From: a virus | Length of the DNA: 5,714 bases | Virus record (IMG/VR): IMGVR_UViG_3300045988_000736 | Coordinates: 1-5,714 of that record | Strand: one strand, 5' to 3' | In this document: positions 1 through 5,714 of the stretch, one piece after another | Layout of the letters: each line of letters opens with the position of its first letter | How positions within the stretch are numbered: position 1 is the stretch's first letter | The notes under the pieces: model-generated | Told to the model about the DNA's origin: nothing | What the model saw: the letters and a program-made list of their open reading frames with translations, nothing else | The model's database searches: none | Made by a program: the position numbers and the translations under genes

Positions 1-47
1 ACCGGGAAATGCCAATCTACAGTATCCCGGGCATCGAAAGAATTTAA
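1..47 (+). CDS. 3' terminal fragment of the major capsid protein gene (duplicate of 5620..5666 due to terminal redundancy; ...YREMPIYSIPGIERI*)
   Basis: Same frame and sequence as the end of ORF 4005..5666; stop TAA at 45-47. Confidence 0.85.
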   Translation, partial: REMPIYSIPGIERI

Positions 48-95
48 AAAATGTACAAAACACACAAAAAAGAAAGCTGAAACAACAAAAAAAAT
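1..95. repeat. 95-nt terminal direct repeat. It is identical to 5620..5714, so the window wraps around a circular (or terminally redundant) genome with a 5619-nt unit length
   Basis: Base-by-base comparison of window start and end: accgggaaatgccaatctacagtatcccgggcatcgaaag...aaaaaaat occurs at both 1-95 and 5620-5714. Confidence 0.95.
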
Positions 96-130
96 TACAA
101 AAGCTTTCTGCAGAAAAGAAGAAAGGAGAA

Positions 131-157
131 AGCCGGGCAAAGACCCGGCTATTTTTT
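131..157 (+). terminator. Rho-independent terminator-like hairpin downstream of VP1. 7-bp GC-rich stem AGCCGGG/CCCGGCT, 6-nt loop, followed by ATTTTTTAA
   Basis: Inverted repeat 131-137/144-150 followed by T6 run 152-157, located 84 nt after the VP1 stop. Confidence 0.6.
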
Positions 158-158
158 A

Positions 159-1049
159 ATGGGTACACTTTTATCATGGATGCCGTACATCATGCAGGGG
201 CTTAGCCTGCTAACAAGCGTTGCAATGAGCTCAAACCAGAGCAGTGCAACAAGCAGTCAGAAAGCCGGAGAAGAAACAACCAGCGGAAGCGAAACAACAA
301 CCGGAAGTCTGACAGCACCACAACAAATTGGCACAACACAGATTGGAACACCAACAGGCATCACCACATACAACAATCAGGGTAGCGTAAACACGGCAAA
401 CGGCATGAGCTTTTTAAGCTCTATTATCAGTAATCTGATGAACGCAGGAAGCCAAGCAAGCGCAAAAAAGTACAACTCCGCAGAAGCAGCAGCAGAAAGA
501 GCATTCGCAAAGGAAATGCGCGGCACAGCATATCAGGACACTGTAAAGGACATGATCGCGGCGGGCATCAATCCAATACTAGCGGCAAACAACGGCGCTA
601 CAGCAACGCCAAGCGGAGCAAGTGCAAGCATCGGAACACAGCACTACAACCAGCAGAGCGCACAAGCGGCGGCAGTGTCAGCGATGTATGAATACGGCAA
701 TAACACGGCAGAGCTAGCAAACAGATACCTCGAACTAGCAAAAAAAAGCACAAGCGCAAAGCAATACCATTCTGCAAAGAGCTTTAATGAAGCAGCAAGC
801 AGTTTAGCACAATCAAGCGCAAAACAGGTAAGTAATTACAACTATGCGGCAAACAACTTGCTCGACGAGCTGGGAGACGCAGGAGACAAGCTAAGAGACG
901 CAGGAGACAAAGCAGCCGAATCAGCAAAAGGCGCAGGCAGAAAAGCAGCATCGGCCTTTAAAGACAGTTGGGAAAAAGGCGGAAAAAACATCACACCATA
1001 TCCGTCAATCAATCCTAATCAGATAATGGGCGCGTATAGAGGAGATTAA
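159..1049 (+). CDS. VP2-like minor capsid / DNA pilot protein (296 aa)
   Basis: ATG 159, long ORF directly downstream of VP1 as in gokushovirus synteny. Low-complexity A/S/Q/N/T/G-rich protein with the motif YQDTVKDMIAAGINPILAA, which resembles the conserved AG(L/I)NP region of microvirus pilot proteins. No SD directly upstream (see findings). Confidence 0.6.
   Translation: MGTLLSWMPYIMQGLSLLTSVAMSSNQSSATSSQKAGEETTSGSETTTGSLTAPQQIGTTQIGTPTGITTYNNQGSVNTANGMSFLSSIISNLMNAGSQASAKKYNSAEAAAERAFAKEMRGTAYQDTVKDMIAAGINPILAANNGATATPSGASASIGTQHYNQQSAQAAAVSAMYEYGNNTAELANRYLELAKKSTSAKQYHSAKSFNEAASSLAQSSAKQVSNYNYAANNLLDELGDAGDKLRDAGDKAAESAKGAGRKAASAFKDSWEKGGKNITPYPSINPNQIMGAYRGD
874..911 (+). repeat. Tandem ~21-bp direct repeat inside VP2 (gagacgcaggagacaa x2), encoding DAGDKLR/DAGDKAA
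   Basis: Copy 1 at 874-890, copy 2 at 895-911. Confidence 0.7.
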
Positions 1050-1051
1050 GT

Positions 1052-1225
1052 TTTCAACAGTTTCAACAGTTTCAACAGGTTTTCAACAAAGAAAACACAA
1101 AAAAAATTGGCCGTAAACGAACTTTCAACAGTTTCAACAAATTTTCAACAAAACTTTCAACAAAAAAGAAGGTGATAAATATGCGTATCAACGCTAAAAA
1201 TTAGACATTTCAACAGTTTAAACAG
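1052..1225. repeat. Iteron-like array of about 10 copies of the 9-bp motif TTTCAACA(G/A). Copies start at 1052, 1061, 1070, 1081, 1123, 1132, 1143, 1155 and 1208, plus a degenerate TTTAAACAG at 1217. Spacing within clusters is mostly 9-12 bp
   Basis: Direct reading of the VP2-Rep intergenic region; copies form clusters 1052-1089, 1123-1163 and 1208-1225. Confidence 0.85.
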
Positions 1226-1361
1226 GCCCTACTTCTACTACTACAACAAGTAATATATAGAACAAATCAAAATAAAAGCCCTTCCGCACAAAGTTAAGGT
1301 TTCCCAGCACAGGGACACCAAAGAGAAGAGCATAAAGAATAAAAGTATGCAGAGTAGAACG

Positions 1362-1390
1362 GGGGCCGTCAAACTACCGTTGACGGCCCC
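1362..1390 (+). other. Perfect hairpin: 11-bp stem GGGGCCGTCAA/TTGACGGCCCC with 7-nt loop
   Basis: Inverted repeat 1362-1372 / 1380-1390. Confidence 0.8.
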
Positions 1391-1392
1391 TT

Positions 1393-1426
1393 TGCGACAG
1401 CGTCCCCTAGCGCGGGGACTGTCGCA
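1393..1426 (+). other. Hairpin with 13 bp (TGCGACAG[CG]TCCCC / GGGGACTGTCGCA), a 2-nt bulge and a 6-nt loop
   Basis: Inverted repeat 1393-1407 / 1414-1426. Confidence 0.75.
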
Positions 1427-1443
1427 TCGATAGATACTAATGT

Positions 1444-1482
1444 ATTGCGCGCACGCGCGCGAAACGCGCACGCGCACGCAAT
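1444..1482 (+). other. Imperfect GC-rich hairpin (15 of 18 bp, AAA loop). It is built from two 15-nt strictly alternating purine-pyrimidine (CG/CA)n tracts and is Z-DNA-prone
   Basis: ATTGCGCGCACGCGCGCG-AAA-CGCGCACGCGCACGCAAT; alternating Pu/Py 1447-1461 and 1465-1479. Confidence 0.65.
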
Positions 1483-1548
1483 TTAAATCAAAAACGAAAG
1501 AGAGGTGTCAACTGGCGCAAGATAGACAAGTAAGCTTGCGCCAAACCT

Positions 1549-2544
1549 ATGCCATGTACAAATCCGAATGTTTTCCAGATGAACACGAAAAAACCAACCA
1601 TGTGGGGAAGCCTAAACTACCTAAAGAAACAGAACCTAGAACAAACCATCATGGACGGCGTAAAAAAAGGAAACCTCGCATTATTGCCATGCGGAAAATG
1701 TGAATACTGCCGAAAACAGATAGCAGACCAATGGGCAACGAGAATAGAACTAGAGGCACAAAAATGGAAAGATGTGATTTTCGTTACAATGACCTACGAC
1801 GAAGAACACATACCATACGGCGAGATTGTAAAAGGCTATCAAAGCATCCAATCACAAACAGTAAGCAAAAGAGACGTACAACTATTTTTAAAACGTCTCA
1901 GAAAAGCATACAAAAAGCCGATAAAATACTTCATAGCAGGAGAGTACGGAGACAGAACAAAAAGACCACACTACCACGGTATTTTTTTTGGACTAAAACC
2001 AGAGGATGGAGTATGGTACAAAAACCAGAAAGGCAACGCATACTTTAAAAGCGAATGGCTCACAAACCTATGGGGAAAAGGCTTTGTAGACTTTTCACCA
2101 GCGGCACCGGGTTCATATGCATACGTGGCACAGTACGTCAATAAAAAAGCAATCGGCGCAGAGCAGAGCGCAAAATACTGGATGCAAGGCCGTGAACCAG
2201 AGTTTAGAATCATGTCAAAAGGCATCGGGGAAGAGTACCTAAAAGAGCACATGAACGAGATACTAGAAACCGACAACATCACATGTGCAGGAGGACGGCA
2301 GAAAAGACCGCCAAGATACTTTGATAAGCTTCTTGATAAGGATACCAACAAAGACACTGAAAGCTATTTTAAGGCACATTCTGACGAGCTGAGAGCGGTA
2401 AGAGCCAAAAGACGAAGAAACGCAGTGCTTAGCCTTGTAAACTTAGAGCAAAACACCAGTGTTCCATACTCAAAATACCTAGAGATACAAAAAGAAAAAG
2501 ACAAGCAAAAACAAAAGTGGAGAGAGCCAAAAGAAACCTTATAA
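1549..2544 (+). CDS. Rolling-circle replication initiation protein (Microviridae VP4 / gene A-like, 331 aa)
   Basis: Zn-finger-like PCGKCEYCR near the N-terminus. RCR motif I FVTMTYDEEH, motif II PHYHGIFFG (HUH) and motif III YVAQYVNKK (catalytic Tyr pair). The exact start is uncertain (in-frame ATGs at 1549, 1579, 1600 and 1651), and none has a canonical SD. Confidence 0.9.
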   Translation: MPCTNPNVFQMNTKKPTMWGSLNYLKKQNLEQTIMDGVKKGNLALLPCGKCEYCRKQIADQWATRIELEAQKWKDVIFVTMTYDEEHIPYGEIVKGYQSIQSQTVSKRDVQLFLKRLRKAYKKPIKYFIAGEYGDRTKRPHYHGIFFGLKPEDGVWYKNQKGNAYFKSEWLTNLWGKGFVDFSPAAPGSYAYVAQYVNKKAIGAEQSAKYWMQGREPEFRIMSKGIGEEYLKEHMNEILETDNITCAGGRQKRPPRYFDKLLDKDTNKDTESYFKAHSDELRAVRAKRRRNAVLSLVNLEQNTSVPYSKYLEIQKEKDKQKQKWREPKETL

Positions 2545-2609
2545 CCAATAAAACAGAACGCCTGCAGCGGGCAAGTGTGCGCAACGTCAAAATTTTTCAA
2601 CGAAAAACC

Positions 2610-2638
2610 TTGACTTTTGCACACACTGACAATATAAT
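2610..2638 (+). promoter_or_regulatory. Near-consensus sigma70-type promoter: -35 TTGACT (2610-2615), 17-bp spacer, -10 TATAAT (2633-2638). Predicted TSS is about 2645
   Basis: Read directly from the sequence. Located 30 nt upstream of an AAGGAGG SD and the first gene of the small-gene/peptidase/VP1 block. Confidence 0.65.
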
Positions 2639-2668
2639 AAAACCAGAACGCAAAAAGGAGGTAACACA

Positions 2669-2785
2669 ATGGCACATAGAAGCGGCGCAGGACGTGGAGA
2701 CCAGCGGAAATTTACGCAGACCGCAAAGCGGACGAAAAACATCAACGTCCGACCGAAGGTCAGCCGGGGCGGCATCCGGCTGTAA
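2669..2785 (+). CDS. 38-aa highly basic arginine-rich peptide MAHRSGAGRGDQRKFTQTAKRTKNINVRPKVSRGGIRL. It is a candidate DNA-binding/packaging protein (phiX174 J / gokushovirus ORF8-VP5 analog). It is not in the supplied ORF track because it is short
   Basis: Perfect SD AAGGAGG (2655-2661) 7 nt upstream of ATG 2669; net charge about +10; first ORF after the strong promoter. Confidence 0.55.
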   Translation: MAHRSGAGRGDQRKFTQTAKRTKNINVRPKVSRGGIRL

Positions 2786-2819
2786 CATTCAAAATAGAAC
2801 AATGAAAGGAGGTGAACAA

Positions 2820-2927
2820 ATGGACTTTAATGAAAGCATGAACATTTTTCTGAAAATCCTCGCAATGCTGGATAAGATTTACCACGCAATTGTGAAGGAA
2901 GAGGAAGAGACTGAAGAGGAGGAGTAA
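2820..2927 (+). CDS. 35-aa peptide MDFNESMNIFLKILAMLDKIYHAIVKEEEETEEEE. It has an amphipathic helix plus a poly-Glu C-tail and is translationally coupled to the downstream peptidase
   Basis: SD AAAGGAGGTG (2805-2814) 5 nt upstream of ATG 2820. The TAA stop (2925-2927) sits 1 nt before the peptidase ATG, and its GAGGAGGAG codons form the peptidase SD. Confidence 0.45.
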   Translation: MDFNESMNIFLKILAMLDKIYHAIVKEEEETEEEE

Positions 2928-2928
2928 G

Positions 2929-3324
2929 ATGTCACGTGAAGAATACAGCTTATTTAATCAGAGCACCCACCAAATAAGTGAACACTTCAAAGTTAGAGAA
3001 TTTGCACAAAAAGACTTCCAATGCGACAAGGTAATTGTAGACACGGAACTTATAAACGTTTTGGAAGATATACGCGCACATTTCAACAAACCTGTGATTG
3101 TAACCTCTGGATACCGGACACCGGAATACAATGCAAAAATCGGCGGTGTAAAAAACTCACAACACACAAAGGGAACAGCGGCTGATATCAAAGTATCTGA
3201 AGTTCCGGCAAGATGGATACAAAAGTATCTAAAAGACAAATATCCGAATAAATACGGCATCGGAAGTTATTTAACTTTCACACACATCGACATAAGAGCT
3301 AAAAAAGCACGTTGGAGGGGCTAA
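2929..3324 (+). CDS. Peptidase M15 family (M15_3 / VanY-like D-Ala-D-Ala or L-Ala-D-Glu peptidase fold) cell-wall hydrolase, 131 aa. Putative endolysin or entry-associated peptidoglycan hydrolase
   Basis: Motifs SGYRTPEYN, SQHTKGTAADI (His...Asp zinc ligands) and FTHIDIR (second His); SD GAGGAGGAG 5 nt upstream of ATG 2929. Confidence 0.85.
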   Translation: MSREEYSLFNQSTHQISEHFKVREFAQKDFQCDKVIVDTELINVLEDIRAHFNKPVIVTSGYRTPEYNAKIGGVKNSQHTKGTAADIKVSEVPARWIQKYLKDKYPNKYGIGSYLTFTHIDIRAKKARWRG

Positions 3325-3327
3325 AAA

Positions 3328-3582
3328 ATGACACTGAAATTCTACAGTTTTCATGATGCAATCACGAATGGATACAGCAGTCCTTTCTTACAGCAAAACA
3401 GGGCGCAGGCAATCCGCACAGCAAAGTGGAAGGCAAACGAATCAAAACTGCAGGAAATCGAGGACATCAGCCTGATGGAGCTGGGCGACTTCAACACCGA
3501 AACCGGCGAAATGTTCGGAGCGAAACCGAACCAGCTGTGCAAGCTGGTAGACCTTAAGGAGACATACAATGTTAAATCCTAA
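3328..3582 (+). CDS. Hypothetical protein, 84 aa (MTLKFYSFHDAITNGYSSPF...)
   Basis: SD GGAGGGG (3314-3320) 7 nt upstream of ATG 3328; overlaps the peptidase stop; no recognisable domain. Confidence 0.6.
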   Translation: MTLKFYSFHDAITNGYSSPFLQQNRAQAIRTAKWKANESKLQEIEDISLMELGDFNTETGEMFGAKPNQLCKLVDLKETYNVKS

Positions 3583-3988
3583 CATTCTGGTACGGTACTA
3601 CGGAGTACCAACCGAAAGAGTGACAAGCAAAACCGGCAGCGAAACCGCACCAACGTGGAAAGCGGTAAAGCGACCGAACGGAACAACGGACTACATCCGA
3701 CAACCGGACGAAAATGTATACGAAAAAATTCAGAAAGCGGGCGAGGGATACGACCTTGCAAGCGCAATCGCGAGACTGGAAGCCGGAGATTTTTCCATCA
3801 AAGCAAAGAGCACAATCTACACCGAGGGCACACCACTGGAAAACCTGCCTAAGGACATCGTAAACATGCACGAAACGGCACAGAAGGCAGCGGAAACGCT
3901 GGAAGAGCTGAAACAGACACAGCAGACCGAACAGCCGAAGCCGGAAGAAAAAAAGAAAGAGGTGAAGCAGAACGAACCGGAACAGTGA
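3569..3988 (+). CDS. Hypothetical protein, 139 aa, with a charged K/E-rich C-terminal tail. It is a candidate internal scaffolding (VP3-like) protein by size and its position immediately upstream of VP1
   Basis: SD AAGGAG (3556-3561) 7 nt upstream of ATG 3569. It overlaps the preceding ORF by 14 nt in another frame. The functional assignment rests only on position and size. Confidence 0.65.
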   Translation: MLNPNILVRYYGVPTERVTSKTGSETAPTWKAVKRPNGTTDYIRQPDENVYEKIQKAGEGYDLASAIARLEAGDFSIKAKSTIYTEGTPLENLPKDIVNMHETAQKAAETLEELKQTQQTEQPKPEEKKKEVKQNEPEQ

Positions 3989-4013
3989 AAGCCATTTCGC
4001 GCAAGTGCCGCGA

Positions 4014-5666
4014 ATGGAAAGACCGCGGTCAAAATTTGATCGCGGTCATCAGCTCCTGACGACCATCAACGAGGGCGAACTGGTACCAATCTATATGGAT
4101 GAAGTACTACCGGGTGACACGGCACGGGTACAGCTTAACGGGCTTATCAGAATGAGCACTCCTATCTATCCTATCATGGATAACTGTTACATGGACACAT
4201 ATTTCTTCTTTGTGCCTGCAAGACTTTTGTGGGAACACTTTGAAAATATGTTCGGTGAAAACGACACCAACTATTGGGCAGAAGATACGGAGTATTCCAC
4301 TCCAAAATGCACCATCGGCGGCACAAGCGGCCTTGCAAATGGTTCCATCGGTGACTATTTCGGACTGCCGACACAGGTAAATAACGCGCTGGAAGTAAAC
4401 GCATTGCCTGCACGAGCATACTGCAAAATCTACAACGAGTGGTTCCGAGATGAAAATCTTGAAGCGCCGCTTATGTTGGGATACAAAAAGACGGATGACG
4501 GCGGCACAAATGCAGACGCAAGCAAAGTAACCGAAAATGCAAACGCACTCGAACAGACGACCAACACCAACGAAGCAATGTTGTATGCAATGAAACCGGC
4601 AAGGGCGGGCAAGTTCCACGATTATTTTACATCTTGTCTTCCTTCACCGTTGAAAAATGCAGAACCGGTAACGCTGCCAATGACAGGAGCAGCAGGAGTA
4701 TATGCATACTCAGACAGAGAGCTAAAAAATAAAACAGAAGCAACCATAAACAGCTTTACAAACCAAACGGACTTCGCAGGAACAACGAATCAAAGGCTTT
4801 ACGACACAATCCTGTGGGCAAATGAGCCAGAACAATTATACGTAGGAAACGGAACAGCAAAAGAACAAATGTGGTTGGGCGCAGACCTGAGCAAAGTAAC
4901 CTCAACAACGATCAACGACTTGCGACAGGCCATAGCGCTGCAGCACATCTTCGAGAGCGATGCCAGAAACGGCACGAGGTACAGAGAATTCCTTTCCGGG
5001 ACGTGGGGCGTAACAAGTCCGGACAGCCGTCTGCAAATTCCTGAATACATCGGCGGGCAACGCATTGCAATCAATGTGAATCAGGTGGTGCAGACCAGCC
5101 AGACGGACACGACGACCGGACAGGCACTGGGCAACACGGCGGCATACAGCCTAACGACTTGTTCAAAGCAGATGGCAGACTATGCAGCTACGGAGTACGG
5201 CTATATCATCGGGCTGGCGGTGGTACGAGTAGAACACAGTTACCAACAGGGTCTTGGAACCAAATGGACGCGCGGCGGTCGATTCACGTACTACGACCCG
5301 AGATTAGCAGCACTAGGAGAACAGCCAGTATACAACAGAGAAATCTACGCAGACGGAAGCGAAAAAGATAGCCAGATTTTTGGCTATCAGGAGGCTTGGG
5401 CGGATTACCGATACAAGCCTTCCTACGTAACCGGAGAAATGAGGTCAAACTATCAGACGTCTTTGGATGCATGGCACTATGCAGACGACTATGACAAGCT
5501 GCCGACACTATCGGCAGAGTGGATTCAGGAAGGACGTGAAAACATCGATAGAACTATTGCGGTAACGTCCGCAGTAAGTCACCAATTCTTATGTGATTTC
5601 TGGTTCAACGAAACGTGGTACCGGGAAATGCCAATCTACAGTATCCCGGGCATCGAAAGAATTTAA
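4014..5666 (+). CDS. Major capsid protein VP1 (Microviridae F-protein family, about 550 aa)
   Basis: Conserved N-terminal region RSKFDRGHQLLTT...PIYMDEVLPGDT and DTYFFFVPARLLW, typical of gokushovirus VP1. ATG 4014 is preferred; the ORF track begins at an in-frame GTG at 4005. Stop TAA is at 5664-5666. Confidence 0.93.
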   Translation: MERPRSKFDRGHQLLTTINEGELVPIYMDEVLPGDTARVQLNGLIRMSTPIYPIMDNCYMDTYFFFVPARLLWEHFENMFGENDTNYWAEDTEYSTPKCTIGGTSGLANGSIGDYFGLPTQVNNALEVNALPARAYCKIYNEWFRDENLEAPLMLGYKKTDDGGTNADASKVTENANALEQTTNTNEAMLYAMKPARAGKFHDYFTSCLPSPLKNAEPVTLPMTGAAGVYAYSDRELKNKTEATINSFTNQTDFAGTTNQRLYDTILWANEPEQLYVGNGTAKEQMWLGADLSKVTSTTINDLRQAIALQHIFESDARNGTRYREFLSGTWGVTSPDSRLQIPEYIGGQRIAINVNQVVQTSQTDTTTGQALGNTAAYSLTTCSKQMADYAATEYGYIIGLAVVRVEHSYQQGLGTKWTRGGRFTYYDPRLAALGEQPVYNREIYADGSEKDSQIFGYQEAWADYRYKPSYVTGEMRSNYQTSLDAWHYADDYDKLPTLSAEWIQEGRENIDRTIAVTSAVSHQFLCDFWFNETWYREMPIYSIPGIERI

Positions 5667-5714
5667 AAAATGTACAAAACACACAAAAAAGAAAGCTGAA
5701 ACAACAAAAAAAAT
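5620..5714. repeat. Second copy of the 95-nt terminal repeat (identical to 1..95)
   Basis: Exact identity with window start. Confidence 0.95.

Follow-up and report, generated by a model that had tools for sequence, protein, structure and literature searches.

The 499-nt interval that separates the VP2 and Rep genes of this microvirus is probably a replication control region built from three modules: a copy of a bacterial chromosomal origin (oriC), a cassette of GC-rich hairpins, and a Rep hairpin (Table 1), a reading that we base on sequence comparison. The window, i.e. the whole 5,714-nt stretch analysed, is a 5619-nt circular genome plus a terminal redundancy of 95 nt. The last position of VP2 is 1049, and Rep, an HUH-type protein with the motifs HYHGIFF and YVAQYVNKK, is encoded at 1549–2544; the gap amounts to 8.9% of the circle, in agreement with the ~500 nt and ~9% of non-coding DNA given in an earlier, sequence-only reading.

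The comparison with related microviruses that this reading had proposed, made here with ~150 related contigs and 120 bacterial chromosomes, resolved the three modules and no conserved ORF; the hairpin cassette proved optional, and in most related clades the modules lie downstream of Rep, not between VP2 and Rep. Among 72 relatives the shortest VP2-Rep gap measures 115 nt and the longest 517 nt, the most frequent length being about 337 nt; gaps of 136–200 nt in four relatives are an artefact, the VP2 ORF having been extended by the script. The window falls in the upper length mode because it carries the optional cassette of ~230 nt, so that the description of the interval as unusually long holds for its place in this range but not for its clade, in which such a length is normal.

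As had been stated, the interval holds no credible ORF. The longest (78 aa, minus strand, within the hairpin cassette) is frame-broken in L006, L014, L070, and L002, absent from cassette-free relatives, and without a Pfam match. A plus strand ORF of 87 aa was rejected, conservation and Pfam match both being absent, as was a 7-codon mini-ORF with a Shine-Dalgarno sequence (1181–1204), the ATG of which is lost in the 80% clade and missing in KX513876. Scans of the window against Rfam (E up to 10) and for tRNA/tmRNA returned nothing relevant. Within 1050–1548, the coding strand yielded no predicted sigma-70 promoter, hence none for Rep, and no intrinsic terminator (GC hairpin plus U-tract); downstream of hairpin 1 comes TTTGCG instead of a U-tract. 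The suggested analogy with the phiX174 H-A region (terminator plus gene A promoter) is therefore not borne out. The interval folds far more stably than shuffled sequence, with z values of −5.9 (plus strand RNA), −7.9 (minus strand RNA), and −5.65 (plus strand DNA), and the dense repeats and structure that had been noted (iterons, GC hairpins, and a CG tract) are all present. Their identity has changed: the "iterons" match host-type DnaA boxes, not phage-specific repeats, and the GC hairpins, three in number, form with the CG tract a dispensable and relocatable cassette, not a conserved core. An origin or regulatory role for the region finds comparative support in a gokushovirus-wide hairpin bearing TACTTG and in the oriC-matching block, whereas we found no evidence for the packaging role proposed alongside.

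Table 1. Features of the VP2-Rep interval (positions in the window)
Feature	Positions	Strand	Description
DnaA-box-like array 1	1051–1088	+	Four boxes: TTTTCAACA, GTTTCAACA (two copies), TTTTCAACA; spacings 9, 9, 11 nt
Inter-array spacer	1089–1121		Palindrome here in other clades: TTCGTCAnnnTGACGAA, or GTTGCACAAA..TTTGTGCA
DnaA-box-like array 2	1122–1162	+	Four boxes; spacings 9, 11, 12 nt
Conserved spacer	1163–1206	+	Mini-hairpin GCGT-ATCA-ACGC at 1183–1194
Two tandem trio-proximal boxes	1207–1224	+	ATTTCAACA (1207–1215), GTTTAAACA (1216–1224)
GC-rich spacer GGCC	1225–1228		Counterpart in bacterial origins: GGCC, CCCC, or GCCC
DnaA-trio run	1229–1243	-	Plus strand CTA CTT CTA CTA CTA; minus strand 3'-GAT GAA GAT GAT GAT-5'
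AT-rich segment, candidate unwinding element	1244–1276		~80% A+T; starts with phage-specific CAACAAGTAATATATAG
Optional hairpin cassette "S"	1277–1481	-	~230 nt; small hairpin, hairpins 1 and 2, CG/CA hairpin
Small hairpin	1298–1319		In cassette
Hairpin 1	1362–1390		In cassette; 11-bp perfect stem
Hairpin 2	1393–1426		In cassette
CG/CA-tract hairpin	1445–1481		In cassette
Shine-Dalgarno-like GAAAGAGAGGTG and conserved flank GGTGTCAAC	1496–1512	+	Directly 5' of origin-like hairpin
Origin-like hairpin	1513–1543	-	9-bp perfect; stem TGGCGCAAG/CTTGCGCCA

The first module is dominated by one repeat. Between 1052 and 1224, TTTCAACA occurs in nine exact copies and one variant, with one further exact copy genome-wide; allowing at most one mismatch there are 16 matches compared with 7.7 expected, a count that none of 200 shuffles reached. 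Array 2 is kept in the IMG/VR relatives as well as in each of the four from GenBank, the stem of the mini-hairpin in the conserved spacer shows a compensatory change (GCGT/ACGC vs ACGT/ACGT), and the inter-array spacer could be a site for a second protein. The tandem trio-proximal pair is the counterpart of TT(A/T)TCCACA plus TTTC(C/A)ACA in bacterial oriC. Its members differ from the Clostridia-type box TTTTCAACA by one (ATTTCAACA) and two (GTTTAAACA) mismatches, but from the E. coli consensus TTATCCACA by three and four; they fit the Clostridia dialect only, and lie outside a box rule framed on the E. coli consensus (up to two mismatches, up to four for the second box). In relatives, TTTTCAACA has two mismatches to the E. 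coli consensus, and 97% of phage boxes have A at a position where the consensus strongly prefers C.

The remainder of the block agrees with the published unwinding rules (PMC8287927; PMC7561715). The spacer from box to first trio is 0–16 bp, typically a GC cluster of ~4 bp (PMC8287927), which GGCC at 1225–1228 fits, and the C. difficile trio is CACCTACTACTATTACTACTA (PMC7561715). The trios of the window have the central A and follow the 3'-GAT-5' consensus, on the strand complementary to that of the box consensus, and the run was found by regular expression in 66 of 72 relatives, the others carrying 1-nt variants. A box in Clostridia dialect, a GC spacer, at least three trios, and an AT-rich segment are thus all in place; the departure from the bacterial system is in location, the block lying between microvirus VP2 and Rep, not on a chromosome beside dnaA/dnaN. 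At the junction of trios and AT-rich segment, the reverse complement of 1239–1249 is TACTTGTTGTA, a sequence that also forms, without any difference, the hairpin loop of phiMH2K. The idea of a XerCD dif-like integration site near TAATATATAG, taken from PMC7062461, was set aside: the segment is explained as the AT-rich terminus of the block, and there was no sign of a prophage context.

In anatomy and conservation the block is the equivalent of bacterial dnaA-dnaN origins. A search of bacterial genomes with the pattern TTTCMACR-N0-4-(CTA)4C gave at least 120 matches, compared with ~5 expected by chance by our estimate. Among the 120 matches listed, 113 closely follow dnaA and/or precede dnaN, the neighbouring ORFs being DnaA and DnaN by Pfam; the elements run dnaA, boxes, trios, AT-rich segment, dnaN. 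The TTTCAACA variant is the trio-proximal box in 23 of these 120, and all 15 origins of this type for which titles were read belong to Clostridia, mostly Oscillospirales (Oscillospiraceae, Ruminococcus, Acutalibacteraceae, Faecalibacterium, and Christensenella). Positions 1050–1275 are 65–67% identical to Clostridia origins of this type over 200–220 nt, tandem TTTTCAACA arrays like those of the phage occur in dnaA-dnaN spacers of Ruminococcus and Oscillospiraceae MAGs, and the match to Oscillospirales origins is close to base-for-base (L201, TTTTCAACAGTTTCAACACCCCCTACTACTACTAC; phage relative L006, TTTCAACAGTTTCAACAGGCCCTACTACTACTACTAC). Since the TTTCAACA variant is, among the origins for which titles were read, confined to Clostridia, mostly Oscillospirales, these are the likely host, the chromosomal oriC of which 1051–1276 apparently copies closely. 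The box dialect TTTTCAACA would point to an Oscillospirales host (Ruminococcus, Oscillospiraceae, Faecalibacterium, and relatives), and that of a sister clade with TTATCCACA elsewhere, offering a sequence-based host prediction for the abundant uncultured gokushoviruses of the human gut, whose hosts have long been a puzzle.

Among 2.9 million viral contigs the same pattern gave 118 matches, ~112 of them in microviruses of 4.3–6.3 kb. The TTTTCAACA/TTTTCCACA boxes are unchanged with Rep proteins of 28–100% identity, including phages at only 28–45%, and one clade has 4–5 perfect TTATCCACA boxes in place of the usual box; the repeats therefore track the DnaA-box consensus, not Rep. Both orientations of the block are seen, and it may precede or follow Rep, in most clades lying downstream and inverted, a freedom that fits a function in double-stranded DNA; the hairpin and cassette, unlike the block, keep to one strand. 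In 113 of 127 distinct arrangements scanned, the hairpin lies 46–285 nt past the AT-rich end of the block, although in L034, where the block is 1 kb from the hairpin with the Rep gene between, this adjacency is shown not to be obligatory. The DnaA-box/trio block is absent from phiMH2K, phiCPAR39, SpV4, and the seven uncultured gokushoviruses examined, which replicate anyway, so the block is an add-on and not universal.

For the third module, eight control genomes (the cultured phiMH2K, phiCPAR39, and SpV4, and five uncultured) supplied the definition: one perfect hairpin in a non-coding region, with a stem of at least 8 bp and the loop xCTTG(A/T)x. The hairpin at 1513–1543 is of this kind, its loop reading ATAGACAAGTAAG in coding-strand sense and CTTACTTGTCTAT in the complement, and its flank is kept in the 40% clade as GGTGTCA(A/C)C. 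Our gokushovirus catalogue comprises 58 distinct perfect hairpins in at least seven unrelated stem families, every loop being xCTTG(A/T)x; the stems covary, and TACTTG, in the loop, is the phiX174 cleavage core. Only this core is shared with the 30-nt phiX174 origin CAACTTGATATTAATAACACTATAGACCAC; the non-coding strand carries it in the forms TTACTTG↓TCTAT and TTACTTG↓TTGTAG (the arrow marks the end of the core). The hairpin is a candidate Rep nick site, and would provide a candidate Rep origin for the whole gokushovirus subfamily; in the literature we did not find such a role demonstrated for any gokushovirus.

Whereas 8/8 controls have the TACTTG motif on the coding, presumed virion, strand, it is the non-coding strand that bears it in the window and in 78 gut-clade genomes. 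The window has the TACTTGTTGTA motif (1239–1249) on its non-coding strand too; in most related clades, however, the coding strand bears a TACTTGTTG motif beside the trios, a caveat to an antisense reading. Singleton substitutions, read on the non-coding strand, are skewed towards C>T (71 vs 46) and G>T (34 vs 5), and the strand of the TACTTG hairpin, the strand of TACTTGTTGTA, the pairing strand of the CG hairpin (see below), and this skew all point in the antisense direction. Base composition was rejected as a decisive marker of the packaged strand: the coding strand of phiMH2K is similarly A-rich without inversion, so that composition alone proves nothing. It is conceivable, though we would put it at clearly less than an even chance, that the lineage is negative-sense, Rep nicking, displacing, and packaging the complement of the mRNA-sense strand, with a captured copy of the host origin at which DnaA opens the duplex for the phage. 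Packaging of the antisense strand is a directly testable possibility.

The cassette between these modules varies in presence among genomes of >96% Rep identity and is missing in relatives at 98%. It occupies three positions in a single orientation and strand, and its hairpins show covariation. A first, broad cassette pattern retrieved mainly unrelated GC-rich phages, leaving ~20 usable microvirus loci. In 21/21 copies the CG hairpin is unbroken solely on the minus strand, by virtue of G-T pairs, and has 3–4 A-C mismatches on the mRNA-sense strand; in hairpin 2 of one clade it is the plus strand that forms G-T pairs, making the strand evidence for the cassette mixed. The ssoA type of single-strand origin has CS-6 (TAGCGT) in a hairpin loop, together with RS_B. 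A CS-6 in the hairpin-2 loop was rejected, as the loop differs between clades: TAGCGC/TAACGC in the window clade (TAGCGC in the window), TACGC in the L019 clade, and AGCTCAT/AATCAT in the 40% clade.

The mechanism that best fits these features would begin on the replicative form, which is double-stranded. There, the DnaA of the host would bind the three clusters of host-dialect boxes in the first module (1051–1276) and, at the basal unwinding system that follows (two tandem boxes, 4-nt GC spacer, five DnaA-trios, AT-rich segment), polymerise onto the trio strand, melting the AT-rich segment beside the Rep hairpin. As the hairpin (1513–1543) lies on the melting side, opening may help to expose it as single-stranded DNA for nicking by Rep; alternatively, DnaA opening may load the host helicase and primosome there. 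The strand-locked cassette (1277–1481) is most likely a hairpin signal on single-stranded DNA, possibly a complementary-strand priming site analogous to the single-strand origins of plasmids.

A different reading makes the repeats binding sites for the phage Rep, as in iteron plasmids or the "bind" locus of pMV158, and the (CTA)n and AT-rich stretches a double-strand origin worked by Rep without DnaA. The block always adjoins the Rep gene, the flank GTGTCAAC by the hairpin resembles the iteron GTTTCAAC, and many relatives have CTACTACTACGAC, matching the pMV158 nick sequence TACTACGAC. However, iterons of an own initiator change along with it, whereas this repeat is constant over 28–100% Rep identity and swapped for perfect TTATCCACA in one clade, and the whole arrangement is the dnaA-dnaN layout of 113 bacterial loci among the matches listed. 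A pMV158-type nick site in the (CTA)n run was likewise rejected: the CG of the motif is missing in the window sequence, and inversion of the block with respect to the genes ought to be incompatible with a nick site that is strand-specific. We regard this reading as very improbable. It is also unlikely that the block is a DnaA decoy like datA, soaking up DnaA and stopping or re-timing host initiation, or a means of using DnaA as a transcription factor for Rep, with no opening of phage DNA. Such a role would suit ~10 boxes per genome in many replicative-form copies, their position directly 5' of Rep in the window clade, and the failure to find a separate sigma-70 promoter for Rep. Titration or repression would, however, require boxes alone, whereas the tandem-box orientation, the 0–4-nt GC spacer, at least five trios, and the AT-rich segment are kept across clades at 30% Rep identity; all of these features are relevant to unwinding alone, so their conservation counts against a decoy, as does the location of the block, which in most clades follows Rep in inverted orientation.

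The block might instead be a self-sufficient mini-oriC, supporting theta replication in step with the host as a Rep-independent carrier state. It is complete relative to bacterial origins over ~200 nt and occurs in either orientation at two positions, and gokushoviruses persist as circular episomes without integration (PMC7062461). This is nevertheless improbable: in nearly all genomes the block and the Rep hairpin are closely linked, pointing to cooperation with the rolling-circle mode, a partition function is absent, and Firmicutes origins that are bipartite commonly require a further cluster of boxes 5' of dnaA (PMC7561715). We give a similarly small chance to a role as RNA, in which the cassette or interval would act as terminator or 3'-end stabiliser of the VP1-VP2 transcript and as Rep leader, like phiX174 H-A. 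In one clade the cassette starts 5 nt past the VP2 stop, where sister genomes have a canonical intrinsic terminator, in the 40% clade its place is after the stop codon of Rep, and Shine-Dalgarno, hairpin, and AUG are laid out ahead of Rep; but the terminator and Rfam searches above were negative, the CG hairpin is mismatched on the mRNA-sense strand in every copy, and the cassette is dispensable at 98% Rep identity.

If the preferred reading of a three-module control region is correct, a rolling-circle phage would recruit the master initiator of its host, and the ~230-nt block would be a ready substrate for DnaA assays in organisms with poorly studied origins. The literature searched held nothing linking microviruses to DnaA or oriC, and this is apparently the first single-stranded DNA phage found with a full copy of a bacterial origin-unwinding module.

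With the bacterial basal unwinding system (B. subtilis incC DnaA-box 6/7 plus trios; C. difficile oriC2) the block shares co-oriented tandem boxes, a GC spacer of ~4 nt, at least three 3'-GAT-5' trios, an AT-rich segment, and further box arrays upstream. In contrast to that system, it resides in a 5.6-kb single-stranded DNA phage adjoining an HUH Rep gene, continues into the phage-specific CAACAAGT(T)AATATA and a Rep-type hairpin, and is invertible and movable across Rep. The phiX174 viral-strand origin (CAACTTG↓ATATTAATAAC, annotated at 4306), cut after the G by the A protein, likewise has an ACTTG core followed by A/T-rich sequence and is served by a homologous two-tyrosine HUH initiator; the gokushovirus motif, however, lies in the loop of a perfect hairpin that is intergenic, not within the initiator gene, and in the window is complementary to the genes.

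Gram-positive rolling-circle plasmids are similarly modular, with a nick hairpin of conserved loop and variable stem, and their single-strand origins are separate, dispensable, orientation-dependent, and position-independent hairpins, as is the cassette; the ssoA landmarks are, however, unconserved in the phages, and a plasmid-type Rep is absent. Among microviruses, complementary-strand origins are represented by the PriA site of phiX174 and by the three hairpins of G4 recognised by primase. The cassette resembles these as an intergenic run of GC-rich hairpins, but has no sequence similarity to them, is optional, and is best paired on the non-coding strand. Recruitment of host DnaA by DnaA boxes is known from P1 oriR, pSC101, F, RK2, and the R6K "A site" hairpin (ABC primosome), where a few boxes accompany the iterons of the element's own initiator; in the phage, by contrast, the whole array, trios, and unwinding element appear to copy the chromosome, and the phage's own initiator is a rolling-circle nuclease.

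The window represents a gokushovirus genome, circular and 5619 nt long, with an exact 95-nt terminal redundancy (1–95 and 5620–5714), and its + strand carries every gene; among GenBank records, Gokushovirus WZ-2015a (KT264784), which comes from human faeces, is nearest (93.8% identity). The VP2-Rep interval (1050–1548) is long and gene-free (499 nt, no conserved ORF), as a sequence-only reading had proposed, and the dense repeats and GC hairpins described there are present: nine exact copies and one variant of TTTCAACA within 1052–1224, the genome-wide count being reached by 0/200 shuffles, and perfect or near-perfect hairpins at 1362–1390, 1393–1426, and 1445–1481, the last of which is the CG/CA tract. 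The interval holds an additional perfect hairpin (module C) and folds much better than shuffled sequence (z between −5.7 and −7.9). Rfam and tRNA scans of the interval gave no match; a 78-aa minus-strand ORF within its optional cassette has no Pfam match, and four close relatives have it with a broken frame. The length, called unusual in the same reading, is ordinary for the lineage, the gap being 115–517 nt in 72 relatives (Rep identity 79–99%; mode near 337 nt), and the proposal of an origin hub was broadly right but non-specific. What is unusual is the content of the interval, not its length: a rolling-circle phage has a bacterial origin-unwinding module, captured or mimicked, and linked to it a subfamily-wide hairpin, which here stands in inverted orientation to the genes.

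Genes of the window and modules of the VP2-Rep interval
Feature	Position	Strand	Remarks
VP2	159–1049	+	
Module A, oriC-like block	1051–1276		
Module B, hairpin cassette	1277–1481		
Module C, hairpin	1513–1543		
Rep/VP4	1549–2544	+	HUH motif HYHGIFF and YVAQYVNKK
Two small ORFs		+	
M15 peptidase	2929–3324	+	Relatives carry same annotation
VP5	3328–3582	+	
VP3	3569–3988	+	
VP1	4005–5666	+	

A member of the M15 family also occurs in the cultured Roseobacter phage CRPss-155, and the peptidase of the window is a candidate enzyme for lysis. The top sigma-70-type promoter of the genome (2595–2638, TTGACT-17-TATAAT, 11/12) lies directly 3′ of Rep, has a box-like TTTTTCAACG ahead of it (2593–2602), and probably drives the small ORFs, peptidase, VP5, VP3, and VP1. 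A canonical intrinsic terminator (AGCCGGGCAAAGACCCGGCT then ATTTTTT) occupies 131–150 between VP1 and VP2, with the VP2 start only 8 nt 3′ of it.

The basal unwinding system of bacterial origins is defined by one DnaA box, or often two in tandem, together with a GC-rich spacer (0–16 bp), at least three DnaA-trios (3′-GAT-5′), and an AT-rich segment, the C. difficile trio being CACCTACTACTATTACTACTA (PMC8287927, PMC7561715). Module A in all relatives has two TTTCAACA-type box arrays, a third tandem box pair, 0–4 nt of GC, and five or six CTA repeats followed by CAACAAGT(T)AATATATA. Scanning one genome per species from 185,579 bacterial and archaeal species with the pattern TTTCMACR-N0-4-CTACTACTACTAC gave at least 120 matches versus roughly 5 expected by chance; among the 120 matches listed, 113 lie directly 3′ of dnaA and/or directly 5′ of dnaN, in the order dnaA, boxes, trios, AT-rich segment, dnaN, and Pfam identified six flanking ORFs from four loci as DnaA and DnaN. 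The identical pattern had 118 matches in 2.9 million viral contigs, ~112 of which are microviruses of 4.3–6.3 kb. On sequence grounds, module A appears to be a copy of the host chromosomal origin. A few contigs with the pattern and many DnaA boxes but without a microvirus Rep (L316, which is 38 kb long, L374, L376, and L353) resemble origin regions of bacteria, or other replicons, that have been classed as viral.

Among the bacterial matches listed, the trio-proximal box in most phyla is TTTCCACA; the phage-type TTTCAACA takes this place in 23 of the 120 origins listed, and all 15 of these with a title seen are Clostridia (Oscillospiraceae, Ruminococcus, Acutalibacteraceae, Faecalibacterium, and Christensenella). 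The bacterial origins L201, L206, L209, and L309 have phage-like tandem TTTTCAACA arrays mixed with TTTTCCACA, and window 1050–1275 is collinear with such Clostridia origins (65–67% over 200–220 nt). The two proximal boxes of the window, with 3 and 4 mismatches to the E. coli consensus, qualify in the Clostridia dialect only. A role for the repeats as Rep-binding iterons is argued against since what they track is the host and its DnaA-box consensus rather than the initiator of the phage: the boxes are unchanged in phages with Reps only 28–45% identical, and in one clade (L338, L339, L381, and L385) they are replaced by four or five perfect TTATCCACA boxes ahead of the trios. This separate microvirus clade from IMG/VR (4.65–4.8 kb) combines tandem TTTCCACA boxes with (CTA)5–6, lacks CAACAAGT, and has a T-rich coding strand; these features suggest a different host, and the block was possibly acquired independently.

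The block lies 5′ of Rep in the orientation of the genes in the window clade, and is inverted in its entirety, directly 3′ of the Rep stop, in L034 (Rep 81% identical). In 83 further contigs it is inverted and downstream of Rep in 56, downstream in the same orientation in 5, and upstream in the same orientation in 16, with 6 lacking a Rep match. Judged from these placements, it would behave as a cassette acting on double-stranded DNA. A contig of about twice genome length (L027/L379, IMGVR_UViG_3300045988_004182, 10,711 nt; Rep 80% identical to that of the window) may have arisen as a concatemer, or as a chimera joining two gokushovirus genomes. Most clades conserve a palindrome between box arrays 1 and 2 (TTCGTCATAATGACGAA in L004-type relatives, GTTGCACAAA..TTTGTGCA in the L312 type; degenerate in the window, 1100–1121), which may bind a second, dimeric protein. 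The block of L004-type relatives, but not of the window clade, begins with AATGTGGAAAACTTGAGTTTTCAACAC, an inverted box pair (TGTGGAAAA/TTTTCAACA) that could fold in ssDNA into a hairpin with a DnaA box as stem. It resembles the R6K ‘A site’, a site for DnaA-dependent priming.

The stem of the module C hairpin covaries (TGGCGCAAG, CGGCACAAG, TGGCCCAAG) around an invariant loop, and all clades together yield 58 distinct perfect hairpins whose stems fall into at least seven unrelated families, every loop reading xCTTG(A/T)x. Of the 127 distinct arrangements scanned, 113 have the hairpin 46–285 nt past the AT-rich end of the block, in either block direction. Exactly one such hairpin occurs in each of the controls phiMH2K, phiCPAR39, and SpV4 (loops GGACCCTACTTGTTGTAA, TCTACTTGAT, and ATTACTTGTTATA, respectively), and 5/7 uncultured gokushoviruses without the block have it; the phiX174 record annotates the origin at 4306, within CAACTTG|ATATT. 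Being common to block-bearing clades and controls, with a phiX174-like core, the hairpin is the best candidate for the presumed Rep nick site in the subfamily; our literature search found no paper describing it. The Rep ATG (1549) has no adjoining Shine-Dalgarno sequence, and a strong one, GAGAGGTG, ending at 1507, sits 5′ of the 31-nt hairpin, an arrangement (1496–1551) kept in the window clade and in the related 80% clade. Hairpin folding in the mRNA would draw this sequence near the Rep start, and could thereby couple Rep translation to the hairpin.

We propose that, in the replicative form, host DnaA would bind the box arrays and then extend onto the trio strand, melting 1244–1276. The opening would expose the neighboring hairpin, letting the HUH Rep, which needs ssDNA, nick it, and may also, or instead, be the entry point for host helicase and primosome. 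Alternatively, the block might suffice by itself as a mini-oriC that supports plasmid-like persistence, or serve as a decoy that binds DnaA; against a decoy or mere binding, the trios, spacer, and AT-rich segment are all conserved, which argues that unwinding, not binding alone, is under selection.

All 8 controls have the TACTTG motif on the coding strand. In the block-bearing gut lineage, the window and 78 further genomes have it on the non-coding strand; one other genome scored a coding-strand match, judged spurious. Directly after the trios, the reverse complement of 1239–1249, the 11-mer TACTTGTTGTA, is identical to the phiMH2K hairpin loop (L395, about 3313–3323), and the window thus has two origin-like motifs about 280 nt apart, both on the non-coding strand. 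Only on that strand is the CG/CA hairpin an uninterrupted 16–20-bp helix, via G-T pairs; on the coding strand, 21/21 copies (three clades) have 3–4 A-C mismatches. When singleton substitutions of Rep and VP1 are scored with the non-coding strand as reference, C>T (71 vs 46) and G>T (34 vs 5) are in excess. The motif strand, hairpin pairing, and substitution spectrum are consistent with the non-coding strand being the one that exists as single-stranded DNA, a reading that we hold to be possible but less likely than not because the phiMH2K coding strand is similarly A-rich without inversion, selection against T could also give the spectrum, and a trio-adjacent TACTTGTTG motif lies on the coding strand in most clades. 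On the coding strand of the window, A outnumbers T to an extreme degree (37% vs 17%; AT skew +0.37), with Rep third codon positions (A.45, T.12) and the intergenic region likewise skewed. This skew is seen in all block-bearing gut clades; one Antarctic microvirus is also A-rich, and phiX174, phiCPAR39, and SpV4 have T-rich third positions.

The module B cassette is absent from four relatives (L005, L007, L069, and L071) despite 96–98% Rep identity, and partial in L010, L066, and L028. In the window clade and KX513864, it separates the AT-rich segment from the module C hairpin; in the L019 clade, it is found 5 nt 3′ of the VP2 stop, in place of the intrinsic terminator of sister genomes; and in the 40% clade and MG945781/MZ821031, it comes after Rep and the hairpin; its orientation relative to the genes is constant throughout. 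Compensatory changes keep the cassette hairpins (98.7% of cells paired; covariation score exceeding 500/500 shuffles), and the interior of hairpin 1 differs wholly in sequence between clades with pairing always retained. Terminator prediction found none in module B, and the ssoA signature of rolling-circle plasmids is not conserved. The single-strand (complementary-strand) origins of those plasmids are orientation-dependent, position-independent, and dispensable, and since the cassette is so too, our best guess, tentative and a little short of probable, is that it acts by analogy as such an origin.

Follow-up and report, generated by a model that had tools for sequence, protein, structure and literature searches.

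An oriC-like module of putative DnaA boxes, DnaA-trios and an AT-rich stretch in gut gokushoviruses

The basal elements of bacterial origin opening have been described as the basal unwinding system (BUS), in which a co-oriented pair of DnaA boxes and a short GC cluster are followed by an AT-rich element and by repeats of 3'-GAT-5' carried on the strand opposite the boxes (PMC8287927, PMC7561715). The repeats, termed DnaA-trios, are defined as 3'-[G/A]A[T/A]-5' in at least three copies, with 3'-GAT-5' as the consensus (PMC8287927, PMC7561715). Under the rule used to recognize such systems, one box lies within two mismatches of the species motif and the second within four, the spacer is at most 16 nt long, most commonly 13, and at least three trios are present (PMC8287927). 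The trio sequence of C. difficile reads 5'-CACCTACTACTATTACTACTATGA-3' and has the same strand relation to the boxes as the one found in the DNA described here.

Members of the Microviridae are rolling-circle phages, and their replication is thought to require only the phage Rep together with host elongation and priming factors. We know of no role for DnaA, the host master initiator, in this family and, to our knowledge, no rolling-circle phage has a requirement for DnaA.

Genome, repeat array and anatomy of the module

The window, that is the whole stretch of 5,714 nucleotides that was analyzed, holds a circular genome of 5,619 nt, its first 95 bases recurring at 5620-5714. The genome is that of a gokushovirus with every gene on the plus strand (Table 1); it is 94% identical to Gokushovirus WZ-2015a from human faeces, and three further human-gut gokushoviruses are about 80% identical. 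A repeat array occupies part of the 500-nt intergenic region between VP2 and VP4. Exact plus-strand copies of TTTCAACAR start at 1052, 1061, 1070, 1081, 1123, 1132, 1143, 1155 and 1208, giving nine copies of TTTCAACA(G/A), and a degenerate tenth copy, TTTAAACAG, lies at 1217-1225. Start-to-start distances are 9, 9 and 11 nt in the first cluster, 9, 11 and 12 nt in the second and 9 nt in the third, and all ten copies are co-oriented, pointing to a GGCC, a CTA run and an AT-rich stretch. A first-pass annotation of the DNA had described about ten copies of a 9-bp motif in three clusters, spaced by 9-12 bp, and its coordinates were confirmed (nine exact copies and one degenerate); it had missed the GC cluster, the CTA run and the AT-rich stretch (1225-1285), which give the array its meaning.

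The array is far from a product of base composition. Including a lone extra copy at 3081, within the M15 peptidase gene, TTTCAACAR was observed ten times in the whole window against 0.21 expected, and none of 200 dinucleotide-preserving shuffles reached ten (maximum 2). Within 1050-1290, TTTCAACA occurs nine times; when this region alone was shuffled 20,000 times with its dinucleotides preserved, the 8-mer occurred 0.11 times on average and never more than three times, so that the array also stands out from the composition-matched, A-rich background that the annotation had proposed as a yardstick.

The functional register of the repeat is probably one base further 5', giving the 9-mers TTTTCAACA, GTTTCAACA and CTTTCAACA and box starts at 1051, 1060, 1069, 1080, 1122, 1131, 1142, 1154, 1207 and 1216. 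The 9-bp head-to-tail spacing then corresponds to abutting boxes, an arrangement found at host origins too, and not to the helical turn that the annotation had read into it. Compared with the DnaA-box consensus TTWTNCACA, TTTTCAACA has its sole difference at position 6 (A for C). ATTTCAACA (1207-1215) has one mismatch to TTTTCAACA, two to TTWTNCACA and three to the strict E. coli box TTATCCACA, and GTTTAAACA (1216-1224) is within four mismatches, as the rule for the second box allows; the lineage box motif TTTTCAACA used for this comparison was derived from candidate host origins and not from DoriC.

The spacer between the first box and the first trio measures 13 nt (1216-1228) and ends in GGCC, and the minus strand at 1229-1243 reads 3'-GAT GAA GAT GAT GAT-5'. 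Directly after the CTA run comes CAACAAGTA, followed by the AT-rich stretch up to about 1285; the 40 nt beyond the trios are 75% AT, and in host origins the equivalent 40 nt have a mean AT content of 0.79, the window being slightly lower (72-75%). The window holds a box pair, a spacer with a GC cluster, trios on the opposite strand and an AT-rich element, as a BUS does, but its module lies between VP2 and VP4 and not at a chromosomal dnaA-dnaN origin. The plus strand opposite the trios contains overlapping 5'-TnnT-3' motifs of the DnaD recognition element (DRE) type.

Table 1 Coordinates of genes and of the putative unwinding module in the window.
Feature	Position	Strand	Remarks
VP2-like	159-1049	+	
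Putative DnaA-box cluster A, four direct boxes	1051-1088	+	Columns kept across 118-147 unique microvirus modules
Cluster A boxes	1051-1059, 1060-1068, 1069-1077, 1080-1088	+	TTTTCAACA, GTTTCAACA, GTTTCAACA, TTTTCAACA
Spacer 1	1089-1121	.	Sequence and length vary among relatives
Putative DnaA-box cluster B, four direct boxes	1122-1162	+	
Cluster B boxes	1122-1130, 1131-1139, 1142-1150, 1154-1162	+	CTTTCAACA, GTTTCAACA, TTTTCAACA, CTTTCAACA
Spacer 2	1163-1206	.	4-bp mini-hairpin GCGT/ACGC at 1183-1194
Putative trio-proximal DnaA-box pair	1207-1224	+	ATTTCAACA 1207-1215, GTTTAAACA 1216-1224
GC cluster GGCC	1225-1228	.	Between box pair and trios
Putative DnaA-trio run, five triplets	1229-1243	-	Plus strand CTA CTT CTA CTA CTA
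Microvirus-specific conserved core CTACAACAAGTA	1241-1252	+	CTACAACAAGTTA in most relatives
AT-rich stretch, position of a putative DNA unwinding element	1250-1285	.	AT 0.72-0.75 vs 0.54 for the genome
Rep/VP4	1549-2544	+	PF23343
M15 peptidase	2929-3324	+	
VP5	3328-3582	+	
Scaffold-like	3569-3988	+	
Major capsid VP1	4005-5666	+	PF02305

Several simpler explanations of the region were set aside. A promoter or operator of VP4 finds no sigma-70-like site on the plus strand between 1000 and 1600, and in most clades the module is located downstream of VP4 and on the other strand. A coding repeat was likewise rejected: neither the minus-strand 39-aa ORF at 1072-1191 nor the mini-ORF at 1181-1204 in spacer 2 is conserved, the L003-type relatives keeping the hairpin of that spacer (as ACGT/ACGT) and lacking the ATG, and conservation runs box by box and not codon by codon. 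An Rfam search of the whole window returned zero matches, which dismisses a known RNA family. Folded as single-stranded DNA, the array (1050-1260) is no better structured than its shuffles (z = 0.07), and the window contains no inverted DnaA box. The neighbouring segment at 1286-1548 is strongly structured as single-stranded DNA (z = -7.7).

Conservation in phages and at bacterial origins

The three-cluster layout recurs in all four GenBank relatives and in nearly all of the 69 IMG/VR relatives for which the upstream region was available. A scan for three tandem copies identified more than 120 viral contigs, most of them microviruses whose VP1 and VP4 are 38-49% and 32-44% identical to those of the window, and the same family was recovered by a second scan with a trio-plus-core pattern, which removes the bias to TTTCAACA; large contigs matching the core or the three-copy pattern were for the most part chance matches in coding repeats rich in Thr/Ser or Gln. 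Homologues of the entire module, about 230 nt long, are present in 147 unique microvirus sequences (VP1 38-100%, VP4 32-100% identity to the window) and share an order of four boxes, spacer, four boxes, spacer, two boxes, GC cluster, trios, CTACAACAAGT(T)A and AT-rich stretch. Mean identity to the window is 0.88 in the box columns, 0.89 in trios and core, and 0.55 in the spacers.

The variants seen at box positions across the 147 modules are TTTTCAACA, TTTTCCACA, TTATCCACA, TTATTCACA and GTATCAACA; judged by sequence, box variation is confined to the DnaA-box family. The homologue of the fourth box (1080-1088) is the consensus DnaA box TTTTCCACA in 39 microvirus modules, that of the box at 1142-1150 is a perfect canonical TTATCCACA in 19 unique modules and TTTTCCACA in five, and the second trio-proximal box is TTTTCCACA in 30. 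With respect to position 6, the 147 modules contain 1046 copies of TTCAACA, 99 of TTCCACA, one of TTCGACA and none of TGTCGAA.

Among GenBank entries, 33 microvirus records from faeces of human, pig, monkey, mink, raccoon and dog carry the module, and none of the 33 annotates it. In the literature searched, no paper on Microviridae, microviruses or gokushoviruses takes up DnaA boxes or trios for this group, and a search by motif string returned primers only, in line with the first-pass view that such an array is not a described hallmark of the family. Chp2, phiMH2K and SpV4 lack the module, which is therefore not a general microvirus requirement, nor a universal gokushovirus feature. Outside the microviruses, the module is also present in L140, a siphovirus-like contig of 39 kb that contains tape-measure and tail genes and matches neither VP1 nor VP4. 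Other gut phage contigs (L130/L182, L143 and L178) carry TTTCAACA arrays without obvious trios. Furthermore, the first TTTTCAACA of L002/L003-type and some divergent relatives is directly adjoined by a consensus box in inverted orientation, TGTGGAAAA; a possible hairpin, TGTGGAAAAC-TTGA-GTTTTCAACA, is confined to the L003-type relatives.

Bacterial and archaeal genomes, one for each of 185,579 species, were scanned with the pattern TTTCAACA N1-3 TTTMMAC N0-7 CTACTAC, which was derived from the phages and thus biases the selection of host origins found. The scan yielded 93 loci, 63 of which are flanked by a homologue of DnaA (upstream), of DnaN (downstream) or of both, the last in 40; about ten of the 93 are chance coding matches, and Pfam confirmed DnaA and beta-clamp for three pairs. 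Most loci belong to gut MAGs of Ruminococcus, Oscillospiraceae, Acutalibacteraceae and unnamed Clostridia, and the remainder include three lactobacilli, a Prochlorococcus and others. Integration sites of the att or dif type were discarded as an explanation, since the scan gave origins and no integrated microviruses; L237 is an unintegrated microvirus contig of 5.7 kb that had been binned into a MAG.

Within 300 nt on the upstream side of the matched pair, which the pattern left unconstrained, the top 8-mer was TTTCAACA with 263 occurrences in 51 loci, followed by TTTCCACA with 62. The spacer is 13 nt long in 56 of the 63 host origins and the modal triplet run is five (30 of 63), both being the values of the window, and the strand relation of trios to boxes in the window is identical to that in all 63. 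When the window was aligned with a relative, the siphovirus-like contig and two Ruminococcus-type origins, the sequences were colinear all the way from the first box cluster into the AT-rich stretch, and in the three lactobacillus loci TTTTCAACA is the upstream box of the same pair. Comparison of the module with the host origins by blastn detected only box-driven, colinear similarity of about 70%, leaving recent capture from a sampled host unsupported.

The DnaA proteins encoded beside the most TTTCAACA-rich origins, those of the Ruminococcus/Oscillospiraceae type, have DHSTIVY[A/S] where canonical DnaA has DHTTVLHA. The segment belongs to the helix with which DnaA recognizes the TnCACA half-box (PMC5742627). 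Loci of the DHSTIVY type contain 115 position-6-A versus 18 position-6-C boxes, small numbers from a biased sample, and this excess would be consistent with a lineage-specific box. No prophage or CRISPR link to a host was found; from motif matching only, the host of the phage is probably a gut Clostridium of the Ruminococcus/Oscillospiraceae type.

Candidate binders and possible uses of the module

Taken together, the comparative evidence indicates that the repeats are likely to be double-strand binding sites for host DnaA, set in an oriC-like unwinding module at 1051-1285, and that this module probably represents a phage-borne counterpart of the host BUS between dnaA and dnaN. Host DnaA is favoured over Rep as the binder because the same motif and layout occur at chromosomal origins, in VP4-divergent microviruses and in the VP4-less L140, and the only protein common to these three settings is a host one. 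Moreover, a box lies 13 nt ahead of the trios, the place that DnaA has to occupy. Of the binders named in the first-pass annotation, the host factor is consequently retained, and Rep/VP4 and the basic peptide are not, given the same arrays at dnaA-dnaN origins and in L140. Its analogy to DnaA-box clusters agrees with this reading, that to plasmid iterons fails on the 9-bp unit and on the missing covariation with VP4, and its broader notion of a binding platform linked to replication initiation, non-coding and non-random, is supported.

In the proposed mechanism, ATP-DnaA would fill the ten co-oriented boxes on the double-stranded replicative form and would oligomerize from the box pair next to the trios (1207-1224) along the minus strand that carries them, whereupon the duplex would melt at 1229-1285. 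We infer this course, DnaA binding included, from the layout, and the opening would presumably serve phage DNA replication. The most likely uses of such an opening would be to give VP4, the HUH Rep, access to the core CTACAACAAGT(T)A, or loading of the host helicase for theta-type replication; titration of DnaA is another possible use. More tentatively, a large lineage of mammalian-gut gokushoviruses may have captured, or converged on, the origin-opening module of its hosts and use host DnaA to start replication of the replicative form, either DnaA-driven melting presenting the core to Rep or DnaA loading the host helicase for a theta-type, cell-cycle-coupled and plasmid-like maintenance, that is a carrier state without integration. 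We regard this fuller scenario as possible but somewhat doubtful.

Across all of the microvirus modules examined, the core CTACAACAAGT(T)A hardly varies, whereas CAACAAG occurs in none of the 63 host origins and the core is also absent from L140, which ties it to something microvirus-specific. The core is therefore discussed here as a candidate recognition or nick site of VP4, an HUH nuclease needing a single-stranded substrate. The core sequence CAACAAGTAATATATAG matches phiX174 CAACTTGATATTAATAAC at about 10 of 18 positions by eye in an AT-rich context, a weak resemblance, and the phiX174 origin CAACTTG|ATATTAATAAC bears a loose likeness to CAACAAG|T(T)A. In the window clade the module is found on the coding strand between VP2 and VP4, upstream of VP4; in all divergent clades and in the recombinant L034 it is found on the opposite strand, downstream of VP4. 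Whichever way the module points, the strong A>T skew at four-fold sites remains on the coding strand (+0.48 and +0.49), and a module that is inverted without a flip of the skew makes a strand-specific Rep nick site inside it less likely. Since the module thus occurs in either orientation relative to the genes, depending on the clade, its orientation independence suits a function at the level of the duplex, namely helicase loading for theta-type replication or simple capture of DnaA.

Host DnaA might also be bound for purposes other than unwinding. The boxes could titrate or sense it, as datA does and as has been proposed for the T5 injection-stop region, and thereby halt initiation in the host or set the timing of phage development. 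With ten boxes on each genome and many copies of the replicative form, the sink would be strong; T5-like phages keep eight DnaA boxes, TTATCAACA variants among them, at a site considered to have no connection with replication (bioRxiv 10.1101/866236), and the gut phage contigs with arrays and no obvious trios fit the same idea. This is nevertheless unlikely, because titration requires boxes alone and here the 13-nt spacer, the GC cluster, the five trios and the AT-rich stretch are kept as well as the boxes (0.89 vs 0.88) and match the modes of the host origins: conservation of the non-box parts as tight as that of the boxes argues for selection on unwinding itself. Considerably less probable is an action at the single-stranded stage, with DnaA reading box hairpins and/or the trio strand on the incoming strand and building an ABC-type primosome for complementary-strand synthesis. 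The inverted TGTGGAAAA of some relatives could indeed pair with the abutting TTTTCAACA as a hairpin, and in divergent clades the TAG (trio) sequence falls on the coding strand. The window, however, has neither an inverted box nor a stable box hairpin, its strongly structured part is the segment next to the array and not the array, and with an orientation that varies by clade relative to the coding strand no single reading of the single strand is conserved.

Binders other than DnaA fare worse. HUH-Rep replicons such as geminiviruses and circoviruses use short iterons, and the array adjoins the VP4 gene in every organization seen (upstream in the window clade, downstream elsewhere), which speaks for iterons of the phage Rep (VP4) or another phage protein. 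Yet the motif remains unchanged across VP4 proteins that are 32-100% identical, is present at dnaA-dnaN origins and in the tail-gene contig without VP4, and its box variants track the DnaA consensus, so we consider iterons highly improbable. The possibility that we credit least is another host regulator, for instance Spo0A, coupling the phage to sporulation as in phi29, the precedent for such coupling via Spo0A: the reverse complement TGTTGAA matches the 0A box TGTCGAA (consensus TGNCGAA) at six of seven positions, and the candidate hosts include spore-formers. Against this, the modules practically never contain the 0A sequence, as the counts at position 6 show, the box occupies the DnaA position 13 nt before the trios, and lactobacilli, which are not known to have Spo0A, have the same box there.

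If host DnaA binding is the correct reading, the presence of a conserved, complete set of boxes, trios and DUE in over 140 distinct gokushovirus genomes from the gut would imply a role for the host master initiator in these phages, and the ten boxes, five trios and one invariant core would offer concrete sites for studying the start of replication in abundant, uncultured gut phages. The module might also serve as a sequence-based host predictor, as the unusual origins of Ruminococcus/Oscillospiraceae, rich in TTTTCAACA, have boxes like those of the phages and host assignment is a long-standing gap; under the fuller scenario above, box variant and DnaA recognition helix (DHSTIVY) would set the host range, and the module would reveal the host of microviruses that are otherwise unassignable. 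Its occurrence on a single-stranded DNA phage and on a siphovirus-like contig suggests that the bacterial unwinding module is portable, which bears on the evolution of origins and on the design of replicons for gut Clostridia that are hard to engineer.

Comparison with known systems

Within the Microviridae, the described target of Rep is the viral-strand origin of phiX174, a 30-bp gpA site with the nick at G4305|A4306. It is located within gene A and lacks DnaA boxes at its flanks. Plasmid iterons of the RepA, pi or TrfA type are, like the repeats described here, directly repeated initiator sites clustered beside an AT-rich region. Such iterons are units of roughly 17-22 bp that change together with the Rep of their plasmid, whereas the unit here is 9 bp (9-12 bp spacing), constant across divergent VP4 proteins and common to chromosomes. 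Loci of the datA type are also clusters of DnaA boxes outside oriC that are able to soak up DnaA; datA is not known to have a trio/DUE unwinding part, which in the phages is conserved as strongly as the boxes.

Host DnaA boxes are carried by replicons such as P1 oriR, pSC101, F, RK2 and R6K. In these plasmids one to a few auxiliary boxes stand beside the iterons of the plasmid's own initiator, and the gokushovirus has no theta initiator of its own. The injection-stop region of T5 contains a precisely arranged array of eight boxes, reminiscent of oriC and including the position-6-A variants TTATCAACA (bioRxiv 10.1101/866236). Its boxes are paired in inverted repeats and no replication role has been proposed for them, in contrast to the complete unwinding module seen here; the trio and DUE part, unreported for the plasmid replicons and the T5 array, is present in the gokushovirus module. 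DnaA boxes on plasmids and phages are already known, but we could not find an earlier description of a complete box, trio and DUE module on a rolling-circle single-stranded DNA phage.

The closest likeness is to the BUS of bacterial oriC, in particular of Firmicutes origins, as in B. subtilis incC and C. difficile oriC2, with which the phage module has in common the order and orientation of the elements, the 13-nt spacer and five triplets of the 3'-GAT type (PMC6669920, PMC8287927, PMC7561715). It differs from the BUS in its place on a 5.6-kb single-stranded DNA phage with an HUH rolling-circle Rep instead of between dnaA and dnaN, which places it outside the oriC set, in the extra core CTACAACAAGT(T)A between trios and AT-rich stretch, and in lacking a second origin half (incAB/oriC1). 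The likeness nevertheless extends beyond the box pair and trios to the AT-rich stretch downstream and the co-oriented box clusters upstream, the whole being colinear with the dnaA-dnaN origins of gut Ruminococcus/Oscillospiraceae.

Placement of the module among microviruses

Positions 1-95 of the window are identical to 5620-5714, an exact terminal redundancy of 95 nt; the assembly carries this overlap, and the genome it represents is circular and 5,619 nt long. Among the microviruses compared, the DnaA-box module behaves as a movable cassette. In every divergent clade (e.g. L074, L077 and L127), the entire module was found inverted and downstream of VP4. The same placement was observed in L034 (1600-1900 of that relative), which encodes a VP4 of the window's type and yet carries the module inverted and downstream of this gene, while its VP2-VP4 spacer is devoid of it.

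A further variation concerns the 5' border of cluster A. In the relatives L002, L003 and L004, and in many others, an inverted perfect DnaA box, TGTGGAAAA, directly precedes the cluster and abuts its first TTTTCAACA; judged from the sequences, the two boxes could pair in single-stranded DNA to give a hairpin of 10 bp that includes a single mismatch. This inverted box is missing from the window's subclade. Away from the array, a lone extra TTTCAACAA is located at 3081-3089 within the M15 peptidase gene, and one copy outside the array was also seen in close relatives; the copy in the window is probably a coding coincidence.

Structured DNA between the module and VP4

Folded as single-stranded DNA, the stretch separating the module from VP4 (window 1286-1548) reached -59.3 kcal/mol, far stronger folding than that of shuffled sequences (z = -7.7), and it contains four hairpins. 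Hairpins 1-3 constitute an insertion that is missing from L003- and L069-type relatives, and CG/CA-rich repeats likewise come after the module in the divergent clades. Complementary-strand synthesis may originate in this stretch.

The hairpin at the start of VP4 showed compensatory changes in relatives, the arms reading GGCCCAAG/CTTGGGCC in L002 and GGCACAAG/CTTGTGCC in L003, and was not found in the divergent clades. It may serve to control VP4 translation or to bridge the distance from the Shine-Dalgarno-like motif to the start codon.

Coordinates of hairpins in the window and of tandem DnaA boxes in Chlamydia phage 2
Feature	Position	Remarks
Hairpin at VP4 start, TGGCGCAAG/CTTGCGCCA	within window 1502-1551	between SD-like GAGGTG (1502-1507) and VP4 start (1549)
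Hairpin 1 of 4 in 1286-1548	1362-1390	
Hairpin 2 of 4 in 1286-1548	about 1393-1426	
Hairpin 3 of 4 in 1286-1548	about 1443-1483	alternating CG/CA
Hairpin 4 of 4 in 1286-1548	1513-1543	
L283 tandem DnaA boxes	about 1784-1805 of reverse complement	minus strand

DnaA boxes in other phages

In the 4.5-kb genome of Chlamydia phage 2 (L283, AJ270057), DnaA boxes of the consensus type occur as a tandem pair spaced 12 nt apart, TTTTGCACA inside TTTTTTGCACA; no trio run was detected near them. L140, a 39-kb human-gut contig encoding tape-measure and tail proteins, contains an intergenic array on the minus strand (about 1725-1995) in which nine TTTCAACA boxes are followed by TTTCAACAGTTTCAACCGCCCCTACTACTA and then by a very AT-rich stretch. 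This array is the same module as that of the microviruses, minus the microvirus core. In further non-microvirus viral contigs (L130/L182, L143, L178, L149/L154, L157 and L091/L106), (A)GTTTTCAACA was repeated 3-11 times in intergenic arrays lacking an obvious trio run, and use of this box may be common among gut phages.

Bacterial origins and their initiators

Loci from gut 'Alphaproteobacteria' MAGs (L192, L202, L210, L236, L240, L253, L261, L271, L278, L280 and L281) repeat the module's layout of box pair, GC cluster and CTACTACAAC, their boxes being TGTTAAAA/TGTTGAAA. In L271, the one such locus whose flanks were checked against Pfam, the neighboring genes were VirB4-like and SufBD-like, not dnaA/dnaN; these loci could be origins of replication, belonging either to a plasmid or to a chromosome on which the origin lies in another setting.

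In lineages with origins dominated by TTTTCAACA, the recognition helix of DnaA reads DHSTIVY[A/S], compared with the canonical DHTTVLHA, as determined from dnaA genes adjoining the origins in L206, L225, L234, L235, L244, L248, L251, L255, L258 and others. Position 6 of the box at these loci is A in 115 boxes and C in 18. That this helix variant occurs together with TTTTCAACA may be a sign that initiator and box have co-evolved.

Follow-up and report, generated by a model that had tools for sequence, protein, structure and literature searches.

Why does an A-rich genome of a gut gokushovirus maintain three consecutive GC-rich hairpins in a non-coding region? The window, a stretch of 5,714 nucleotides, comprises the circular genome of this phage (5,619 nt; A 37%, T 17%), and the initial annotation had pointed to the hairpins at 1362-1482 as possible origin, primosome-assembly or packaging signals or, at the RNA level, as terminators or mRNA stabilisers. 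In the gut and the oceans, gokushoviruses count as some of the most abundant ssDNA phages, and we know of no cis-acting replication signal that has been mapped for them. Here, the hairpins are examined with respect to folding, conservation, distribution and possible function.

Results

Folding and covariation of the hairpins

All three hairpins were located as previously described, and the coordinates of their arms (Table 1) confirmed the 11 perfect base pairs of HP1 and the 13 base pairs plus bulge of HP2. The reported contrast with the rest of the genome was likewise substantiated: GC content is 63% in the hairpin region versus 46% genome-wide, and the most stable of 331 sliding 136-nt windows starts at 1361 (-67.8 versus a mean of -27.2, sd 9.0). 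Folding of region 1355-1490, which the initial annotation had suggested, proved strongly non-random both as ssDNA (-41.5 kcal/mol; shuffles -25.7 +/- 2.8; z -5.75; equalled by none of 200 shuffles) and as RNA (-68.3 kcal/mol; z -6.8). The minus strand of the same region, folded as DNA, reached -48.6 kcal/mol (z -8.2).

Pairing and covariation were scored on 21 distinct cassettes (alignment A1), with 500 shuffles as control. In this alignment 88.6% of the cells were paired, and sliding the partners reduced this value to 30-51%. Cells changed on both sides numbered 67 versus 25 in the shuffles, and the covariation score was 0.167 versus 0.081; none of the 500 shuffles reached either value. Double changes were seen at nine base pairs. 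Pairing is thus conserved among relatives, a point on which the initial annotation had made the relevance of the hairpins depend. HP1, HP2 and HP3 are genuine structures maintained by selection. The counts of G.T versus A.C cells, used as a test for the strand of function, are decisive for HP3 only (A.C n=71, G.T n=0) and mixed for HP0, HP1 and HP2, with G.T being as frequent as A.C in HP1 and HP2.

Table 1. Coordinates of the cassette, its elements and the neighbouring hairpin HP4 in the window
Feature	Position	Strand	Description
Whole optional non-coding cassette	1262..1489	+	~228 nt; A-rich lead-in, M1, HP0, A-rich spacer, HP1, HP2, spacer, HP3
M1 motif TCCGCACAAAGTTAAGGTT	1283..1301	+	19-mer; holds 2-bp mini-hairpin RC-AAA-GY
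HP0	1298..1319	+	small hairpin GGT.TCCC-AGCACA-GGGA.ACC; recovered by RNAalifold
HP1	1362..1390	+	arms 1362-1372/1380-1390; 11 bp perfect, 7-nt loop, G-run/C-run closure
TTT	1391-1393		directly 3' of HP1
TT linker HP1-HP2	1391..1392	+	junction CCCC-TT-GCG
HP2	1393..1426	+	bulged hairpin, conserved core element; 13 bp + bulge
HP2 outer stem	1393-1399/1420-1426		TGCGACA/TGTCGCA, 7 bp
HP2 bulge	1400-1401		2 nt, G1400 C1401
HP2 inner stem	1402-1407/1414-1419		GTCCCC/GGGGAC, 6 bp; loop TAGCGC
HP3	1445..1481	+	17-position hairpin; arms 1445-1461/1465-1481, loop AAA
HP4	1513..1543	+	context hairpin outside the optional cassette; preceded by AGGTGTCAAC

Elements of the cassette

HP1, HP2 and HP3 make up the 3' two-thirds of the cassette. 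In sequence, the most conserved part of the cassette is M1, which is near-invariant in the 21 distinct cassettes; pair 14/20 of its mini-hairpin (alignment A1) is G-C in 13, A-T in 7 and G-T in one. An Alpavirinae-like group carries the same 20-24 nt on the strand opposite to the genes, and the reverse complement of M1 in that group resembles the Bacteroidetes -7 promoter box. In HP0, where 98.6% of the cells are paired, a T-A pair is changed to C-G in 11 of the 21 sequences.

Changes on both sides affect four pairs of HP1. The interior of its stem differs from lineage to lineage (GTCAA/TTGAC, GCAAA/TTTGC, GCGCA/TGCGC, ACGAAAAACA/TGTTTTTCGT, TAGGCC/GGCCTA and others), although the closure by a G-run and a C-run is retained. 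In HP2, stem sequence, GC bulge and the CCCC-TT-GCG junction are conserved, with an invariant CTG located within the 3' arm, while the loop is free in both sequence and length (3-8 nt): TAGCGC in the clade of the window, and TAACGC, TACGC, TAGCAA, ATCC, AAGCTT or ATTCGGGT elsewhere. HP3 has Watson-Crick pairs at 14 of its 17 positions and C.A/A.C mismatches at the other three (1456x1470, 1453x1473, 1450x1476); its top five base pairs covary (G-C to A-T, C-G to T-A). It forms an alternating purine/pyrimidine (CG/CA) tract that is also a direct repeat, and folded as RNA its minus strand is more stable than its plus strand (-32.6 versus -21.8 kcal/mol). A different hairpin occupies the HP3 position in L059.

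The cassette around the three hairpins extends beyond the interval 1362-1482 that was reported originally, and HP0 and HP4 are found a short way outside it. The stems of HP4 covary (TGGCGCAAG, CGGCACAAG, TGGCCCAAG, TAGCCAAGTTC), and its loop CAAGTAAG is retained. Likeness of HP4 to the phiX174 origin is confined to CAACT and ATAGAC.

Presence and location of the cassette among relatives

The cassette is present in the window and, among others, in L001, L002, L006, L011, L013, L017 and L067. In six genomes with Rep proteins 96-98% identical (L005, L007, L008, L009, L012, L069) it is replaced by 25 nt (TAATATATAGAGAAAAAAGAAAGAG), and partial deletions are found in L010, L016 and L018, with L016 retaining HP3 alone. 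Cassette-less genomes of clade I-a possess no hairpin between VP2 and HP4. They have another GC-rich cluster after VP4, whose energy contrast is modest; L010 is devoid of both the cassette and this alternative cluster.

Across relatives the cassette occupies three alternative non-coding sites, always in the main non-coding region that adjoins Rep, HP4 and the iterons. At site A, represented by the window, it is located 210 nt past the VP2 stop, directly before the VP4 ribosome site. At site B, used in a clade with ~80% Rep identity, it begins at the VP2 stop codon. The alternative allele at site B is a canonical terminator (GGGGGATGG-CAAAA-CATCCCCC-T6) with a 5' flank similar to that of HP1. 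Every readable locus carries one allele or the other in this slot (terminator n=42, cassette n=7), and both are scattered over the Rep tree. The hairpins of L124 and L205 come after VP4, the last gene of the operon, and the L204 unit is likewise found after VP4. The cassettes of the two clades are ~70% identical, and their Rep genes share ~80% amino-acid identity. The hairpins thus belong to an optional, exchangeable non-coding cassette.

The HP1-TT-HP2 core in other ssDNA phages

The core consists of a hairpin closed by a G-run and a C-run, the dinucleotide TT, and the bulged hairpin GCGAC NN CG C5 loop G5 CTGTCGC. Two pattern scans over 2.9 M viral contigs detected it only in ssDNA phages, namely in several microvirus lineages (group-1 gokushoviruses and the distant microviruses L125, L201 and L203) and in Xanthomonadaceae inoviruses, as prophages with Zot or Rep_trans. 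Further carriers in GenBank were the isolate inovirus Xf109 and three microviruses (KT264797, MG945781, MG945868). Group 1, L124, L205, L125, L201, L203 and the inoviruses all preserve the junction CCCC(Y)TTGCG(W)C. The arms of HP2 are identical in L002 and inovirus L198, the loops being unrelated, and the outer stem is swapped in L206 (GGCC/GGCC) and Xf109 (TGAC/GTCA). L125 carries HP1 and HP2 alone, and the Alpavirinae-like group combines M1, HP0 and HP3-like modules. In a metagenome scan with the junction pattern, every complete unit belonged to the gokushovirus group and none to non-phage bacterial contigs; judged by this distribution, the unit is apparently not a bacterial repeat.

In inoviruses the unit is located between convergent operons, with gene ends 29-51 nt and 8-136 nt away; that of Xf109 lies unannotated in the convergent ORF8/ORF9 spacer, and in L199 TATTTTGTT follows directly after HP2. 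The HP1 slot of the inoviruses is filled by a REP-like GTAG...CTAC hairpin (GTAGGGGCGCTGCCCCTAC), which is also present on 30 Xanthomonas plasmids. The unit is oriented with the virion/coding strand in all six gut gokushovirus-like contexts and with the complementary strand in L125, L201, L203 and all inoviruses. This difference is mitigated by the fact that a palindrome yields the same stems on both strands.

Comparison with known classes of elements

A scan for intrinsic terminators (at least five T in the eight nucleotides after a hairpin) listed 131-150 (followed by ATTTTTT) and none of HP1, HP2 and HP3. Their tails in the window are TTTGCGAC, ATCGATAG and TTTAAATC, respectively, and HP1 of relatives has the tail TTGCG. 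As stated in the initial annotation, a short T tract stands after the first hairpin only. A position directly downstream of a gene was found at site B, in L124, L205 and L204 and in the inoviruses, though not in the window.

Membership in the ssoA class was rejected with RSB being absent and CS-6 not conserved: RSB (TTATGCCGAGAAAATTT, PMC4598088) had no match with up to three mismatches anywhere in the window, and CS-6 (TAGCGT) was matched at five of six positions only, by the HP2 loop (TAGCGC) of a single clade. With regard to a primase start of the G4 type (5'-CTG-3'), the invariant CTG is situated inside the 3' arm of HP2 and not in ssDNA 3' of the hairpin. A G4-like primer start (CTACTG) near HP1 was also discarded: CTACTCTG on the minus strand of the window is similar but not conserved. 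Rfam 15 gave no match in 1050-1548 at E<=1, and ARAGORN no tRNA or tmRNA. HP1, HP2 and HP3 do not start with GTAG as REP/BIME elements do, but most clade I genomes, though not all, have GTAG 3-7 nt upstream of HP1.

Further candidates were dismissed. A XerCD dif site (for such sites see PMC7062461, PMC3091885) was not found: the consensus DBBBCSBATAATRTAYATTATGTHAANT, which is bacterial, gave 0 matches at three mismatches, and its XerD arm 0 at one mismatch. HP2 as a CRISPR-repeat mimic (anti-CRISPR RNA) seemed unlikely and was dropped, given the covariation of its stems from clade to clade and the presence of the unit in phages whose hosts are unrelated. An antisense promoter based on the conserved TTGACA in GTTGACACC lacks conserved -10 spacing, and a lactococcal Chi sequence (GCGCGTG) on the minus strand of HP3 is not conserved in the other clade. 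M1 was rejected as a host attB, tRNA or dif sequence because its seven matches in a scan of genome contigs look like chance; a reversed-M1 control gave one match in viral contigs.

Discussion

A candidate signal for complementary-strand initiation

By analogy with known systems, we tentatively favour the view that the cassette may be an exchangeable signal for initiation of the complementary strand, resembling the single-strand origins (sso) of rolling-circle plasmids and oric of phage G4. It would then work in single-stranded nucleic acid, through its folded hairpins, rather than as duplex DNA or as coding sequence. HP1, HP2 and HP3 would remain double-stranded on the incoming, SSB-coated virion strand and offer an entry point to a host priming machine, be it primase, the PriA primosome or RNA polymerase, and priming at the hairpins would start complementary-strand synthesis. 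Three hairpins serve in this way in G4 oric, as do the n' hairpin of phiX174 and plasmid sso cassettes. Like sso, the cassette would boost efficiency in particular hosts and not be indispensable, a role that would account for its polymorphism, its swapping and its sharing among phages with unrelated Rep proteins.

Conversion of ssDNA to dsDNA is a step which both phage families leave wholly to the host. Since the phages bearing the unit have different Rep families, their common partner should therefore be a host function. Of the functions considered in the initial annotation, primosome assembly is strengthened by the detection of the core pair in ssDNA phages only. The fixed stem, bulge and junction of HP2, together with its free loop, suit a hairpin recognised by a protein; with a duplex site of fixed spacing they are incompatible. 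Complementary-strand signals have also been proposed for other microviruses, in the form of hairpins that lie between their capsid and Rep genes and show compensatory changes (PMC9865509).

The likeness to G4 oric (Bullavirinae) lies in three GC-rich hairpins within ~110-120 nt of a microvirus intergenic region that lack U tracts; refolded, oric gave three hairpins in ~110 nt with -29.1 kcal/mol and z -5.1, as compared with -41.5 and -5.75 for the window. A role on SSB-coated virion ssDNA is the proposed functional parallel. The two share no sequence similarity, however, and the cassette has no conserved equivalent of CTACTG, the primer start located in G4 at the 3' foot of stem-loop I. Moreover, oric is fixed in its genome, whereas the cassette may be absent, shifts between sites and has either orientation depending on the lineage. 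With the sso elements (ssoA, ssoU, ssoT, ssoW) the cassette shares a structured non-coding nature (~150-250 nt), dispensability and a flexible position relative to rep (PMC5703833). Like the cassette, these elements are exchanged between replicons with unrelated Rep and keep short conserved sequences in divergent hairpins; they are thought to limit host range (PMC5703833).

Several observations argue against a priming function. Plasmid sso elements are strictly orientation-dependent and function in one orientation only (PMC5703833), whereas the orientation of the HP1-TT-HP2 unit varies between lineages. On the virion strand, HP3 has three to four conserved C.A mismatches; on the minus strand it would fold perfectly. 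The near-identical genomes without a cassette, and L010 without even the alternative cluster, imply that some other priming route must exist. Allelism with a terminator at site B and the location between convergent inovirus operons are typical of terminators, and the cassette is similar in sequence to no characterised ssi or sso.

A bolder proposal, which we consider possible but doubtful, is that HP1-TT-HP2 represents an undescribed cis element common to Microviridae and Inoviridae: a portable bulged-hairpin module that would be read by a broadly conserved host protein, start the complementary strand in either orientation, be traded between phages and tune their host range, in the manner of a phage equivalent of the plasmid sso cassettes. 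If so, the cassette would give gokushoviruses a first candidate for a minus-strand origin.

Relation to other phage and bacterial hairpins

The intergenic hairpins of phiX174 serve as leaky terminators and mRNA stabilisers, and an n' PriA site is present in its F-G region. The cassette resembles these hairpins in being GC-rich, on the coding strand and, at one site, allelic with a canonical terminator; it differs from them by the absence of U tracts, by being optional and by a bulged hairpin common to inoviruses. To our knowledge, its sequence has no likeness to the F-G (n') region. Among the intergenic hairpins of Ff phages, hairpin A is the packaging signal and B/C the minus origin; filamentous-phage hairpins are ssDNA signals after the last assembly gene, comparable to the proposed role of the cassette. 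We are not aware of a packaging hairpin in microviruses. That of Xanthomonas inoviruses, which is located within gII and has the stem GGX(A)CCG(Y)G, differs in sequence from the unit described here; it is reported to be active in both orientations and thus provides a precedent for orientation-insensitive hairpin signals (bioRxiv 10.1101/2023.12.30.573655). REP/BIME elements, mobilised by RAYT/HUH proteins and present in many copies per host chromosome, are also short, GC-rich, imperfect, extragenic palindromes that are often paired and to which roles in termination and mRNA stability are ascribed. The unit, by contrast, is found in one copy per phage genome, with no complete unit seen in bacterial contigs. 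We know of no RAYT linked to it.

Alternative functions

The alternative closest to hand, which we judge only somewhat less probable, is an RNA element at a transcript end: a leaky, U-tract-poor terminator or insulator that also stabilises the 3' end of the late VP1-VP2 mRNA, or an attenuator before VP4. Such a function is suggested by site B, where the cassette, beginning at the VP2 stop, is the exact alternative allele to a canonical terminator whose 5' flank resembles that of HP1, by the hairpins after the last operon gene in L124 and L205, by the convergent-operon location in inoviruses with TATTTTGTT after HP2 in L199, by the coding-strand orientation in all gut gokushovirus-like contexts and by the stability of the RNA fold. 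Yet the U tract is missing (TTT after HP1, none after HP2 or HP3), while terminators of the same genomes carry T5-7; at site A the cassette is remote from the VP2 stop and directly precedes the VP4 ribosome site; and cassette-less clade I-a genomes manage without any hairpin between VP2 and HP4. The terminator idea of the initial annotation is weakened by the sequence downstream of the hairpins, and its idea of an RNA stabiliser keeps some probability. A plain terminator also leaves unexplained why junction, bulge and stem are conserved across phages of unrelated hosts and why they are detected only in ssDNA phages. Distinctly less probable is a selfish or neutral hairpin element spread by illegitimate recombination mediated by Rep or a HUH transposase, or by template switching, with the hairpins being kept for mobility or palindrome self-correction and the phage gaining nothing. 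Presence or absence in near-identical genomes, at least three insertion sites, both orientations across lineages and the mosaic of sub-modules (HP3 in L016; M1, HP0 and HP3-like in the Alpavirinae-like group; HP1 and HP2 in L125) are in line with this idea, as are the detection of the unit in ssDNA phages only, with DNA of the kind that HUH enzymes use as substrate, and the REP-like hairpin GTAGGGGCGCTGCCCCTAC in the inovirus HP1 slot and on plasmids. It is made less likely by the single copy per genome, by the lack of target duplication, terminal repeats or an associated transposase, and by the metagenome scan without complete units in bacterial contigs. Furthermore, the cassettes of the two clades are about as diverged as Rep, which fits long vertical persistence at fixed sites, and such persistence in a size-constrained 5.6-kb genome is hard to explain without a benefit.

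We regard as quite improbable a function of the other strand or of the duplex. The former would be a small RNA, antisense or regulatory, transcribed from the minus strand; the latter a cruciform or Z-DNA structure that depends on supercoiling and modulates the replicative form. Such a function would make sense of HP3, with its strand-biased mismatches and minus-strand fold and its direct repeat of alternating purines and pyrimidines, of the lineage-dependent orientation of the unit, and of the -7 box-like reverse complement of M1 in the Alpavirinae-like group. Group 1, however, has no conserved minus-strand promoter or terminator: TTGACA in GTTGACACC is at variable spacing to any -10 box, and no more than a 9/12 match, inside HP1, was listed. 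G.T is as frequent as A.C in HP1 and HP2, no Rfam family matches, and the loop lengths vary, unlike those of a fixed duplex protein site. All microvirus genes and transcripts known to us are on a single strand. An essential cis element, as which the initial annotation had envisaged a Rep-nicked (+) origin or a packaging signal, has become very improbable. The cassette does adjoin the Rep gene and hold the strongest structure in the genome, but it is missing from the six genomes with 96-98% identical Rep, is located elsewhere in the clade with ~80% Rep identity and in L124 and L205, and is common to phages with different Rep families; being absent or relocated among close relatives, it is therefore neither the (+) origin nor an obligatory packaging signal. 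Practically no weight can be given to a protein-coding function or an integration site of the XerCD/dif type. A minus-strand frame (1477..1241, 78 aa) is open across the cassette of the window, and dif motifs have a patchy occurrence in gokushovirus non-coding regions (PMC7062461). This frame has no Pfam match, no frame is open in all 21 cassettes, most of which contain stops and frame changes, and the loop indels are not multiples of three.

Implications

The hairpin cluster is now a defined object with boundaries, a core, a bulged hairpin, natural knock-outs and natural transplants (three sites, two orientations). Should the core be a priming signal recognised by the host, a common host-factor dependency of ssDNA phages would be identified, part of their host range explained and a portable part for ssDNA production systems made available. 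If it is a terminator or a selfish element instead, the polymorphism still records frequent recombination of non-coding cassettes among microviruses. The same polymorphism cautions against taking every conserved hairpin as an origin. HP4 with its preceding AGGTGTCAAC appears, from the sequence, to be the better candidate for the (+) origin than the cassette. AGGTGTCAAC is found in every group-1 locus that covers the sequence just upstream of VP4, and in L124 and L205 HP4 is positioned after the VP4 stop.

Structure and conservation of the hairpins

The window spans the whole circular genome of a gokushovirus (5,619 nt) plus a 95-nt terminal repeat. The exact repeat of positions 1–95 at 5620–5714 shows it to be a circle opened within the 3′ end of VP1. 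All genes are located on the + strand, and the window shares 94% identity with Gokushovirus WZ-2015a from human faeces. The three GC-rich hairpins HP1, HP2 and HP3 lie in a 499-nt non-coding region between VP2 and VP4, at the positions and with the shapes described in the initial annotation, and the reported contrast in composition is real (63% GC as compared with 46% GC and 37% A for the genome). Folding, which had been proposed there as a check, gave −41.5 kcal/mol for ssDNA (z −5.75) and −68.3 for RNA (z −6.8), values equalled by no shuffle, and the region ranks top in stability among 331 windows spanning the genome.

Features of the genome and of the hairpin cassette
Feature	Position	Strand	Remarks
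Intrinsic terminator	131-150		canonical; AGCCGGGCAAAGACCCGGCT + ATTTTTT; between VP1 and VP2
VP2	159-1049	+	
Cassette insert	1262-1489		order M1, HP0, A-rich spacer, HP1, HP2, HP3
M1	1283-1301		conserved 19-mer
HP0	1298-1319		small hairpin
HP1	1362-1390	+	11 bp, perfect
HP2	1393-1426	+	7+6 bp, GC bulge
HP3	1445-1481	+	17 positions, three C.A mismatches
HP4	1513-1521/1535-1543 (arms)		loop ATAGACAAGTAAG; within 1498-1548
VP4/Rep	1549-2544	+	
Promoter	2610-2638		sigma70-type, near-consensus, TTGACT-17-TATAAT; upstream of small basic ORF 2669-2785
M15 peptidase	2929-3324	+	
VP5, VP3		+	
VP1	4005-5666	+	

The hairpins belong to a non-coding cassette, of which 21 distinct versions were aligned. RNAalifold recovered HP0, HP1, HP2 and the top of HP3 from this alignment. 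In a five-helix model 88.6% of the cells are paired, as opposed to 30–51% when the partners are slid by 1–3 columns, and nine pairs have changed on both sides. Double-change cells number 67 versus 25 ± 5 in shuffles, and the covariation score is 0.167 versus 0.081 (0/500 shuffles in either case), although relatedness inflates figures of this kind. Since the interior of the HP1 stem differs between all lineages and its G-run/C-run closure persists, the pairing noted in the window is accompanied by compensatory changes in relatives. The 21 aligned cassettes have no conserved reading frame, and an Rfam and tRNA search of the hairpin region yielded no match.

HP3 combines an inverted with a direct repeat (17-nt period) and, owing to its alternating purines and pyrimidines (CG/CA), is prone to adopt Z-DNA. 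Its + strand mismatches in the aligned cassettes comprise 71 A.C and 0 G.T cells, with C1456xA1470 being invariant, in L124 as well; the minus strand of HP3 would pair perfectly.

An optional and modular cassette

Relatives were collected via Rep (69) and, further, via DNA patterns. In the clade of the window, the segment between ...ACAACAAGTAATATATAGA and GAAAGAGAGGTGTCAAC occurs in three forms: about 252 nt including the hairpins, 25 nt only (L005, L007, L008, L009, L012 and L069, with 96–98% identical Rep), or partially deleted (L010, L016, L018). A clade with about 80% Rep identity carries a homologous cassette, about 70% identical, at a different site, beginning at the stop codon of VP2 and preceding the TTTCAACA repeats. 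The other allele at this site is a canonical terminator (hairpin + T5-7), and one or the other fills the slot in every locus where it is readable. The two alleles are interleaved across the Rep tree, a sign of recombination. In L124 and GenBank record MG945781 the hairpins are located downstream of VP4 and HP4. Absent from some close relatives and variable in site, the cassette is modular and dispensable, and this excludes two of the roles initially considered, that of a (+) origin and that of an obligatory packaging signal.

Natural deletion derivatives (L010, L016, L018, L080) have M1 joined to half of HP3, HP3 alone, or the 5′ arm of HP1 joined to the 3′ arm of HP2. Their breakpoints within or beside hairpins suggest template switching at palindromes, or assembly artefacts. 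Cassette-less L005, L007, L008, L009 and L012 possess about 300 extra nt behind VP4, with a GC-rich hairpin cluster (GACGGAGCGCGCC..GACCGGAAAACCGGTC..GGAGCGCC..GGCGCTCC), a sigma70-like promoter, an additional ORF of 60–70 aa and a canonical terminator. Where the cassette is present, this stretch measures just 122–124 nt (2545–2668 in the window). The association may simply mark a pair of haplotypes and not compensation.

A core shared with other ssDNA phages

Two scans of 2.9 M viral contigs with an HP2 pattern (GCGAC NN CG Y CCCC - 3-10 nt - GGGG R CTGTCGC; the second, looser version adding the TT junction) matched only the gokushovirus group, three distant microviruses with confirmed Rep (L125, L201, L203) and five inovirus prophages in isolate genomes, which encode Zot and Rep_trans and are kin of phiSHP2, SMA7 and phiLf2. 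GenBank added KT264797, MG945781, MG945868 and the cultured inovirus Xf109. When the inovirus unit was compared by BLAST with all deposited phages, the top HP2 match was a human gokushovirus. The constant anatomy is [hairpin ending in C-run]-TT-GCGAC-NN-CG-C5-loop-G5-CTGTCGC. The HP2 arms of gokushovirus-group locus L002 and inovirus L198 are identical and their loops (4–8 nt) unrelated; the outer stem is swapped compensatorily (GGCC/GGCC in L206, TGAC/GTCA in Xf109), and the GC bulge is retained across lineages. Because loop length varies, HP2 works as a hairpin and not as a duplex dimer site, and the conserved stem and bulge sequence suggests recognition by a protein.

A junction-pattern search of bacterial metagenome contigs, blind to inovirus-type variants, found no complete units, which speaks against a host REP family. 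HP1-TT-HP2 lies outside every Rfam family and deposited annotation and goes unmentioned in the papers cited here; it is best filed among structured cis cassettes of ssDNA replicons, with a putative function.

In the Xanthomonadaceae inoviruses (L197-L200, L202, L208; Xf109 record 5492–5662) the unit occupies the spacer of two convergent operons, assembly (Zot side) and DUF3653/XRE regulator. A REP-like GTAGGGGCGCTGCCCCTAC fills the HP1 slot, and an exact copy of its first 25 nt is present on 30 Xanthomonas plasmids.

Possible functions

Since the element is common to phages whose Rep proteins belong to different families, and was seen in ssDNA phages only, the partner they share would most plausibly be a function of the host that is peculiar to an ssDNA life cycle. 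Complementary-strand initiation is the step that microviruses and inoviruses leave wholly to the host. We tentatively rank first, by analogy, a role of the cassette as an accessory complementary-strand initiation signal, based on the anatomy of the G4 complementary-strand origin, the behaviour of plasmid single-strand origins (sso) and a precedent in other microviruses, whose hairpins near Rep with compensatory changes were proposed for such a role (PMC9865509). The G4 origin likewise has three hairpins (refolded, −29.1 kcal/mol, z −5.1). The cassette behaves as sso do, which are non-essential, flexible in position, swapped between replicons and host-range limiting (PMC5703833). Membership in the ssoA family was rejected; the cassette lacks RSB, and CS-6 is not conserved.

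Several observations weigh against the complementary-strand model. In 6/6 gut gokushovirus-like contexts the unit is carried by the coding/virion strand, and in L125, L201, L203 and all inoviruses by the opposite one, whereas plasmid sso do not tolerate inversion. Its palindromic stems are, however, the same on either strand, and Xanthomonas inovirus packaging hairpins were reported to function in both orientations (bioRxiv 10.1101/2023.12.30.573655). The perfect minus-strand pairing of HP3 is a further objection; this asymmetry also fits a window lineage that carries the cassette inverted relative to others. It is the main support for duplex or antisense functions, which we regard as highly improbable. 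A selfish recombining hairpin element would agree with the patchy distribution and both orientations, but is at odds with one copy per genome and long persistence at fixed sites, and appears unlikely. Also unfavourable to complementary-strand initiation is the terminator-like position, at the VP2 stop and between the convergent inovirus operons. An RNA-level role as a leaky terminator, insulator or stabiliser is somewhat less likely than the complementary-strand signal: the hairpins are without the U tracts that genuine terminators in these genomes have, and detection in ssDNA phages only would be left unexplained. The terminator or stabiliser function initially suggested is thereby weakened, though kept as the second reading.

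Neighbouring elements

Nine exact TTTCAACA repeats (0.43 expected) are present on the + strand at 1052–1215, and also at 1217–1226, in two clusters flanking a small hairpin; in relatives they are accompanied by TGTGGAAAA (= TTTTCCACA, DnaA-box-like). In L124 and MG945781 the entire block and the CTACTAC run have the opposite orientation with respect to the genes, so that the block probably functions in duplex form, as iterons or as a regulatory region.

HP4 is preceded by a conserved AGGTGTCAAC in every locus of the gokushovirus group that covers the sequence directly upstream of VP4. Its stems vary compensatorily and the loop CAAGTAAG is retained. In the window it lies between the SD-like GAGAGGTG and the VP4 ATG, 43 nt apart, and in L124 and MG945781 behind the VP4 stop; by virtue of this second location HP4 counts as a separate cis element, and it is a candidate for the (+) origin. 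It resembles the phiX174 origin in CAACT...ATAGAC only.

Strong Shine-Dalgarno sites ahead of the genes and the sigma70-type promoter make a Bacteroidetes host unlikely for the window phage. M1 was also found in 28 contigs of an Alpavirinae-like microvirus group (6.3–8.3 kb, lacking SD sites), where it reads on the strand complementary to the genes; a reversed motif as control gave 1 match. M1 is accompanied there (L074-L114, e.g. L091 3600–3860) by two hairpins, an adjacent GGTTT...AAACC and a (YR)n one. Its reverse complement, TTTG-N16-TAGCTTTG, resembles a Bacteroidetes promoter, and the flanking hairpin + ATTTTATTTT before and hairpin + T8 about 130 nt after it suggest a possible small RNA gene.

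Follow-up and report, generated by a model that had tools for sequence, protein, structure and literature searches.

VP8, a conserved single-helix protein and an accessory M15 peptidase at the probable head of the main transcription unit of a gut gokushovirus

The interval that follows the replication gene VP4 in this gut gokushovirus probably opens the main transcription unit of the virus rather than forming the self-contained lysis or entry module of the preliminary description, and the peptidase that it encodes is most likely a lysis enzyme. A conserved sigma-70-like promoter downstream of VP4 would start the unit, and VP8, a small basic protein and putative counterpart of phiX174 J, would be packaged with the ssDNA. 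A small helix gene travels with VP8 within one group of gut gokushoviruses, peptidase present or not, and an M15_3 gene captured by horizontal transfer comes next, with VP5, VP3 and VP1 behind it in the unit. The peptidase, made in the cytoplasm and carrying no export signal, would most likely act as a peptidoglycan-degrading lysis enzyme.

The window, that is, the whole 5,714-nt stretch of DNA analysed here, is an entire gokushovirus genome encoding VP2, VP4, VP8, VP5, VP3 and VP1. The 95 nt at its start are identical to the 95 nt at its end, so the genome is circular and 5,619 nt long, and the remainder is assembly overlap. The window is 93.6% identical to GenBank KT264784 across 97% of its length, and the source virus is a complete human-gut gokushovirus (microvirus) genome. 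An Rfam scan of the window gave no match at threshold, and a scan of 185,579 species genomes for close VP1 relatives, which could have represented prophages, found none. The features discussed below are as follows.

131–150, plus strand: terminator-like hairpin with a T-run between VP1 and VP2, read from sequence, with its function proposed by analogy
2610–2638, plus strand: candidate sigma-70-like promoter, TTGACT-17-TATAAT, with 11 of 12 consensus bases
2669–2785, plus strand: predicted VP8 (38 aa, basic), a DNA-binding protein of the virion and analogue of phiX174 J (profile match)
2820–2927, plus strand: conserved 35-aa single-helix protein (homologues, dN/dS, AlphaFold2)
2916–2924, plus strand: Shine–Dalgarno (SD) sequence of the peptidase gene, GAGGAGGAG, read from sequence and coinciding with the last Glu codons (GAG) of the 35-aa ORF
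2929–3324, plus strand: single-domain Peptidase_M15_3 zinc metallopeptidase of 131 aa, pI 9.5 (Pfam PF08291, PHROG 894, AlphaFold2)
3328–3582, plus strand: VP5 (Pfam Phage_ORF5, E=1.2e-12)

The near-consensus promoter that had been described upstream of the three small genes is indeed present, and the site at 2610–2638 is the sole match of at least 11 of 12 consensus bases in the genome when both strands are considered; when the window was simulated with a first-order Markov model, a match of this quality arose by chance ∼5% of the time. A site with at least 10 of 12 consensus bases lies upstream of the first gene after VP4 in all 62 relatives tested and in both gene orders. The earlier reading had this promoter driving three genes, whereas VP5 starts 3 nt past the peptidase stop codon, its SD sequence falls within the 3'-terminal part of the peptidase gene, and no terminator-like site was found on the coding strand between the peptidase gene and VP5 or through VP3 and VP1. 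The predicted promoter thus probably heads a longer unit, VP8–helix–M15–VP5–VP3–VP1, that extends well beyond three genes. By analogy, the hairpin at 131–150 is likely to be the end, or an attenuator, of the unit starting at 2610; the terminators of phiX174 are leaky.

The first gene of the unit, which the preliminary description had correctly delimited as an SD-led, Arg-rich 38-aa peptide, is predicted to encode VP8, the J-like DNA-binding virion protein of gokushoviruses. It has an AGGAGG SD sequence 7 nt upstream, and its product contains seven Arg, four Lys and one Asp for a pI of 12.0. A search of the PDB with the single 38-aa sequence returned no match, and detection required a profile: built from eight homologues, this profile matched PDB 8DES_E, a 39-aa 'Putative DNA binding protein', end to end (E=0.004), with the C-terminal RGGIRL common to both, and matched SpV4 ORF8 (9CGM) weakly (E=0.13). 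The peptide itself matched PHROG 10695 (E=2.7e-6), and tblastn with it retrieved 730 microvirus records, many of them labelled 'DNA binding protein', a label that in many relatives stands at the same location as the gene in the window. The window protein has the length (∼35–40 aa), the highly basic composition and the C-terminal RGG-I/T-R-L/F anchor of VP8, and it shares its length, basicity, F..TA..K core and RGGIRL anchor with phiEC6098 VP8 (8DES chain E), SpV4 VP8 (9CGM) and phiX174 J, although the likeness to phiEC6098 VP8 is seen through the profile only, the likeness to SpV4 is weak, and the place of the window protein in the virion is predicted. Its gene behaves as a widespread gokushovirus core gene independent of accessory genes, being present in each genome examined, M15 or no M15, and under purifying selection (dN/dS = 0.05 among 13–14 close relatives). 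With the 38-aa peptide assigned to the virion, the proposal that the three genes form one functional module loses its first member.

The second gene, preceded by a GGAGG SD sequence 7 nt upstream, encodes the 35-aa peptide MDFNESMNIFLKILAMLDKIYHAIVKEEEETEEEE, which contains the core motif IL..(L/V)D.IYHA ahead of a tail that varies and is acidic or polar; I13, L14, D18, I20, Y21, H22 and A23 are invariant in the family. AlphaFold2 models it as one helix spanning residues 3–34 (pLDDT 95). The earlier proposal that this helix is amphipathic is borne out by a hydrophobic moment of 0.52, whereas a transmembrane (TM) reading is not: the maximum 19-residue Kyte–Doolittle mean is 1.29 (1.0–1.07 in homologues, whereas phiX174 E scores 2.79 by this test), and the peptide is therefore not TM-like. 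A holin has at least one TM helix, and here none is predicted; the helix includes K, D, K and H. Each of the 65 relatives has a homologue, as do 31 GenBank microviruses and at least 71 other IMG/VR genomes. The gene is under purifying selection both among 13–14 close relatives (dN/dS = 0.115) and among distant ones, where dN is 0.07–0.37 (0.07–0.20 for full-length alignments) against a dS of 0.57–1.7 or saturated. The family has no Pfam or NCBIfam match, and searches of PHROG and other collections gave only inconsistent matches, at E∼0.01–0.1, to differing families. These helical proteins thus appear to be a conserved and largely unannotated family.

The polyglutamate tail noted in the preliminary description is lineage-specific and not conserved. 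The net charge of the window peptide is −8, against −1 and +1 in homologues, and homologues lacking an M15 gene downstream have no polyglutamate tail. The terminal GAG codons double as the SD sequence of the peptidase gene, just ahead of the 35-aa stop codon (TAA, 2925–2927) and the peptidase ATG at 2929; the TAA-g-ATG junction noted earlier can be read directly in the sequence.

The 131-aa product of the third gene is a genuine M15 zinc peptidase (clan MD, LAS-type), akin to those that serve tailed phages as endolysins. A profile search of 2929–3324 had been proposed as the check on this assignment, and it returned Pfam PF08291, Peptidase_M15_3, at E=6.3e-27 and 94.3 bits (cut-off 23.2) over profile positions 2–108 of 108, with a weaker match to M15_2/DUF882 (30.7 bits, cut-off 27) and a match to PHROG 894, 'endolysin', at E=1.5e-43. 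The H..D..H pattern seen at the outset is intact: H79, D86, H119 and D121 are invariant across 24 homologues, in the H-x6-D...H arrangement, and in the alignment H79 and D86 fall on H154 and D161, two zinc ligands of the Streptomyces Zn DD-peptidase 1LBU. Catalysis would be expected to depend on zinc. The AlphaFold2 model (pLDDT 95.3) is a compact globular domain from residue 3, and among PDB structures it matches 1LBU best (E=3e-4), with Hedgehog-N domains, VanY, Ply500, LdcB and VanX next, as for a Hedgehog/DD-peptidase fold. The nearest NCBIfam model is that of the periplasmic L,D-endopeptidase MepK, far under its cut-off. No second domain and no wall-binding domain was detected, and the N-terminus holds no signal or SAR sequence, with a maximum 19-residue Kyte–Doolittle mean of 0.55 and a hydrophilic first 30 residues.

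Relatives of this enzyme are found well outside the microviruses. It shares 50–55% identity with endolysins of Yersinia phage phiR1-37 and of K1E-like, Proteus and Klebsiella podophages, and 57–58% with a Providencia chromosomal homologue; of its nearest cellular relatives, some belong to Enterobacterales and others to Clostridia. The PHROG 894 endolysins (K1E/SP6-like, Proteus, Klebsiella, phiR1-37), together with homologues in Providencia, Oscillospiraceae and Faecalibacterium, are likewise single-domain M15_3 proteins of ∼120–135 aa, are 43–58% identical to it and retain the same invariant H/D/H residues, but the genes for those proteins lie in canonical cassettes and the window M15 gene has no TM-like neighbour. 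Microvirus genes were absent from all 80 cellular M15 loci. Within the virus group, the M15 gene has the highest dN/dS in the genome (0.25 among 13–14 close relatives), yet this value is still one of purifying selection.

Comparison among gokushoviruses indicates that the peptidase gene has a history of its own. VP8, the helix gene and M15 are all present in each of the 65 relatives, in the orders VP8–helix–M15, M15–VP8–helix and, in one case, M15–helix–VP8; the last is also the order of a distant clade, and in a sister clade VP8 sits between the helix gene and M15. The sister-clade peptidase is only 41% identical to that of the window although VP1 is 76% identical, it occupies a different genomic site, and it is 83–85% identical to the peptidase of a gokushovirus clade whose VP1 is only ∼40% identical. 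There are thus two independent M15 lineages, and M15 is a mobile accessory gene that has been acquired horizontally. The helix gene is found without M15 in 6 of 14 and in 15 of 71 sampled gokushoviruses, M15 is found without the helix gene in three of three Dulem viruses, and the two genes are distributed independently. It is the case that the helix gene lies 1–8 nt from M15 in two of the three gene orders and adjoins two different M15 lineages, but because the genome is so compact this adjacency is weak evidence of a functional link, which may nonetheless exist.

The preliminary description had drawn attention to an endolysin with no signal peptide, no wall-binding domain and no TM holin in the genome, and this survives a systematic search. 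Taking a 19-residue Kyte–Doolittle mean of at least 1.6 as the test for a TM segment, no window of that length in any coding-strand frame of the whole genome qualifies. Among candidates set aside, the coding-strand window at 4184 (1.45), in an alternative frame within VP1, spans only 19 codons from stop to stop and is not an ORF. A minus-strand ORF at 1241–1477, in the VP2–VP4 intergenic region (78 aa, two TM-like stretches), was considered as a hidden holin, but it is interrupted by stops or frameshifts in four relatives (L012, L007, L008 and L020) and lies within a 230-nt segment missing from many close relatives; the A-richness of the coding strand gives rise to TM-like frames all along the minus strand. 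At 70 of 80 cellular homologue loci, against 1 of 66 microvirus genomes, a TM-like ORF on the same strand lies no more than 1 kb from the enzyme; the window has none. The genome therefore offers neither a holin nor a signal peptide or SAR sequence, as a canonical holin–endolysin cassette would, and the coding strand has no TM-like open frame that could encode an amurin of the phiX174 E type. No route to the wall has been established for a cytoplasmic endolysin with no holin, no SAR or signal sequence and no TM protein, which leaves the simple endolysin model incomplete.

It is in this light that other explanations must be weighed. One is that the amphipathic 35-aa helix acts as an unconventional stand-in for a holin and frees the cytoplasmic M15 enzyme, the two genes forming a two-component lysis cassette. 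The genome has no other membrane-active candidate, and this peptide does contain the most hydrophobic stretch of any coding-strand ORF, but its homologues are less hydrophobic and carry several charges inside the helix. It is amphipathic and predicted as one long helix, yet a net charge of −8 is unfavorable for binding to anionic membranes, and the tail is not conserved and also serves as an SD sequence. The purifying selection on the gene fits a conserved role of this kind, although the invariant polar motif D.IYHA suggests a defined protein contact over general membrane activity. Finally, the close spacing to M15 genes of two lineages has to be set against the gokushoviruses that retain the helix gene without M15, the M15-bearing Dulem viruses that lack it and the sister clade in which VP8 intervenes. 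On these grounds the partnership of the 35-aa peptide with the peptidase that was originally suggested cannot be upheld as stated, and a holin substitute of this sort seems unlikely.

A different possibility, and one that would dispense with export altogether, is that the M15 enzyme cleaves cytoplasmic or inner-leaflet precursors (UDP-MurNAc-peptide, lipid II or D-Ala-D-Ala) so that cells lyse on growth, as an enzymatic counterpart of the protein antibiotics of microviruses and leviviruses. To our knowledge, every single-gene lysis protein whose mechanism has been resolved (phiX174 E, Qbeta A2, phage M Lys) acts by blocking the supply of precursors. VanX and VanY, which belong to the M15 clan and act on precursors, are both among the structural matches of the peptidase; the missing export signal, holin and TM ORF on the coding strand also speak for this reading. 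However, nothing in the sequence points to precursor specificity, the closest characterized relatives are tailed-phage endolysins, a TM-like (holin-like) ORF accompanies most of the cellular homologues, and the nearest NCBIfam model, far below cut-off as it is, describes a periplasmic enzyme. Precursor attack is quite improbable on this evidence. Yet more doubtful is an entry enzyme carried by the virion that would breach the wall locally as the DNA is delivered. Such an enzyme, acting from outside, needs no holin, and the peptidase is small, basic (pI 9.5) and encoded in a predicted transcription unit with the structural genes VP8, VP3 and VP1; it is, however, neither fused nor related to structural proteins, its variable position and non-orthologous replacement are typical of an accessory gene, and its closest phage relatives are annotated as endolysins and not as virion proteins. 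Solved gokushovirus capsids show VP1 and VP8 and no enzyme (PMC11281519; PDB 8DES, 9CGM), and in Ebor, the only microvirus tested, the hydrolase Gp7 is present only in trace amounts in virions (Bardy et al. 2025; PMC11980548). An entry role is accordingly very unlikely, the thick-walled host that had been suggested along with it finds no support, and the reading of the peptidase as a lysis enzyme encoded near the start of the main transcription unit is the one favored here. Of the 'lysis/entry module' originally envisaged, the endolysin-type M15 enzyme stands, and VP8 and the helix gene as parts of a dedicated lysis kit do not.

Several studies bear on how this gene is to be viewed. M15_3 genes in five gut Gokushovirinae were proposed as endolysins, horizontal acquisition was proposed on at least two occasions, and an affinity of one gokushovirus peptidase to Providencia was reported (Roux et al. 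2012; PMC3394797); those genes share virus group, Pfam family and neighborhood with the one in the window and differ from it in nothing essential. Peptidases have since been described as recurrent lysis-associated accessory genes of microviruses (Kirchberger 2022; PMC9239249), and Gp7 of Ebor, a member of the Tainavirinae, degrades peptidoglycan in vitro (Bardy et al. 2025; PMC11980548), such that the statement that microviruses encode no peptidoglycan hydrolase is outdated. An M15 peptidase in gut gokushoviruses has thus been known since 2012, and near-identical genomes are in GenBank: KX513864 has the identical order VP4–VP8–helix–M15–VP5 and an annotated 'peptidase M15' that is 71% identical to that of the window, and KT264784 has a peptidase ORF that is 90% identical and unannotated. 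The two small ORFs are unannotated in both of these records and in related gut Gokushovirinae M15 records. Ebor Gp7 is likewise an accessory peptidoglycan-hydrolase gene of a microvirus that resembles tailed-phage enzymes, but Ebor belongs to a different subfamily, infects a different host and encodes a 45-aa predicted membrane protein, Gp1, for which the window has no equivalent; the best HHpred match of Gp7, 6SSC_A, is not among the PDB matches of the window peptidase. In phiX174 a tiny ssDNA phage likewise lyses its host with no holin, but its E protein, a membrane protein encoded by an overprinted gene, is non-enzymatic and has a TM helix at its N-terminus, and the window has a soluble hydrolase instead.

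How a soluble endolysin crosses the membrane in a microvirus is a real gap, and one already implicit in the literature. Given that M15 has been kept, or re-acquired at different sites and from different sources, in all 65 relatives, its function would seem to be important and to work with no TM partner. It is a tentative and rather doubtful extension of this that the clade lyses its host through a cytoplasmic M15 enzyme with no holin at all, whether by means of a 35-aa non-TM release factor or by attack on precursors from inside; a single genome of the 66 in the clade has a TM-like coding-strand ORF near M15, and the window has none anywhere.

What is added here to the known presence of an M15 gene is the assignment of VP8, the recognition of a 35-aa helical family present in well above one hundred genomes of gut gokushoviruses, and the absence of TM ORFs. 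Chiefly, the analysis corrects the earlier picture: the three genes of the interval become one structural gene (VP8, as predicted), one small conserved gene and one accessory M15 peptidase.

The window covers an entire circular gokushovirus genome, whose true length is 5,619 nt because its first and last 95 nt (1–95 and 5620–5714) are identical, an assembly overlap. The nearest GenBank record is Gokushovirus WZ-2015a from human faeces (KT264784; 93.6 per cent identity over 97 per cent of the window). Every gene lies on the plus strand:

159–1049, +, VP2 (pilot protein)
1549–2544, +, VP4 (replication initiator)
2669–2785, +, 38-aa ORF (VP8)
2820–2927, +, 35-aa ORF (helix gene)
2929–3324, +, 131-aa ORF (M15 peptidase)
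3328–3582, +, VP5
3569–3988, +, VP3 (scaffold)
4005–5666, +, VP1 (capsid)

Given dN/dS values against 13–14 close relatives of 0.05 for the 38-aa ORF, 0.115 for the 35-aa ORF and 0.25 for the peptidase, which is the least constrained gene of the genome, all three are real genes. In KT264784, where only VP1, VP2, VP4 and VP5 are annotated, the genes for VP8, the helix protein and the M15 peptidase lie unannotated at 4201–4317, 4352–4459 and 4461–4856, the last encoding an enzyme 90 per cent identical to the window's. A 'peptidase M15' annotation is present in two further human-gut gokushoviruses (KX513864 and KX513876).

The preliminary description had read 2610–3324 as a lysis or entry module made of these three genes, and its assignment of the 131-aa product to the M15 peptidases was borne out by Pfam Peptidase_M15_3 (E=6.3e-27, whole profile covered); the protein also matches PHROG 894 'endolysin' (1.5e-43). 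The H..D..H pattern is intact, with H79, D86 and H119, and likewise D121, invariant across 24 aligned homologues. H79 and D86 align with H154 and D161 of the Streptomyces zinc DD-peptidase 1LBU, which is also the top PDB match of the AlphaFold2 model (pLDDT 95.3); the next matches to the model, Hedgehog-N, VanY, Ply500, LdcB and VanX, jointly define a LAS/MD fold.

The enzyme of the window is only 41 per cent identical to that of the sister clade, though their VP1 proteins are 76 per cent identical. Its identity to an enzyme encoded on a Providencia chromosome is 58 per cent, and to the endolysins of Yersinia phage phiR1-37 and of K1E-like, Proteus and Klebsiella podophages 50–55 per cent; the sister-clade enzyme is 83–85 per cent identical to that of a distant gokushovirus clade. 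More than 100 clusters (90 per cent identity) of the window-type enzyme, 68–94 per cent identical to the window's, lie almost all on contigs that do not exceed a microvirus genome in length, and many of these contigs are full-length (5.4–5.9 kb); on longer contigs identity falls sharply to 55 per cent or less. These comparisons mark the peptidase gene as a mobile accessory that has been gained or replaced more than once. Such repeated acquisition agrees with two earlier studies. In five gut Gokushovirinae and six Alpavirinae, Roux et al. (2012; PMC3394797) found M15_3 genes, for which they deduced no fewer than two transfers and suggested a role as endolysins; one gokushovirus enzyme showed an affinity to Providencia, the others to Faecalibacterium. 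Kirchberger et al. (2022; PMC9239249) described peptidases as recurrent lysis-associated accessory genes exchanged among microvirus families.

The 38-aa Arg-rich peptide does not belong to such a module. A profile of eight homologues aligns over its full length to PDB 8DES chain E (E=0.004), a 39-aa 'Putative DNA binding protein' ending in MRGGIRL, and matches the SpV4 'DNA binding protein ORF8' (9CGM) at E=0.13; by tblastn the family occurs in 730 microvirus records, many labelled 'DNA binding protein'. VP8 has been described as a J-protein analogue lining the capsid interior (PMC11281519) and is conserved, linking gokushoviral subfamilies (PMC9239249). On this profile, tblastn and literature evidence the peptide is identified by homology as VP8, a structural/packaging protein outside any lysis module.

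The 35-aa peptide is predicted by AlphaFold2 to form one helix (residues 3–34), and its homologues share the invariant core IL..(L/V)D.IYHA. As a holin it was rejected: its maximum 19-residue hydropathy is 1.29 (homologues 1.0–1.07), against 2.79 for phiX174 E by the same test. The poly-Glu tail is not conserved, since net charge is -8 here and -1 and +1 in homologues; in the window lineage the final GAG GAG GAG codons serve as the Shine-Dalgarno sequence (SD) of the peptidase gene. Pfam, NCBIfam and PHROG searches returned no covering family, the PHROG matches being inconsistent, and the gene goes unannotated in almost every one of the 31 GenBank genomes in which the family occurs.

VP8, the helix protein and the peptidase occur in all 61 IMG/VR relatives (seeded on VP5) and four GenBank relatives compared. 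Their order varies between VP4-VP8-helix-M15-VP5 (window type), VP4-M15-VP8-helix-VP5 (sister type) and, in one genome, M15-helix-VP8. In a distant gokushovirus group (VP1 40–48 per cent identical) the helix gene again lies directly 5' of VP8, with M15 directly 5' of it in 8 of 14 GenBank genomes; the other six are without any M15 and have unrelated small ORFs at that position. A DNA-pattern scan with the helix motif added 71 microvirus genomes, 56 with M15 and 15 with none. Conversely, three gokushoviruses from the lemur gut (Dulem viruses 203, 189 and 178) have a tightly packed VP4-VP8-M15-VP5 block and no helix homologue anywhere in their genomes. Because each is found without the other, helix gene and peptidase are distributed independently: the 35-aa ORF is a conserved gene, neither a holin nor tied to the peptidase. 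M15-less gokushoviruses also share a conserved 68-aa ORF overlapping the helix-gene start (motif E(Y/C)E(Y)(I/F)IRKLYR..K(K/R)AYT.(D/E)EAK; L071 1637–1843, L074 1638–1844, L076 4350–4556, L077 4049–4255, L079 1876–2082), preceded in some (L073, L074) by a Cys-rich ORF of 55–58 aa.

The peptidase was correctly described as having no signal peptide (it has no hydrophobic N-terminus) and no transmembrane holin beside it, as no coding-strand frame of the whole genome contains a TM-like window (19-residue Kyte-Doolittle mean of at least 1.6). The best alternative-frame hydrophobic stretch is 19 codons long, and a minus-strand ORF at 1241–1477 was rejected as a hidden membrane protein, being broken in relatives. 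A same-strand TM-like ORF lies within 1 kb of the enzyme at 70 of 80 cellular homologue loci versus 1 of 66 genomes of this microvirus clade. The absence is specific to this clade, since some other M15-bearing gokushoviruses have TM ORFs and Ebor has a gene for a predicted 45-aa membrane protein (PMC11980548). In Dulem viruses 203, 178 and 189 a very hydrophobic open frame (32–54 codons, Kyte-Doolittle 3.1–3.2) is overprinted on VP1 in an alternative frame (773–937, 773–937 and 839–937, respectively), a candidate E-like or holin gene. Dulem virus 189 also has an annotated 58-aa 'hypothetical protein' directly 3' of VP2 (2607–2783) with a strong N-terminal TM segment (MVDFLLLLLIIGCLLGLYFLWLVF...), a candidate holin of an M15-bearing gokushovirus.

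The near-consensus promoter is present as described (TTGACT-17-TATAAT, 2610–2638, 11 of 12 consensus bases), as are a GGAGG-type SD 4–7 nt 5' of each of the three ORFs and the TAA-g-ATG junction of the 35- and 131-aa ORFs. No other site in the genome matches at 11/12 or better, a level reached by chance in ∼5 per cent of Markov simulations. The site would not drive a three-gene module only: in 62 of 62 genomes tested, the interval between VP4 and the next gene, be it VP8 or M15, has a match of 10/12 or better, and VP5, whose SD falls within the peptidase gene, starts 3 nt past that gene's stop codon. The putative promoter thus probably serves the whole downstream block. The single terminator-like hairpin of the coding strand (AGCCGGGCAAAGACCCGGCT then a T-run, 131–150) is in the VP1-VP2 interval, where it may attenuate the expression of VP2 and VP4.

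Between VP2 and VP4, a conserved part (1052–1226) holds at least eight copies of the 9-mer TTTCAACA(G/A), some in tandem, with flanking sequence conserved in all relatives; these iteron-like repeats could mark an origin or a site bound by Rep or a regulator. A GC-rich 230-nt segment (∼1260–1489) contains a perfect hairpin (GGGGCCGTCAA-7-TTGACGGCCCC, 1362–1390) and CGCGCACGCG repeats (1448–1481), matches no Rfam family, and might be a complementary-strand origin or an element like a primosome site. It occurs in roughly half of the close relatives; in most genomes missing it (L005, L006, L010, L014–L016, L023) the VP4-VP8 interval is longer by ∼300 nt, and in L005 this added stretch holds a 59-aa ORF (4860–5039).

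The evidence best supports a role of the peptidase as the viral lysis enzyme that degrades peptidoglycan; it would be expressed from the main promoter along with the structural genes. That the helix peptide acts as a non-TM release factor is improbable, and attack by the peptidase on precursors inside the cell is slightly more doubtful still. An entry enzyme carried in the virion is the least likely of these; against it speaks Ebor, the sole microvirus tested, whose hydrolase degrades peptidoglycan in vitro and occurs in virions only in trace amounts (PMC11980548).

As to the host, a genome scan found no close VP1 relatives (possible prophages), and cellular relatives of the peptidase split between Enterobacterales and Clostridia. 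Strong SD usage speaks only against Bacteroidota. All features listed in the preliminary description are thus present, and its lysis/entry-module interpretation stands only in part. Gokushoviruses with a true M15 peptidase were already known in 2012, and near-identical genomes are public; what is useful beyond this is the documented lack of any holin and, with it, a conserved 35-aa family that had gone unannotated.
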